Notes under the pieces: generated by a model
The model's database searches: none
The model's input: only the letters and a program-made list of their open reading frames with translations
What the model was told of the DNA's origin: nothing
Position numbers and translations under genes: made by a program
In this document: piece by piece, positions 1 through 64,000 of the stretch
How positions within the stretch are numbered: position 1 is the stretch's first letter
How the letters are laid out: each line of letters begins with the position of its first letter
From: Candidatus Kaiserbacteria bacterium
GTDB lineage: Bacteria; Patescibacteriota; Minisyncoccia; Phycocordibacterales; UBA2100
DNA: 64,000 nucleotides
Assembly: GCA_023267655.1 (NCBI GenBank)
Contig: JAHFMV010000001.1
Location: 95,954-159,953, forward strand
Reading direction: 5' to 3'

Positions 1-136
1 GTAAGGATGGTGTATTACAAAACGTTGCCGTACCGACGTGGGATTTTAAAGAAGACACCAGTCGAATTCCTCGCAAGACGATGCCGGGACAATAATTGAA
101 GCCGCGGGCGCTTTGTGCGCACCGCGGCTTTACTTA

Positions 137-505
137 TCACCTCCTCTTTTTGTCGATCCGGGACAGTTCCCGGAATTGCGGCCGTTTCATTTTGACGACG
201 ACAAATGCCGAGCGAACGGAGTATTTGTCCGAGGGAACTTCCCGTACGCCATGAGTGAGCAGGCCCTGCGATGTAATTTGAATTGCGGTCGCCACTCCCG
301 CGGCGTTCGTTACGACGCGCGATACAGTCCCTAGTCGCTTCAAATCGATGGAATACGCGATCATGTCCACCGCGACTGGTCGCGGTCGCCGCAGTTCCTC
401 CTCCGTTGACGGGGGAGGCGTTGACCCCGTCATGTACGCGACAATCGCTGTAAAAAGCATCGCAAGCATGATGACGAGTTTCTGATTCCTCGAGAGCTTG
501 AACAT
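137..505 (-). CDS. Hypothetical protein with N-terminal membrane anchor
   Basis: 122-aa ORF, GGAGG SD upstream of ATG, hydrophobic LVIMLAMLFTAIVAY segment. Confidence 0.55.
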   Translation of the reverse strand: MFKLSRNQKLVIMLAMLFTAIVAYMTGSTPPPSTEEELRRPRPVAVDMIAYSIDLKRLGTVSRVVTNAAGVATAIQITSQGLLTHGVREVPSDKYSVRSAFVVVKMKRPQFRELSRIDKKRR

Positions 506-567
506 GCTGTCCTCCGTGCCTAAACCCGGACGTGATACTACGCGAAAGTGTGGTACAATACAACCCT

Positions 568-1122
568 ATGACACTTCTCTATATCGTGCTGGGCATTATC
601 GCGGTCGTTATTTTGTGGATTATCTTTGGCTACAATCGGTTTGTCTCACTTACCAACCGCGTGAAAGAAGCGTGGTCGGACATCGATATCCAGCTCAAGC
701 GTAGATACGACCTCATCCCGAATCTCGTCGAGACTGTGAAAGGGTATGCAGGGCACGAAAGCAGCACGCTCGAAAAGGTGACTGAAATGCGCACGCGGGC
801 GATGAATGCAACCGCGCCGGCCGATAAAGCTGCTGCAGAAAATATGCTCTCGGGCGCGCTCAAATCGCTGTTTGCCGTTGCCGAAAATTATCCCGACCTC
901 AAGGCGAACACCAACTTTCTTGAATTGCAGCGCGAACTCTCCGACACTGAAAACAAAATCCAAGCTGCCCGCCGCTTCTATAATAGTGTCGTCCAAGACC
1001 TCCAGAACGCACTCCAGTCATTCCCGAGCAACCTGATAGGCAGCACGTTCGGCTTCCAACCGCGTGATTTCTTCCAGCTCGACAACGACGCGGCCAAAGA
1101 GCCAGTGAAGGTGCAATTCTGA
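568..1122 (+). CDS. lemA: LemA family protein
   Basis: N-terminal TM helix, then WSDIDIQLKRRYDLIPNLVETVKGY and ENYPDLKAN LemA motifs. Confidence 0.95.
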   Translation: MTLLYIVLGIIAVVILWIIFGYNRFVSLTNRVKEAWSDIDIQLKRRYDLIPNLVETVKGYAGHESSTLEKVTEMRTRAMNATAPADKAAAENMLSGALKSLFAVAENYPDLKANTNFLELQRELSDTENKIQAARRFYNSVVQDLQNALQSFPSNLIGSTFGFQPRDFFQLDNDAAKEPVKVQF

Positions 1123-1124
1123 AA

Positions 1125-1162
1125 AGGGTATAGCCAATAGGGTATGGGGTTTAGGGAAATGC
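1125..1162. repeat. Left arm of heptad-periodic inverted repeat flanking the four-helix-bundle gene
   Basis: agggtatagccaatagggtatggggtttagggaaatgc is largely the reverse complement of 1526-1565. Confidence 0.85.
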
Positions 1163-1522
1163 ATGGAATCCTATCGAGAACTCATTGTTTGGCAAAAGAG
1201 TAGAAGGTTTGTAGCCAATATTTATCGGTTGACCGACAAGTTTCCTAAATCAGAGATGTTCGGACTAACAAGTCAGATGCGTCGTGCAGCCGTATCGATT
1301 CCTGCAAACATTGCGGAGGGCTATTCTCGTAAACATCGTGCAGAATATGTACAATTTCTTCGAATTGCATATGGTTCAGGCGCAGAGCTTGAGACGTACT
1401 GCGGATTAAAGTCTGATTTGGGATATGTGACGAAAGAAAAATCTGCAGAGTTTGAAGAATTACTCGCTGAAATCATGCGGATGCTCAATAAACTCATTTC
1501 ATCCCTTGCAATCAAACAATAA
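1163..1522 (+). CDS. Four-helix bundle protein (23S rRNA IVP / bAvd-like family)
   Basis: SYRELIVWQKS...FPKSEMFGLTSQMRRAAVSIPANIAEG...FLRIAYGSGAELET family signature. Confidence 0.93.
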   Translation: MESYRELIVWQKSRRFVANIYRLTDKFPKSEMFGLTSQMRRAAVSIPANIAEGYSRKHRAEYVQFLRIAYGSGAELETYCGLKSDLGYVTKEKSAEFEELLAEIMRMLNKLISSLAIKQ

Positions 1523-1525
1523 CTT

Positions 1526-1565
1526 GCATTTCACCCTATTGGCTATACCCTATTCGCTATACCCT
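1526..1565. repeat. Right arm of heptad-periodic inverted repeat
   Basis: gcatttcaccctattggctataccctattcgctataccct, ending immediately before the htpX ATG. Confidence 0.85.
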
Positions 1566-2468
1566 ATGTCGTCTTTGTATACACAGGAGAGTAAAAATGT
1601 GCGCAAAACCTGGCTCATGATGAGCGTCTTTTTAGTGCTTGTTATTGCGGTTGGTTGGGTGCTCGCGCAGTACTATGGCGATTCGTCGATTCTCTACATC
1701 GCGGTTGCGTTTTCTTTGATTTCAAACATCGGCGCATATTGGTTTTCGGACAAAGTTGCGATCGCGAGCGTCGGCGCGCATCCGGCAGATGAAAATGAGT
1801 ACAAAGAATTGCATCGCATCGTCGAAAACCTCGCTATTACCGCGGGCCTGCCAAAGCCGCGCGTCTATATCATTAACGATCCCGCGCCGAATGCGTTTGC
1901 AACGGGGCGCAACAAAGAGCACGCGGTCATTGCCGTCACGACTGGGCTCCTCGGAATGATGGATCGCTCGGAATTGGAAGGTGTCATCGCGCACGAACTC
2001 TCGCATGTGGGGAACCGCGACATCCTTGTCATGACCGTTGCGGTGGTCTTGGTCGGATTCATTTCCGTCCTCGCCAATATCGCACTGCGGATTTCATATT
2101 TTGGCGGGAATCGCGATCGCGAGAATAAAGCGGGACCACTTATCGCAATTGCCGCTATCGCGGCGATGATCCTAGCCCCTATTGCAGCGCAGCTCATCCA
2201 ACTCGCGATCTCGCGAAAACGGGAATTCCTCGCCGACGCTGACGGCGCACTCCTCACCCGGTATCCAGACGCCCTTGCATCCGCCCTCGCCAAAATCGGC
2301 TCGTACAGCGCACCTATGCAACGCGCCTCCACGACGACCGCACACCTGTTTATCTCGAACCCCTTCGGCGCGCATCCGGCAGGGCAGTGGATCGCGAAGC
2401 TTTTCTCCACGCATCCTCCGGTTGAAGAGCGCATCGCGGCTCTCGAAAGTATGCATTCAGAGCGATAG
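1566..2468 (+). CDS. htpX: HtpX membrane zinc metalloprotease (M48)
   Basis: PNAFATG, HELSH (HExxH), SRKREFLAD and FSTHPP motifs; follows lemA. Confidence 0.95.
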   Translation: MSSLYTQESKNVRKTWLMMSVFLVLVIAVGWVLAQYYGDSSILYIAVAFSLISNIGAYWFSDKVAIASVGAHPADENEYKELHRIVENLAITAGLPKPRVYIINDPAPNAFATGRNKEHAVIAVTTGLLGMMDRSELEGVIAHELSHVGNRDILVMTVAVVLVGFISVLANIALRISYFGGNRDRENKAGPLIAIAAIAAMILAPIAAQLIQLAISRKREFLADADGALLTRYPDALASALAKIGSYSAPMQRASTTTAHLFISNPFGAHPAGQWIAKLFSTHPPVEERIAALESMHSER

Positions 2469-2473
2469 GCGCC

Positions 2474-2503
2474 TATACCCCCGACTCGTCGATCGGAGAG
2501 TGA
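2474..2503. repeat. 30-bp direct repeat, copy 1, flanking the PaaX/Cas2-like gene
   Basis: tatacccccgactcgtcgatcggagagtga; 27/30 identical to 3095-3124. Confidence 0.8.
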
Positions 2504-2516
2504 CAGATATATGACA

Positions 2517-3086
2517 TCATTTGGATTTGAGTCGAAATGCGTGCCTCAAACGGGCATCATCCTGTATTTTTTCAAGGACACCATACAATACGTGTCGTGA
2601 TAACCGCGGGTCGTTTCTCAAGAGCCGAGACAGTTCCTCGCATTCATGCGGGAAAATCCAGGTGCTGTTTTGCAATTTGATAAATCCCGCTCGCTTCAAA
2701 ATTGTCCGAATTTCATCCCGCGCCTGGCGTAGCCTCTCCGGTATGTCAAAGGTTATTATGCGCCATTTGCCATCCCATTGCAGAGTATCTAATGTCGCAC
2801 GGATATTTTTTACCGTTCGCTCAATAAGAACTCGTCCCGTGTTTGTGATTGAAAGAATGTCGTCGCGCCGTTGAACATATCCCTCCCTCACGAGGCGATC
2901 TATCGCAAGTCGTGTTTTATACCTGCGTACGGCGCGTTCGCGCGCGATTTTATACATCAGTTTTGTTGAGCGCGCCGACATAAGAAACCCCATGAGCAAA
3001 TCTCCCGCAGTCAGCTGTTCCAAGACGTCTCTTTCGATTGCGCCGAGCCTGCCTCCGCGTCTTAATTTTTTATCACGATCCCGCAT
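2517..3086 (-). CDS. PaaX-like transcriptional regulator (wHTH plus Cas2-like ferredoxin domain)
   Basis: WDGKWRIITFDIPE...LKRAGFIKLQNSTW motif after a winged-helix-like segment; start placed at MRDRDKK. Confidence 0.8.
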   Translation of the reverse strand: MRDRDKKLRRGGRLGAIERDVLEQLTAGDLLMGFLMSARSTKLMYKIARERAVRRYKTRLAIDRLVREGYVQRRDDILSITNTGRVLIERTVKNIRATLDTLQWDGKWRIITFDIPERLRQARDEIRTILKRAGFIKLQNSTWIFPHECEELSRLLRNDPRLSRHVLYGVLEKIQDDARLRHAFRLKSK

Positions 3087-3094
3087 AGACAAAG

Positions 3095-3132
3095 TATACC
3101 CCTCACTCGTCGGTCGGAGAGTGAGGGGTATA
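3095..3132. repeat. Palindrome (14-bp stem, 10-nt loop); direct repeat copy 2; overlaps the -10 of the PaaX-like gene
   Basis: tatacccctcactc-gtcggtcgga-gagtgaggggtata. Confidence 0.8.
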
Positions 3133-3233
3133 TATTGTTGTGGACAGTGGAAGTACGAATAAAGAAACACAGAGGACGGCTGATGATTTTTTCTCGTACC
3201 TGTGTGTTTGTGGCGGCATGGTACTATTTCCGC

Positions 3234-4091
3234 ATGAAAACCTTGCGAGAAACAATTGCAGATGCGCGTGCCCGCAAAGTCGCGGTGGGGCATTTTAACG
3301 TATCTGATAGCAATCAATTTAATGCGATTGTTGCGGCAGCCGCGGAACTTGGCGTGCCGGTCATTATTGGTGCAACAGAAGGCGAGCAAAAATTCTTTGG
3401 CACGCATGAAGTCGCGGCGCTTGTACGCGCCGCACGCGAGAAAAAAGGACTCTCCGTCTACCTCAATTCCGACCACACCCGCACAATCGAAGGCATGAAG
3501 GCGGCCGTTGATGCAGGGTTTGATGCAGTACTTTTTGACGGCGCGAAAGAAACGATCGAGCACAATATCGAATTGGTAAAAGAAACGGTTGCCTATGCAA
3601 AAGCAGCAGGGCGCGAAGTGCTCGTTGAAGGCGAACTCGGCTACATTGGCTCATCTTCGCAAGTACATGCGGACATTCCCGAAGGCGCGGGACTCGATAT
3701 GACGACGCCGGAGCTTGCGACGCGATTCGTGCAAGAGACCGGTGTTGATCTTCTCGCGCCATCCGTCGGCAACATCCACGGACTTCTCAAAGGCCGGGCG
3801 AAACCAGCGCTCGACTTGCCACGTATCGAAGCGATCAGTAAGGCCGTCGGTATTCCGATGGTTCTCCACGGCGCGTCCGGCGAAACTGATGCTGATGTCC
3901 ACGGCGCGATAGAGCGCGGTATGGGCATCGTGCACGTCAATACCGAAATCCGCGTCGCCTACAAAGACGCCATCGCGAGAGGCCTTGCCGAAAACGCCGA
4001 AGACATCGCTCCATATAAATATATGCTTCCGGCGATGGAAGCCGTCAAACAAGTCGTCCTCAAGAAATTGAAGGTTTTCAACGGGCTCTAA
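3234..4091 (+). CDS. fba: Class II fructose-bisphosphate aldolase
   Basis: LNSDH, VEGELG, SVGNIHG, LHGASG and VNTE motifs. Confidence 0.93.
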   Translation: MKTLRETIADARARKVAVGHFNVSDSNQFNAIVAAAAELGVPVIIGATEGEQKFFGTHEVAALVRAAREKKGLSVYLNSDHTRTIEGMKAAVDAGFDAVLFDGAKETIEHNIELVKETVAYAKAAGREVLVEGELGYIGSSSQVHADIPEGAGLDMTTPELATRFVQETGVDLLAPSVGNIHGLLKGRAKPALDLPRIEAISKAVGIPMVLHGASGETDADVHGAIERGMGIVHVNTEIRVAYKDAIARGLAENAEDIAPYKYMLPAMEAVKQVVLKKLKVFNGL

Positions 4092-4132
4092 AGATTGAGA
4101 AAGAGCGATAAAAAGGCTATAAATAGGCGCAC

Positions 4133-4217
4133 GGAGGCGTCGCACAGTGGTCTAGTGCACCGCCTTGGAAAGGCGGCATGCCGCAAGGCATCGCGAGTTC
4201 GAATCCCGCCGCCTCCG
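4133..4217 (+). tRNA. tRNA-Ser(GGA)
   Basis: Acceptor stem ggaggcg/cgcctcc, anticodon arm ccgcc-ttGGAaa-ggcgg, long variable arm atgcc-gcaa-ggcat, GTTCGAATC T-loop. Confidence 0.95.
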
Positions 4218-4285
4218 CAACTAAAAGTTACTCACAGGCATTCGCGTCAACCGCTTTGCATAGGGTATTATTACCGTATTACTTA

Positions 4286-4316
4286 CTAGAAGCTAAAAGC
4301 TAGACGCTCGCAGCTA
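4286..4316. repeat. Short heptad-periodic tract
   Basis: ctagaag ctaaaag ctagacg ctcgcag cta. Confidence 0.5.
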
Positions 4317-4325
4317 TTTAATACT

Positions 4326-4736
4326 ATGTTTGAAGTAACATTTCTTCCGATTCTTGTTGCCGGGATTGCCAACGTGATCCTCGGCATGGTGTGGTACAAC
4401 CCACGCGTCTTTGGTACTGCCTGGATGGCGAATATCGCAATGACGCCGGAGATGGCGGAAAAAGGCAAGAAGCGGATGCCGATCATGGCGCTTATTTCGT
4501 TTCTCGCGGCCATGGTAGTCGCGTATGTGATGGATTATTTTGGCATCGCGTGGGGCGTGTTTGACTGGATCGGTGCCGTTGAGTTGGGCTTCTGGTGCTG
4601 GGTTGGGTTTGTCGCACCAACGATGCTCGGGATGGTTCTCTGGGAGATGAAGCCGTTCAAATACTACGCGATTGTTAGTGGATACTGGCTGGTGTCATTC
4701 ATTATGATGGCAGTCATTCTCGTATTAATGGCGTAG
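4326..4736 (+). CDS. DUF1761-like membrane protein
   Basis: LGMVWYNPRVFGTAWM motif and four hydrophobic helices. Confidence 0.8.
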   Translation: MFEVTFLPILVAGIANVILGMVWYNPRVFGTAWMANIAMTPEMAEKGKKRMPIMALISFLAAMVVAYVMDYFGIAWGVFDWIGAVELGFWCWVGFVAPTMLGMVLWEMKPFKYYAIVSGYWLVSFIMMAVILVLMA

Positions 4737-4743
4737 TTGTCTA

Positions 4744-4862
4744 AACGCTCAAATTTGGCGCATTTCGTCGTTGCGGAGCCTCTGCGTCTCCTTCGTCGTA
4801 TCTAGGATACGCCTCAGGAGCCGCTTTCTCCACGCCTAGAACTGCATCCAAATTTGAACGTT
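4744..4862. repeat. MITE-like or structured intergenic element with 15-bp terminal inverted repeat
   Basis: aacgctcaaatttgg ... ccaaatttgaacgtt (14/15), with inner ctcct/aggag and gtatc/gatac stems. Confidence 0.6.
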
Positions 4863-4876
4863 ATTGGTAGTGCATT

Positions 4877-5353
4877 ATGGTGTCTTTGCACAAGAAAATT
4901 CTCATAGGAATGGTGATTATTCTGGCTGCCGCGCTGCTTTTATTTTTCATATTTTCGAAACCTGCTCATCCTGCGGCAGGTCTCACTCTGCACCCGACGC
5001 AGACCATTTCAATTGCAGGGACACCGCTGCATATTGCGCTCGCGACTACCGACGCCGAGCGCGAGCAGGGCCTAAGCGGCATCACCAGCCTTGCAGAAGA
5101 CCAAGGCATGCTCTTTGTATTCCCGAAAGACGGCATCTATTCGTTTTGGATGAAAGACATGCTTTTTTCCATCGACATGCTTTGGGTCTCTCAAGATGGT
5201 CGTGTTGTATACATCGTCCCGTCGTCCTCGCCCGCGACCTACCCCCATGCGTTCACGCCAAATACACCGGCGAGGTATGTCCTCGAAGTACCCGCGGGCT
5301 TCGCAACAGAGCACGAAATCGGGGTGGGGAGCAAATTGGATTTTTCGCTCTGA
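4877..5353 (+). CDS. DUF192 family protein
   Basis: EREQGLS...GMLFVF...FWMKDM...YVLEVPAG motifs and an N-terminal TM helix. Confidence 0.9.
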   Translation: MVSLHKKILIGMVIILAAALLLFFIFSKPAHPAAGLTLHPTQTISIAGTPLHIALATTDAEREQGLSGITSLAEDQGMLFVFPKDGIYSFWMKDMLFSIDMLWVSQDGRVVYIVPSSSPATYPHAFTPNTPARYVLEVPAGFATEHEIGVGSKLDFSL

Positions 5354-5371
5354 TTTCCCTCGAGAAACGGG

Positions 5372-5380
5372 TTATCCACA
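5372..5380 (+). promoter_or_regulatory. Perfect DnaA box upstream of nrdAB
   Basis: TTATCCACA about 180 bp upstream of nrdA; single copy. Confidence 0.4.
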
Positions 5381-5560
5381 TATTTTCCGGACGAAGTAAG
5401 AGGTCGTTCGGGAGTATCCTAAGACAACTGAGCGTGCGTGCGCCCGGGATGCACTTGAAAGGCCTGTTACGAGACAACAGGCGTGTAAAATGCCCCCGAA
5501 AAAACGTTTCGCGAAGATAATTACAGGGAAAATTATTCAAAAATTTACACGCCAGAGCCT

Positions 5561-8458
5561 ATGATGACCCAGATAACAATCACGAAACGTGATGGAAATA
5601 AAGAGCCCTTCAATGCGGACAAAATCAACCGCTCGATCGAGCGTGCATGCATCGGACTTACCGATCCCATTTCGATGGTGACGCAAATCGCAACCGAAAC
5701 GCAGCTCACGCTCTACGATGGAATCACGACGGAAGAGATGGACATGGCGACCATCAACGCGGCGGTGCAAAACATCAAAGAAGACATTGAATACGACAAA
5801 GTGGGCGTGCGTTTGCTTTTGAAAACGGTCTATCGCCGTGTTGTTGGCGAATTCCATGATGATCCGGCGGAATTGGATGCGAAACACCGAGCGCAATTCC
5901 CGGTGCATATCAAAAATATGGTGCAAAGCGGTCTGTTGGACGTGCGCATGCAAGAAAAATACGACCTTGAGAAGCTTGCCGCAGCCCTCAAAATCGAGCG
6001 CGACGAGCTCTTTACCTATGCGGGCGTTTCCACACTTCTTGATCGTTATTCCATGCGCAACGAAGCGCAGAAACGCATCGAAACGCCCCAGTATTTCTTC
6101 ATGCGCATCGCGATGGGACTCTCATATAACGAAGCAAATCCGACCGAGCAAGCGATCAAATTCTACGACCGCATGTCGCAGCTCCTGTATATCGCGGGCG
6201 GCTCCACGAATCTCGGTGCAGGCACCTCGCGTCCAGCGCTCTCCAATTGTTTCCTCCTTGAAGTCCACGACGACATGGACCATATCGCAAAATCAGTCGC
6301 GGATGTCTTGAAAATCTCAAAAGCATCAGGTGGTCTTGGCGTTTCTCTCACCAAATTACGCGCGACCGGTTCCACATTGAAGGCCTCAAACACGGTCTCT
6401 AGTGGCCCAACCCCATTTGCCAAAATCATGGACACCGCAGTGCATGCGATCGTCCGCGGTGGCAAGAAAAAAGGCGCGCTCTGTTTCTATATGGAGAACT
6501 GGCACTATGATTTCCCGGAATATATCGACTGGAAACATAACGCGGGTGACGACTACATGCGCATGCGCACCGCAAATACCGCGACATGGATTTCCGACGA
6601 ATTTATGAAGCGTGTCGAGGCGGGTGACGAATGGTATCTCTTTGACCCGAAGGAAGTAATGGATCTGAACGAACTCTACGGCCAAGCCTTTTCGAAGCGG
6701 TATGCGGAATACATCGAGAAAGCAAAGGCAGGGCAAATGAAAATGTGGAAGAAGATGCCGGCGACCGAATTGTGGAGCAACATGCTCACCGCACTGCAAT
6801 CGACGTCGCATCCGTGGCTCACGTGGAAAGATTCGATCAACCTGCGCGCGCTCAACAACAACACCGGCACGATCCACATGTCGAATTTGTGTACCGAAAT
6901 CTGTTTGCCGCAAGACAAGGACAATATCGCCGTTTGTAACTTGATTTCACTCAATCTCGCGGGGCACATCGAAGGGAAGCAGGTCAACTGGTACAAGCTT
7001 GAAGAAACCGTACGCCTTGCGGTGCGTCAGCTCGACAACCTCATTGATATCAATGTGCTCCCGATCGAAGAAGCGCGCCGCTCGGACAGCGAGAACCGCG
7101 CGATCGGCCTCGGCGTCATGGGCTTTGCGGATGCGCTTGAGCAGCTTGGCATTCCGTATGAAAGCGGTCACGGCGCGGAATTTGCGGACCGGATTTTCGA
7201 ATTCATCAGTTATATGGCGATCGATGAGAGCGCGAATCTCGCAAAAGTGCGCGGTTCGTACAAACACTTTGTTGGCTCAGGATGGTCAGAAGGGTTGGTG
7301 CCGGTAGATACGATCGCGCGCGTCGAAGCAGAGCGCGGATTCCTGACCGGCCTCAAGAAAGACACGCGCAACAAGCAGCTGAATTGGGATGCATTGCGCG
7401 CAAAAGTGAAAGGCGGCATGCGCAATGCGACGCTTATGGCGGTTGCGCCGAATGCAAACATCGGACTTGTTGCGGGCACGACGCCGGGGATTGATCCACG
7501 CTTCGCACAAGTTTTCTCGCGCAACAAATTCTCCGGCAAGTACATGGACATCAACCACAACCTCGTGAAGGATTTGAAAAACATGGGGCTCTGGGATGAG
7601 GTGAAAGAAAAAATCGTCGAGCAGCAGGGAGATATTTCTGCGATCAATGAAATTCCGTCGTACTTGAAACAGATCTACAAAACATCATTTACGACATCAC
7701 CGTACGCATTCATTGAAGTCGCGGCGCGTGCGCAGAAATGGGTAGATCAGGCGCTCTCGCGCAATATCTATCTCGAAAACCGCGACATGGACGCGATGAA
7801 GCAGGTGTACATGGCGGCGTGGAAACGAGGACTGAAGACGACGTACTACTTGCACATGAAGCCGCGCCATAGCGCCGAGCAATCAACGACGCATGTGAAC
7901 AAGGGCGCACAATTCGCAAAGCGTGGGTTCGCCGGAGTGGTGGCGTCGCCGATCTCGACCGAAGCACCAACGCTCTCGCCGATCCAGCAGTCGCCCGTTA
8001 CCGTTCACGAGACGATGCCACTTACGCCGAATAGCGCGCCTGCGGTCGAAGTCGTGATGCCGGTGGAAACGTCGCGCGGATTCGCTCCTGCAGCAGCACA
8101 GGGAGCACTGCCAATTCAACCCGCAATGCAGCAGAGTTTACCCGGTGAGATGACGGCTTCGCCTATCTCACGGGATTTACCGGTGCAGGATGTGGTGAAG
8201 CCGGTGGTTGCGGTAGCACCAATCGCCGTAGCACCACTACAGACGCCATCGTATCAACCGATTCAGGCTGTAGCACCGGCGCAAATGGCTTCAGCACCAT
8301 CTCGCATGGGTTTTGCAACCGTTGTCTCGTCCGCTCCTATCCAAATGCCAGCCGCTTCGACCGTGCCAACACCTGCACCAATAGTTATCAAAAAAGAAAA
8401 AGCATTCGTCTGCCCGATAGATCCCGCCGAAAGAGCTCAATGCGATTCCTGCCAATGA
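5561..8458 (+). CDS. nrdA: Class I ribonucleotide reductase alpha subunit with ATP cone and long Pro/Ala-rich C-terminal linker
   Basis: ITKRDG ATP cone, SNCF, SNLCTEI, VCNL, GLKTTYY and terminal CDSC. Confidence 0.96.
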   Translation: MMTQITITKRDGNKEPFNADKINRSIERACIGLTDPISMVTQIATETQLTLYDGITTEEMDMATINAAVQNIKEDIEYDKVGVRLLLKTVYRRVVGEFHDDPAELDAKHRAQFPVHIKNMVQSGLLDVRMQEKYDLEKLAAALKIERDELFTYAGVSTLLDRYSMRNEAQKRIETPQYFFMRIAMGLSYNEANPTEQAIKFYDRMSQLLYIAGGSTNLGAGTSRPALSNCFLLEVHDDMDHIAKSVADVLKISKASGGLGVSLTKLRATGSTLKASNTVSSGPTPFAKIMDTAVHAIVRGGKKKGALCFYMENWHYDFPEYIDWKHNAGDDYMRMRTANTATWISDEFMKRVEAGDEWYLFDPKEVMDLNELYGQAFSKRYAEYIEKAKAGQMKMWKKMPATELWSNMLTALQSTSHPWLTWKDSINLRALNNNTGTIHMSNLCTEICLPQDKDNIAVCNLISLNLAGHIEGKQVNWYKLEETVRLAVRQLDNLIDINVLPIEEARRSDSENRAIGLGVMGFADALEQLGIPYESGHGAEFADRIFEFISYMAIDESANLAKVRGSYKHFVGSGWSEGLVPVDTIARVEAERGFLTGLKKDTRNKQLNWDALRAKVKGGMRNATLMAVAPNANIGLVAGTTPGIDPRFAQVFSRNKFSGKYMDINHNLVKDLKNMGLWDEVKEKIVEQQGDISAINEIPSYLKQIYKTSFTTSPYAFIEVAARAQKWVDQALSRNIYLENRDMDAMKQVYMAAWKRGLKTTYYLHMKPRHSAEQSTTHVNKGAQFAKRGFAGVVASPISTEAPTLSPIQQSPVTVHETMPLTPNSAPAVEVVMPVETSRGFAPAAAQGALPIQPAMQQSLPGEMTASPISRDLPVQDVVKPVVAVAPIAVAPLQTPSYQPIQAVAPAQMASAPSRMGFATVVSSAPIQMPAASTVPTPAPIVIKKEKAFVCPIDPAERAQCDSCQ

Positions 8459-8502
8459 GTGTCAATAGGTTTGAAAATTAATAGTAGTAACATAGTGCGC
8501 AT

Positions 8503-9486
8503 ATGTTAGTTGGAAAAGCGTCTCCGGACGACATGAATTTGCATCCTATACGCTATCAGTGGGCGTATGATCTCTATCAGCAAGCAGTCAGAAACACGTG
8601 GTTCCCGCACGAAATTGCGCTCAAAGAAGACCTCGGCGACTGGGCAAACATGACCGACGACGAGCGGCATGCGGTGAAATTCCTCATGGCGTTCTTCAAC
8701 CCAGCGGAACTGATTGTGAACCGCTCGATCGCGCTCGGTATTTATCCGTATCTCAAATCACCGGAGTGCCACTTGTATCTCGCCAAACAAATGTGGGAAG
8801 AGGCAAACCACTGCGTCGCATTCGAGTACGTCTTGCAGACGTTCCCGTTTGATCGCACCGAAGTCTTTGGCATCCATTTGCAGACACCATCGATGCTCGC
8901 CAAAGAAGCGTACATCAACAGATACATGAAGCGGATGATGGAAGATTCGCTCGATGTGGAGACGCCGGAAGGGAAGAAAGACTTTCTGCGCAATCTCGTC
9001 GCGACGAACATCGTGATGGAAGGCATTTGGTTCTATTCGGGATTCATGGTGGCGCTTTCATTCCGTCAGAGAAATCAGCTGCGCAATTTGGGCTCGATGA
9101 TCAATTGGGTGATCCGCGATGAATCGCTCCATTTGAAATTCGGGATCAATCTCATTCATAACATCCTTGAAGAGAACGCAGAATTAGTCGATGCGTCGTT
9201 TGCGCAGGAAATCGCCGGTATCATCGTCGAAGGTGTGAATTTGGAGACCGCCTACAACCAAGACCTCTTCCCGCGCGGCATCCTCGGGCTGAACGCGGAT
9301 TATGTAAATCAATACGTGCAATACGTTGCGGATCGCCGTTTGGAGGAATTAGGCCTCGGCAAGCACTACAACGTCACCAATCCGGCAAAATGGATGTCCA
9401 CGGCGACGGATGTCTTTGAGTTGGTCAACTTCTTCGAGGCTCAGAATACGTCGTACGAGGTGGATTCTGGCTCGAAACATAAGTAA
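8503..9486 (+). CDS. nrdB: Ribonucleotide reductase beta subunit, class Ic (Mn/Fe R2c)-like
   Basis: FFNPAE (Glu as first ligand), EEANHCVAF (Phe at radical-Tyr site), MEGIWFYSGF, RDESLH, NFFE. Confidence 0.93.
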   Translation: MLVGKASPDDMNLHPIRYQWAYDLYQQAVRNTWFPHEIALKEDLGDWANMTDDERHAVKFLMAFFNPAELIVNRSIALGIYPYLKSPECHLYLAKQMWEEANHCVAFEYVLQTFPFDRTEVFGIHLQTPSMLAKEAYINRYMKRMMEDSLDVETPEGKKDFLRNLVATNIVMEGIWFYSGFMVALSFRQRNQLRNLGSMINWVIRDESLHLKFGINLIHNILEENAELVDASFAQEIAGIIVEGVNLETAYNQDLFPRGILGLNADYVNQYVQYVADRRLEELGLGKHYNVTNPAKWMSTATDVFELVNFFEAQNTSYEVDSGSKHK

Positions 9487-9501
9487 TCCGCTCGCGGCTA
9501 A

Positions 9502-9619
9502 GAAGTTTGAAAACCCGACGCCGCCGGAAAACCTCCTCTCGGTTGCGCTCCGGGCCGCTAGGCCAAGTCTTGCAACCTCGCTGAGCTTTTCCGGCGCCGT
9601 TTGACGTTTTTCAAACTTC
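9502..9619. repeat. About 115-bp structured repeat or MITE, copy A
   Basis: 12-bp terminal IR gaagtttgaaaa/ttttcaaacttc; interior nearly identical to the reverse complement of 43395-43509. Confidence 0.9.
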
Positions 9620-9686
9620 AAAGTCGACTCACTGCTGTCGCTGTAAAAAAGAATCGCGGCAGAGCTTTCGCTCTGCCGCACATTGC

Positions 9687-9983
9687 CTACACGAACATTT
9701 CCCAATTACTCTCCGCAAATGGATGCATGAGAAGATACGCTTGGTACAGTTTCCTTTCGAAGTCAGGCGTTCCTCGCTCATCACGCTTCTCGAAACCATA
9801 TAGCTCCGCCGCTAGCCTGTTGAATGCTTCGATGTTTGCCGCGAAGCAACGCCGGAATACCGGGACATCTCTGTACATGTCACCCATGAAATGTTCATTG
9901 GGTTTCCCGCAGAAGAAAAGGGCGAAGTTGTTCTGTTGTATGTCGAACTCCTCAAGACTGAGGACGGGGTCTTTGTTGGCCAT
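9687..9983 (-). CDS. Hypothetical protein
   Basis: 98-aa ORF with strong AGGAGG SD. Confidence 0.65.
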   Translation of the reverse strand: MANKDPVLSLEEFDIQQNNFALFFCGKPNEHFMGDMYRDVPVFRRCFAANIEAFNRLAAELYGFEKRDERGTPDFERKLYQAYLLMHPFAESNWEMFV

Positions 9984-10078
9984 TGTCGCCTCCTGGCTAT
10001 CAGTGGTTGTACTGCGCGCAACAATACGATTCTTCAGTCAAATTGGCAAGGAAAATTGGGTAGGAGCCGTTTATGACA

Positions 10079-10108
10079 AACCCCTCAAATAGCGGTATTT
10101 GAGGGGTT
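10079..10108 (-). terminator. Hairpin downstream of the PIN toxin gene
   Basis: aacccctcaaata-gcgg-tatttgaggggtt, 13-bp stem. Confidence 0.55.
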
Positions 10109-10115
10109 CGGCGGG

Positions 10116-10484
10116 TTAGACCTTCTTGATTTGGAGGCCGGGGATTTTCTTGAAATCGCGGACATTGCGGGTAAAAAGGGTTGCTCGTGCCGCGAGAGCT
10201 GTCGCAGCGACAACGCTATCGCCGAGGGACATACTGTAATCACGACGCAGGATGCCCGCTGCTTGCGCCAGATCAGCGTCGAGCTTTACGACGAGAGTCG
10301 AGTTGAGAAATGATTCGATTTTTTGCATCTCTGTCTGCGATGTTTTTGTTGAACTCCAAAGCTCGGTGATTACGATCGAGGGAACAATGATGATTTCGTC
10401 AGCGAGAATAGAGGAGAGAATTGCCAAGGCTTCACGATCGTCATTAACGTAGTAGACGATCGCATTGGTATCGAGTACGTACAT
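10116..10484 (-). CDS. vapC: PIN-domain (VapC) toxin
   Basis: MYVLDTN...ITEL...LGDSVVAATA...TRNVRDF PIN signature. Confidence 0.92.
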   Translation of the reverse strand: MYVLDTNAIVYYVNDDREALAILSSILADEIIIVPSIVITELWSSTKTSQTEMQKIESFLNSTLVVKLDADLAQAAGILRRDYSMSLGDSVVAATALAARATLFTRNVRDFKKIPGLQIKKV

Positions 10485-10491
10485 GTCGCAC

Positions 10492-10647
10492 TTAACGATC
10501 CCAAGATTTACGCGCCTGGCGCATTTCGCGCAGGATCGCTTTGCCGCGCGCGCCTTTCCACATGCCTTTTATGCGCGCCAATGCTGCTCGCCGTGCCACG
10601 AGATCAGCCTTTGTCGGCTTTGGGATTTTGATGACAGGCATGTTCAT
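10492..10647 (-). CDS. Putative small antitoxin, 51 aa (absent from the ORF track)
   Basis: MNMPVIKIPKPTKADLVARRAALARIKGMWKGARGKAILREMRQARKSWDR; ends 7 nt before vapC; TGcTATACT -10 upstream. Confidence 0.75.
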   Translation of the reverse strand: MNMPVIKIPKPTKADLVARRAALARIKGMWKGARGKAILREMRQARKSWDR

Positions 10648-10707
10648 ATGACGGGAGTATAGCATATACGCAAACGAATCGCGGCAGGGGATGCCTGCCG
10701 CGGAGAC

Positions 10708-11259
10708 TCACTTCTTTAGTTTTTCTTCGTGCATTTTTCTGCAGTCGGCAACAAGTGCATCTAAAGCTCGCACAGCGTTTTGTTCGTTATGAATCATATC
10801 TTCGTACGACTGCAACGTTCCATCAACTCTTGGAATGCCGATGTCGAGCGTCTCGCCATGAGACTTCATCGCCGCATTAAACACACCCCGGATTTCAATG
10901 GTCTTGTCCTGGAGCTTGAGGGGTCGAGACATCCAGCCTTTGATAGCAACCATATGCGTCCTCGACGGGGGCCCAATGATGACTTCAATAAGGGGGAAAA
11001 GCACCTGCGTGTTATTTCCCAGCTTGATCGACCCCATCGAATTTGGTCCGTAACACTTGATAAGCCATGTCGGTTCCGATTTATCTCCCGCATGAGGATA
11101 CGTTGGAATGGTCGTCACGCGCGAACCGATCTTTGAAGCGTTCGTCACAATCCAACGGAGGTCTTCAAAGTTTGTGAACCTTATTTTCTCTTCTTGTGAT
11201 TCCGCAGGCGCTGCACACACGCAAAGTGCAACTAGAATCATCTTCAGAATTTTCGTCAT
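10708..11259 (-). CDS. Hypothetical secreted protein
   Basis: GGAGG SD and signal-peptide-like MTKILKMILVALCVCAAPA. Confidence 0.65.
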   Translation of the reverse strand: MTKILKMILVALCVCAAPAESQEEKIRFTNFEDLRWIVTNASKIGSRVTTIPTYPHAGDKSEPTWLIKCYGPNSMGSIKLGNNTQVLFPLIEVIIGPPSRTHMVAIKGWMSRPLKLQDKTIEIRGVFNAAMKSHGETLDIGIPRVDGTLQSYEDMIHNEQNAVRALDALVADCRKMHEEKLKK

Positions 11260-11362
11260 TTTCTCCTCCACTTTTCTGCCGGCCATTTCAGCAGCTGCGT
11301 GCAACAGTACAATTCTTTCGTCAAACGAGCAAGAATGGTAGAATATAGATATAACTAACCGT

Positions 11363-11659
11363 ATGGAACCAGATTTTAATTTTTCGACGGGGCCAGAGAA
11401 GGTGTTTATCGAGGGATTTCATGCACGTATTCTGAACGGCATCCTGCACATCGTCTTTCGCTCGGCGGAAAAGTCATATTCATTTGTCTTGCCGCTGGAT
11501 TTGACGAAAAAACTCTCGCGCGGGCTTGCCGCGCAGGTGGAGGAAATTGAAAAGAAAAACAACATCGTGATTGATGGACGATTACCGAACGAACCAATGG
11601 TCTCGCCGATCCAAGCACAAATTATCGAAGGGGACACGCCACCGGAAGAGAAGAAATAA
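11363..11659 (+). CDS. Hypothetical protein (possibly DUF3467-like)
   Basis: 98-aa ORF; C-terminal KKLSRGLAAQVEEIEKK helix resembles that family; weak call. Confidence 0.55.
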   Translation: MEPDFNFSTGPEKVFIEGFHARILNGILHIVFRSAEKSYSFVLPLDLTKKLSRGLAAQVEEIEKKNNIVIDGRLPNEPMVSPIQAQIIEGDTPPEEKK

Positions 11660-11698
11660 AAAAGAAGAGCCGGCGCGTACTCGCGCCGGCGTGCATTT

Positions 11699-12226
11699 CT
11701 ACGTTTCCGCAACTTTCTTTCGAAGGTGTTTGATGAGACCGGCAACGATGCCCTCATAATAGGATTGCAAGTGTTCTCGTGACCACATCACTTTGAAGGC
11801 AATTGATGCCTCCGTATACAGTGGCACGTAGGCATCAAATTCGCCGTCAGGTCCATTGTCGACAAACGCTACCGGAACCTCGGCAAGAAAGCCGACTGGA
11901 ACCGATCGTCCCCGCGCGTTGATTTCAAATCGTGGGACAAATTCTTCGAATGTAAGGATCAACCGCCATGTTTCCTTTTTCTCGAATTTTACATTGACCT
12001 CAAACATCCCCACACCGGAATCAACATCCGAAAGAGTAAATTTAAACGCCCCCCTTGGTTTATTGGAATACAGACGTGCGAGTCGCATGAACTCCGCCAT
12101 ATTAGGTTTGTCTGATGCCTGTGCGGGCGACTGCTGAACATCGGTGACGATGCCGATGATCATGATGATAGCTCCAGCAATAACGGCAATAATCCACCAC
12201 CAGTGTTCTTTCCATATCCGTGCCAT
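11699..12226 (-). CDS. Hypothetical membrane-anchored protein
   Basis: GGAG SD before MARIWKEHWWW, followed by a TM helix. Confidence 0.6.
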   Translation of the reverse strand: MARIWKEHWWWIIAVIAGAIIMIIGIVTDVQQSPAQASDKPNMAEFMRLARLYSNKPRGAFKFTLSDVDSGVGMFEVNVKFEKKETWRLILTFEEFVPRFEINARGRSVPVGFLAEVPVAFVDNGPDGEFDAYVPLYTEASIAFKVMWSREHLQSYYEGIVAGLIKHLRKKVAET

Positions 12227-12317
12227 GTTTCTCTCCATCGGCTACGACTTCTTGTACCAGTGAATCACTTTTACCCGGAAATGCCAAACCCCCGCGATTA
12301 GCGGGGGTTGTGACATA

Positions 12318-12635
12318 TCTGCACATTAAGCCGGATTCTGTCGAGAGCAGCCATTTATCTGGGATGAGTGTTGCCACTCACCTCAAGCGGTTCTCCGTTC
12401 AGTTTTTAGGCTGGACGACACGACCTTGCACGTAGATAGGAAATTTAGCCGTTGCACCCGGTATGTTTCCATACCGATTGATCCTTGCGGATCCCTTTGT
12501 CTCTCGACGCGGGCGTCACTGTTCGCATCCCTAGGATTACCCCGGCGGGCGTTACCCGCTACCGTCCTGCACCGTAAGGTGCACGTGTCCGGACTTTCCT
12601 CTCAATCTTTCGAAAGAGCGACTGCTTAATGCAGA
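12318..12635 (-). ncRNA. rnpB: RNase P RNA
   Basis: Minus strand has GAGGAAAGTCCGG near the 5' end and ACAGAATCCGGCTTA near the 3' end; P1 pairing tctgca/tgcaga. Confidence 0.95.
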
Positions 12636-12707
12636 AAAGTACTATACCATTTTTCTCCACAGTGCGCGAGCGCTTGAGATTTTTTCGAGCATGCTACAAT
12701 TTCCGGA

Positions 12708-15029
12708 ATGGAATTACACGCAACGTCTCGTCGAGGTATTTTTAGTGTTGCTGATGGCATCACGCGGATTTTTTTAGTTGGGCTCGCGGCGATCCTGCCG
12801 TTTTTCATTATCCCGCTCCCGTATGCAGCGGTCGCGCAATCGAAAGTGTTGTTCATCGCCGCGGTGGTTATCATCGCTATCATCGTATGGGTGTATGCGC
12901 GGCTCACCGAGGGCATCGTGCACGTGCCACAAAGCAGCCTCGTGTACGTGAGCATGTTGCTGCCTATCGCGTATCTCATCTCGACTCTTGCTACCGGATG
13001 GAATACCGCGTCACTCGTCGGACAAGGTACGGAACAAGATACACTCGCCGCGGTTGCGCTTATGTCGTCACTCTTTGTCCTCACGGCATTTGCGTTCGTC
13101 GGTAACAACGCGGCAATGCGCCTCGTAGTACAAGGGCTCGTTCTCGGACTCATTGGCCTCTTTGCGCTCGAAGCGCTCTACGTGTTCTTCCCGCAGTGGT
13201 TCTCGCTCGGGGGCGCTCTTGTCGGGCAAACGGCGAACCCATTTGGCTCATGGCACGACCTCGGCATCATTGCCGGCTTATCGTTTTTCATTTCGGTAAT
13301 GCTATGGCGTGCGGATTACTTCACCGGCTGGAAGCGATACATCCCGATTGCTTTGTCTCTCTGTGCGGCGTTTTTCCTGATCGTCATCCATTTTAATGAT
13401 GTGTTATGGGCGACGGCGATTTTGTTTGGCATTACGGTTGCCGCGGTTGCACGCACGTCACTCTCGCACGACGGCCTAACGCCCGTGCAAACGCTGCGTC
13501 GCGTGGCCGTTCCGTTTGCACTCGCCGTCGTTCTCGCGGGCGCGGCCTTTTTCGGCACAAAAATATGGGACAAACTTCCCGCACCAATCCAAATCGTGCA
13601 GACGGAGGTGCGTCCATCGTGGCAGGGCACGTTCGACGTTGCGAAACAGTCTCTCCAAGCACCGGGCGAATTTATTTTCGGCTCGGGTCCGAATTCATTC
13701 ATTCGCGAGTGGGGATTGCACAAGCCGACGAGCGTGAATGCGACGCCGTTTTGGGATTCTGATTTCAATTATGGTGTGGGCATCATTCCAACCTCGATAT
13801 TTACCGCTGGCGCGATCGGCCTCATCGCATGGGCAGCACTCATTCTCGTGATGCTCGGCCTCGTGTGGCGCTTTGTGCGCGAATCACGACCATTGAGCCA
13901 CGGGCGCGCTCTCTTTGGCGTCACGCTCGTTAGCATCGCGTACCTCGTTGCGTACTACATGATCTACACGCCGGGGACGGCGCTCACGGCCGCGACATTC
14001 ATCGGCCTCGGCTTCCTTGCAGTCCTCGCGACCGGCGACGCGCCACTGCGCGTGGTGCGCATTGGTGTCTCGAATATCGGCGATGGAATACGAATGCTGA
14101 TTCTTGTTGTCATCGTTCTCGCGGCGATTGCTGCAGCGGGTATCGTCGGACGGGAAGTTCTTTCGAATATCTTTGTCAACAAAGCCGCGTACATTTATCA
14201 GAACTCAAATGATGTCGCACAGTCAGGAAACGTCCTTGGAGTCGCGCTTCTTATTTCTCCGCGCAATGATCGCGCGCATCGCGCGGCAGCGGAATTGGGC
14301 ATTGTCGAGCTTGCAAAACAGATCAAAGAAACTGATCCGAACAATCAGGCAGCCGCGCAGAAATTAAAAGTGACGCTGCAAGATACGATCCAGCATGGTC
14401 TCACCGCGGTCTCAATCGACGGCACCAACTACCAAAATTGGCTCTTGCTCGCGCAGGTATACAGCAATTTGGCCGGCGCAAATATCGCCGGCGCGTACGA
14501 TCAAGCAAAAACAGCGTATGAAAAGGCGTTTGCCGCGCATCCGACGAATCCGGTGCCGAAGTTCCGTCTTGCGCAGCTTGCGGTCGCCGCAGGCGACCGC
14601 GCATCTGCTCGTACGTACTTGCAGGATGCACTCAAGTTAAAGCCTGATTTTGCCGCGGCGCAGTTCTTACTCTCGCAAGTCGAAGCGGCCGATGGCAAAG
14701 GCGATGCCGCCGTGACCGCCGCAACGGCCGCAGTGCAGCAAGTACCGCAAGACCCGCTCGGCTGGTTTAATCTCGGCTATATCTTATATGCCGGACAGTC
14801 GTACCAAAATGCCGCGCAGGCGCTTGCGCAAGCCGTGCAGCTCGCGCCCGATTATTCCAACGCACTGTTCTATCTCGGCTTAAGTCTCTATCATGTGGGT
14901 GACAAAGCGGATGCGGTCATTGCGCTTGATCGCGTCGTGCAATTGAATCCGGGTGAGGCGTGGGTGGCGCAAGTATCGGCGAACATTAAAGCTGGCAAAG
15001 ATCCAATGGCGGGAGTACAGCAAAAATAA
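12708..15029 (+). CDS. Polytopic membrane protein (O-antigen ligase-like) with C-terminal TPR repeats
   Basis: About 12 TM helices, FIFGSGPNSF loop motif, C-terminal TPR repeats (GWFNLGYILY, ALFYLGLSLY). Confidence 0.8.
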   Translation: MELHATSRRGIFSVADGITRIFLVGLAAILPFFIIPLPYAAVAQSKVLFIAAVVIIAIIVWVYARLTEGIVHVPQSSLVYVSMLLPIAYLISTLATGWNTASLVGQGTEQDTLAAVALMSSLFVLTAFAFVGNNAAMRLVVQGLVLGLIGLFALEALYVFFPQWFSLGGALVGQTANPFGSWHDLGIIAGLSFFISVMLWRADYFTGWKRYIPIALSLCAAFFLIVIHFNDVLWATAILFGITVAAVARTSLSHDGLTPVQTLRRVAVPFALAVVLAGAAFFGTKIWDKLPAPIQIVQTEVRPSWQGTFDVAKQSLQAPGEFIFGSGPNSFIREWGLHKPTSVNATPFWDSDFNYGVGIIPTSIFTAGAIGLIAWAALILVMLGLVWRFVRESRPLSHGRALFGVTLVSIAYLVAYYMIYTPGTALTAATFIGLGFLAVLATGDAPLRVVRIGVSNIGDGIRMLILVVIVLAAIAAAGIVGREVLSNIFVNKAAYIYQNSNDVAQSGNVLGVALLISPRNDRAHRAAAELGIVELAKQIKETDPNNQAAAQKLKVTLQDTIQHGLTAVSIDGTNYQNWLLLAQVYSNLAGANIAGAYDQAKTAYEKAFAAHPTNPVPKFRLAQLAVAAGDRASARTYLQDALKLKPDFAAAQFLLSQVEAADGKGDAAVTAATAAVQQVPQDPLGWFNLGYILYAGQSYQNAAQALAQAVQLAPDYSNALFYLGLSLYHVGDKADAVIALDRVVQLNPGEAWVAQVSANIKAGKDPMAGVQQK

Positions 15030-15151
15030 TTTTTAATTATCAATTTCCGATTTTCAATCAACCTCCAATGCAGCAATTTTCAAACAGAGTTCTTTTCAAA
15101 TCATTGGAACATTGAGAATTCAATGAAAATTGAGAATTGTAAATTGAAATT
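15028..15151. repeat. Heptad-periodic (AATTTTC) AT-rich hairpin element
   Basis: Left arm aattttt aattatc aatttcc gattttc pairs with right arm gaaaatt gagaatt gtaaatt gaaatt; homologous to 39003-39111. Confidence 0.8.
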
Positions 15152-15157
15152 TCTCTT

Positions 15158-16573
15158 TTAAAATTTCGCTAAAAGGGCATCTATCACTTCCTCCGTCTCG
15201 GACGGTGAAGATATTTGCCTTGTCTGAATTCCCGTCGGAATAACGACAGCATCATTGCCGCCTTCATAAAATCCATCGCCGATGAAGCGCATGTCGCTCG
15301 GATGGACGCGCAGTTCTTTGGCGAGCCATTCGACCCCATGCGCTTTCGTCATGCCGAGGCGTGTTACGTCGACTGTCGTTTTTCCGCCGATGAGGACTTC
15401 GTATTCGGGAAGTTTAGTCTTCACGATAGTAATCATTTTCTGGCGTTTCTCGCTCGTCGGATCCCACGCACGCTTTTCGGCCTGCGACGCGCCGTCAGGG
15501 AGCGCCGTAAAGGCGACCGATGTATCACGTTCAAGAATACGCGACGTGTCGCTATTTTCGCTAAAGATTTTGCTTTCGCGTACCGCGTCTTTGAGAGTTG
15601 TCGAGATTTTCATGCGTTCACTGTCCGTGAGCGGAAAGTTATACTTTTCGCGCCATTCATGATGCTCCCACGCGTGGCATTGCGCAGCGCTATCGGAAAA
15701 AACGTACCAATGAGCATCGGTTGGTTCCTTTGGAATTCGACTCAAGATATCGCGTTCCATACGCGCGTATGCCGCGCCCGACATGATCGCGATTGGGATT
15801 TTTTGGGAAAGACGCAACAGCTTGTCGAGGATTGTATCGCTCGGCGGGACAAAACTGTCCGCGAGTGTGTCGTCCATGTCGAAAATAATCGCGCGTGGCA
15901 ATGATCCAGAAAGGTTTAACCTTTCTCGCGGCTCTGTTGTGGGCTGGAAAAGGTTAAACCTTTTTTCTGATCCCTGTTTGGCCATTTTTTGTTTGAAAAT
16001 TTCGTACGCGATCGGCAGCATCGTGACGAGAATGATGCCGATGATGATGTATTCGAGATAGTGCTCGATACCGGGAATCGAGTGCCCAAGGAAGTAACCG
16101 CCAAACGTAAATCCACCGCCCCAAATTAACGCCCCGAGGACGTTGTAAAAGAGGAAGGTGCGGTATTGCATGGCGCCCACGCCGGCGAGGATCGGCGCAA
16201 ACGTGCGGACGATCGGGATAAACCGTGCGAGCAGGATCGTTTTCGTGCCGTGCTTCTCAAAAAAGTCATGCGTCTGCCGCAAGTATGCTTTCTTGAAAAA
16301 ACGCGAGTCTTCGCGTTTGAAAAGCGCCGGGCCGACCCATGCGCCAAACCAATAGCCGATTGAATCGCCGAGGATTGCAGCCGTGAGAACGATCGCAAGA
16401 AGTATGTAAATATTGAGGAATCCTTGTGAAGCGAGGAATCCGGACGTGAACAGGAGGGAAGCGCCCGGGAGCGACACCGCAAAGAACAGCCCGCTCTCGG
16501 CAAGAATAATCGCAAAAATGCCCGGATACCCGAGGATTTGAATCAAGTGAGCAAGATCGATCCCGAAGAGCAT
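15158..16573 (-). CDS. DedA (VTT) domain fused to HAD-IIB phosphatase/phosphomannomutase-like domain
   Basis: N-terminal LAESGLF..LPG.SLLF, ARFIPIVRTF; C-terminal FDMDDTL, SGA, TKAHG, IGD...GGND. Confidence 0.85.
   Translation of the reverse strand: MLFGIDLAHLIQILGYPGIFAIILAESGLFFAVSLPGASLLFTSGFLASQGFLNIYILLAIVLTAAILGDSIGYWFGAWVGPALFKREDSRFFKKAYLRQTHDFFEKHGTKTILLARFIPIVRTFAPILAGVGAMQYRTFLFYNVLGALIWGGGFTFGGYFLGHSIPGIEHYLEYIIIGIILVTMLPIAYEIFKQKMAKQGSEKRFNLFQPTTEPRERLNLSGSLPRAIIFDMDDTLADSFVPPSDTILDKLLRLSQKIPIAIMSGAAYARMERDILSRIPKEPTDAHWYVFSDSAAQCHAWEHHEWREKYNFPLTDSERMKISTTLKDAVRESKIFSENSDTSRILERDTSVAFTALPDGASQAEKRAWDPTSEKRQKMITIVKTKLPEYEVLIGGKTTVDVTRLGMTKAHGVEWLAKELRVHPSDMRFIGDGFYEGGNDAVVIPTGIQTRQISSPSETEEVIDALLAKF
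15908..15964. repeat. REP-like doublet inside the DedA-HAD linker
   Basis: agaaaggtttaacctttct ... aaaaggttaaacctttt; homologous in reverse to intergenic 41767-41825. Confidence 0.75.
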
Positions 16574-16693
16574 GAGTGAGTAGTATGACGCAGAAACGCC
16601 TAAGAACCAACACATATGATCAGGTGTTCCGGTTTGACGTCGATTAAGGTAAGGGGTATTCTATTTTAAGAATTCAACAGGGAGATCACAGCA

Positions 16694-16990
16694 ATGGGCG
16701 ATTCAACATTAGCCGCACGTATCAAGGCGTATCGTGTCGAGAAGAACTTAACAGCGAAAGCGCTCAGTAAAGCGTTGCGCCTGGAGGGCTCGACAATAGG
16801 GCAGATCGAGCGCGGAGTTAGAGCATGTAGCGCAGAAATCACCGCCAAGATTGAGAATTTCATGACACATGCGACAGAAGAGCAGCTTGTTCGATTTCGA
16901 ATTGATCGGCGGGGAAAAAGACGCTACTCGAAAAATACACTTTGGGACGTACCGACGATAGAGGAAATCGACGAGGAACTCTCCCGGTGA
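16694..16990 (+). CDS. XRE-family HTH protein
   Basis: IKAYRVEKNLTAKALSKAL...STIGQIERG HTH pattern; GGAG SD. Confidence 0.8.
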   Translation: MGDSTLAARIKAYRVEKNLTAKALSKALRLEGSTIGQIERGVRACSAEITAKIENFMTHATEEQLVRFRIDRRGKRRYSKNTLWDVPTIEEIDEELSR

Positions 16991-17027
16991 AATCGCACAC
17001 CGGCTCGCAAGGGAAACTGCGAGCCGT

Positions 17028-18362
17028 TTATTTAAACACCGTCGGAATCGGAAACTTTTTGCAGAGCGCCATGACTTCTTTACGGATTTTGGCTAATTCT
17101 TTGTTTTTTGCGAAGTCTTTTCTACATTCAGCGAGAAATGCCTTGCGCACGCCTTTTTCCGCCGGCAAATCGACATCTTTCACCATTTCCATGGCGTCCG
17201 CAATGTAATTGCCGATCAATTTCATTTCTTTTTCTTTCATTCGACGTGTTGTGATCGACGGCGTGCCGAGGCGGATGCCGCTCGGGTAAAACGGGGAGGA
17301 TGGTTCATTAGGGATCGTATTCTTGTTGGTCGTGAGGCCGATGGCATCCAGCGCGATTTCCACGATAGCTCCTCGGCCGGTTCCGCATTTCATGAGCATC
17401 ATGTGGTTGTCAGTGCCATTCGTGACGAGATTAACACTGCGATCCATAAGTGCTTTTGCGAGCGCTTTTGCGTTTTTCACGATTTGTTTGCCATAGGTAC
17501 GGAACGCGGGAGTTGCGGCCTCTTTGAGTGCGACACCAATAGCGGCCGTCGTGTGGTCATGTGGGCCGCCCTGTAAATTAGGGAAGATCGCACGGTCGAC
17601 TTTTGCGCCAAGTTCCGCGTCTTTCGCGAGTCCCTTTGTAGTGACCATTATCATACCGCCACGCGGGCCGCGAAGCGTTTTGTGCGTCGTCGTGGTCACG
17701 ACGTGCACATACGGAACAGGCGAGACATGCGCCCCTGCGACAACAAGGCCGGCGATGTGCGCGATATCGGCGGCTAGGTATGCGCCAACTTCATCCGCAA
17801 TTGCGCCGAGTTCTTTAAAGGGAAATTCGCGCACATACGCCGTGGCTCCCACCCATATCAATTTCGGCTTATGCTCGCGCGCGAGTCGTGCGATCTCCTT
17901 CAAGTCCATGTAACCGTCGGGTTTGAGGCCATACTGCACTGATTTGTAGAACATGCTCGTCGCACTTGCTTTCCAACCATGCGTGAGGTGCCCGCCGTCG
18001 GTGAGGAGCAAGCCCATGACCGTGTCGCCGGGGTTGCACGTGGCGAGATACACTGCCAAATTGGCCGGAGAACCGGAATACGGCTGGACATTCACGAAGG
18101 GAACTTTGAAGAGCTTTTTGGCGCGCTCACGCACCATGTCTTCAATCTCGTCGATGACTTCGTTGCCGCCGTAATAGCGCGCATGCGGGTAGCCCTCCGA
18201 GTACTTGTTCGTGAGAATTGACCCCATTGCCTCCAAAACAGCCTGCGAAACGATGTTTTCCGAAGGAATCAGCTCCAACCCCTCCTCTTGGCGATTCTTT
18301 TCAGCGATTATTTTTTGGTAGATTTCTTTGTCCTGTTTTTTTACATTGAGATAACGATCCAT
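17028..18362 (-). CDS. glyA: Serine hydroxymethyltransferase
   Basis: LIPSEN, KYSEGYP, GGHLTHG, TTTTHKTLRGPRGG, SGIRLGT. Confidence 0.97.
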   Translation of the reverse strand: MDRYLNVKKQDKEIYQKIIAEKNRQEEGLELIPSENIVSQAVLEAMGSILTNKYSEGYPHARYYGGNEVIDEIEDMVRERAKKLFKVPFVNVQPYSGSPANLAVYLATCNPGDTVMGLLLTDGGHLTHGWKASATSMFYKSVQYGLKPDGYMDLKEIARLAREHKPKLIWVGATAYVREFPFKELGAIADEVGAYLAADIAHIAGLVVAGAHVSPVPYVHVVTTTTHKTLRGPRGGMIMVTTKGLAKDAELGAKVDRAIFPNLQGGPHDHTTAAIGVALKEAATPAFRTYGKQIVKNAKALAKALMDRSVNLVTNGTDNHMMLMKCGTGRGAIVEIALDAIGLTTNKNTIPNEPSSPFYPSGIRLGTPSITTRRMKEKEMKLIGNYIADAMEMVKDVDLPAEKGVRKAFLAECRKDFAKNKELAKIRKEVMALCKKFPIPTVFK

Positions 18363-18410
18363 AGATTGACAGATTAGCCGAATAATTAAAATGAAGGTAT
18401 CTAAATCATA

Positions 18411-18746
18411 TTAGCGGTTATCACCATCGCTGGCTATGACGTTCCGTGTCGCACGATCAGCCAGTTTGTCGACATTTGCTTGCGCGATTTCAGAAAAGGG
18501 GATTTCGAGGTGGCGCGCGAGCTGTGAGCAGTACCAGAGTACGTCGCCGATTTCCAATTTCAACGCCTCGCGCTTTTCCGGCGAGATCATGCCGTTGTCA
18601 TTGCGAATTATTTTCTTGATCTTATCGGCCACTTCGCCCGCTTCCGAGGTGAGACCAAGGCCGAGGTACATAAGCGCAAATTCAGCCTGTTTTCCCTCGA
18701 AATTGCCGGTTCTGTTGGCAAGCGTCTGGTACTCATCGAAATCCAT
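18411..18746 (-). CDS. MazG-like all-alpha NTP pyrophosphohydrolase
   Basis: LGLTSEAGEVADKIKK...EIGDVLWY...NVDKLADR. Confidence 0.9.
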   Translation of the reverse strand: MDFDEYQTLANRTGNFEGKQAEFALMYLGLGLTSEAGEVADKIKKIIRNDNGMISPEKREALKLEIGDVLWYCSQLARHLEIPFSEIAQANVDKLADRATRNVIASDGDNR

Positions 18747-18798
18747 CAGGTAAGTATACCCCTCGGAAGCGCATGGGGCGGGTGCGTCGTATATAGAA

Positions 18799-18833
18799 AA
18801 CGGCCGACAGTTTCAGTCAAACTGCCGGCCGTT
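18799..18833 (-). terminator. Hairpin between the deaminase and MazG-like genes
   Basis: aacggccgacagttt-cagtc-aaactgccggccgtt. Confidence 0.5.
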
Positions 18834-18834
18834 A

Positions 18835-19350
18835 TTATTCAAATTGTTTCCCGACAACATTACCTTTGATGTCGCGGTTAAAGAGCTGATCGCTGCCTTC
18901 GAGGAGGTAAAGATCCCGAATGCCGCCGCTTATAGCGGCATCCCAACAAGGCTTGCAAGCCCACCAATGGCCCCACAGATACATATCACCGCCGTTTGTG
19001 TCTTCACCATGACTGTGTGCATCGCGCACGGATCGCGCTTCCGAGTGATGTTTGGACGCTGCGCATCCTGGACAGAGCCAATACTTTTGTCCCGATGGAA
19101 TACTCAGAACTCGCCGTACGCAGAAATAATCCTTGTGAATTCGTGCGAGAAGCGGATGTTTAAGCGGCACCTGATTTGCACCGCTTCCGATAATTCGGTC
19201 GTTTTTTACGATGACGGCTCCTGTCGGCATCTGGCGGTCCGTTGCATGTAAGCGCGAAAATTCTTTCGCGGCAGCCATCCATGGATTGTCGAGCGTGACG
19301 TACTTGATTGTTCGTCCTTCGGGAAGATATGGATACTTGATTGGATTCAT
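18835..19350 (-). CDS. dCMP deaminase-like zinc deaminase
   Basis: TGAVIVK...GAN, CVRR..SIPSGQKYWLC insert typical of dCMP deaminases, HSE and CKPC zinc motifs. Confidence 0.85.
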   Translation of the reverse strand: MNPIKYPYLPEGRTIKYVTLDNPWMAAAKEFSRLHATDRQMPTGAVIVKNDRIIGSGANQVPLKHPLLARIHKDYFCVRRVLSIPSGQKYWLCPGCAASKHHSEARSVRDAHSHGEDTNGGDMYLWGHWWACKPCWDAAISGGIRDLYLLEGSDQLFNRDIKGNVVGKQFE

Positions 19351-19418
19351 GGTGTTGTGTCCTCTTTTGCCTCAGCAGTGTATACCACGGGACGCGCGCG
19401 GTATATAATCTCCGGACT

Positions 19419-20252
19419 ATGGCTCGATTCGATTCCATCTACCAAGACATGTTGAAGCGAATCGTCAAGGAAGGAACTCCTGAAAAAAACCAACGAACTG
19501 GGCACGAAGTGAAAGCAATTCCAGGAATGCATTTTTCGATTGATACTGAGAAAGAAGGATTTCCACTCCTCACGCTGCGCAAAATTCCGGTGAAGATGTT
19601 TGTTGCAGAGCAGATTTGGTTTGTTTCCGGTGCGCGCAAGCCCGCAGATTTTTTGCGCGACTATACGAAAATCTGGGACATCTTTACGAATCCGGCGGAT
19701 GTCGTGACCGTCGCCTATGGCTACCGCTGGCGCAAACATTTTGGCCGCGATCAGCTCGGTCTCCTCATGAAGCATTTGAAAGAAGAGCCGACATCACGTC
19801 ATGGTGTCGTCATCACGTGGGATCCGGCAGGAGATGGGCTTGGTGTGACGAATCGCAAAAACGTGCCATGTCCGTATTCGTTTACGGTGAACATTATTGG
19901 CGGCAGGCTGAACCTTCACAACATCGTCCGCTCCAATGACATGGTCTTGGGCTTCCCATCGGATGTTGCGGGGTTCGCTCTTTTGCAGCACATGCTCGCG
20001 CAGAAACTAGGCGTAAAATCAGGCGTATATTCGCATTCGATTTCCAATGCGCATGTGTATGACAATCAGTACGATGCCGTGAAAGAAATGCTGCGTCGAA
20101 GAAATACCCATAAGACCCTGAAGATCGCACTGCCAAAGAATTCGTATGATCGCGCCGAGAAAAAGGATGTGAAATTGGTGGATCAAATGATTGCGGCGTT
20201 TGGTGATTACAAACCGCAGGAGGCGATCAAAGGCTTGCAGATTGTTTTATAA
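19419..20252 (+). CDS. thyA: Thymidylate synthase-family protein with Asn177->Asp (possible dCMP methyltransferase)
   Basis: FPLLTLRK, EQIWF, YGYRWR, PC catalytic Cys, RSNDMVLGFPSD, HVY. Confidence 0.9.
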   Translation: MARFDSIYQDMLKRIVKEGTPEKNQRTGHEVKAIPGMHFSIDTEKEGFPLLTLRKIPVKMFVAEQIWFVSGARKPADFLRDYTKIWDIFTNPADVVTVAYGYRWRKHFGRDQLGLLMKHLKEEPTSRHGVVITWDPAGDGLGVTNRKNVPCPYSFTVNIIGGRLNLHNIVRSNDMVLGFPSDVAGFALLQHMLAQKLGVKSGVYSHSISNAHVYDNQYDAVKEMLRRRNTHKTLKIALPKNSYDRAEKKDVKLVDQMIAAFGDYKPQEAIKGLQIVL

Positions 20253-20259
20253 TTCAACT

Positions 20260-20892
20260 ATGGCAATCCTCACAAAAGAAGAAATTTTGCAGCGAGTGAA
20301 GGACAAAAATATTGTCGTCTCTCCTGGACTTGATGTTTTCCAGATACAAGCGCATGCAATTGATCTTCGTCTCGGATTTACCTTTCTCATTCCAAAATCA
20401 TGGCGTATGACGGCAGAGGGGCGTGAAGCAATGATGATCGATCCTCTACGTGATCACGGACCGGAATATTTCGACGTGATTGAGCTGGAGCAAGGGCAGT
20501 CATTTGACCTTTTACCGCAAGAGTACGTACTCGTCTCAACGTTTGAGACGATAAAAATCCCGAACGATCTTATGGCGGTCTTGTATCCGCGTTCGTCGGT
20601 AAATAGAAAAGGCCTTTCCGTCGACCTCACGGGAATCATCGATTCCGGCTATGAAGGACCCCTCACGCTCCCGATCCGTAACAACACCCGATCGCAAGTG
20701 ATCCAACTACATCCCGGCGAACGCATCTGTCAGGTTGTTTTTGAAGAACTCAAGCAGCCGGTCATCGCGCGCAAATCACGATGGCACATGAAGGACGTCG
20801 TCGAAAAAGGGAAGAAAGAAAAGGCAAAAGAAATGAAGCTCGTCTTCAACGGCGATATCAAGAAATTAAAGTCGGATTACAAAGCGGCATAA
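20260..20892 (+). CDS. dcd: Dcd/dUTPase-fold protein lacking the deaminase Glu
   Basis: IDLRLG, PRSS, GIIDSGYEG, PGERICQ; TLP where Dcd has TLE/VLE. Confidence 0.8.
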   Translation: MAILTKEEILQRVKDKNIVVSPGLDVFQIQAHAIDLRLGFTFLIPKSWRMTAEGREAMMIDPLRDHGPEYFDVIELEQGQSFDLLPQEYVLVSTFETIKIPNDLMAVLYPRSSVNRKGLSVDLTGIIDSGYEGPLTLPIRNNTRSQVIQLHPGERICQVVFEELKQPVIARKSRWHMKDVVEKGKKEKAKEMKLVFNGDIKKLKSDYKAA

Positions 20893-20911
20893 TATGATAT
20901 AGTGTCTACGT

Positions 20912-21148
20912 ATGAAAACGAAAGAGCACTCATATACCGTCCAGATTGAGCCCGTAAAAGAGGGTGGTTTTTGGTCGCGCGTACCTGCGCTTTCGGGCTG
21001 CTTTTCACAAGGGGAGACGATTGAAGAGACGATTCAGAACACAAAAGAAGCCATTGAGCTCTACCTCGAAGGGCTTGCAAATGACAAACAAGACATTCCC
21101 GAAGAATCTGAATTTGCCGTCAGTGTGCGCATCCCAGTAACGGTGTAA
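20912..21148 (+). CDS. hicB: HicB-family antitoxin
   Basis: VPALSGCFSQGETIEE...EAIELYLE. Confidence 0.9.
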   Translation: MKTKEHSYTVQIEPVKEGGFWSRVPALSGCFSQGETIEETIQNTKEAIELYLEGLANDKQDIPEESEFAVSVRIPVTV

Positions 21149-21150
21149 TT

Positions 21151-21375
21151 ATGGCTCCGCGTTTGCCGAACATCACGGCAAAAGAAGCGATCCGTGCCTT
21201 CACACGGGCGGGGTTCCTTATTGCAGGGCAGAAGGGAAGTCATGTTCGATTGAAGAATTCAGATGGTATCATGCTCATCATCCCAAATCATTCGGGCGAC
21301 GTTAAGCGGCCGCTTCTTAAGGCACTGATCAAGCTGGCGGGATTGAATGAGAAGCAGTTTCGCGACTTACTTTGA
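21151..21375 (+). CDS. hicA: HicA-family toxin
   Basis: GF...QKGSH...IPNH HicA motif. Confidence 0.9.
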   Translation: MAPRLPNITAKEAIRAFTRAGFLIAGQKGSHVRLKNSDGIMLIIPNHSGDVKRPLLKALIKLAGLNEKQFRDLL

Positions 21376-21377
21376 AT

Positions 21378-21884
21378 ATGAGCGAGCATACGATTAGTAT
21401 GATTGGCGCGATCGGAAGACTGCGCGAGCTCGGAAAAGGGAATGATCTGTTGTGGAAAATTCCCGATGATCTGAAGAGATTCCGCTCGATTACCAATGGG
21501 CATCCCTGCGTGATGGGGAGGAAGACGTTTGAATCGATTGTTGCCATTTTAAAAAAGCCGCTGCCGAATCGGACAAATATCATCGTGACTCGCGATCCGG
21601 CGTGGGCGTACGAAGGCGTGCTTGCGGTAAATACGATTGAAGAAGCGATCCAGCTCGCGAAGCGAAAGCTCGGCGGCGAAGAAGTCTTTATCATCGGCGG
21701 TGGGCAGATCTACGAGCTTGGCATTTCATACGCCGACAAGTTGTATTTGACGCTGATCGATGATTCAAAGGAAGCCGATTCGTTTTTTCCCGAATACGAA
21801 AAAGTTTTCACAAAGAAAGTATTTGAAGAGGAGCGAGAGTTCGAAGGGTTGAAATATACATGGGTTGACTTGGAAAGAGCTTGA
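21378..21884 (+). CDS. folA: Dihydrofolate reductase
   Basis: LLWKIPDDLKRF, VMGRKTFES, LPNRTNI, IIGGGQIY. Confidence 0.95.
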   Translation: MSEHTISMIGAIGRLRELGKGNDLLWKIPDDLKRFRSITNGHPCVMGRKTFESIVAILKKPLPNRTNIIVTRDPAWAYEGVLAVNTIEEAIQLAKRKLGGEEVFIIGGGQIYELGISYADKLYLTLIDDSKEADSFFPEYEKVFTKKVFEEEREFEGLKYTWVDLERA

Positions 21885-21951
21885 GTGGCAACTCCCGCAG
21901 CGTTGTGGTAGGTTTTTCGGAGGGGCAATGTAACGCAACAGGAGTAAAGAG

Positions 21952-22224
21952 ATGCTGCTACCAGAGAAACTTGCAGACGTATTGAAGCCGTACTATCGAA
22001 ACGACCCATCCGTGAAGCAGGGTAGGATTGACTATATGGCAAAAGGTCGGGTCTTTTACCTGGCTCACGGATGCGAGATCGTGCTCACACAAGAAGGCCG
22101 GCACGGATATCACGTGACCATAATCGCGCCAAACGGCGAATCGTACGGCGATGGGCCGTACTTCAACAATCTACAATCCGCTGCAGAACTCGGGTCGTGG
22201 ATGACCGCGGAACTTGCGGCGTAA
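21952..22224 (+). CDS. Hypothetical protein
   Basis: 90-aa ORF with AGGAG SD and a downstream hairpin. Confidence 0.6.
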   Translation: MLLPEKLADVLKPYYRNDPSVKQGRIDYMAKGRVFYLAHGCEIVLTQEGRHGYHVTIIAPNGESYGDGPYFNNLQSAAELGSWMTAELAA

Positions 22225-22364
22225 TCAAACGTCCGCAACAAACAAAAAGGGGCGCCTTATCCGGGCGCCCTTGTTATGTATAAGGGATGGGATATTCTGT
22301 ATGCAGCTGCCAGAGGAAACCCTCTGGTTTTTCTGTTCTATGATACAACGAATGAGAGGATGCG

Positions 22365-23483
22365 ATGCAAACGAATGCAATGACCTATGCGCAGACCGGC
22401 GTCGATTACGATCCAATTGACGCTTTCAAACGAAGGTGCCAAGCAGCAGCACTCAAGACAGCAGAATTTCCAATGCGGCACGGGTTTCGTGAGGTGTCCT
22501 GGAGTCGGGGCGAGAGTGCCTATCTGCTCGAACAGTGGATGTCGTTCTATGCGACACAGAGACTTGCGTTCGTGGAAGAAGGCTTAGGAACGAAGGAGCT
22601 TGTTGCCACCGAAATGTTGCGTCTCACCGGCATTTCTCATTATCGGAAGATCGCACAATGTAACTTGGCAATGATCGTCAACGATATGGCGACACTGGCC
22701 TTACCGCTTGTCGTTTCCATGTACTGTTCGACCGGGACGTCCGACTGGTTTAAGCACGAAGGGCGTTGCATCGATCTCGCTGAAGGGTATGCAGAAGCGT
22801 GTATGCTTGCGCGCTGTGCGTGGGGTTGCGGCGAAACCCCTGTCTTGAAGGGAATCGTGCACGAAAATGCAGCGGACCTCGGTGGTGCCGCGATCGGGAT
22901 TGTTCCCGAATTCGGTATTACGGGGACGATACAAGATGGCGATGCGATCGTAATATTGGAAAGTTCGGGAATACATGCCAATGGAGTCACCATTGCTCGA
23001 CATATCGCGAGCATGCTCCCAAAGGGGTATTTGACGGAAACGCCGGATGGAAGGACTTACGGCGAGGCGCTTCTCGATGCGACACATATTTATGTCGCGT
23101 TTGTCGAAGATTGCCTTGCAGCAAAGATTCCGATCCATTATGCGGTGAATATCACCGGCCATGGATGGCGAAAATTCATGCGGCATCGCCATCCGTTTAC
23201 CTACACGATCGTGAACATGCCGCACCAACTTCCCATCTTCGACTTCATAGAAGAAAGGGGTCCGGTCACGCGGCGCGAAATGTATTCGACCTTCAACATG
23301 GGCGCAGGGTTTGCACTATACGTCCCAGCGGCCGAGGTTGTTAAGATTAGCGCGATTATCGAGCAGGGAACGTATCCGTTCCGCGTTATTCCCGCAGGCT
23401 TCATCAAAAAAGGTGAACGCAAGAGCGTGGTCATTGAAAGTGAAGGTATTGTATTCGAAGAAAACGAACTGCAGGTTCGCTAA
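22365..23483 (+). CDS. purM: PurM/AIR synthase-related protein
   Basis: YAQTGVD, EGLGTK, GCGETP, SSGIHANG, NITGHG, TFNMGAGF. Confidence 0.85.
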   Translation: MQTNAMTYAQTGVDYDPIDAFKRRCQAAALKTAEFPMRHGFREVSWSRGESAYLLEQWMSFYATQRLAFVEEGLGTKELVATEMLRLTGISHYRKIAQCNLAMIVNDMATLALPLVVSMYCSTGTSDWFKHEGRCIDLAEGYAEACMLARCAWGCGETPVLKGIVHENAADLGGAAIGIVPEFGITGTIQDGDAIVILESSGIHANGVTIARHIASMLPKGYLTETPDGRTYGEALLDATHIYVAFVEDCLAAKIPIHYAVNITGHGWRKFMRHRHPFTYTIVNMPHQLPIFDFIEERGPVTRREMYSTFNMGAGFALYVPAAEVVKISAIIEQGTYPFRVIPAGFIKKGERKSVVIESEGIVFEENELQVR

Positions 23484-23593
23484 TAGAACCCGCGGGCAGC
23501 GCAGCTGCCCGCGGGATTTTCATAGGCGATTCGGGAAAAAGAAACGGCCGCCACTCGAAGTGGGCGGCCGTCGATGCGCGTTCTGGTGTCAGA

Positions 23594-24070
23594 TCAGAGT
23601 TTGCTCGCCGCAGAGATGAGCGACTCCAACGTGGCACGAGTTCCTGTTCCGATTGCTGCAATAACACGTGACTGCACCTCCCGCCACAGCGGGTAGGCCG
23701 ACTTGATCACCGCCTCGCCCTTTTGCGTAAGATGCAAATGTTTTCCGCGTCGACCGGCAGGCGGACCTATCGTGATAAGCCCGAGTGCAAGCATTCGCTT
23801 AAAATTTCGTGCGTTGGTCGACTTCTCGATATCGAGCAATCTGTTGATTTCTACTTGCCTGATTCCATCTCGACCAGCAACGTGCGCGAGCAGGGTAAAC
23901 TGGCTACTGGTGATCCCCAGTGGGCGCAGAGCATCGTCGTACACACCGGTGATGATACGCGAGAGTTGGCGTACTCGCATATTGATGCATGCGGCAGCCG
24001 TTGCCCCAGCAATGTCGTCAATATCGTGCCTTTTTCGCGCCGTCACAACAGGTGCTGAGCCCTGTAACAT
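23594..24070 (-). CDS. MarR-family transcriptional regulator
   Basis: CINMRVRQLSRIITGVYDDALRPLGITSSQF...LTQKG; GGAG SD. Confidence 0.88.
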   Translation of the reverse strand: MLQGSAPVVTARKRHDIDDIAGATAAACINMRVRQLSRIITGVYDDALRPLGITSSQFTLLAHVAGRDGIRQVEINRLLDIEKSTNARNFKRMLALGLITIGPPAGRRGKHLHLTQKGEAVIKSAYPLWREVQSRVIAAIGTGTRATLESLISAASKL

Positions 24071-24145
24071 CTCTTTTCTCCACTATTGTGCGCTTCGTAG
24101 CGCGGTTGCCGCGCCAACTATGTCACTTTCGGACTTCGAGCACAA

Positions 24146-24928
24146 CTACTGCTTGAGACCCAAGCCGTTCTTGATGAAATACCAATTGATGCTGACAAGG
24201 ACGACGATCATGCTGGAGAGGATTGCGATGGAAATCCAGAGCGGGATATCGGCGATGCCGAGGAAGCCGTAGCGAAAGCCGTTGATGAGGTAGAAGACCG
24301 GATTTACGTAGGTGATGTATTGCGCCGCGTGAGGAAGCGAGTGGACGGAATAGAAGACCCCGCCGAGGTACACGAGCGGCGTGAGGACGAAGGTCGGGAC
24401 GATGTTGATGCCGTCTATTGATTTTGCGTAAATACCGTTCACGAGGCCGGCGAGCGAAAAGACGAGCGCCGTGAGAATTGCGAATGCAAAGATGATGAGA
24501 AGATTGTGGATCGCGAGGTGGAGCCCGGTGAAGAAAACAGAGACGAGCAGCACGATCGTGCCGACAAGAATACCGCGCACGATGCCGCCCGCGATAAATC
24601 CGGCGATAAGCAGCCACGGCGGCGTCGGTGAGACGAGGATTTCATCGATCGATCGTGCGAAGAATTTAGACGAGAAGAACATGAACGACGTATTCGCGTA
24701 GCTTGTCGTCACGATCGAGAGCATCACGAGCCCCGGAACGACGAAGCTCATATAATTCACTCCTTGCATTTGTCCGATGCGCGAACCGAGTACCGTGCCG
24801 AAAATCAAAAAGTACAGCGATGACGTGATGACCGACGGCAAGAATGTCTGCACCCAGATGCGGAACATGCGCACCACGTCTTTGCGGAGCATTGTGTAGA
24901 ACGAAATCCATTTTTGTCGGGGGGTCAT
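24146..24928 (-). CDS. ABC-2 type exporter permease (YadH-like)
   Basis: YMSFVVPGL, PLVYLGGVFYS, NPVFYLINGFRYG. Confidence 0.92.
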   Translation of the reverse strand: MTPRQKWISFYTMLRKDVVRMFRIWVQTFLPSVITSSLYFLIFGTVLGSRIGQMQGVNYMSFVVPGLVMLSIVTTSYANTSFMFFSSKFFARSIDEILVSPTPPWLLIAGFIAGGIVRGILVGTIVLLVSVFFTGLHLAIHNLLIIFAFAILTALVFSLAGLVNGIYAKSIDGINIVPTFVLTPLVYLGGVFYSVHSLPHAAQYITYVNPVFYLINGFRYGFLGIADIPLWISIAILSSMIVVLVSINWYFIKNGLGLKQ

Positions 24929-24933
24929 AGCTA

Positions 24934-25038
24934 AGGAAATTAGATAGTAGAAGTTAGAAATGAGAAGTACAAAGCAGAAATCGAGGAATTTCTCACATTC
25001 TTATTTGTCATTCTACTTTTTGATTTCTCATTTCTCAT
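24934..25038. repeat. Heptad-periodic (ATGAGAA/TTCTCAT) hairpin element between the ABC genes
   Basis: aggaaat tagatag tagaagt tagaaat gagaagt ... ttctact ttttgat ttctcat ttctcat. Confidence 0.75.
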
Positions 25039-25045
25039 ATCCGTG

Positions 25046-25804
25046 TTATTTCTCACTGGTAAGCTGGATAAACACTTCTTCAAGCTTGCCGCCGCGGTAA
25101 CCGGTGTCGCCTTTGTCTTCGTGGAGCGCGAGGATTTCGTCCATCGTGCCGTTTGCGACGATTTCTCCCTTCCTAATGATCGCGACGTGTTTTGCGAGCT
25201 GTTCTGCTTCTTCGAGGTAGTGCGTGGTGAGGAGAATCGTGAGACCTTCCGAAGTCAGTTTGCGTAAATAATCCCACATGCCTCGACGTAACTCTACATC
25301 GACACCCGCGGTCGGTTCGTCGAGGATGAGAAAGCGTGGCTTGTGAATGAGCGCACGCGCGATCATGAGACGGCGCTTCATGCCGCCGGAGAGCTCCATC
25401 GCACGACCGGTCATTTTTTCACCGAGTCCGAGGTCGGTGAGAAGTTGTTTTGCGCGAGGGACGGCCTCGGTACGGGGGATGCCGTAATAGCCACCTTGGT
25501 TCACAATGATATCGATTGGCTTTTCAAACGGATTGAAATTCAACTCCTGCCCGACGAGCCCGATTTGTGCCTTTGCCATCTCCGTATCGGTGTCAATATC
25601 GTGCCCAAAAACGCTCACGGTGCCCTCGGTTTTATTCACAAGGCCGGTTGTTATACCGATGATAGTCGTCTTTCCCGCACCGTTAGGCCCAAGCAGCGCA
25701 AAAAAGTCTCCCGCGGGGACGGTGAGCGAAACGCCCTTCAGCGCCTCGGTGCCGTTGGCGTATTTCTTTTTTAAATCCTTAATTACAAGTGCTGGTTCTG
25801 ACAT
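25046..25804 (-). CDS. ABC transporter ATP-binding protein (YadG-like)
   Basis: GPNGAGKTT, LSGGMKRR, LDEPTAGVD, TTHYLEEA. Confidence 0.95.
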   Translation of the reverse strand: MSEPALVIKDLKKKYANGTEALKGVSLTVPAGDFFALLGPNGAGKTTIIGITTGLVNKTEGTVSVFGHDIDTDTEMAKAQIGLVGQELNFNPFEKPIDIIVNQGGYYGIPRTEAVPRAKQLLTDLGLGEKMTGRAMELSGGMKRRLMIARALIHKPRFLILDEPTAGVDVELRRGMWDYLRKLTSEGLTILLTTHYLEEAEQLAKHVAIIRKGEIVANGTMDEILALHEDKGDTGYRGGKLEEVFIQLTSEK

Positions 25805-25883
25805 GAGGGGGTATTGTAGCATATTGCATTGCAGCTGCGCACGTGTTTGTATGATACAGGCCAAGGCAACCATGGAGCTGATC

Positions 25884-26168
25884 ATGTCTGAAGTCAAAGC
25901 ACCAATCTATTTTCTTCCAGAAGAAAGTATAGACACGATAGCAAAGGGGATTGCATCACATATCGTCGGTGTCGCCTCAATCCTCATCGAGGTGCACGGT
26001 CTGGAAGTGAAAATCGAAGAGTACGTCGATTCACTCCCGGAACATGAGCGTGAAAGTGCTCGCAAGTCAGCGTATCCTTCGCTCGCACACTTATTGGCAG
26101 AGAAGGCGCTGCAAATTCTCGACCGGCAACATGCCGAAACCATGTATTCGAGCGAGAAGAAAGACTGA
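25884..26168 (+). CDS. Hypothetical protein
   Basis: MSEVKAPIYFLPEES... with GGAG SD, filling an intergenic gap. Confidence 0.5.
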   Translation: MSEVKAPIYFLPEESIDTIAKGIASHIVGVASILIEVHGLEVKIEEYVDSLPEHERESARKSAYPSLAHLLAEKALQILDRQHAETMYSSEKKD

Positions 26169-26209
26169 TGACCATCACGGGTCCGCTCGAGGAATTCGGC
26201 GGACCCTAT

Positions 26210-27604
26210 TTAATGCCCGCTGGAATCCCAATCCTTACTCACGCTTTTGAAGGCAGAAAGTTTTTCTTTGAAAATCTGCTTGATTGCTTCGAGCGATTCA
26301 CTGGTCTTTGCTTCGAAACGGAGAACGAGCGTTGGGGTGTTAGACGACGCGCGCACGAGGCCCCAGCCGTCGTGCATATAGACACGTGCGCCGCTGATAT
26401 CGACGACTTTGTAACCTTCCTTTTTGAAAATATCCACAAGCTCGTCGGTTATTGCGTACTTTTCTTCGTCGGTCGTCTTTACTTGGATCGTCGGCGTGGA
26501 AACGTAATATGGTGTGCCGGCGATTTCTTCTGAAAGCGTACTCTTTTGCTGCGACAAGTATTCGAGCAATTTGAGGCCTGCATAAAACGCATCGTCGAAT
26601 CCGTAGAAATCATCGCCGAAGAAAATGTGCCCACTCATCTCACCGCCGAGCGCTGCATTTTCTTCAGATAATTTTGCTTTGATATACGAATGGCCTGTTT
26701 TCCACATGATAGGAACGCCACCGTGTGCGGCGATGTCTTCTGGGAGCGCTTCGGAGACTTTGACGTCAAAGACGATCTTCGCGCCCGGATGTTTCGCCAG
26801 GACGAGGCGCGAGAGGAGCATCATGTATCGATCTGGCCAGACGATCTGGCCTTTTTCATCCACCACGCCGAGACGGTCGCCATCGCCATCAATCGCGATG
26901 CCGATGTCGCATCCGTTTTTCAAAACCTGCGCGCCGGTGTCCTGCATCATTTTCTCGCCGTCAGGATTTGCGGTGTAGTTCGGATACGATGGATCGACGT
27001 TGGTGAAATGCTCGACGACTTCGCATCCGGCCGCGCGGAATAATTCCGGCGCAAAAAGTCCCGCAGTGCCGTTGCCGGTATTCACGAGGACTTTCAGCGG
27101 TCGTGCAATTTTTGTGCGACCGACGAGATCCGCGATGTAGGCATCTTTCACATCTTCTTTTCGCACCGTACCGACGCCGCCGGCATAATCTTCCTCCTCA
27201 ATAAGTGTGTAGAGGTGGCCGATATCAGCGGGTCCAAGCGTGTTTGATAAATCCATGCCCAATTTGAGTCCATTCCATCCGGCCGGATTATGACTCGCGG
27301 TGATCATGCACAGGCCTTTTGTCTTAAAATGGTACTGTGCAAAATACGACATCGGCGTCGTGACGGTGCCGATGTCGATACAATTGATACCGCTTTCGAG
27401 GAGCGCTTTCAGTGCCTGCGCGTGGAAACTTTCCGAGGTAGTGCGCGCATCATGCCCGACGATACATTCGGTAATCTCCTTATCGCGGAGCATTTTGCCA
27501 AAGCCGCGTGCAATGTGATAGATAGAATCTTCGTTCAACTCGTCGTCCGTCTCTTTACCGCGAATATCGTATTCGCGGAACATCGTCTTTTTCAGCTGCG
27601 CCAT
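26210..27604 (-). CDS. Phosphomannomutase/phosphoglucomutase
   Basis: FREYDIRG, ITASHNP, DGDGDR, GEMSGH, RASSNT. Confidence 0.95.
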   Translation of the reverse strand: MAQLKKTMFREYDIRGKETDDELNEDSIYHIARGFGKMLRDKEITECIVGHDARTTSESFHAQALKALLESGINCIDIGTVTTPMSYFAQYHFKTKGLCMITASHNPAGWNGLKLGMDLSNTLGPADIGHLYTLIEEEDYAGGVGTVRKEDVKDAYIADLVGRTKIARPLKVLVNTGNGTAGLFAPELFRAAGCEVVEHFTNVDPSYPNYTANPDGEKMMQDTGAQVLKNGCDIGIAIDGDGDRLGVVDEKGQIVWPDRYMMLLSRLVLAKHPGAKIVFDVKVSEALPEDIAAHGGVPIMWKTGHSYIKAKLSEENAALGGEMSGHIFFGDDFYGFDDAFYAGLKLLEYLSQQKSTLSEEIAGTPYYVSTPTIQVKTTDEEKYAITDELVDIFKKEGYKVVDISGARVYMHDGWGLVRASSNTPTLVLRFEAKTSESLEAIKQIFKEKLSAFKSVSKDWDSSGH

Positions 27605-27707
27605 GGCGCACACTGTACCATATTGTGCTTTCTTCGTACTTATGTCATGAGTACTCTTTAGTACCATGGTCTCAACATGGATACATGCCAACCAACACGT
27701 GCGTTCG

Positions 27708-29072
27708 CTAGAGCGAAATATTGACTTTAATCTTGTTTGAGCCGCCGTCGCCGTCGTGACTATCGTTGCCCTCATCGGAAGGGAATATCTGCACGGTCGG
27801 CGGGAGAATGTTTTGCACTTTAATGTCGCCGGTTGCCGAAGTACCGTTGTGAATTTCAACTTTTATCGAAGCTGGCGCTGATATCTGCACCGTCGTTGTC
27901 GCCCGGAAAGATGTTGATGCTTTGATATCGGTTGCGTTTTTGCCACGTCCACGATCGTTGTTGCGGCCGTTTTGCGAAAAGCGCGAGTGGGCTTTGGCGA
28001 GCGTTGGTGCCGCTTTGAGGAGCACGTCCATCTTTTCCGTAATGACTAGCGCGTCTTGAAACGAATGGAATGCAACAGCGATCTCGTCATTTTCGAGTTG
28101 TGTATCACCATCCGCGAGAAGTCCTTGCACCTGCGTAAACTGGTCTTCGGCCCGCGCTTTTGCGTTTGCATCGAGATCAGTATTTGCCTCGACTGCCGCG
28201 CGGACGCTATTGAATTTACTATTCGCCGCATCGTGCATGCGAAGCGCGGCAGAGCGGCTGACTTCTTTTTCTGCACTTGTCGCCGCCGTGTCTTCAGTGG
28301 TGTCGGTTGTCGCCGTTTCTTGCGGTGAGATCGCCTTTGCAGCAAATGAGAGAGTCGCTGCCGCTGGTGCCGCGGCAACGGTTGCAATGACATTGTCGCT
28401 CACCGATGCGTTTTCTTCGGCGCGTGTTCGGATCGCGGCGATTGCGCGTCCCGCATCGTGGATAGCGTTTGAAAGGTCGGCGGTGTCGGCGTTGTCGTCC
28501 GACTGCACTTCGGCAAGAACGGCGTCGTGTGCGGCGAGACGCGTCTCAAAGCGCGAAGCGATTTCGGCCGCGGCAGGGGAATCAGTATCGTCGGTTTTCT
28601 GGATGTTGTCGGATGCGGCCGTTGCGTGGGATTCGAATGCTACCGCGAGATCCTGTTGTGTTTTGCTATCGAGGCGGCCTTCGGATGCGAGCGCTGCGGC
28701 TTCATCAATGCGACGCTCGGCAAGATCGATCTGCACATTGGCTTTTGCCTCCGCGGTGGTCGCGAGTGCGATGCGGACGGGTTCGTTGATGTATGTTTTC
28801 ACGGCGTAGAGCGAATCACCGGGGAGGGCATTTTCTGCAGCGTATGAAATGCCGGTGCCGCCGACTAGCACGAGGACGAGCGCCGCAGCAAGCGGGCGAT
28901 GGGCAAACGACAGCCATGAGTACGAAATAGAAACCGAATAACTCCGCGGCGTGCGTAGTGGCTTGTGCGCGACGTACTCGTTGATAACTCGCGACATCTT
29001 CGCGCGTTCATCGGCCGAAAGTGAATATTCTCCCCCGGCTGTTTCGATTAGTTTCTCAAAATTTTGACTCAT
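27708..29072 (-). CDS. DUF5667-domain membrane protein (putative anti-sigma partner)
   Basis: TM helix then ALPGDSLYAVKT..E..R motif; overlaps the stop of the ECF sigma gene. Confidence 0.8.
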   Translation of the reverse strand: MSQNFEKLIETAGGEYSLSADERAKMSRVINEYVAHKPLRTPRSYSVSISYSWLSFAHRPLAAALVLVLVGGTGISYAAENALPGDSLYAVKTYINEPVRIALATTAEAKANVQIDLAERRIDEAAALASEGRLDSKTQQDLAVAFESHATAASDNIQKTDDTDSPAAAEIASRFETRLAAHDAVLAEVQSDDNADTADLSNAIHDAGRAIAAIRTRAEENASVSDNVIATVAAAPAAATLSFAAKAISPQETATTDTTEDTAATSAEKEVSRSAALRMHDAANSKFNSVRAAVEANTDLDANAKARAEDQFTQVQGLLADGDTQLENDEIAVAFHSFQDALVITEKMDVLLKAAPTLAKAHSRFSQNGRNNDRGRGKNATDIKASTSFRATTTVQISAPASIKVEIHNGTSATGDIKVQNILPPTVQIFPSDEGNDSHDGDGGSNKIKVNISL

Positions 29073-29635
29073 ACGATTTTTGTGTTGTCCGTGTGCAGGC
29101 TTGGCTTGCACAGTTCACGAAGTTTGTGGGTGCCGCGATGGATGCGGACGGATACTACGTTTTCTGAAATGCCGATCATGGTGGAAATTTCTTTGGGGCT
29201 TAGGCCATCAATATATCGCATCGTTATCACATCGCGATAGGTGTCGGGGAGTTCGGGAATATGTGCGCGGATTTCTGCAAGCATGCGAACCTCGTCAAAT
29301 GATTCCTCCGTCTCGCGCACCGAACCTTCGGAAAGTCGAGCCTCCATCGCACCCGTATCGTTTTCAAGTATCTCGTCAAGCGACGACGATTTCTTTTTCC
29401 GGTATTCGTCGATGATGAGGTTGTTAAGAGCGCGGTACAGAAATGCCTTGTACTGTTCCACAACGCCACCGCCTTGCACATAATCCCACGTCTTGAGGAA
29501 TGCATCCTGCACGAGATCAAGCGCGCGTTCGCGGTTGGAAATGCGGAACGCGGCATGACGAAACAGTGCGTCGGCATAGTGTTCGTATGCCTCTAGATAC
29601 GCGCTTTCTGTCGCTTTTGCACGGGTGTCTGTCAT
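29069..29635 (-). CDS. ECF RNA polymerase sigma factor
   Basis: DLVQDAFLKTW region 2; LPDTYRDVI..RYIDGLSPKEI...VSVRIHRG region 4. Confidence 0.92.
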   Translation of the reverse strand: MTDTRAKATESAYLEAYEHYADALFRHAAFRISNRERALDLVQDAFLKTWDYVQGGGVVEQYKAFLYRALNNLIIDEYRKKKSSSLDEILENDTGAMEARLSEGSVRETEESFDEVRMLAEIRAHIPELPDTYRDVITMRYIDGLSPKEISTMIGISENVVSVRIHRGTHKLRELCKPSLHTDNTKIV

Positions 29636-29702
29636 AGAAGACGGGTTGGGTAGCTGCACCTTACTACTTTCGATGCTTCCCAGACATTTATTCTAATCGC
29701 AA

Positions 29703-29734
29703 GGCGGCTCGTTTCCTAGAGGAAACGAGCCGCC
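29703..29734 (-). terminator. Strong hairpin after the DUF5666 gene
   Basis: ggcggctcgtttcct-ag-aggaaacgagccgcc. Confidence 0.55.
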
Positions 29735-29752
29735 GCCGCTCACGAGTGAGAA

Positions 29753-30490
29753 TTAATGATTCCAGAAGTGAACCCAGAAGTTGCCACGGAACCAGCCGCG
29801 CATCCAGCCATTTCCACCGTCGTGATCGTCATCTTTGTGACTCTTTGTCGTTGAAGCGACATCGACAGCCGTCGCGCTGAAGATTGTCGATGATGCATTG
29901 AACATGCCCATCAAGCGAACTTTTGCGTTGAGGAAGAGGTCAGCAAATCCGCCTGTCTTGCCATTAACCGAGAACTTTGTCGAACTACCGGTCTGCACTG
30001 AAGTCGTGGCATTACCGTTCACAACCGTGAACGAATTCAGCGATGTGTTAATCGCGCTGACAGTTCCCTCAATGTGTGCCTTCGCTTGCGTCTTTGACCA
30101 ATCTTTCACCGCCTTCGCTTTTACCGTGAGGCCGCTGACTGACTGATCGATCGCACCGCGAAACGAGATCACATCACCGACCGCGATATTCGCAAGTCCT
30201 GATACGCCGCCCTTCGCAGCGAATTCAGTGTTGCCGTCGGTCTTCACGAGCCAGTTCATAACAGATGAACCAAACGACGTGTTCGCGCTAACATCCGAAC
30301 CGGAAACTGCCGTGACCTTTGCACCTTCTACTTGTGCATTTCCACCGGCACCGATGTGGACATCAATCCCCGGAAGGGAATCCGCATGCGCCATGCCCGC
30401 AAAGGCAAGGATCGTGAGAGCGGAAAGAGCCCCCACAACCATCGAGCTAAGAACGAGAGGAGTAAGAGAGAAACCATGTGTTTTTTGCAT
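29753..30490 (-). CDS. Secreted DUF5666 (OB-fold repeat)-like protein
   Basis: Signal peptide ending AHA; repeated GxVxAI...T..T.F...I.VGD.I...G units. Confidence 0.7.
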   Translation of the reverse strand: MQKTHGFSLTPLVLSSMVVGALSALTILAFAGMAHADSLPGIDVHIGAGGNAQVEGAKVTAVSGSDVSANTSFGSSVMNWLVKTDGNTEFAAKGGVSGLANIAVGDVISFRGAIDQSVSGLTVKAKAVKDWSKTQAKAHIEGTVSAINTSLNSFTVVNGNATTSVQTGSSTKFSVNGKTGGFADLFLNAKVRLMGMFNASSTIFSATAVDVASTTKSHKDDDHDGGNGWMRGWFRGNFWVHFWNH

Positions 30491-30704
30491 AGGTTTGAGA
30501 GCCAATTATGACTAATGTCGTACGGTGGCTCTCGTATATGAAGACGAAGTAGGGCACCACGGACTTTCCTTGACAATTTATCGTAGATTCGTCATAGTAA
30601 ATCTACTATCGAGCGTTTCGGTAGTCTCGGACATAGGGCTCAGCCTTCGGCAAACGAGTACCGCACCGAGCGTTCTTCATCAGGTCAACGACGGAGAGTG
30701 TCAC

Positions 30705-31835
30705 ATGACCGTTAGGATCCCTATCCGTATCCTCGATGCAAACATCCGCAAGTCGACATCGAACAAGGAGCGGACCATCTTGCGAGGCGTCATTCATCCG
30801 GAGAGTCTCAGTGCTCTCCAGGTGGACGACTATCAACGTGAGGCGCAGCAGCCATCGTCGCTCATGAGTATTATTGAGGCCCTTGAAGAGGGCGAACCGC
30901 TTCAGAATCTGGATCTCGGAATGCGCGGTGAAAAGTATCAGATCCGCGACGGCATCTTTTATCTGCAGGACCCGACGTTCATCATCGACGGTCTGCAGCG
31001 CGTGACGGCGACCAAGCTGTTCATGGCGGATAATCCTGACGTGCCGCCTGCGTATTTGGGCGTGACCATCTACTTCAATACCACTCACGAGTGGGAGAGG
31101 GAGATGTTCATCACCGTCAACACCAGGCGACGCCGCGTATCCCCCGACAAGATTATGTTCAATCGCCGCGAGACAAGCGAGGGTGTGGGCATGCTGTACA
31201 AGCTCTGCAGTGATCCCAAGTTTGCACTTCAGGATAAGGTGGCATGGTCGCAGAACAAGGGCAGTAAGTTTGTGGGGGCTTTCAGCCTTTGCAAACTCAT
31301 GTGCGTCCTGCATGTTCACAAGGTCAACGGCCTGTCGAACGACAAGGATGTCGTTTGTGCGCATCTCGATCGCATCTTGGGCGACGTGGGCGTCGGAGTC
31401 ATGCGCGATAATGTGCGGCTGTTCTTCGATCTGATCGACAGCACCTGGGGGTTGAGGAACCTCCAACACTACCAGAAGGCGCCACACATTAAGTTCGGAT
31501 TCCTCTTCGTCTTCGCGCGTTTCCTCTCGGATCACACCGAGTTTTGGAGGAGCGACGACAAGCGGTTGTTCGTGGATATGCCGCTCCGAAAGGCGTTGCA
31601 CAAGTTCAATGTGCACGAACCGATCCATGCGAACCTCTGCGGTGCGTCGGGCAAGGCGCTTGATCAGCTCTACGACTACCTCGTCGATGACTTCAACAAG
31701 GGCAAGCGTGGAAAGCGTCTGCGTCCCCGTCATGCGCACTTCGTGAGCATGGCCAGCAAGGATATGGCGTCCGGCGCAATCGATCCTTCCGATCCGTCGC
31801 AGGAGGATTTGCCTCCGGCCGAGGCAGCTGAATAG
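30705..31835 (+). CDS. ParB/Srx-like DGQHR (DndB-like) domain protein
   Basis: YQRE ... IIDGLQRVTA ... EREMFITVN..RRVS; GGAG SD. Confidence 0.7.
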   Translation: MTVRIPIRILDANIRKSTSNKERTILRGVIHPESLSALQVDDYQREAQQPSSLMSIIEALEEGEPLQNLDLGMRGEKYQIRDGIFYLQDPTFIIDGLQRVTATKLFMADNPDVPPAYLGVTIYFNTTHEWEREMFITVNTRRRRVSPDKIMFNRRETSEGVGMLYKLCSDPKFALQDKVAWSQNKGSKFVGAFSLCKLMCVLHVHKVNGLSNDKDVVCAHLDRILGDVGVGVMRDNVRLFFDLIDSTWGLRNLQHYQKAPHIKFGFLFVFARFLSDHTEFWRSDDKRLFVDMPLRKALHKFNVHEPIHANLCGASGKALDQLYDYLVDDFNKGKRGKRLRPRHAHFVSMASKDMASGAIDPSDPSQEDLPPAEAAE

Positions 31836-31856
31836 TCGTGACCGAATAGCAAATAA

Positions 31857-31892
31857 GAGGGGCTGTCCTTGTGATGGCCCCTTTACTTTTTA
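31857..31892 (+). terminator. Intrinsic terminator
   Basis: gaggggctgtc-cttgt-gatggccccttt followed by a T-rich tract. Confidence 0.55.
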
Positions 31893-31962
31893 ATGTTGTA
31901 TGGTATTTTGAGATTGGACTGCACCTTGACATAGGCTCTAACGCAACAGAAGGTCCCTGACG

Positions 31963-33471
31963 ATGCCTAACCTCACCATAACCTGCGAGCAGCAAACACT
32001 GCGACCCATTATCCCTGGCCTCGAAAAGCATATAACGCGCCTTGCGGCGCATATCAAACTCGAGTGCGAACTTGTCCTCACTCCAGTCGAAGCGAGGAAA
32101 AGCGGTGCACACACGCAAGGTCTCCATACTCAAGCCTACGAGCAGAATGATGCCGAACCGGCGGTCTTGCTCCTCTATCAGTCATCCGAAGACAACTGCT
32201 GGCTCTGGCGACTGCGTTTTCCGAGCGGCACCGATGCCCAGTTGATGTATGGACGTCTTGGTATTGCGATCGAAAAGGGTCAACACCTTGTGGACGCGAA
32301 AAAGATGAATGGCCATGCAGGTCACATCTCGCCTGCAAGCTCAGCATTGTTCAGTGACGAGCAACTCGCAACATCGGCAAAAGCTATGGAACGTTCCGTG
32401 GGTCAGGGTGAGATAGCGAACCTCATCGTCGTCGAACTCCGCAACGGTCTTGGTAAAGACCAGGTGGAGTTCAGTGAAGCATATGCGCTCTCGCGGTTGC
32501 TACGCGCTGATTCCCACTACAAAGGGGACACGGCTCGTGTTGTGTTGCGAGCAATTACCAATCGCTTGTTGGTAAATAGCAGTCCTGAAAGCGGAATGTA
32601 CCGTTTTGGCGCACGAGGTAATGAAATCCTTCAGGCATATGACCTCGAACAAGCGCGTCAGAAAGCTCAGGAAGATGCAGAAGCTGCTGAGGCGCGCAGA
32701 CGCGCTTCGACTGTTTCTCCTGCACGCATCAAGTCGCCTGATTGGGTTGACGATGAGTCTCCCGACGATCAGGAGGCGTCATTACAACGGGCGTCAATGT
32801 TTACGCAAAATCCTGACAATGTGGCGCTCTCCCTGCGTTTCATCTGTAGCCACGGAGATTGGTCAACAGATGCTGCGCCCGTGCTTCGACGCGGACATGC
32901 ACTCGACAAAATCGTTCAATGCTCTCGAGAAACCTTGAGCAGACGAGATGCCGGTCGCGTACTCAAGACGTTCTCCAGGCGTGGGTATTTCGAGTATTAC
33001 AATGAGGGTGACCTCATCCAAATCAATCCAGCCGGTATCGCAATGGCTCGTTCCTGCAGGATTGGTGACGTTCCCGCTTGGGCAAGACCTTTTCGGGGGG
33101 ACGCGGCACAGATCAATGTCAAAGAGAAGACGCCCGCGACTCGGGCAGAGCCTGTTCGAGCCCATTCTACGCCGGTCGTTGAAGCTGCAGAGGTCACTAC
33201 GCCAAAGGTCGGACCGGACTATATCCGCGATCTTACCGCTCGTGTGGCAAAATTCGATGCCGCGACAAAGGTCGTCGAGACCGCAGAAAAAAGAATCGGC
33301 GAGATTAACCAGGAGCTCTCGGAATTGGAAACCAAAACAGCGATTCTGAAGGCAGAGCGACAGAGTCTCGCGACGAGTCTGGTCGAGTCGAGAGTAACGG
33401 TGGCGGACTCGCAATATCAGCAAGCCGTAGAAGAGCTGAAAAGCATCAGAGCGATGCTCGAGTTGAAATAG
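31963..33471 (+). CDS. Hypothetical protein with possible winged-helix segments and a C-terminal coiled coil
   Basis: 502-aa ORF; heptad-rich C-terminus (AEKRIGEINQELSELETK). Confidence 0.75.
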   Translation: MPNLTITCEQQTLRPIIPGLEKHITRLAAHIKLECELVLTPVEARKSGAHTQGLHTQAYEQNDAEPAVLLLYQSSEDNCWLWRLRFPSGTDAQLMYGRLGIAIEKGQHLVDAKKMNGHAGHISPASSALFSDEQLATSAKAMERSVGQGEIANLIVVELRNGLGKDQVEFSEAYALSRLLRADSHYKGDTARVVLRAITNRLLVNSSPESGMYRFGARGNEILQAYDLEQARQKAQEDAEAAEARRRASTVSPARIKSPDWVDDESPDDQEASLQRASMFTQNPDNVALSLRFICSHGDWSTDAAPVLRRGHALDKIVQCSRETLSRRDAGRVLKTFSRRGYFEYYNEGDLIQINPAGIAMARSCRIGDVPAWARPFRGDAAQINVKEKTPATRAEPVRAHSTPVVEAAEVTTPKVGPDYIRDLTARVAKFDAATKVVETAEKRIGEINQELSELETKTAILKAERQSLATSLVESRVTVADSQYQQAVEELKSIRAMLELK

Positions 33472-33480
33472 ATTGAAACG

Positions 33481-33510
33481 GGGTGGTCTCGCGCAGACCA
33501 CCCTTTTTTT
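33481..33510 (+). terminator. Intrinsic terminator
   Basis: gggtggtct-cgcgc-agaccaccc-ttttttt. Confidence 0.8.
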
Positions 33511-33583
33511 GTTTGATAAACGATGGTAATCGTAGTACTATGTCGTCGGACTCGCAGTCACACTGAATCGGAAAGGTCGTATC

Positions 33584-34345
33584 ATGGAACCGGCACTAGA
33601 TCTCACGCGTGGCACTGCAAAGGAGTGTCTTGCACATTACTTTGCGACAGAGTGGAATGGGCACTCACGAATTGCTCTCGCACATCTTGCGGGGTGCCAC
33701 ATCAAGTCAGTAGGGGGATGGTCTCGAGGTACGACTATTCCTAAAGGTGAAAACCTTTTGCGTGTCACGCACTACCTTGCACTCCTTGGCTATAGTGTCG
33801 TCGAACTCGACCGCATAGACCTCGACGTTCGGCGCCTTGGCCAGATGATTCTGCTCGGGATTCGCACGATACATGATCTGGCGGATACGTTGGAGTATAG
33901 TGGCACCACCGTCGCTGAGCGGCACAGTGAGTTATATCGGATTCTTTTGCGCGGTGGTGGTATGACCGCAAAACGTGCGCAGCAGGTAAAAATACTCGTA
34001 TCCGAGCACGCTGGTACACTTGAGTCTGCGCTCGCCGAATTCGAAAAAAAACGACCGCGTGTTCGAAATCAGTCACCCACATTTCCGCCAGGGCTTTCTC
34101 CGGGTCAAGGCACGTCGCCGAGGAGAATTCCAACGCAGGTGAAAGTGCAGGGGAGCACTGCACGTGATGAAGCGAGCAACAATGTTCAGGTGAGCATCGC
34201 GGCCGGACTTGTTCAATCGCTTTTACAACATGTGCAGCGCTTCGCGAATCACGATAAGCAGCATCTAGAGGCATTTCGCAAGCGCTCGCCAGAAATGCGC
34301 GAGCTCGGAGAATATTTGCTAGCTATTGCTTCGAAGACGATCTGA
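33584..34345 (+). CDS. Hypothetical protein with possible N-terminal HTH
   Basis: RIALAHLAGCHIKSVGGWSRGTTIP resembles an XRE-type HTH; followed by a hairpin. Confidence 0.65.
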   Translation: MEPALDLTRGTAKECLAHYFATEWNGHSRIALAHLAGCHIKSVGGWSRGTTIPKGENLLRVTHYLALLGYSVVELDRIDLDVRRLGQMILLGIRTIHDLADTLEYSGTTVAERHSELYRILLRGGGMTAKRAQQVKILVSEHAGTLESALAEFEKKRPRVRNQSPTFPPGLSPGQGTSPRRIPTQVKVQGSTARDEASNNVQVSIAAGLVQSLLQHVQRFANHDKQHLEAFRKRSPEMRELGEYLLAIASKTI

Positions 34346-34430
34346 TGCAGAGGCGGGGCCACATCGGTCCCGCCGTTTCACTTTTCATATAAATGTGGTA
34401 CTATATTTCCGGGTAGCAAGCGAGGATGTG

Positions 34431-34580
34431 ATGGTACAGCGTAGACGAAGATCGCGACGTAAGAAGTATCTTCAACCACTAGCAACCGCGAGCGTGTTGC
34501 TCTCAAAAACGAAACGGCAAGTCTTTTGGGCGGCAGTATATGTTGCCGAGTGCAGACGTCTTTTGAGGAGGAAACAATGA
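34431..34580 (+). CDS. Small basic protein (49 aa)
   Basis: TGgTACTAT -10, GAGGA SD, MVQRRRRSRRKKY..., then gggccg/cggccc-tttt terminator. Confidence 0.4.
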   Translation: MVQRRRRSRRKKYLQPLATASVLLSKTKRQVFWAAVYVAECRRLLRRKQ

Positions 34581-34657
34581 GGGCCGATCGAACGGCCCTT
34601 TTATATTTCCTCCGCCTCGAAATTGGCGAATTCGACGTTTTAACAACAAGTTAATGC

Positions 34658-34697
34658 GCCGAGAGGCCGCAGTGCTTTGCACTTGCGGCCTCTCGGC
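34658..34697. repeat. Strong GC-rich hairpin in a long intergenic region
   Basis: gccgagaggccgca-gtgc-ttt-gcac-t-tgcggcctctcggc. Confidence 0.6.
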
Positions 34698-35034
34698 TTA
34701 TTCGATACGTGGCGTGCTCTCTGGCTCTGCCGCGACGAGTAGATGATGTGCATCCATACGCTTTTTGTTACCTTTTTAACACTAGGCTTCTGCGCTTGCT
34801 CGAGGGAGCAGCGCGAAGAACAGCATCTCTGTGCACATTCTAAAATTGTGCCGGTGAAGCATGTATGAATTCATCGTGCACCAACAGCTCGGACAGACGC
34901 GTATAAATAATTGCCACGGCGATGAAATAAATGTCGAGGCTTCCAAGTTCTAGGCACTTGGAAAAACCAAAAGACGCACCAACGTGCGTCTTTTTGGCGT
35001 ATAGTAGGGAGACGCTCACGCGCCCGCTTTGCCT

Positions 35035-35613
35035 ATGTCCCTCACCGATTCTGAACTCGTGCTTTCCTATCGGGAAGGCGATGACCAGGCGTTTGAATCA
35101 TTGATTGCGCGGCACACCGATGCGATCTTCGCATATCTCGCGCGGCTCACGGGAGATCGGGAAGTCGCCGCCGATCTTACCCAAGAGACATTTGTGAAAG
35201 CGTGGAAAAATCTTGCCCGATTTCGAGAGAGCGAAAATTTTAAAACATGGGCCTTCACGATCGCACGCAATTCGGCATACGATTGGTTGCGCAAAAAGAA
35301 ATCGGTTGTCTTCTCGGCACTGGATGGTGAAGAATTTTCATTTGCGGACACGATCGCGGATACCGAGCCGCTCGCAGACGAGGTCCGGATCCGTTTCGAA
35401 GACGCGCATTTTCTTGAAAAACTTCTCACCGGCCTTCCCGCCGATTCGCGCGAAATCTTGCTCCTCCATTATGTCGACGAGATGACGTTCGATGAAATAG
35501 GCCGGGTGCGAGGGGAGCCTTTGAATACGGTAAAGAGCCGCCATAGGCGCGCCCTCATTGCACTTCGCGAACAGGCCGCGGGCACCAAAGGGAGCCCCAA
35601 TGACGTACAATAG
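35035..35613 (+). CDS. ECF RNA polymerase sigma factor
   Basis: GDDQAFESL, DLTQETFVKAW, TWAFTIARN, NTVKSRHRRA. Confidence 0.93.
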   Translation: MSLTDSELVLSYREGDDQAFESLIARHTDAIFAYLARLTGDREVAADLTQETFVKAWKNLARFRESENFKTWAFTIARNSAYDWLRKKKSVVFSALDGEEFSFADTIADTEPLADEVRIRFEDAHFLEKLLTGLPADSREILLLHYVDEMTFDEIGRVRGEPLNTVKSRHRRALIALREQAAGTKGSPNDVQ

Positions 35614-35617
35614 ATGT

Positions 35618-36016
35618 ATGACCGATTTCCGGCAGATTTTTCATAAGCTCCGCCCGCTCATCGCTCCGATGGGTCTCAAGGCGGCTATTGTGGCGCGGAT
35701 TCGATTCGAAGAGCGCCGCGTTGCGCGCCGTGCAGTTTTCATTACGACGCCGATCCTCGCCTTGTCGTTTGCAGGACTCGCATGGGGCGTGACATCCGCG
35801 GCAACGTCTCTCGCGCATTCATCGCTCGGGCAATATCTCTCGCTCGCGGTTTCCGATCCGATGTCGGTCGCTGCGCTCTGGCAATCGTTCTCGCTCACGA
35901 TCATTGAATCATTGCCGATCTTCGCGCTTACGATTATCATCGGCGCACTGGTGGCGCTTCTTGCGTCTGCATTTGTCGCTGCGCATAACGTAAAGCGGGC
36001 GTTTTCTTTTGCATGA
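35618..36016 (+). CDS. Membrane protein, putative anti-sigma factor
   Basis: Directly follows the sigma gene; two hydrophobic segments. Confidence 0.65.
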   Translation: MTDFRQIFHKLRPLIAPMGLKAAIVARIRFEERRVARRAVFITTPILALSFAGLAWGVTSAATSLAHSSLGQYLSLAVSDPMSVAALWQSFSLTIIESLPIFALTIIIGALVALLASAFVAAHNVKRAFSFA

Positions 36017-36462
36017 TCGAAGAAATTTTCAAAAAAGGAGGTTGGCAGCGGACGACGCTCTACACACTCGCGGCGCTGTTTGTCGCACTTCTCATTTTCC
36101 AAACCGGCATGTTCACCGGCGAGCGTCGCGCAGCCTTTACCTACGGCACCGGCGCCGCGTACTACAATGTCTTTGAACATCCCGAACATGGGCCTGCACA
36201 GCGCGGGTTTTTTGGGGATGCACATGGCGCGGCCGGACAGATCATCAGCCTTTCGCTTCCGACATTTGTCGTGAAGAGTCCTGATAATACGGAAAAAGTA
36301 ATTCTCATCGGCGATGCAACGGAAATCCGCCGTTTCCACGATGCGGCAACTTCGACCGACCTTGCCCCCGATGATTTTGTCGTCGTCATAGGAGAGCCGA
36401 ATAGCGACGCGCAAATTGACGCAAAACTCATTCGCATTTTGCCGCCTCCGCCAGAGCGATAA
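36013..36462 (+). CDS. Membrane-anchored DUF5666-like OB-fold protein
   Basis: TM helix then HGAAGQI...VVVIGEPNSDAQIDAKLIR. Confidence 0.65.
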   Translation: MIEEIFKKGGWQRTTLYTLAALFVALLIFQTGMFTGERRAAFTYGTGAAYYNVFEHPEHGPAQRGFFGDAHGAAGQIISLSLPTFVVKSPDNTEKVILIGDATEIRRFHDAATSTDLAPDDFVVVIGEPNSDAQIDAKLIRILPPPPER

Positions 36463-36493
36463 TATGTTCAATGCCACCGCGTTCTTCGAGTAT

Positions 36494-38284
36494 ATGAAAT
36501 CATTCAAATATTTTGTGTTCGCGCACAAGATCATTTCCACGGTGGTGCTCGTCGTGGTTCTCGGCGGCGGATATTGGGTTTACACCGCGCGCACGTCAAC
36601 CTCCGGCGAGACGCGCTACATTCTCGGGACGGTGCAAAAAGGAACGGTCATCGCGTCAATTTCCGCGAGTGGCCAAGTCGCGGCGTCGGATCAGACTGAT
36701 ATAAAAGCGAAAGCAGCGGGCGACATCGTTTCGATTTCCGCGAAAGAAGGCCAGCGTGTCGTACAGGGGCAGGCGATTGCGAGCATTGATAGTACCGACG
36801 CGCGTCGCGCCGTTACCGATGCGAAGCTCGCTGTCGAAGAAGCACAGATCAACCTCGAACACGACACGCTGCAAGCACCAATCGATTTTAAAAAGTTACA
36901 AGAAGATGTGGATCGCGCACAGCGGGACCTCGACAGCAGTTACGACGATGCGTATACCGCTCTCTCCGATGCGTTCATCAAGCTTCCCGACATAATCTCT
37001 GGCACAGATTCTATCTTGCACCACACTGACATAGTGGCGAATACTCAAAACGTGAGCGCGTATCCTGCGCTGTTCATTTCTGCGCCAACTGATCAGACGG
37101 CAATCCAGACACTCGCGACGCGCGCCGAAAATGACTATAACGCTGCTCGCGAGGCGTACACTATAAGCTTAAATGCGTTTAAAGCACTGTCGCGCGTCTC
37201 CGGTCAGCAGACGATTGCGGATACGCTGAAGCAGGCCAATGACATGTCGGCGCTTCTTGCGAAAGCCGCCGTGAGCGAAACCAATCTCATTGACTCGACA
37301 ATCGACACACTGAATCGCCGCAGCTGGAATGTCGCCGCTGCGATTCCTGCGGCACAGACCAACGCGCGCTCGTATGTCTCGAGCGCCAATTCTGTGCTCT
37401 CGAGCCTCACCGCCGCGCAAAAAAATATCCAAAACATGAAAGATGCGCTCATCGACGCGCAGCATGCGCTCCAACTTGGATCGGTCGGCGATTCAACGGG
37501 GGCGAATCCGATTTCGCTTAAATTAACCGACAACACCCTGAAGCAAAAACAGGCGGCGCTCGCCGATGCGGAGCAGGCACTGGCCGATACCGTGATCCGC
37601 GCGCCGTATCCCGGAGTGCTTGCGAAACTGACGGTGAAGCGCGCCGACACGGTCGCAAACGGCGCATCCGTCGGCACGCTCATCTCTGACCAAAAAATTG
37701 CGCAGTTGAGTTTGAACGAAGTCGATGCGGCGAAACTGAAAGTCGGTGACAAAGCGACGCTCACCTTTGACGCAATAGACACTCTCACGCTCACGGGGTC
37801 TGTCGCCGAAATCGATTCTCTTGGCACCGTCGCGCAGGGCGTTGTCTCATACACCGTAAAAATCGGATTTGATTCGGACGATGTGCGTATCAAGCCGGGG
37901 ATGACCGTGAATGCCGCGATCATCATCGACGCGCATCAAGATGTGCTCACCGTGCCTTCGAGCGCAGTGAAATCGCAGGGTGCGAATAAATATGTCCTCG
38001 TATTCAATCCCGCGCTTCCGGAGAGAGATATTTCCGCGGGCGGCGCGCAGGGTGTTACCTCAACGCAAACACCGCAGCAAATTCCGGTCGAAGTCGGTCT
38101 CTCTGATGACACCAATGTTGAGATTCTCTCGGGGCTCACGGAAGGCGAGCAGATCATCACGCGTACGATTACCGCCGCAACGGCCGCGGCGAGTACGGCA
38201 GCAACGCGGACGGGGACAGGCGGCGCTGGCGGCGCACGCGGTGGCGGCTTTGGCGCAGGCGCACCCGTCTTTATCGGTCGCTAG
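36494..38284 (+). CDS. MacA-like efflux periplasmic adaptor subunit
   Basis: ISASGQV, lipoyl halves (KEGQRV, IRAPYPG), long helical hairpin, IKPGMT, VEILSGL; alternative start at 36464. Confidence 0.9.
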   Translation: MKSFKYFVFAHKIISTVVLVVVLGGGYWVYTARTSTSGETRYILGTVQKGTVIASISASGQVAASDQTDIKAKAAGDIVSISAKEGQRVVQGQAIASIDSTDARRAVTDAKLAVEEAQINLEHDTLQAPIDFKKLQEDVDRAQRDLDSSYDDAYTALSDAFIKLPDIISGTDSILHHTDIVANTQNVSAYPALFISAPTDQTAIQTLATRAENDYNAAREAYTISLNAFKALSRVSGQQTIADTLKQANDMSALLAKAAVSETNLIDSTIDTLNRRSWNVAAAIPAAQTNARSYVSSANSVLSSLTAAQKNIQNMKDALIDAQHALQLGSVGDSTGANPISLKLTDNTLKQKQAALADAEQALADTVIRAPYPGVLAKLTVKRADTVANGASVGTLISDQKIAQLSLNEVDAAKLKVGDKATLTFDAIDTLTLTGSVAEIDSLGTVAQGVVSYTVKIGFDSDDVRIKPGMTVNAAIIIDAHQDVLTVPSSAVKSQGANKYVLVFNPALPERDISAGGAQGVTSTQTPQQIPVEVGLSDDTNVEILSGLTEGEQIITRTITAATAAASTAATRTGTGGAGGARGGGFGAGAPVFIGR

Positions 38285-38290
38285 TACCAC

Positions 38291-39004
38291 ATGATTGAAA
38301 TCAAGGACATTACGAAATCCTATGGCGAGGGAGACGCGGCGTTCCAGGCGCTGAAAGGCGTTACGTTTACGATTGAAGACGGCGAGTTTGTTGCGATCAT
38401 GGGACCATCCGGAAGCGGTAAATCGACGCTCATGCACATCCTCGGCTGCCTTGATACACCGACAAGTGGCACCTATCTCCTCGATGGTAAAGACGTCTCG
38501 ACCTTCGATGACGAACGCCTCGCCGATATTCGCAAGGACAAAATCGGATTTGTATTCCAATCGTTCAACCTTTTGCCGCGTACCAGCGTGCTCCGTAACG
38601 TCATGCTGCCTCTTGTGTACGCCGGCGTCGGCGAAAAAGAGCGTGAAGAGCGCGCGACAAAGGCTTTGCACGCTGCGGGGCTGACCGAATTGCATTTCCA
38701 GCACAAATCAAACCAAATTTCCGGCGGCCAGATCCAGCGCGTCGCGATCGCACGAGCGCTTGTGAACGACCCGACGCTCATCCTCGCGGACGAACCGACG
38801 GGTAATCTCGACACAAAAACGGGCGAGATTGTGCTCGGCACATTCCAGAAATTAAACAAAGAACACGGCCGCACGGTGATCTTGATTACGCACGAGCATG
38901 ACGTTGCCGCGCATGCGGAGCGAATTATTACACTTCGCGACGGATTGATTGTGAGTGATTCAAAAAAGCATGCGAGGAAGCATGCGAGACATGTGCATGA
39001 TTAA
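38291..39004 (+). CDS. MacB/LolD-type ABC ATP-binding protein
   Basis: GPSGSGKST, ISGGQIQR, LADEPTGNLD. Confidence 0.95.
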   Translation: MIEIKDITKSYGEGDAAFQALKGVTFTIEDGEFVAIMGPSGSGKSTLMHILGCLDTPTSGTYLLDGKDVSTFDDERLADIRKDKIGFVFQSFNLLPRTSVLRNVMLPLVYAGVGEKEREERATKALHAAGLTELHFQHKSNQISGGQIQRVAIARALVNDPTLILADEPTGNLDTKTGEIVLGTFQKLNKEHGRTVILITHEHDVAAHAERIITLRDGLIVSDSKKHARKHARHVHD

Positions 39005-39111
39005 TTTTCAATTATCAATTTCCAGTTTTCATTCAAGGCTCAATGTATTAATTTTCAAACATTGAAACATTGGAAATTCATTGAAAATTGCAAAATTATA
39101 AGTTGAAAATT
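39003..39111. repeat. Heptad-periodic (AATTTTC) AT-rich hairpin element
   Basis: aattttc aattatc aatttcc agttttc ... gaaaatt gcaaaatt ataagtt gaaaatt; homologous to 15028-15151. Confidence 0.8.
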
Positions 39112-39118
39112 CTTACGT

Positions 39119-40345
39119 ATGAAAATGTCCGATACTCTCCACGAGACCTATAGCGCGTTATCTGCAAACAAGGTCAGATCAGGTTTGACGATCCTCGGCA
39201 TTGTGATCGGCATTTCATCGGTGATCGCGATGGTCTCGATCGGCACCGGCGCGTCTGACCGCATTTCATCATCGATTGAGTCACTCGGATCGAACCTGAT
39301 TCAAATCACGCCGGGCGCACAGCGGACGCAAGGATTTGGCGCAAGCGGCGGCCGCGGCGGCGCAAAGACGCTGACGAACGACGATGCGGGCGCGATCGCG
39401 ACGCAAGTCGGGAATGTGCAAGCAGTTGATTCACAAGTCAGTGGCCGTTACCAAATAACCGCAAAAGGGACGAACACGAATACCAGTGTGCAAGGGGTTA
39501 CTTCCGCGTATCCGCAGATTCGCAATCTGGAAATTGCGGAAGGCTCGTTCATTTCTGATTCGCAGAACGATTCCGCGGCGAAAGTCGCCGTCCTTGGCCC
39601 CACGACACGCGACGATCTTTTTGGAATCGATGCGACAGGAGTCGTCGGGCAATCAATTCGCATCAAGGGGCTGGAGTTCAAAGTGATCGGTATTTCGGTC
39701 GCAAAAGGCGGCAGCGGTTTTATGAACCAGGACGACATGATCTATATTCCGGTTAAAAGTGCACAGCGGTATTTTTCGGGCGACCAGTATTTGACGACCA
39801 TCGCGGTGCAGGCGACGTCGCAGGGCGTGATGACGCAAGTGCAACAGGACATTACCGATCTCTTGCTCGCGCGTCACAAAATCAGTGACTCGACGCAAGC
39901 GGATTTTTCCGTCTTGAACCAGAATGACATCCTTGGCGCCGCATCAAGCGTCACGACGACCCTCACGTATCTTCTCGCCGCGATCGGCGGGATTTCGCTC
40001 CTTGTGGGCGGGATCGGCATCATGAACATGATGCTCACGACGGTGACGGAACGCACCAAAGAAATCGGCTTGCGCAAAGCGATCGGCGCAAAGAGAAAAG
40101 ACATCTCGACGCAGTTCCTCGCGGAAGCTATCGCGCTCACCATGATCGGCGGTGTTGTTGGGATTGCACTGGGATGGGCGATATCACTCGCGGTGAATTT
40201 GACCGGGCTGGTGACCACGAGTGTCTCCCCGGTGTCGGTCGTGATCGCCTTCGGCGTCTCCGCTCTCACCGGCATCATCTTCGGTTGGTATCCCGCTCGC
40301 AAGGCGGCCGCCATGAATCCGATTGATGCTCTGCGGTATGAATAA
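39119..40345 (+). CDS. MacB-type ABC permease
   Basis: RSGLTILGIVIG, LLVGGIGIMN, ERTKEIGLRKAIGA, NPIDALRYE. Confidence 0.95.
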   Translation: MKMSDTLHETYSALSANKVRSGLTILGIVIGISSVIAMVSIGTGASDRISSSIESLGSNLIQITPGAQRTQGFGASGGRGGAKTLTNDDAGAIATQVGNVQAVDSQVSGRYQITAKGTNTNTSVQGVTSAYPQIRNLEIAEGSFISDSQNDSAAKVAVLGPTTRDDLFGIDATGVVGQSIRIKGLEFKVIGISVAKGGSGFMNQDDMIYIPVKSAQRYFSGDQYLTTIAVQATSQGVMTQVQQDITDLLLARHKISDSTQADFSVLNQNDILGAASSVTTTLTYLLAAIGGISLLVGGIGIMNMMLTTVTERTKEIGLRKAIGAKRKDISTQFLAEAIALTMIGGVVGIALGWAISLAVNLTGLVTTSVSPVSVVIAFGVSALTGIIFGWYPARKAAAMNPIDALRYE

Positions 40346-40422
40346 ATTTCTCGCAAAAATGGTTAAAGAAAAAGACCCGCTATGTTGCCATAACGGGCCT
40401 AAAGTCAGTGTGGTCTTTCTCG

Positions 40423-40707
40423 CTAGCCACGGGTGTGACGGATGTGCTTCATGTAGCTCGGCTCGTCCTCATTTTCTTTGTCGAGTCGGTCGAGTTCCGT
40501 TTCATGACGCCACGTTGCGATGATCAGCGGTATTGCAGCAATGACGCCGAGAAGGATTGCTAACTCACGTCCTCCCGAGGCTGCTTTCTCTGCGGCCAGA
40601 TAGACCGCTCCGGCTATTGCGGGTATGCCGACAAGTGCGGCGATCGCCCACAACACCCAGACATTTGCGCCGACGTGCCACCACGGCACGTGCTTTTGAG
40701 ATTCCAT
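40423..40707 (-). CDS. Hypothetical two-TM membrane protein
   Basis: AAGGAG SD before MESQKHVPWW; two hydrophobic helices. Confidence 0.6.
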   Translation of the reverse strand: MESQKHVPWWHVGANVWVLWAIAALVGIPAIAGAVYLAAEKAASGGRELAILLGVIAAIPLIIATWRHETELDRLDKENEDEPSYMKHIRHTRG

Positions 40708-40724
40708 AGTTGCTCTCCTTTGCA

Positions 40725-41222
40725 TTAGAAAGTCCCACGTCCTGCCGTATAGATTATCCAACCAAGCGAGCCAGCGCAAGTTGCCGACCATAGGTACTGG
40801 GCAACGACACTCATAATCCTTACGCCACCGCGAAAGGATATTTCGCGTGCTCGAATTGCGGATGGAAAATCAATGGCAGAGAAAACAACAACGCCCGTTT
40901 CGGTGCCCCACTTCATTTCGAGTGCGGCAAAGCAGCCTGTGTAGAAGTCGATGAACCGATTTTCTCTACGCACTTGCCTGCGCCACATAAAGTTCAGACT
41001 TGCCCCGATGAGTGATATCAGAGCAGGAGCAATCCAATACCGTCCTTAGATGCCATTTCCGCTCAAATTTATAACCCACCCCAAGAGTGCAGCATTTGCT
41101 GCCATATAGACAATGGTTCTTTGCAACCGCGACGTTGATGCCTGCGCTCTCGATTGGCAAACTCCGATATACATTGCACTGGATGGCACGAGGATAGGTT
41201 TCTTTTCAGGTTCGTCTGCCAT
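40725..41222 (-). pseudogene. Multi-TM membrane protein interrupted by one in-frame TAA at 41046-41048
   Basis: AAGGAG SD, then MADEPEKK...NLSGNGI*GRYWIAPALISLIGASLNFMWRR... continuing in frame into ORF 40725-40988. Confidence 0.65.
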
Positions 41223-41314
41223 GTCGGGACTCCTTGTTTCCCATCTCTACTTGCGGCATACTGACACATAAATGACATTGAGGCAAATCGCACCAGAAGT
41301 AGTACGATCAACGT

Positions 41315-41764
41315 ATGAAGCAGTATATGAATCCTAAAATCATCGGGGCGGTTATTGGCATCATCAGTATTGCAGGTGGGGCATTTTACGGCGGGACGGT
41401 CTACGCTAAGGCGCAAAATCTGCAACGAGGTGGCATGGCGGGGCAATTTCAACGCACAGGTGCTGGGGGTGCGCGCGGACCAGGAGGCATGGCGGGCGGA
41501 TTTACGGCAGGAGAAATCCTTTCAAAAGACGCTACATCACTCACGATAAAGATGCAGGACGGTAGTACCAAAATCGTGCTCTTCTCCGGTTCCACAATGA
41601 TCACCAAAAGTGCATCGGGGACGCCGCAAGACCTAACGACAGGTGAGCGCGTGACGGTGATGGGTAGCGCGAATTCCGACGGTTCCTTGACGGCGCAAAA
41701 TATCCTTCTGGGAGGCGGTTTCGGATTCACACGCATGGGTGGGCAAAATCCGATGATGCGCTAA
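41315..41764 (+). CDS. Membrane-anchored DUF5666-like protein
   Basis: GGAFYGG TM end, Gly-rich linker, GEILSKD...GSTKIV...GSLTAQNI. Confidence 0.75.
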   Translation: MKQYMNPKIIGAVIGIISIAGGAFYGGTVYAKAQNLQRGGMAGQFQRTGAGGARGPGGMAGGFTAGEILSKDATSLTIKMQDGSTKIVLFSGSTMITKSASGTPQDLTTGERVTVMGSANSDGSLTAQNILLGGGFGFTRMGGQNPMMR

Positions 41765-41766
41765 GG

Positions 41767-41825
41767 CATACAAGGTCGAACCTTGTATGTGGCTCAACAG
41801 AGCCTCAAGAAAGGTTAAACCTTTC
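41767..41825. repeat. REP-like doublet between convergent genes
   Basis: catacaaggtcgaaccttgtatg ... gaaaggttaaacctttc. Confidence 0.75.
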
Positions 41826-41833
41826 GGTAAAAG

Positions 41834-42742
41834 TTAATCGAAGATTTTGACCAAGTACGTATTAATCTCGCGCTGATCAAGGTCGTAAAAGTATTTGCCG
41901 TCTGCGTGTAATTTTGTCGCAAGCTCGACACCAACGTACCGCCAGTGCCACGGCTCGTAGGTGAAATACTTGTTGCCTTTGGGATAGGAAAGTATGAAGC
42001 CGTACTCGTGTGCATGCTGCTGCAACCACGTAAAGCCCGAGGATTTGTCGAACGCTGCCAGTGATTCGCCGCCTTGCGGTGTCGTGAAATCGACTGTCGA
42101 GCCGAGTTGGTGTTCGGAATATCCTTGATCGGCAGAAAAAGAATTCGCCGTCCCCGCGCCGTAGGTTATTTTGTAGCTCGTCTTCAGATTCGCCTGCGTG
42201 CCAAACGAGCGATACGCAGAGAGGACGAGGAGCGGCGCGTTGTCTGCGGTTGCATTGTGCAGTAGGCGTTCAAGCTGCGTTTTTATTTGCGCATGAATTT
42301 CGAGCGTCACATTTTTGTTCAGCGTGTATTGTGAATCAATGTTCGTAAGCGATGCGGGAACGAAATTTTCGCTCAAAAAATACACATTCGAATATTTCTG
42401 CAGCAATTCACGGTCGGTCTTTGATAATTTATCGAGCATTGCGACCGTTGAGACGAGTGATTCCACCTTTTGGCCGTATTCGTTGTTTCGATCGACTTCG
42501 TCGTGCAGTCGTTCATGGAGCGTGGTATTTTCTGTTTCCGCATCCGCGAGTTTCGTGCTCATATCAGTGATCGTACTTTCGAACTGCATCGTCGACGACG
42601 CGAAATCCTGTTTAGCTTTCGCAAAATCCGCTCGCACCGCATAGTCGCTATATCCACCCGCTCCCACCGCAAGCACCACAACAGCAACCCCGCCCGCGAC
42701 ATAAACTAAAGGAACTTCCATCTCAAGAATCTTTTTCACCAT
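41834..42742 (-). CDS. M15B (VanY-like) D-Ala-D-Ala carboxypeptidase with TM anchor and coiled coil
   Basis: SAYRSF, SEHQLGSTVD, YEPWHWRYVG. Confidence 0.92.
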   Translation of the reverse strand: MVKKILEMEVPLVYVAGGVAVVVLAVGAGGYSDYAVRADFAKAKQDFASSTMQFESTITDMSTKLADAETENTTLHERLHDEVDRNNEYGQKVESLVSTVAMLDKLSKTDRELLQKYSNVYFLSENFVPASLTNIDSQYTLNKNVTLEIHAQIKTQLERLLHNATADNAPLLVLSAYRSFGTQANLKTSYKITYGAGTANSFSADQGYSEHQLGSTVDFTTPQGGESLAAFDKSSGFTWLQQHAHEYGFILSYPKGNKYFTYEPWHWRYVGVELATKLHADGKYFYDLDQREINTYLVKIFD

Positions 42743-42864
42743 GGGATTTTAGCACCATCGGCAATCCTTGACGCACAAGAAATAAAGACGTACAAATATG
42801 AAAGATGTGCCATCGGTACGTCGTTTGGGCCGAAGTGAGCCCTCCAAACCAAGGAGAAATCACG

Positions 42865-43275
42865 GTGTATAAGAGCATCACGAAGCGTTTTTCGAGATCT
42901 GTCCGCGAAATGATCGACGAAACCGGCTATGCGTCAGCGTCGCTGGCCGAGGCGATGGACTTTGTCAGCAGGCTTGAGATGGTCATCATCGGTGGTTGTC
43001 GAGCAGGTCAGCATCAGGAGCTAAACGAATTCCTGATTCCCGGTCGTCAGCATTATGCGGCTGTGCGCAACCTTTTTCGGCTGTTGCATCGAGTCACTGT
43101 GGAGTATACGCACGAACGTCTGACGGGTATTCGCGTAACCATCAAGTGGCATATGCAGCGGGGTGTCGAGCAGTCGAATATCGACACGACCCATGGCGAA
43201 TTGAATGTCACGTTTATCCACGCGCGCGTCGTTGCCATCGGCTTCACTGAGAATCTATTTCAGTACCGACCCTAG
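42865..43275 (+). CDS. Hypothetical protein
   Basis: AAGGAG SD before a GTG start, within ORF 42805-43275. Confidence 0.55.
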   Translation: MYKSITKRFSRSVREMIDETGYASASLAEAMDFVSRLEMVIIGGCRAGQHQELNEFLIPGRQHYAAVRNLFRLLHRVTVEYTHERLTGIRVTIKWHMQRGVEQSNIDTTHGELNVTFIHARVVAIGFTENLFQYRP

Positions 43276-43394
43276 CGGCGTTTTTTTAGCCGGTCGTTCC
43301 GAACTGGGACGGCCGGCGATTCTTTTTATACCATTGCGACCGTAAGTGGCGGGGAGTTTTCATTTCAGAATTACCTCTAAGCGAGACGGCGCCT

Positions 43395-43509
43395 CGATTT
43401 GAAAATTGGCAAACGACGCCGGAAAAGCTCAGCGAGGTTGTAAGACTTGGCCTAGCGGCCCGGAGCGCAACCGAGAGGAGGTTTTCCGGCGGCGTCAATT
43501 TTCAAATCG
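43395..43509. repeat. About 115-bp structured repeat or MITE, copy B (inverted relative to copy A)
   Basis: 14-bp terminal IR cgatttgaaaattg/caattttcaaatcg; interior matches 9516-9603. Confidence 0.9.
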
Positions 43510-43543
43510 TGGACGCCGCGAGCGGGCGATTGGAAAGAGAACG

Positions 43544-44728
43544 TCAAATCCGCCGATGCGAATAGTCGACGGCGACTTCATCCAGTACTTTGCGTCGCCG
43601 GAGCGAGTGGTCGGAGGCGGGGACTGCCGTTGAGGGGAGGGAGATGGAGATGGTGGTGCCGCGGCCGACGGCGCTGCGCACGGTGATTTTGCCGCGATGC
43701 AGCTTTACGAGCTCCGACACGATCGCGAGCCCAAGACCCGAGCCGCCATAGGAGCGGTTGCGTGATTGTTCCGCGCGATAGAACGGTTCGAAAATATGGA
43801 ACAGATCTTGCCGCGCGATGCCCGCACCGGAGTCCGACACAATAATTTCCACATGCGACGGCGAACCGTTTCCCGGCGTACTAATCTGTTCGACCGTGAC
43901 CGAGATCCGCCCACCGCGCGGCGTGTAGTTGATCGCATTTTTGACGACATTCATGATGATCTGCTCGAGCCCCGCCGGATTCCCCCATACATAACTCGAA
44001 TCGCCTTTGCGAAAATTCATTGCAAGGTTGCGCGCTCGCGCCAAATTCTCTAATTTTTCCATAACACCCGCAGCGATATCTCCCGCGTTGACCGCAGAAA
44101 ATTCAATGCGCTCTGGCCTGACGCTTGCTGAAAGCGAGAGAAGGTTGTTGATGATCTGTGACGCGCGATCTAATTCTTCGACTGTGCTGTTCATGATTGC
44201 CTGTGTATCTGGCGGGATTTCTTGCGAGAGGAGCGCGACTTCGGTGTTCGTCTTAATAACGGCGAGCGGCGTGCGGAGTTCATGCGCGACATTGCCGATG
44301 AATTGCTTTTGCGACGCAAGCGCGTTGCGTGTGGGCCCGAGCGCGATGCGCGTGAGGAGATAGCCGAATGCGATCGTAGCCGCGGCGGTGATAAACGAAA
44401 TCGCGGAGAGATTTTGCGTGCGGATATCGCTCAGCGCTGGAATCATTTGCGCTATCGGCGCGGTCGAGGATGCCGCGATGGATTCGCGTACGCCGCCGAT
44501 TATCGCGACGGAAATGTCGTGGTACAGGTAATCAATGACGATGCTCACGAGGATTAGGAGGAAAATCGAGAACACACCGAGCATTCCGATAACATTCACC
44601 TGCGTGCGGAGGAACGGATCGTACTGATATTTATCCGCGAAGGCGGTAGCCGATGCCACGGACCGTTTCCAGAATGTTCGGATCGCCTGCGGTAGCCAAT
44701 TTGCGTCGAAGATTTTTGACATGGACAT
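43544..44728 (-). CDS. Sensor histidine kinase
   Basis: Two TM helices, AHELRTPL, NAINY, DSGAGI, GSGLGL; start uncertain because it overlaps the regulator. Confidence 0.9.
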   Translation of the reverse strand: MSMSKIFDANWLPQAIRTFWKRSVASATAFADKYQYDPFLRTQVNVIGMLGVFSIFLLILVSIVIDYLYHDISVAIIGGVRESIAASSTAPIAQMIPALSDIRTQNLSAISFITAAATIAFGYLLTRIALGPTRNALASQKQFIGNVAHELRTPLAVIKTNTEVALLSQEIPPDTQAIMNSTVEELDRASQIINNLLSLSASVRPERIEFSAVNAGDIAAGVMEKLENLARARNLAMNFRKGDSSYVWGNPAGLEQIIMNVVKNAINYTPRGGRISVTVEQISTPGNGSPSHVEIIVSDSGAGIARQDLFHIFEPFYRAEQSRNRSYGGSGLGLAIVSELVKLHRGKITVRSAVGRGTTISISLPSTAVPASDHSLRRRKVLDEVAVDYSHRRI

Positions 44729-45305
44729 CTACTACGTTGCTAAAGGACTCGTAATTGAAATCCCAGAGGTGCGAGAGCAGGTCTTCACGGTTAATGACTT
44801 GGTTCGGATGTCGCATGAAGTATTCAAGGAGGCCAAACTCTTTCAGTGTGAGCGGGATTTCTTTGGTCTCGCGCGTGACCGTGCGCAATGCGGGATTCAG
44901 TTCAATGTTTTCGACTTTGAGCACATCCGGCATCGATTCATTCGGGCGGCGCAGAAGTGCGTGCACGCGCGCCGTCAACTCCTCAAACGAGAACGGCTTC
45001 ACGAGATAGTCGTCGGCGCCCGAGAGGAGGAGATCAACTTTTGTGTCGGTTTCGCTCCGCGCGGTGAGGATGAGTATCGGCGTTGTGACGCCCATTTCGC
45101 GCGCCTGTTTACAAATTTCGTGCCCGTCCATGGAGGGAAGCATCAGATCGAGGATAATAAGGTCGTAATCCATACGATGGAGCGACATGCGGGTGAGCGC
45201 CTTTTTTCCATCATTGATGGTATCGACGCTGTAGCCCTTGAGCGTGAGCCCCTTGGCCACGGCATCTGCGAGCTTCTTTTCATCTTCAACAACAAGTATT
45301 TTCAT
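44631..45305 (-). CDS. OmpR-family response regulator
   Basis: LVVED, DLMLP, ADDYLVKPF, VVDVHV, TVRGIGY. Confidence 0.95.
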   Translation of the reverse strand: MKILVVEDEKKLADAVAKGLTLKGYSVDTINDGKKALTRMSLHRMDYDLIILDLMLPSMDGHEICKQAREMGVTTPILILTARSETDTKVDLLLSGADDYLVKPFSFEELTARVHALLRRPNESMPDVLKVENIELNPALRTVTRETKEIPLTLKEFGLLEYFMRHPNQVINREDLLSHLWDFNYESFSNVVDVHVKNLRRKLATAGDPNILETVRGIGYRLRG

Positions 45306-45427
45306 CCCGTTAGAAATAGGACGCGGACGAGTGTCCGGAGAACCCTATTTTGTTAATTTTCGTAAATAAAATCCTATCGTGTCCCGTTGTGTTCCGAACC
45401 GAGTCCGCTATTTCTAACGGGATTCAT
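45301..45427. mobile_element. CCCGTTAGA...TCTAACGGG MITE-like element with 5-bp direct repeats
   Basis: IR atcccgttagaaatag/ctatttctaacgggat; ttcat on both flanks. Confidence 0.75.
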
Positions 45428-45567
45428 AGAGATTTGTTAGCGGCTAATCCAATAATGAACTAGGCTTTGTACATTCTACTCTTCGGCGGATGAACACTTC
45501 ATGAAGACGCCTGTATATAACGACGCATGTCTTGAGAATGGCTTCCCTAAAGGCTTTTTAGACGACG

Positions 45568-47667
45568 TTATGCGTTTATGGCAAGAATTTTTTCGAGTTC
45601 TGCGATTGAGACCGGTTTCGTGAGATGGAAATCAAATCCGGCTTCAATCGCGCGTTGTTTGTCGTCGTCTTGACCGTAGCCGGTGAGTGCGACGAGGATG
45701 GGTTGCGGATTTAAATAGTGGCGCAACTTGCGTGCAATGTCATAGCCGCTCTCTCCGGGGAGCCCGATATCAAGGAAGATGATGTCGGGACGGAACTCGC
45801 CGAGTTCTTTGAAGGCGCTTAATGCGTCGTGTGCAATGCGCGCGTGGTGGCCGGAATGATTGAGGAGTTGCGCAATTGCTCGTGCGGCGTCCTCGTTATC
45901 ATCGACGATGAGTATTGAGCGCTTACTCTTTTTTGGAAGATTCCACATGTGCTGCGGTGGTGCTGGGGCTTGAGGTTGCGGCGGCGGCCGCGCAGCGGCC
46001 GCCGCTCGGCCACGTGCCTCGGTAAGGAGCATGTCCGTCACCGTCGGCAACCACACGACGAATTCGCTCCCGGCTCCCTCACCGTCACTTTTTGCCTCGA
46101 TAGTGCCGCCGTGCAATTCGATAAATCGCTTGGAAAGTGAAAGTCCGATGCCGAGGCCGGAGGTGCCACTCTCGCCCGCGTGAACTTGCCGGAATGGTTC
46201 AAAAATCGCGATTAGCATATCTTTCGGAAGCCCAATGCCATTGTCGCGAATGGCGACTTGGACGCCATTATGCAACCGCATCGCCAACAACATGATCGTG
46301 CCACCGGGATTTGTGTATTTTGCTGCGTTATTTAATAAGTTGACGAACACTTGTTCGAGACGTAGTGGATCTGCATCAACCCAGATGGCATCCGATGGCA
46401 CGTTCATCGTGAGCGTATGATTTCTCTTCCTGATACTGTCGCGCGCCGTCGTCGCGGAATGCATGAGGACATCTTGCAGTCGCACGCGCGAGATCTGAAG
46501 CGTGAATTTCTTGCGCGAAATACGCGTCATGTCGAGGAGGTCATCCAGAAGACGCGTCATGCGCGCGACCTGTTCATACATGGTATTGAAAAGCGGTTTG
46601 AATTCATGACCGTCCGCGACTTTGAGGCGCAGTAATTCGAGCGAGCTTACGACGGGTGCGAGAGGATTGCGCAACTCGTGCGAAAGGATTGCGATAAATT
46701 CATTTTTCGCTTTGTCATCTTCCGAGATTTGTTCAAAATCTTCTTCCAACTCAACGACGTGTTCTTTCAGGCTGTCCGTCGCTTTTTTGCGTTCTTCCAC
46801 GGTTGTGGTGAATAGGAGGGAAATCATCGCAACGGTCGCGAGGAAGATCTGGAGATAGAGAATTTCGTTGATGCCGGTCGATCCTGAAAAAGGCCCGAGA
46901 CCCATGAATGTCCCGGAAATGGCAAGTGTCGCGACAGTCGCGACACCGATCGTCATAAAGCGTGGACCAACGCGCAGCGCCCCCCACGTCAGCGGGATGA
47001 AAATAAGATAGGGTGAGGTGAAATCTTGTATACCCGGAATCGGATCCCAGAACACGAGGATGCACGTGAAAATAAGCGCGCAAAAAAAGGCAACATTTTC
47101 GACCCACTGTGCGAGCGAACGTCGAACCATGTAAATCGGCCGTGCAAACCATTTGAGAAGGAATGGCCCAATGATGAGGGCGCCGATCACATCGCCGATC
47201 CACCACGTGAGCGACGTGATAGGGAGGTCAGCCGCGCGCAGCGTGCCGGCGATGCCGAGCATGACGGGGCCGATGACGGCGCTCACAAACGGTGTCGCAA
47301 CCGCAACGGCAATAAAACCGATACTGTCTCTCAAGCGATCAAAAATCGGCCGGAATCCCAAACTGCGCAAAAGGTACACACCGAGGAGTGCCTCGATCGA
47401 ATTTCCAAGCCCGATACCGGCAGCGGCTATGACGGGAGCGCCGAAAACAATGTTGACAATAAACGCCGCGACACCGATCGCGGGCAAAAGGCGAAAGCCT
47501 CCGAAGTAGATCGCGGCGAGCGCAATGCCGGTCGGTGGCCAAATCGGTGCGGCAAAGGTGTTGACCGACGCAAGGCTTAGTCCCCAATATGCCGAGAAAT
47601 AATACGCACAAAACACGACTGCAAGCTGCAGCGCATAGGTCAAATAGAAGACCGGAGAGTTTTTCAT
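45568..47667 (-). CDS. Hybrid histidine kinase (MASE1 plus HisKA/HATPase plus receiver)
   Basis: IWPPTGIALA and WWIGD MASE1 motifs, SHELRNPL, NAAKYT, receiver DDN..DIGLP..KP. Confidence 0.92.
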   Translation of the reverse strand: MKNSPVFYLTYALQLAVVFCAYYFSAYWGLSLASVNTFAAPIWPPTGIALAAIYFGGFRLLPAIGVAAFIVNIVFGAPVIAAAGIGLGNSIEALLGVYLLRSLGFRPIFDRLRDSIGFIAVAVATPFVSAVIGPVMLGIAGTLRAADLPITSLTWWIGDVIGALIIGPFLLKWFARPIYMVRRSLAQWVENVAFFCALIFTCILVFWDPIPGIQDFTSPYLIFIPLTWGALRVGPRFMTIGVATVATLAISGTFMGLGPFSGSTGINEILYLQIFLATVAMISLLFTTTVEERKKATDSLKEHVVELEEDFEQISEDDKAKNEFIAILSHELRNPLAPVVSSLELLRLKVADGHEFKPLFNTMYEQVARMTRLLDDLLDMTRISRKKFTLQISRVRLQDVLMHSATTARDSIRKRNHTLTMNVPSDAIWVDADPLRLEQVFVNLLNNAAKYTNPGGTIMLLAMRLHNGVQVAIRDNGIGLPKDMLIAIFEPFRQVHAGESGTSGLGIGLSLSKRFIELHGGTIEAKSDGEGAGSEFVVWLPTVTDMLLTEARGRAAAAARPPPQPQAPAPPQHMWNLPKKSKRSILIVDDNEDAARAIAQLLNHSGHHARIAHDALSAFKELGEFRPDIIFLDIGLPGESGYDIARKLRHYLNPQPILVALTGYGQDDDKQRAIEAGFDFHLTKPVSIAELEKILAINA

Positions 47668-47762
47668 CGCGAGACGGCGTAGCCCTCCCCAAGGCTCCCG
47701 TCTCTTCATTCTACCGCAATTCCGCTCCTGCGGGACAGGCGGTTTTGTGTAATAATGTCCGC

Positions 47763-48356
47763 ATGGTAATTGGCAAGCAAGATCACTTGGCGGTGCGCAC
47801 GCACGAAAAGATGGTTGAGGTTTTGAAAAATCCGGACGCACCAGGACCGGAAGTGCACTACTACATGATTCGAGGTGGTAGTGACATGCGCAATGTCACG
47901 GTGTGGGAGCCGGGAAAAGTCGGCGACGAATACATCAAAACCTACGGCCACTACCACATAGGACAACTCGATGAGACGTACTGGTTTTTGCTCGGAAGTG
48001 GTGTCGCGCTGCAGCAAAAATTAGTTGAGATCGATGGCGTACCGCAACCGGATCGCGTCGCGGAATTCAAAGCAGTGCCGGTCAAAAGTGGCGACTCGTT
48101 GTATATGCCGCCCGGGTATGGGCATCTTGTGGCGAATGTAGGGACTACCTACATGGTTACCGCCGATGACTCACCGGTTGATTTTGGTGACAAAGACCCC
48201 GTTTCGATGCCCGGGCACGCCGACTACGAAATGGTGAAAAAAATGCGCGGCTTTGCGTATTATGTGATCGAGCACAACGGCGCTCCCGCGCTCGTCAAAA
48301 ATCCACTCTACACAGAAATTCAAAAAGAAGATTTCGGCGGATTGCCCGTCATGTGA
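47763..48356 (+). CDS. Cupin-type (archaeal-like) glucose-6-phosphate isomerase
   Basis: EYIKTYGHYH...E.Y..L.G.G...PPGYGH..AN cupin PGI motif. Confidence 0.8.
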   Translation: MVIGKQDHLAVRTHEKMVEVLKNPDAPGPEVHYYMIRGGSDMRNVTVWEPGKVGDEYIKTYGHYHIGQLDETYWFLLGSGVALQQKLVEIDGVPQPDRVAEFKAVPVKSGDSLYMPPGYGHLVANVGTTYMVTADDSPVDFGDKDPVSMPGHADYEMVKKMRGFAYYVIEHNGAPALVKNPLYTEIQKEDFGGLPVM

Positions 48357-49156
48357 TGTGCTGCTAGGAATGTGTCGATCGCCGCACAGAGCTGCGGTAT
48401 GTAGTTATGCACCAAAATATGATCGGCGCCCTCAATCGCAACGAGTTGCGCGTGCGGTAGTATGGTCCGAATTATTTCTGAGTTTTCAAAGGGGAAGTAA
48501 CCGTCGCGCGTGCCGTGGATCAACAAAAGTGGCATCTGTAACATCAAAAGTTTGTTGCGGACGTCGAGGCCGAGCATGTTGAACGCTGCATAGCAATACA
48601 TGCGGAAGCCGGTGGTGCGCAGATCGCGCGAAATTGCAACGATGTCGTATTCGCTGCGCTGCTGATATCGCACATAATCCACGCGCCCACCACGAGGCAT
48701 CGGTAGCGGAAAATACTGGAGTACAGGAGAAAGCGCAAGTGCAATCTTCAATACACGCTCCGCGAATCGGCGTCCCGTCTGGACCGCGGGGCTGATGAGA
48801 ACGCACGCAGACGCCACTTGAGAGTTGCGCGCCACATATTCAATGGCAAAGAGCGTCGCAAACGAATGTGCGATCAGGACGCACGTCGTGATGTTGCAGT
48901 GCCGTAAGAGGCGATCGAGATCTTCGATGTAAGAGGAAAGTGCATAATCTCGCAGATGCGGAGGGCGTTGTGACAAGCCATGTCCGCGGATATCGTACGT
49001 AAGGATGTTGTACGAGAGTTCAAAATGTTTTTCATACAATGCCCAAGCCGACGAACTGCCCGAGAGCCCGTGGATAAAGACGAGTGTCGGACGGGCGGGC
49101 TTGAACGCATTCGTGCGGTATGCGATTCCGCGCTCTTCAAAGAAATGTTCGTTCAT
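48320..49156 (-). CDS. Alpha/beta hydrolase
   Basis: FIHGLSG, DIRGHG, AHSFA nucleophile elbow, HGTRD, GADH. Confidence 0.88.
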   Translation of the reverse strand: MNEHFFEERGIAYRTNAFKPARPTLVFIHGLSGSSSAWALYEKHFELSYNILTYDIRGHGLSQRPPHLRDYALSSYIEDLDRLLRHCNITTCVLIAHSFATLFAIEYVARNSQVASACVLISPAVQTGRRFAERVLKIALALSPVLQYFPLPMPRGGRVDYVRYQQRSEYDIVAISRDLRTTGFRMYCYAAFNMLGLDVRNKLLMLQMPLLLIHGTRDGYFPFENSEIIRTILPHAQLVAIEGADHILVHNYIPQLCAAIDTFLAAHHMTGNPPKSSF

Positions 49157-50322
49157 GATAGGACTCGGTAATACACTTCTTCGATTCTCTCGACGCTTCG
49201 GTTAATGTCATAGTTTTTTATTTTCTCGAGATTCGCCTCTTTCATAGATTTGAGAAGCACGGGATCGCGTAGGATACGAATTGCTTCTGCTGCTAAGTGT
49301 TTGTGATCGCCCGGGCGAAAGAGCGCGCCATTACCGTCAACGAAGTGTTTTGCCGCGCTCTCTGGTGAGTCGGCAACCAGGATGGGCGCTCCGACCGACA
49401 TGGCCTCCAAAACTGCCATTCCTTCCAACTCCGCAAGAGACGGCATAACAAATAGATCCGCAGCGCTGTACGCTTGAATGAGATCATCATCGTCTACGCG
49501 GCCAGTCATGGTGACCTTGTCCGTAACCCCGAGATTTTTAGCCAGTTTTGCAAGGGCCGTCTCCATGTGGCCGAAGCCGACGATAATGAGATGCACGTTA
49601 AGGTTACTCTGGAGCATCAGAGGGATTGCGCGTATGAGTGTCGAGATACTTTTTTCAGGATGGATGCGCCCGACGAACACGATGTACTGACGACCGGGCG
49701 GAATGTTGTATTTTGCAAAAAATGGCGCGGGATTGCGTCGGCTAAAATACGCGGCATCAACGCCGTTACTGATCACGTGCGTTTCCGAAAGCATGAGCGT
49801 TGAGAATTTCAGCCGCGAAAACTCCGACGGATGGATGATTGCCTCCGCTCGCCGGTAGATCCAATGCAGGTACCGGTAAAAAATACCACTGATCGTTTTG
49901 ATTGGCAGGAATTTCGGCAGATGTAAGAAGAGATTATCAGGTTGTGTGTGGGAATGTGCGACGACAGGAATGGAGAGCTTTTCAGCGACGCGTGTTGCCG
50001 TGATGGCAGAAATGGTCGGAATGATGGAATGCACAATATCTATTTTCTCGTCGGTAAATATATCCTCCAGCTGGCGTCGTGACGGGAATCCCAGATACAC
50101 CTGACTCTCTGATTTCGGAATAGGGATCGAGGCAAAGCGATATACTCGCATGCCGTTATACTCGCCGTCCACCGGATTCATCGGTGATCGCGCCGCGATA
50201 AAAATAATCGTGTGTCCACGTTCTTTGAGAAGGTTTGAAAACCGTCGCGTCGAAATAAATGAACCTGCGAGACAGTCGGTGATAGAGTCGCAGATCATTG
50301 CGATGCGCAGTGGACGTTGCAT
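49153..50322 (-). CDS. GT4 glycosyltransferase (glycolipid synthase-like)
   Basis: HSHTQ, SNGVD, VGRIHPEK, ELEGMAVLEAM. Confidence 0.9.
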   Translation of the reverse strand: MQRPLRIAMICDSITDCLAGSFISTRRFSNLLKERGHTIIFIAARSPMNPVDGEYNGMRVYRFASIPIPKSESQVYLGFPSRRQLEDIFTDEKIDIVHSIIPTISAITATRVAEKLSIPVVAHSHTQPDNLFLHLPKFLPIKTISGIFYRYLHWIYRRAEAIIHPSEFSRLKFSTLMLSETHVISNGVDAAYFSRRNPAPFFAKYNIPPGRQYIVFVGRIHPEKSISTLIRAIPLMLQSNLNVHLIIVGFGHMETALAKLAKNLGVTDKVTMTGRVDDDDLIQAYSAADLFVMPSLAELEGMAVLEAMSVGAPILVADSPESAAKHFVDGNGALFRPGDHKHLAAEAIRILRDPVLLKSMKEANLEKIKNYDINRSVERIEEVYYRVLS

Positions 50323-50328
50323 GGCGGA

Positions 50329-50904
50329 TTATTGCGCAGGCTGCGATTTTAGCCGATAGATGGCATAGAAAAGACCGGCTGTCAGCGCTCCAACACTAAC
50401 CGCAGCCGCAAAATAACTCAAGTACTGGCCGATAAGAATGTACGCGTGGCCAAAGAGGATGCCTATCATAAGGAGCGCGAACGCCTGTGCTGCGGAGACC
50501 AGAAAACAAGTTCGTACAAAACGCGCATACGGCACGTGCAAGCTTCCCGCCGCAATGAGTCCCGTCATACCGATACCGTGAATCAGTTTGGACGCCATAA
50601 CAGCACGATGGTGATTTTCGTGGAAGAACTTTTTTGCAACTTCGATGCGCTCGGGGGTGAGCGCAATATACTTCCCGAAGCGATGTACAAGCTTGCTTCC
50701 GTAACGTCCGATCGCGTAGCAGCCGCTATCGCCGACGGCATCCCCCGCGACAACCACGAGGTATATCAAGACGGGGTTAAGAAGGCCGAGCGATACGAGA
50801 AACCCGCCGATCACCGTAAGTATCGGCCCCTCGATTATGGCAAAAGGAAAAATGACCAGATAGCCATATAGAGAAACGAGGTGCGCGAGTTGGTCAGGGG
50901 TCAT
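50329..50904 (-). CDS. DedA/VTT family membrane protein
   Basis: IIEGP..GGFL..G, GDSGCYAIGR, MASKLIHG. Confidence 0.85.
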   Translation of the reverse strand: MTPDQLAHLVSLYGYLVIFPFAIIEGPILTVIGGFLVSLGLLNPVLIYLVVVAGDAVGDSGCYAIGRYGSKLVHRFGKYIALTPERIEVAKKFFHENHHRAVMASKLIHGIGMTGLIAAGSLHVPYARFVRTCFLVSAAQAFALLMIGILFGHAYILIGQYLSYFAAAVSVGALTAGLFYAIYRLKSQPAQ

Positions 50905-51000
50905 GGATAGCACTAGTATATACGTATTTGAGCCCTTTTCGGATGCATATTCGATCTCCATGCTACGATATATGCAAATTCCGCATGCGGATTTTGGAAT

Positions 51001-52245
51001 ATGACTGTACACAAGAAATTTCCAGACGGATTTTTTTGGGGAGCCGCAACATCCTCCTTTCAAACCGAAGGCGGGATTGAAAATATGGATTGGGCGCAGG
51101 CTGCGCGGGATGGTCTTGTCCCGCCGATTGGCCTCGCGTGTGATCATTACCATCGCTTCGAAGCAGATTTTGATATCGCGAAAAGTCTCGGGCACAACTC
51201 GCATAGGCTTTCTATCGAATGGGCGCGGATCGAACCACAAGAGGGGAAATTCGACGAGAAAGAAATTGAACACTATCGGGCAGTCTTGCGCGCGCTCCGC
51301 GCGCGCGGCCTCGAGCCCTTTGTCACGCTGTGGCACTTCACGCTCCCTTTGTGGTTTTCACAGAGCGGAGGATTCGAACGCACGGATGCGCCTGAAGTCT
51401 TTGCGCGGTATTGCGCGTACGTTGTCGAGCAGTTAGGCGATTTGTGCACGCACTATTCAACGATCAATGAGGCGCTCCCGTATACGTCAAATGGGTGGAG
51501 GCGCGGCACGTGGCCGCCGTTCAAAAAGTGGCCATTTATCGACCGCATCAATCTGCCAGCGTCGTACCGCAACCTTGCGGAAGGAAAAACCGAGAGGAGT
51601 TGGAAAAATATTGCTGCATATTTCCGCGTGCTCCGCTCTCTTGCTCGCGCGCACAACGCTGCGTACGACGGCATAAAAAAAGTGCGACCGGAGTCGGAAG
51701 TTGGCATCGTCCATCACATCGTCCTCTTTGAAGCGAATGGGAATCCGTTCAATATACTGCTCGCATGGTTTGCAAATTGGCATTGGACGTATCATTTTCT
51801 CGCGAAAGTCGAGGAAAAATGCGACGTCTTTGGTCTCAACTACTATCTCTACAAGAAATTCGGCGACATACACGTGTACGAAAAGACCGATATGGATTGG
51901 GATTCATATCCGCAGGGGATTTGCAACGCGCTTCTGATGCTGAAGCGATACGGGAAGCCGGTCTATGTGAGCGAAGCAGGAATTGCGGATGCGGCGGATC
52001 GTATGCGCGCGGACTATATCAAACAGCTCGTGCGCTGCATGCATGCCGCAATCAAAAAGGGCGTCGATGTTCGCGGTTACATGTACTGGTCGCTTCTCGA
52101 TAACTACGAGCTTGCGCAAGGCTATACCAAACGCTTTGGGCTCGTGGAAGTGAATTTTGAGACGCAGGAGCGCAAGATCAGGCCGTCAGCGTACGTGTAT
52201 AAGCAGATCATTGAGGCAAATGCGCTGGTAGACCCCGTTAGATAG
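51001..52245 (+). CDS. Glycoside hydrolase family 1
   Basis: FPDGFFWGAATSSFQ.EG, RLSIEWARIEP, TINEA, YVSEAG, YWSLLDNYE. Confidence 0.93.
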   Translation: MTVHKKFPDGFFWGAATSSFQTEGGIENMDWAQAARDGLVPPIGLACDHYHRFEADFDIAKSLGHNSHRLSIEWARIEPQEGKFDEKEIEHYRAVLRALRARGLEPFVTLWHFTLPLWFSQSGGFERTDAPEVFARYCAYVVEQLGDLCTHYSTINEALPYTSNGWRRGTWPPFKKWPFIDRINLPASYRNLAEGKTERSWKNIAAYFRVLRSLARAHNAAYDGIKKVRPESEVGIVHHIVLFEANGNPFNILLAWFANWHWTYHFLAKVEEKCDVFGLNYYLYKKFGDIHVYEKTDMDWDSYPQGICNALLMLKRYGKPVYVSEAGIADAADRMRADYIKQLVRCMHAAIKKGVDVRGYMYWSLLDNYELAQGYTKRFGLVEVNFETQERKIRPSAYVYKQIIEANALVDPVR

Positions 52246-52330
52246 AAGCGTCGACACGGCAAACTAATGTTTATTCACCTGTACACATCATTACAGTCAC
52301 GACATTTGTTAGGCTATCTAACGGGGTAGA
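52228..52330. mobile_element. CCCGTTAGA...TCTAACGGG MITE-like element with 5-bp direct repeats
   Basis: gtaga-c-cccgttagatag ... ctatctaacggg-gtaga. Confidence 0.75.
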
Positions 52331-52338
52331 ATGAGGTA

Positions 52339-53232
52339 ATGACCACGTGGGTACTACTTGCGATCTGCGCGCAGGCGATTGCGGCTGTGGTGACGTATGT
52401 CGATCGTCATGTCCTTACGCACGGAAAGGGAATCGGAAAACCGATCGCGTATGCGTTTTATGTCGCGCTCCTCTCGGGCTTTGTCGTTGTATTGCTTCCG
52501 TTTGGCGTCGTCGATGCACCCAGCCTCCTCGTTCTTGAACTTTCGACCATAAATGCGGTTGCATTCGTCACATCACTCTACTTTTTATATTCGGCGCTCA
52601 AAGAAGGGCACGCATCGGATGTCATGCCGGTCGTGGCAGCTGTCTCCGCGATCGCATCGTTCGTGTTTGCGAGCCAGTGGCTCGAAGAACACTTGCCGCC
52701 GTATTTTCTGCTCGCGGCGCTCCTTTTCGTCGCCGGCACATTTCTCATCTCGCGCTACCGTTTTACCCGTCGGCAACTCTTGTTTGTGGTCGCCGCCGGG
52801 TTCCTTTTCGGTGTGACTGCATTCACATTCAAACTTGTATTTGATCACACGACATTTGTAAACGGATTCTTTTGGACACGCATGTTTGATGTCGCTATCG
52901 CAGGCGTTTTGTTCCTCATCCCTTCAGTTCGCGCGCAGATACTCCATGGTTCCAAGCAATCCAGCCATGGCACGAAATGGCTTGTCGTTGGTAATAAAGT
53001 GCTTGCGGGAGCTGCGGCGATACTCACGCAATTGGCGATCTCGAAGGGGAGCGTCTCGATCGTGAATGCGATGTCAGGTCTCCAATTTGCGTTTCTGCTC
53101 ATCATCGCTTTTTTGTTTGCGTCCTACTTTCCTCAAGCGCTGCGCGGCGAAATTGAGCACGCGGGTATACGTCACAAGATTTTTGGCATCGCCCTCATCG
53201 TCCTCGGCATGGCGGCGCTGTATATCGCATGA
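52339..53232 (+). CDS. EamA/DMT-family transporter
   Basis: About 10 TM helices in two repeats; GSVSIVNAM. Confidence 0.8.
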   Translation: MTTWVLLAICAQAIAAVVTYVDRHVLTHGKGIGKPIAYAFYVALLSGFVVVLLPFGVVDAPSLLVLELSTINAVAFVTSLYFLYSALKEGHASDVMPVVAAVSAIASFVFASQWLEEHLPPYFLLAALLFVAGTFLISRYRFTRRQLLFVVAAGFLFGVTAFTFKLVFDHTTFVNGFFWTRMFDVAIAGVLFLIPSVRAQILHGSKQSSHGTKWLVVGNKVLAGAAAILTQLAISKGSVSIVNAMSGLQFAFLLIIAFLFASYFPQALRGEIEHAGIRHKIFGIALIVLGMAALYIA

Positions 53233-54212
53233 ACATTCTAAAAAGAATCTGTATCGGAGTCCTTGCCATTGTTGCAGTGATATTTATACTTTCGCTACGT
53301 ACAATCCCTTCGCACATCGAGTACGGTGTCTCGTTCAGTAAACTACACTCTGACGAACTCGGCCTGGATTGGAAGGCAACCTATCTTGCGATCCTTAATG
53401 ACCTCAAAGTAAAGCGACTGCGGCTCAGTGCGCATTGGCCGATGGTTGAGCCGGAGGCAGGTGTTTTTCATTTCAGTGAGCTTGATTTCCAAATGCGCGA
53501 AGCCGCAGCGCATAACGCGAAGGTGATCCTTGCCGTAGGCCGCAAGACCCCAGGGTGGCCGGAATGCCACACGCCGGATTGGGCCGCAAGCTTCTCAGAA
53601 GAGAAAGAGCACGCGGCGCGACTGGAATACATTACTGCGGTCGTGAATCGGTATAAAAATTCTCCCGCGCTCGATATGTGGCAAGTCGAGAACGAGCCGT
53701 TTTTAAATTACGCACGCACGATCTGCGGGCAGCCGGATGAGGGATTTTTTGCCGATGAGATAGCTCTGGTAAAAAAGATTGACTCAAAGCACAAAATACT
53801 GGTCACCGATGGCGGTGAATTCGGCACCTGGTACAAAGCTCGCTCGTATGGCGACGTATTTGGCTCGACGATGTATCTGTATGTGTATTCATCGCATATC
53901 GGCTACTGGAGATATCCAATCGGCGGGTGGTTCTTCCGCGCAAAGCAAAATCTATTCGATCTTTTCACGCGCAAGCCGTCGATTTCCATCGAAGTCGGCG
54001 CCGAGCCGTGGCTCAATACGGCAATCGCGGGGACGTCGATCGACGAACAATTGCAGCATATGAACATGGATCGTTTCGGAGACATTCTCTCGGTCGCGCA
54101 AACGAGCGGATTCGCCGAACACTACCTCTGGGGAGCCGAATGGTGGTATTACATGACAAAACACGGCCATTCTGAATTTTGGAACAGCGCGAAAGAGTTA
54201 TTCGGGCACTAA
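53229..54212 (+). CDS. Clan GH-A glycoside hydrolase (GH5/GH42-like), membrane-anchored
   Basis: WPMVEP..G.F.FSELD, WQVENEP acid/base motif, EVGAEPW. Confidence 0.8.
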   Translation: MNILKRICIGVLAIVAVIFILSLRTIPSHIEYGVSFSKLHSDELGLDWKATYLAILNDLKVKRLRLSAHWPMVEPEAGVFHFSELDFQMREAAAHNAKVILAVGRKTPGWPECHTPDWAASFSEEKEHAARLEYITAVVNRYKNSPALDMWQVENEPFLNYARTICGQPDEGFFADEIALVKKIDSKHKILVTDGGEFGTWYKARSYGDVFGSTMYLYVYSSHIGYWRYPIGGWFFRAKQNLFDLFTRKPSISIEVGAEPWLNTAIAGTSIDEQLQHMNMDRFGDILSVAQTSGFAEHYLWGAEWWYYMTKHGHSEFWNSAKELFGH

Positions 54213-54214
54213 TA

Positions 54215-54263
54215 ATGACATAAGTCCGACTTCCCTCAATGAAGTAAGTCGGACTTATGTCAT
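54215..54263. repeat. REP doublet upstream of the RAYT
   Basis: atgacataagtccgactt ... aagtcggacttatgtcat, 18-bp IR. Confidence 0.9.
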
Positions 54264-54272
54264 ACTACTCGC

Positions 54273-54977
54273 ATGCGCGTCGAACCTCACGAGATAGATG
54301 CGATCTTGCATGTCGTAAAACGCGGCGCACGGGGCATGGAGATTGTTCGGGATGAAGCAGATCGTCGTCGCTTCGCCGGGCTACTCTTTACACTCAACGA
54401 TGAATATACCGACAGTAACCGTATTCGGAGTACAAGCACATTGCAGATGTTTGAGCGTCCGAATTCGTGGCCGGAGCCGCAACCAATAACGCAGATTCTC
54501 GCATGGACGCTTATGCCTAATCATTTCCACCTTGTCGTAAAAGAGACTCAAGAAGGCGGTATCGCGACTTTCATGCAGAGGCTGTGCGGGAGTATGTCGG
54601 TTGGCTTTAACGCGAAGTACAATGAACAGGGGAGTATTTTTCAGGGCGGATATCGGGGGAAAGTTGTTGATGATGACAACTATCTTCGATACTTGATATT
54701 TTATGTGTTGGTAAAAAACGTAATGGAACTGTATCCCGGTGGGCTTCGCGTCGCAATCCGCGAGTTTGACCGCGCATGGCAATGGGCGCTCGCGTATCCG
54801 TACTCGAGTTTGCCTGTATATGCTCAAAATAAAACATCACCGATTGTTGACAGAACGCTCGCAGACGAGATGTGTAAAAGTGAAGCAGCATTTCGCAATG
54901 AGGCTAAGGAAATGTTGTCGATACACATGGAATCGCGAGCTGAAGATTTAAATGCAGTGTTGCTGGAAGAATGGTGA
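54273..54977 (+). mobile_element. REP-associated tyrosine (Y1/HUH) transposase
   Basis: HVVKRG, LMPNHFHL HUH motif, FNAKY..GSIFQG, YPYSS; flanked by REP palindromes. Confidence 0.88.
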
Positions 54978-55021
54978 AGTAAGTCCGACTTACGTCATGA
55001 CGTAAGTCGGACTTACTTCAC
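54974..55021. repeat. Perfect 48-bp palindrome (REP doublet) downstream of the RAYT
   Basis: gtgaagtaagtccgacttacgtca|tgacgtaagtcggacttacttcac. Confidence 0.92.
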
Positions 55022-55058
55022 GCTAAACTTTTTACTGATGTTAGTGCACAATAGGGAC

Positions 55059-55820
55059 ATGAACATTGTATTTGATATCGGTGGGACGAATATGCGCATA
55101 GCTACGGCGCAAGGCGCGACGCTTGGCGAAGTCAGAAAAGTACCAACACCGAAAGATCCGACCGAGGCGATCAATCTCTTCGTCACAACTGCCCGCGAGC
55201 TTAGCGGCGGAGCAATCGAAAAAATCGTCGGTGATGTACCGGGGAGCATTGATGCGGAAGGTCGTCTGTACGATATTGGTAATTTGCCGCACTGGCAGGG
55301 ACGGGAGATCGGGAAAGATCTTTCGCATGAGCTCGGCGCTCCGGCACATATATTTAACGACTGCATTCTGGTGGGCTTCGGTGAAGCGCGAGAGGGTGCC
55401 GGAAAAGGTTTTCCTGTCGTTGCGTATATCACCGTCTCAACGGGCGTCGGCGGCGCGAAGATCGATGGCAATGCTCTTTCTAAAAGCTCACTTCTTGCAG
55501 ATTTTGTAGATCTTAAGCGGCGTCTCAACGAAGAAATTTCCGGTAACGCCGTGAAGAAAAAATTCGGCATCGAGCCGAAAGCGCTTGCTTCTATTCCAGA
55601 GAGGAATAAACTTGCCGATATCCTGGCGGAAGGGCTTCGCGATGTGGCAGAAATGTGGAAGCCGGACGTATTCGTGCTCGGCGGCTCGATGATAGTTGGT
55701 GTGAATCCCATACCACTTGAGCGCGTGCGCGAAAAATTCAGTGCCGTGCCGGTAAAAATGGCTGCACTAAAAGACAATGGCGGCCTCATTGGTGCGGCAA
55801 TTCTTTTACAGCACCTGTGA
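55059..55820 (+). CDS. ROK-family sugar kinase
   Basis: FDIGGTN, FND, TVSTGVGG, LGGS, GLIGAA. Confidence 0.9.
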   Translation: MNIVFDIGGTNMRIATAQGATLGEVRKVPTPKDPTEAINLFVTTARELSGGAIEKIVGDVPGSIDAEGRLYDIGNLPHWQGREIGKDLSHELGAPAHIFNDCILVGFGEAREGAGKGFPVVAYITVSTGVGGAKIDGNALSKSSLLADFVDLKRRLNEEISGNAVKKKFGIEPKALASIPERNKLADILAEGLRDVAEMWKPDVFVLGGSMIVGVNPIPLERVREKFSAVPVKMAALKDNGGLIGAAILLQHL

Positions 55821-55925
55821 ATAGTAATTGCTCAGTGGTTAAATTCTCAATAGAGCCGCTTGTGGTTGTGCACTTTTAAACAGCACATGTCATCCAGCTT
55901 GACTGGTACGTGATACGCTTGGGCA

Positions 55926-57914
55926 ATGTTTCGAGTGATAACTCGGGCGCATTCTCTGCATAGTGCGTTTCTTACCGCCGGACTCTCTGTCGTATTTGTT
56001 GTTGGTTATATCGGCTTGGCGTTGTATGTGTTGCCAGAGCTTCATTCGGTCGTGCAGTTGCGCGCGACTGAAGCGGGCGTTGCCTCAGAACTATTGCGAC
56101 TTCAAGGTGAAGGCAACGGTCTCGCGAAGGTCCCAGCCTTTACCGATACGGTTCAGCGTGGGGACGCGTCTGAGATGTTCTCGATTCTTTCACAAGCGCA
56201 GACCGAACGGAACATTGAACGCTTGGCAGTGGCCGATCGCGCCGGGTTTCTCGTTTCTCGCACAAACGCGCCTGATGTCCTCGGCGATAATATATTTTTA
56301 ACTTCAAGCGTGGGACGAACACTCGCGGCTGGCCGCCTTGAAGCTGCCTCGGTAGGACCAAGTGCTCTGAACCCCGACCAAGTTCTGCTAACCACGGGAC
56401 GTTGGATCATACATGGCGGCGACCGTGTTGGAATCTTATTTGCAATAACGCCAGCGAATGATGCGTTTTCAAGACGATTCGCACAGTCGTACTTAGCGCC
56501 GGACACTGAGATAATCTTTTATACGAGGGAATTTGGAATTTATGGATCAAGTTTCAAAGATGCTGGAGATCGAGCTCTTGTCGCCTCATTTGCGCATCAA
56601 AATTCAGGGTTCGTAAAAACGGCGACGGATGATATGCGTGTTGTCTTGCCTGACGGGCGCACTTATATTATCCGCAATTTAGTATTTCAGGGCGCCGAAG
56701 CTTCTTCGACCGGGGCACTCGTTTTTGTCCCCGTCGGTCATGTAGCGTTCCTTTTCGTCGCGCTGCTTTTCCCTGCGGCGTTGTTTGCGGGGTTGGCGTT
56801 TATTCTCCATCGAAGGAATCGCGAACATTTTCGGTTATATTTCATGTCGCTCGTCACGGGCTCAGTTCTTTTTCTCATCATATCCGCGGGTCTGTATTAC
56901 TTTATCCATGGACAATTTCATCTGGTTCGCTCAGTACGATACCCGCTCTATAATTCAGTGCTCCGCATCAGTCCGGAAAGCGGCGTATTTAGTTCAAAAT
57001 ACTCCCGAGCATTCAGCGTCTTTCTCGATACTGGTGGCGAAGCCGTAAACGCGGTGGCTACATCAATAACCTACGATCCGTCGATGTTGACGATCGAGTC
57101 GCTCGACACGGAGAATTCCGTATGTGAGCATTTTGTACGCAACGCCGTTGATCCGGGATCGGGAACTATTACAGTTGATTGCATCATTCCGAATCCGGGG
57201 TTTTCGGGAGCAACAGGTCTCATCGGGGTCATACATGTTCACGCACGACAAACGGGGACAATGTCGCTTCACTTTGGAGACGGGACACAAGTTCTCGCTA
57301 ACGATGGTCTAGGGACGAACGTACTCCGGACAACAACCGATGCAAGTATTCAATTTCAGGACGCGTCGCTTGGTAAACCCGGATCGTTGGCGGTGTATTC
57401 TCCGTCGCACCCGGACCCTGCGCGGTGGTACTCTCGCAGTACCGTAAGTCTAGTATGGTTGCCAGCGAGCCCGATCACGATTGATGTTGTTGATTCTTCC
57501 GCAGCAGGATTCCATCGTACCTTCACGAATATTTCACCCCCTTTTTCTTTCGTCACTCCGCGCGATGGTGCGTATACGTTCATTCTCAATGCCGCGTCGG
57601 GAACGGCGGCTACCTATATCGCGCGTGTCGACACAGGGACATCACTCGCTGTGCGCGTCGAAGCGTCAGACACCACCGTCTCGCCTGGCAGTGTCGTTCG
57701 TCTGCGAATATCAGGTTCAAACGACGTGAGCGGGCTGCAGAGGACCTATTATTTGAAAGTTGATGATGATTTATTTTATCCTGTGGGGTCCGAAGCATAT
57801 GTCCCGATTTCCGCAGGCGGCGTCCATATGCTTACCGTGCGCGCATTTGATAATGCGGGCAACTTTAAAGATACTGATGTGTCGATCAACGTCGCACCGA
57901 TCGTAAAACCATGA
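55926..57914 (+). CDS. Membrane protein: Cache-like extracytoplasmic domain, TMs, cohesin-like and Ig-like domains
   Basis: LDTGGEAVNAV...YDP...VLANDGLGT cohesin-like; SPSHPD..WY; VRAFDNAGN; the Cache call is tentative. Confidence 0.7.
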   Translation: MFRVITRAHSLHSAFLTAGLSVVFVVGYIGLALYVLPELHSVVQLRATEAGVASELLRLQGEGNGLAKVPAFTDTVQRGDASEMFSILSQAQTERNIERLAVADRAGFLVSRTNAPDVLGDNIFLTSSVGRTLAAGRLEAASVGPSALNPDQVLLTTGRWIIHGGDRVGILFAITPANDAFSRRFAQSYLAPDTEIIFYTREFGIYGSSFKDAGDRALVASFAHQNSGFVKTATDDMRVVLPDGRTYIIRNLVFQGAEASSTGALVFVPVGHVAFLFVALLFPAALFAGLAFILHRRNREHFRLYFMSLVTGSVLFLIISAGLYYFIHGQFHLVRSVRYPLYNSVLRISPESGVFSSKYSRAFSVFLDTGGEAVNAVATSITYDPSMLTIESLDTENSVCEHFVRNAVDPGSGTITVDCIIPNPGFSGATGLIGVIHVHARQTGTMSLHFGDGTQVLANDGLGTNVLRTTTDASIQFQDASLGKPGSLAVYSPSHPDPARWYSRSTVSLVWLPASPITIDVVDSSAAGFHRTFTNISPPFSFVTPRDGAYTFILNAASGTAATYIARVDTGTSLAVRVEASDTTVSPGSVVRLRISGSNDVSGLQRTYYLKVDDDLFYPVGSEAYVPISAGGVHMLTVRAFDNAGNFKDTDVSINVAPIVKP

Positions 57915-57932
57915 GATACTCATTACATTGCT

Positions 57933-58598
57933 ATGAATGAACTCGACGTCTTTTTTCTTGTTTTGATTGAATTTACCCTCATTCTCTTTCTGTGGAAACT
58001 CGGAAGGGAATACTTGTACGCATCAATAGCGACTAATCTCATTTTGGTTAGCGTCGCCGGACCAAAATTGATTGAAATCTTTGGGTACACCACGAATGTC
58101 GGCAATATTTTCTACGCTTCGGTCTTTGTCGCGACGTACTTTATCATCGAACATTGCTCGCGCAAAGATGGCGAGCGAGCGATCGGGCTCGGCGCCATAG
58201 TCGTGGTGCTCTTCGTGGTTATGGGCCAACTAGTCATCGCGATGTCGAGTGTACCAGAGACGACTGGCTTTAGCGCGGCACTCGCGACGATATTTAGGAC
58301 TTCTGTGCGCGTTGCGAGCGCGAGCGTGATTGCGTACATCATCGCACAAAGTATCAACGTGGGGATTTATGCGACGCTGCGTGAGAAGGGGGTGGCTCGC
58401 CTATGGCTTCGTGTCGCCACTGCGGGTGTTGCATCACAATTTGTCGACAGCATTCTTTTTTTCTCGATTGCATTTCTTGGGGTGCTCCCGCTTGCTGTCG
58501 TCGTTGAGAGCATGTTGGTCGGTTTTTTCCTAAAAGTCAGCATCACTCTTCTTAGTATTCCGCTTATTTACGTAAGCCGACGCATGCGGGAAACATGA
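57933..58598 (+). CDS. Queuosine-precursor transporter (YhhQ/VUT family)
   Basis: KLIEIFG..TNVGNIFY, RVASASVIAYIIAQ, SQFVDSILFFSIAF. Confidence 0.85.
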   Translation: MNELDVFFLVLIEFTLILFLWKLGREYLYASIATNLILVSVAGPKLIEIFGYTTNVGNIFYASVFVATYFIIEHCSRKDGERAIGLGAIVVVLFVVMGQLVIAMSSVPETTGFSAALATIFRTSVRVASASVIAYIIAQSINVGIYATLREKGVARLWLRVATAGVASQFVDSILFFSIAFLGVLPLAVVVESMLVGFFLKVSITLLSIPLIYVSRRMRET

Positions 58599-58625
58599 CG
58601 AGGAGTCACATCCAACAATCATAAT

Positions 58626-59945
58626 ATGCTCTCTCGGTGCATCCGTATCGCCTGTGTTGTGATGCTTCTACCAACATGCGCTCTTGCGCAGGATTTTTCT
58701 TCAACGAATTTTACGGTAACAGCGCCAACGATCGTCCCCGGTGGATATTCAACATCAGCCTCATTTGGTTTACAGAGCGTGATCGGTGAGATGAGCATTG
58801 GTACTTCGAGTGCACTGTCGTTCGGTGCAAACGTCGGATTTCCTTTTTTCCCGCAAGTCTCAACGCCGACGGTAAGTGCGACAGCGGGAGATGCGCAAGT
58901 TGCACTTTCGTGGAGCGCATCAACTGCGTACGTGGGATGGACCGTGGGCGGCTATAGCGTCGGGCAATCGACAACAAATAGCGGCCCCTACAGTTTTTCA
59001 TCGGTTGGAAATGTCACGAGTTCGACGCGCACGGGACTGACGAACAGTACGACGTATTATTTTGTTATCAGAGTTCTGGATGGTCTCGGCAATACCATCG
59101 CAACTTCTTCGCAAGTAAACGGCACACCCGCGTCGTCGGGTGGGGGCGGAAGTTCTGGTGGGGGCGGAGGCGGAGGTGGAGGCGGTGGAGGAGGGGGCGG
59201 GGGAGGCGGTGGAGGCGGGGAGTTGGGTAGTATTGTGAATTTTTCTGGACGCGCGTATCCGAATCGCACCGTGACTCTCTTAAAAGACGCGCAGGTTGTC
59301 TCATCGGCGAATGCTGGGGCTGACGCGCGCTTTGCAATGAGCATCGGTGGCGTCGCCGCAGGTAACTATATTTTCTCGGTGTATAGCGAAGACAAAGACG
59401 GCATCCGCTCCAGCCTCCTCACGTTCCCCGTCAGTGTTTCGGGGACGACAATGACCGACGTCACCGGCATTTTTATCGCGCCGACGATCACGGCGGACAA
59501 AAGCCAGGTGAAGCAAGGCGACAACATCACGTTCTTTGGGCAGAGCGCGGCAAATTCGGACATCACCATCACCGTTCATTCCGATCAAGAAATCTATGGT
59601 AAAGCGAAATCGGATGCGAGCGGCGTCTATTTGTATACGCTCGATTCGCAGCAGCTTGAGATGGGTGACCACTCCGCAAAATCAAAAAGCGCGCTCGCGA
59701 GCGAGATAAGTTCGTTTAGCGCGGCTGTGCAATTTACCGTGGGCGAGAAAAATGTCGAACTCGAAAAAGAAAAGAAAGCTCCGAAAGCTGACGCGAATGG
59801 TGACGGCAAAGTAAATCTCGTTGATTTTTCCGTCGTCGCGTATTGGTACGGCCGCGCAAAGCCGCCCGCAAAGGCAGATCTGAACGGCGACGGCAAAGTA
59901 AACCTCGTTGACCTTTCAATATTGGCTTATAACTGGACCGGCTGA
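58626..59945 (+). CDS. Secreted FN3, poly-Gly, Ig-like and dockerin protein
   Basis: Signal peptide, GLTNSTTYYFVI FN3, run of about 20 Gly, duplicated ADxNGDGKVNLVD dockerin loops. Confidence 0.85.
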   Translation: MLSRCIRIACVVMLLPTCALAQDFSSTNFTVTAPTIVPGGYSTSASFGLQSVIGEMSIGTSSALSFGANVGFPFFPQVSTPTVSATAGDAQVALSWSASTAYVGWTVGGYSVGQSTTNSGPYSFSSVGNVTSSTRTGLTNSTTYYFVIRVLDGLGNTIATSSQVNGTPASSGGGGSSGGGGGGGGGGGGGGGGGGGGGELGSIVNFSGRAYPNRTVTLLKDAQVVSSANAGADARFAMSIGGVAAGNYIFSVYSEDKDGIRSSLLTFPVSVSGTTMTDVTGIFIAPTITADKSQVKQGDNITFFGQSAANSDITITVHSDQEIYGKAKSDASGVYLYTLDSQQLEMGDHSAKSKSALASEISSFSAAVQFTVGEKNVELEKEKKAPKADANGDGKVNLVDFSVVAYWYGRAKPPAKADLNGDGKVNLVDLSILAYNWTG

Positions 59946-59946
59946 T

Positions 59947-60819
59947 ATGCGCCTCGCTCTTACCATTCTCCTTACCCTCGGTATCGCGTCGCCTGCAGCG
60001 GCTGCGGAACTGCAGCTGCAGGCGCAGGGCGCTGCACAAGCAGGTGGGCAGATCGTATTGACCGCATTACTCGATAGCGGTGGTGAATCCATTAATGCTA
60101 TAGAAGGAACCTTGCAGTATCCGCACGACCTCGTGAAGCTTCGAGAAATTCGCGACGGCAATTCTCTGGTTAATTTTTGGGCCGAACGTCCGCACGACGG
60201 CGCGGACGGCATCCGCTTTGCCGGCGTTACGCCGGGTGGTTATGCCGGGAGTGGCAGGGAGGTGTTTTCTCTGGTTTTCGATGTCCAAAAGGGTGAGAAG
60301 ATTCGCTACACGCTTCGGGATGCGCGTGCGCTCATAAATGACGGTCAAGGGACTCCGGTATCGCTCACGCTTTCTCCCACGGTGATTCTTGTCCCGACGG
60401 TATCGGGTGCAATCGACCCTACGCACGACGTCACGTTGCCCGAGCCGTTCACCCCTGTACGAGGAAGCGATCCGGCGCTGTTTTCTGGTGCGCCGTTCAT
60501 TGCGTTCGTCACACAAGACAAGCAATCGGGCGTCGATCATTATGAAGTTGCAGAGCAGAAAGGTTTTATGATGCCGTCAGTACTCTATCACCAGCTTACG
60601 TGGGAGCATGCCGAAAGCCCATTTGCGCTGCGCGACGCGAACGAGGACGCGTACGTATATGTGAAAGCTGTCGATCGCGCAGGCAATGAGCGTGTTGCAG
60701 TCCTATCCCCTCGTAATCTGCCTTTGCGCTACAATCCACCCTTCATTCTCGCTATACTGCTTCTTATGCTCGGCGTCTGGGTGATCTACCGGCGCAGGGT
60801 TCACCAATTGTATGAATAA
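59947..60819 (+). CDS. Cohesin-domain protein with C-terminal TM anchor
   Basis: LDSGGESINAIEGTLQYP...ALINDGQGT; VKAVDRAGN; C-terminal TM. Confidence 0.8.
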   Translation: MRLALTILLTLGIASPAAAAELQLQAQGAAQAGGQIVLTALLDSGGESINAIEGTLQYPHDLVKLREIRDGNSLVNFWAERPHDGADGIRFAGVTPGGYAGSGREVFSLVFDVQKGEKIRYTLRDARALINDGQGTPVSLTLSPTVILVPTVSGAIDPTHDVTLPEPFTPVRGSDPALFSGAPFIAFVTQDKQSGVDHYEVAEQKGFMMPSVLYHQLTWEHAESPFALRDANEDAYVYVKAVDRAGNERVAVLSPRNLPLRYNPPFILAILLLMLGVWVIYRRRVHQLYE

Positions 60820-62035
60820 ACTTTTGTACAACGTAGTATTACTTTCACTCTGCGCGTTTCTCATACCTTCCTTCGTCTCGGCAGCAACGATGCGTATTGC
60901 GCCTGCGGCGGCGTCCGTAACAGTCGGAGGAACAGCATCGATTGCCATTCAAGTAACGAGTGCGGACCAGCCGATGAATGCAGCATCAGGTATCGTACAT
61001 TTTCCCGCCGATTCGCTTCAAGTAGTATCACTTTCAAAAAGCGGGACCATTATCAGTCTCTGGGCGCAGGAGCCGTCATATTCAAACAGTGCCGGCACGA
61101 TTAATTTCGAAGGCGCGGTTTTGAATCCAGGATTTACCGGCTCCAATGGTACTGTGCTCACCATCACGTTTAAAGCGAAAAGTGCGGGCGTGGCACCGAT
61201 TACGATTGGATCGGGATCAGTGCTTGCAAACGACGGTAGTGGTACGGAAATTTTGACATCGGTTTCCGGAGGGAATATGAGCGTCACCGCAGCAGCGCCG
61301 GCGCCCGCAGTTACACCTTCTGCACCGGCATCTCCGACTGCGGCGCGATTAGTTATTACATCCACGACACATCCTGATGCGGAAAAATCATACCGCGCAC
61401 CTGTGGTACATCTTGCGTGGAATAATCCACCGGGTACCGAGGCTGTACGGATTTTGTATGACAAGAATCAGGGGACTACTCCGAGCGTGACCTACGATCC
61501 ACCGATTGAATCTAAAGAGATTGAACCTGGTGATGGCACCTGGTATTTCCATGCGCAAGCGCGCAGCGGAGGTGGATGGGGGCCAGTCACACATTTCAAA
61601 TTCACCATTGATCCGAATGCTCCGGAAGAGGTGGTACCTGCTGAACCGCCAATGCCGCAACTACCAGTTACTCACAATGCGACGCCATCGTTGTTCAGTT
61701 CGATCACACAATGGATTCTTGGTTCACAAACAATGCTACTTGAAATTGCGCTTGCCATTTCGTTGCTGATGCTTGCATTGGTTTCTCTATCACACAAACG
61801 CTCTCTGCGTCAGACACATGGGGGTCGTGTACGACATGTGCACGATTTGGTGCACCGTGAATTTAATGATCTGAAAGATGCGCTCACGGATGAACTCTCG
61901 GCGCTCAATCGCGCGCAATCGAAAAGAAATTTGACCACCGAAGAAAAGCGAATCGTCGCACGGTTTACAAAAATGCTCGACACATCAGAGCGAACGATTG
62001 GAACGGAAATCGATGAGCTTGGCACGAAAGGGTAA
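60812..62035 (+). CDS. Cohesin-domain protein with C-terminal TM and cytoplasmic helical tail
   Basis: MNAASGIVHFP...WAQEP...VLANDGSGT; STTHPD; WYFH. Confidence 0.82.
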   Translation: MNKLLYNVVLLSLCAFLIPSFVSAATMRIAPAAASVTVGGTASIAIQVTSADQPMNAASGIVHFPADSLQVVSLSKSGTIISLWAQEPSYSNSAGTINFEGAVLNPGFTGSNGTVLTITFKAKSAGVAPITIGSGSVLANDGSGTEILTSVSGGNMSVTAAAPAPAVTPSAPASPTAARLVITSTTHPDAEKSYRAPVVHLAWNNPPGTEAVRILYDKNQGTTPSVTYDPPIESKEIEPGDGTWYFHAQARSGGGWGPVTHFKFTIDPNAPEEVVPAEPPMPQLPVTHNATPSLFSSITQWILGSQTMLLEIALAISLLMLALVSLSHKRSLRQTHGGRVRHVHDLVHREFNDLKDALTDELSALNRAQSKRNLTTEEKRIVARFTKMLDTSERTIGTEIDELGTKG

Positions 62036-62073
62036 TCTCGCAGTGAATTTAGGAAGATTTTTCTCACGAAATT

Positions 62074-62092
62074 TTATCCAAACTGTGGATAA
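62074..62092. promoter_or_regulatory. Inverted pair of DnaA-box-like sites
   Basis: ttatccaaa-c-tgtggataa. Confidence 0.4.
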
Positions 62093-62553
62093 GTTTTTTC
62101 GCTCTGCGCTTCAATTCTCGAATCGGTGGTTAGAAAAATGCTCAATGTCCGGTTAAGCCGCCGGATCTACCTTTCGCTCTAATTTTACAGATTCGAATTA
62201 TTGTTGCCAAGAAGTATACGATTTCTCAATTGCTGTGCATCGAGCGGACCCATATATGTCCCTCCGTTGCGTATCTTGGGTAGCCGAGATTGGCTTAAAT
62301 ACTTGCTATCTCGGGCTGCCGAGAATAAGCAATCTCCCAGTAGCGACTTTAGCGTTCAGTAAAGACCGCGTAATTCATCCTCATTTCGTGATACCGGAAT
62401 CAAAACACCACCCGCCAGTGAAGTTTTAAAGCTACACATACGGCGTCGAAATCATGGCTATCTTGAGGCTTCTTTTACTAAAAACGCCTAAAAAAGCGTA
62501 TACAATTAGTGGACTCGTGAAGTGTTTGTGAAGGTCCAAAATCAATTCTTTGC

Positions 62554-64000
62554 ATGAGCCGCTACACAAAATTTTCAATCTACGCCGCCGACGTCTGTCT
62601 TGTGGTGTCATTTGTCCTGACGCCGCTTCTCACCATTGTCCCGATTGTGGCTGAAGCAGCAGCGGTACCCACTGTTCTGTCGTACCAGGGCCGGCTGACT
62701 GATGCATCGGGCAATCTTCTCGGCGGATCCGGCACATCGTATTACTTCAAGTTTTCGATCTGGGATTCCTCTGCCACCACAAGCGGCTCGCGTCTGTGGC
62801 CATCTTCAGCACCGACAGCAACCACCGCAAATGTTCGTCAAGGAGTGTTCACGGTCAATATTGGTGACACGGCGAATGGATATCCGGACGCACTTGATTA
62901 CCCATTTGATTCGACGTCCGTGTATTTGCAGGTGGAGGTGTCTTCGAACGGATCGACGTACGAAACACTTTCGCCACGCCATCAAATCGCATCGACCGCA
63001 TTTTCTCAAGTGTCGGGCGCAGTGCGCGGATCAGGACAATCTGCGGTCGGCACGACGACGCCGGTCTCAACATCAGTTCTGACGGTAGAGGCAACGACAT
63101 CGGGCGCAACACCGCTTACGGTACGCGGCGCCCCGAGTCAGTCGGCGAATTTATTTTCAATTTTGAATTCCGCAGGATCATCGTTGTTCTCGATCGATAG
63201 TGCGGGTTCAATCACCTCGATGGTTCGAGCTCTTTTTGGTAACGCATCATCGACGCAGTTTTCGTCGCTCGATGGTATTTTTGTTGGACGCACTGCAACA
63301 ACAACGATTCGCGGAGACGGCATTGCTTCAACGATTCCACTCGCGTCATCGACTGCAATTACCGTTTCGGGAACTGCATCAACGACGAACCTCACCGTAT
63401 CAGGATTAGGCGCGGCAAATTGTGACGTTAAGGCGTCCGCGGGTGGCGTCCTTTCCTGCGGTATTGACGCGGGAGGTGTCGGGTCAAATTTCGGAGAAGC
63501 ATGGACCATCAGCGGTGGCTTATTGGTGCCGACGACGACGATTGGAATTTCTGTTGCGGCGGCCTCTGCATTTACTGGCGGCGTTACTATCTCGAATTCT
63601 ACGACCACGAACGCAACCACAACGAATCTTGCAGTGACAGGCACGGCATCGACTTCAAACCTTGTCGTTTCGAATACGCTAACGTTCGGAAATGTGAGTG
63701 GATTTTTGAAGGCTACTGCAGGGGTGATCGCTGCCGCCGCAATCAATCTTGCTTCTGATATCACGGGTATTCTCACGGTCGCAAACGGCGGCACGGGATG
63801 GGCAAACCTTGCCGCGGGGGGCATCCTCTACGGCAACGGAACAGGAGCAGTATCAACGACGTCTGCCGGTACGGCGGGACAAATTTTGGCGCTCAATGGC
63901 AGCACGCCAACATGGGTTGCAACAACCACCTTCTCGTCAGGCCTTGCGTATGCGGCAGGCAACGTCACCAACACCGGCGTCCTTTCTATCACTGGTACGA
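62554..64000 (+). CDS. Large Ser/Thr/Gly-rich surface or adhesin-like protein (runs off the window; absent from the ORF track)
   Basis: MSRYTK...AEAAAVPTVLSYQGRLTDASGNLLGG...; NASSTQ, ATTTNL and VANGGTG repeats; no stop seen before the window end. Confidence 0.85.
   Translation, partial: MSRYTKFSIYAADVCLVVSFVLTPLLTIVPIVAEAAAVPTVLSYQGRLTDASGNLLGGSGTSYYFKFSIWDSSATTSGSRLWPSSAPTATTANVRQGVFTVNIGDTANGYPDALDYPFDSTSVYLQVEVSSNGSTYETLSPRHQIASTAFSQVSGAVRGSGQSAVGTTTPVSTSVLTVEATTSGATPLTVRGAPSQSANLFSILNSAGSSLFSIDSAGSITSMVRALFGNASSTQFSSLDGIFVGRTATTTIRGDGIASTIPLASSTAITVSGTASTTNLTVSGLGAANCDVKASAGGVLSCGIDAGGVGSNFGEAWTISGGLLVPTTTIGISVAAASAFTGGVTISNSTTTNATTTNLAVTGTASTSNLVVSNTLTFGNVSGFLKATAGVIAAAAINLASDITGILTVANGGTGWANLAAGGILYGNGTGAVSTTSAGTAGQILALNGSTPTWVATTTFSSGLAYAAGNVTNTGVLSITGT

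Follow-up and report, generated by a model that had tools for sequence, protein, structure and literature searches.

A predicted dUMP-free thymidylate route around an Asp177-type ThyA homolog in Candidatus Kaiserbacteria

The nucleotide dUMP is described as the obligate precursor of de novo dTTP (PMC5519681). A single substitution in ThyA, N177D, makes the enzyme use dCMP instead of dUMP, and the two best markers of phage contigs with modified cytosine are given as positions 177 and 147 (PMC8670742). As to the product formed, an acidic residue at position 143 has been linked to hydroxymethylation, Leu at 143 to methyl products and D169N to hydroxylation (PMC13326640). The closest described system is that of phage Xp12 (MT664984; also Mallos and RcSimone-Hastad), where the synthase is encoded in a trio with a deaminase and a DHFR. 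In vivo, 5mdC was made by the Xp12 enzyme and by 5/7 other tested Asp-type phage homologs, with no 5mdC from the remaining 2/7, and it has been hypothesized that Xp12-type phages obtain dTTP from deaminated 5mdCTP (bioRxiv 10.1101/2024.12.05.627091). Both the enzyme type and the idea of methylating and then deaminating are therefore already known from phages, and a dUMP-free route has so far been proposed for phages only. Two papers on Patescibacteria, in their passages on thyA, treat the gene as ordinary and make no mention of dCMP. A search of full-text literature (subscription journals and preprint supplements being outside its scope) returned no report of a cellular dCMP-first thymidylate route.

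Active-site residues of the ThyA-like protein

The window (the whole 64-kb stretch of DNA that was analyzed) is ordinary chromosome from a Candidatus Kaiserbacteria genome of 1.09 Mb (98.9% complete). In this ultra-small bacterium it encodes a 277-aa ThyA-fold protein of the Asp177 type (19419..20252, + strand), a predicted dCMP C5-methyltransferase. A sequence-only reading of this DNA had placed the catalytic Cys in the motif NVPCPYSFT and an Asp codon at 19962-19964 in RSNDMVLGFPSDVAGF, and both placements were correct: TGT at 19869 encodes Cys151 and GAT encodes Asp182 (+ strand). Cys151, Pro152 and Asp182 are the counterparts of E. coli ThyA C146, H147 and N177. The stretch from Cys to Asp aligned without gaps to solved thymidylate synthases, with Pro152 opposite the His that follows the catalytic Cys and Asp182 opposite the Asn of 'PFNIASY', and its spacing of 31 equals that between C146 and N177 in the numbering of PMC13326640. 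This ungapped alignment confirms Asp182 as position 177, which determines specificity for uracil or cytosine, and it upholds the Asn177-to-Asp and His147-to-Pro replacements that had been claimed. A rival Asn at the 177 site was looked for in the alignment and none was found, as Asn173 faces E. coli C168. Within Asn148-Val-Pro-Cys151-Pro152 (19860..19874, +), Asn148 occupies position 143, and Asp174 (19938..19940, +) corresponds to D169; it is kept, and the D169N signature of the 5-hydroxy-dCMP synthases (RB69/DLP3) is absent. The AlphaFold model had a pLDDT of 96.5 and matched the ThyA fold with TM 0.76–0.87 among the Foldseek matches listed.

The Asp is a property of a whole protein group. 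The best 120 of 2450 homologs were 72–91% identical to the ThyA-like protein, and 119/120 carried the pattern RSND...G.P[SA]D, which was unmatched in one; the few entries among them with an organism name were Paceibacterota, Minisyncoccia, Kaiserbacteria and Parcubacteria. Likewise, Asp was found at 177 in 76/76 readable GTDB loci, the other 2/78 being truncated. Given this agreement, Asp182 is not the result of chance or of a sequencing error.

As had been anticipated, such a protein would routinely be annotated as thyA: its score of 127 bits exceeds the 108-bit cut-off of TIGR03284 ('thymidylate synthase'), and its homologs are named thymidylate synthase in the source databases. With canonical ThyA (E. 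coli, L. casei; PF00303, TIGR03284) it shares the fold, the catalytic Cys, Glu58, Tyr94, the Arg/Ser phosphate binders, Asp169, His-x-Tyr and the chromosomal neighbors glyA, folA and tmk. In contrast to canonical ThyA, it has Asp and Pro in place of the uracil-reading Asn177 and His147 and Asn in place of Leu143, is ~25–34% identical, and is separated from every Asn row by the main split of the tree. The fold and the TIGR03284 match would suit an enzyme that uses dUMP in vivo, with dUMP coming from dCMP through the neighboring deaminase and/or from the neighboring Dcd-like protein acting as a plain dUTPase, in an unusual conventional operon. Engineered Asn-to-Asp ThyA mutants do retain some dUMP activity. 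However, the two residues that read uracil O4 (N177 and H147) carry the very replacements seen in an enzyme proven to methylate dCMP, and the near-complete fixation of Asp among the best homologs also argues against use of dUMP.

Among phage enzymes, the Xp12 dCMP methylase was 37% identical over 244 residues (E 3e-52) and has the same residues at 143, 147, 169 and 177 (Asn, Pro, Asp and Asp), as well as at 146. The ThyA-like protein thus has the features of the Xp12 type: Asp177, a residue other than His at 147, a non-acidic 143 and Asp169. The sequence-only reading had also named an RSND...D pattern in T4 gp42; this is present in register, as RSND...FRND, and gp42 and MilA resemble the ThyA-like protein in having Asp at 177, the RSND motif and no His147. 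The common motif, together with a polar Asn at 143 instead of ThyA's bulky Leu, could be taken to indicate an enzyme that hydroxymethylates dCMP or CMP, like T4 gp42 or MilA, or else a 5-hydroxylase, serving a modified nucleotide or a natural product. Yet position 143 is non-acidic and equal to that of Xp12, in contrast to the Asp of gp42, D169 is kept, and identity to gp42 is 23% (E 6e-9; the figure is for gp42 and not MilA). Since the Xp12 enzyme matches with the same four residues and gp42 is distant, methylation rather than hydroxymethylation is likely.

We also examined how Asp and Asn types are arranged in trees. A 50%-cluster search gave 139 aligned rows of at least 200 aa (query included, 12 shorter rows dropped), with Asp in 117 and Asn in 21. 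In a 36-row tree, the 13 Patescibacteria Asp rows and two viral-contig rows formed one group (95/87). The three Xp12-like phage rows fell with this group at a node whose support was short of strong (89/57), and the 17 Asn rows lay across the split. A quick tree of 96 rows also kept the Asn clade separate (100), with the Patescibacteria and Xp12-like Asp groups not placed as sisters. Four rows (P0262, P0265, P0268 and P0270) have Asp at 177 within the Asn ThyA clade, three of them with Pro at 147, and are apparently independent switches to the cytosine signature. Viral contigs L255 and L256 (34 and 43 kb) encode a 49–50% relative of the Asp synthase and a classic dUTPase, L256 also having an HWWC-like deaminase and L255 a kinase-like gene.

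The conserved cassette, its deaminase and its Dcd-fold protein

A Dcd-family gene (20260..20892, +; 210 aa, a predicted dCTP and/or dUTP pyrophosphatase) lies 7 bases downstream of the ThyA-like gene. A gene for a Zn-dependent protein of the deoxycytidylate deaminase family (PF00383; 18835..19350, −; a predicted 5-methyl-dCMP deaminase) is divergent from it, with 68 bases between. Nearby are genes for serine hydroxymethyltransferase (GlyA, 17028..18362, −), which is a source of methylene-THF, for a small MazG-family pyrophosphatase (18411..18746, −), a variable member of the locus, and for dihydrofolate reductase (folA, 21378..21884, +). A hicB-hicA toxin-antitoxin pair (20912..21375, +) between the Dcd-like gene and folA stands outside the cassette. 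No clustered counterpart of the pair was found in 19 related loci; at this place relatives have either no gene or an IS200-like one. The window also contains class I ribonucleotide reductase genes (5561-9486), 8 kb from the cassette, with a large subunit of 965 aa that extends ~200 residues beyond the barrel domain.

A scan of species-representative genomes identified 78 loci, and every record title named either a Patescibacteria group or an unclassified bacterium. For the 40 loci with full 5-kb flanks, we found DHFR in 40, a Dcd homolog in 40, a PF00383 deaminase in 39, GlyA in 39, Tmk in 38, MazG in 13 and a classic dUTPase in 8 (a separate classic dUTPase occurs in 15/78 loci overall). The linkage to both deaminase and DHFR is that of the Xp12 type. 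DHFR is required only if the folate is oxidized, and dependence on it is not expected for gp42 or MilA; its presence at all 40 loci, along with the lack of any clustered glycosyltransferase or tailoring gene, leaves hydroxymethylation or hydroxylation with almost no credibility. Of the earlier proposal of a cellular dCMP methyl- or hydroxymethyl-transferase, a cellular, chromosomal dCMP-type enzyme is retained as the best reading, with the likely type narrowed to the Xp12 methylase and away from the hydroxymethylases of T4 and MilA.

Of 250 genomes drawn evenly across the phylum, 10, belonging to 8 families, had a relative of 47–58% identity, all with Asp, and the next-best relatives were at most 38% identical; distant members may have been missed because this search used one protein. 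As a point against a cytosine route, one genome (G122, 85% complete) has the Asp enzyme with no Dcd-like gene and a weak deaminase match only. Some Asp loci (L066, L068, L129) have two deaminase copies, or fusions to a kinase-like or a nucleoside 2-deoxyribosyltransferase-like domain.

The window deaminase has HxE, with LWGHWW[CA]CxxCW in place of PCxxC, and represents a separate subfamily that is linked to the Asp type. It was matched in 10/10 Asp and 0/13 Asn genomes of the genus, and in 0/16 others of the order. Its profile scored at least 105 bits in 9/10 Asp genomes of the 250-genome draw and at most 67 elsewhere. As the deaminase and Dcd-like profiles were both built from Asp genomes, their scores serve as a test only through the distance to the remaining 240 genomes. 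Other PF00383 genes occur in some Asn genomes by family search, and five other genomes of the order have an ordinary dCMP deaminase beside an Asn ThyA. Because dCMP deaminases adjoin Asn ThyA, a deaminase and a synthase together are not in themselves a sign of a cytosine route, and this arrangement, common in the order, is a point for dUMP as the substrate. No close relationship to the Xp12 deaminase was detected for the window deaminase (E 0.014), which appears to belong to an unrelated subfamily. Where the preprint discusses selective deamination of 5mC (the mSCD trait), it reports the trait as polyphyletic and gives no sequence signature, and it describes the phage enzyme mSCD-B5 as acting on triphosphates only (bioRxiv 10.1101/2024.12.05.627091).

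The Dcd-like protein passes the dCTP deaminase annotation cut-off and folds like Dcd and Dcd:dUTPase. It shares the trimeric dUTPase-type fold, the RSS motif and the motif-3 Asp with Dcd and bifunctional Dcd:dUTPase (1xs1 from E. coli, 2qlp from M. tuberculosis, 4xjc from B. halodurans), and it has the same fold type, RSS motif and motif-3 Asp as the archaeal Dcd-like dUTPases (8y1w, 9ln0). Unlike known Dcds, proteins of this group have Pro (Ser once) at the Glu138 site and Asp/Asn or a shortened segment at the His121 position, and they make up a separate clade that goes with the Asp synthase. In the window protein, Pro138 (20671-20673) occupies the site of the Glu and Asp128 (20641-20643) is kept. 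We take the residue replaced, E138 of E. coli Dcd, to be catalytic. The alignment column is that of E. coli E138, which is mutated in 2v9x. The Glu was absent from 18/18 readable Dcds of Asp genomes (one more was cut by a contig end and one was not found) and from 69/69 readable GTDB loci, and it was kept in 17/17 Dcds from other genomes, 11 of them of the same genus, in one alignment and in 19/19 other Dcds in a second. Since the Glu is missing in Asp genomes, these alignments suggest that dCTP deamination disappeared in genomes whose synthase has switched to the cytosine type.

Naturally Glu-less Dcd folds in the PDB (the archaeal 8y1w and 9ln0) are titled dUTPases, and the Dcd-like protein is the only dUTPase-superfamily gene in the source genome; for these reasons it may make dUMP, in keeping with a dUMP-using synthase. 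However, a dUMP enzyme would need neither the deaminase subfamily nor the loss of Glu from Dcd, and both track the Asp type. Considering this with the active-site replacements, we regard dUMP as an unlikely substrate in vivo.

Two further observations concern this family. First, the Dcd-like profile scored at least 279 in the same 9/10 Asp genomes of the 250-genome draw as the deaminase profile and in one other genome, and at most 99 in the rest; this other genome (G197, 97% complete; G197:C6:23096-26725, L305), a point against a cytosine route, has a Glu-less gene of the Dcd clade immediately following one for a ComEB-like dCMP deaminase of the ordinary kind, and neither ThyA nor ThyX was found in it. 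Second, Dcds of Asn-type genomes of the genus (L143, L141, L144, L147, L152-L157) keep the Glu and have the motif-3 Asp changed to Asn (GIINPG), and a search of these genomes for a classic dUTPase found none.

A candidate cytosine-first route to dTMP

The source genome has one PF00303 gene, one Tmk (on another contig) and one uracil-DNA glycosylase. The PF00303 gene is the ThyA-like gene, which is the only member of its family there, and no ThyX was found; ThyX was similarly found in 0/20 Asp genomes. Searches of the source genome for thymidine kinase, for cytidylate kinase of two families and for C5 DNA methyltransferase gave no match. Compared to Xp12, the Kaiserbacteria gene is chromosomal in a cell, is the sole synthase and is accompanied by Tmk and GlyA, and its Dcd-fold partner without Glu has no annotated counterpart in the Xp12-like phage neighborhoods examined.

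With a sole synthase of the Asp type, a special deaminase and a Glu-less Dcd, methylation at the cytosine stage is likely. We put at roughly 0.7 the probability that this only synthase, with its Xp12-type Pro147 and Asp177, serves a dUMP-free cellular route from dCMP through 5-methyl-dCMP to dTMP, a prediction made from sequence. In this route, the Dcd-fold protein would hydrolyze dCTP to dCMP without deamination, possibly removing dUTP and 5-methyl-dCTP as well. The ThyA-like protein would move a methyl group from methylene-THF to C5 of dCMP, an activity proposed from that of the Xp12 enzyme, and the DHF released would be recycled by DHFR and GlyA. The HWWC-type deaminase would prefer the 5-methylated nucleotide and convert 5-methyl-dCMP to dTMP, which would pass to an ordinary Tmk. 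The variant we favor, at about even odds, has the monophosphate as the substrate of deamination. By analogy with phage mSCD-B5, deamination could occur at the triphosphate level instead; because mSCD-B5 acts on triphosphates only, we give this variant some weight, as the less likely of the two.

The same synthase, deaminase and DHFR trio serves Xp12 and its relatives, so we considered an Xp12-like chromosome, in which 5-methyl-dCMP would be phosphorylated and built into DNA in place of much or all of the cytosine, and thymine would come from a side branch. A system that substitutes bases needs an enzyme that destroys dCTP, and two viral contigs fall in the same synthase clade. In contrast to Xp12, though, several indirect lines of evidence argue against 5mC-substituted DNA here. 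DNA C5-methyltransferases are kept in 5/20 Asp and 2/13 Asn genomes, cytidylate kinase was unmatched in the source genome itself and was above the cut-off in 1/5 genomes, and no dedicated kinase or polymerase is clustered with the cassette. In addition, genomes of both types are mixed within a single genus, and their tmk loci differ little in G+C (0.525 vs 0.542, n = 10 each). A substituted chromosome is therefore very unlikely, and the ThyA-like protein, with its neighboring genes, likely serves thymidylate supply and not DNA base modification.

The observation is real and the gene is likely misannotated. If the cytosine-first route is correct, methylation of cytosine before deamination in a cellular lineage breaks the obligate-dUMP rule, and the thyA and dcd annotations are wrong in ~4% of the sampled Patescibacteria genomes (10/250) and in 10/25 of the genus. 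The new enzymes gained would then be three, with a dCMP methylase from a cell, a Dcd-fold protein that is probably a dCTPase, and a deaminase subfamily, the last being of interest for 5mC-selective sequencing tools. Tentatively, at somewhat under even odds, part of the Patescibacteria may use a third, uracil-free route to de novo thymidylate beside ThyA and ThyX, composed of a dCTP pyrophosphatase, an Xp12-type methylase and a new deaminase subfamily, as a module repeatedly swapped among close relatives.

Probable exchange of the module within the genus

Among 25 genomes of the genus, 10 are of the Asp type, 13 are of the Asn type and 2 are incomplete with neither; none has both. In one genome (G006) the Asp locus is present a second time, as a partial copy. 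The types are intermingled on trees of Tmk (18 Asp, 9 Asn) and GlyA (10 and 10), where strong branches force at least 5 changes and there is no clustering relative to shuffles. The Tmk tree has 7 changes against a shuffled mean of 7.8, that is, Tmk does not switch with the module, which fits delivery of dTMP by both modules. Tmk and GlyA lie beside the module and could be transferred along with it. The gene recA, which is unlinked, was also considered. Its tree gave 5 changes (bootstrap 4–6; one clade in 0/200), although it is poorly resolved and strong branches force only 1 change. The related genomes counted here are not independent of each other. Repeated swapping of the module is likely, and the best explanation is that the three-gene module takes the place of an ordinary module of Asn ThyA and Glu-containing Dcd, with exchange between the two.

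The RecA of the source genome (L371; G000:C21, from about 11050) is encoded in one open frame of ~714 aa with an insertion, which the other 21 genus members lack while matching the full RecA profile. The insertion begins Cys-Leu-Asn, ends His-Asn before Ser and contains LAGLIDADG-like motifs, and by this pattern it is presumably an intein.
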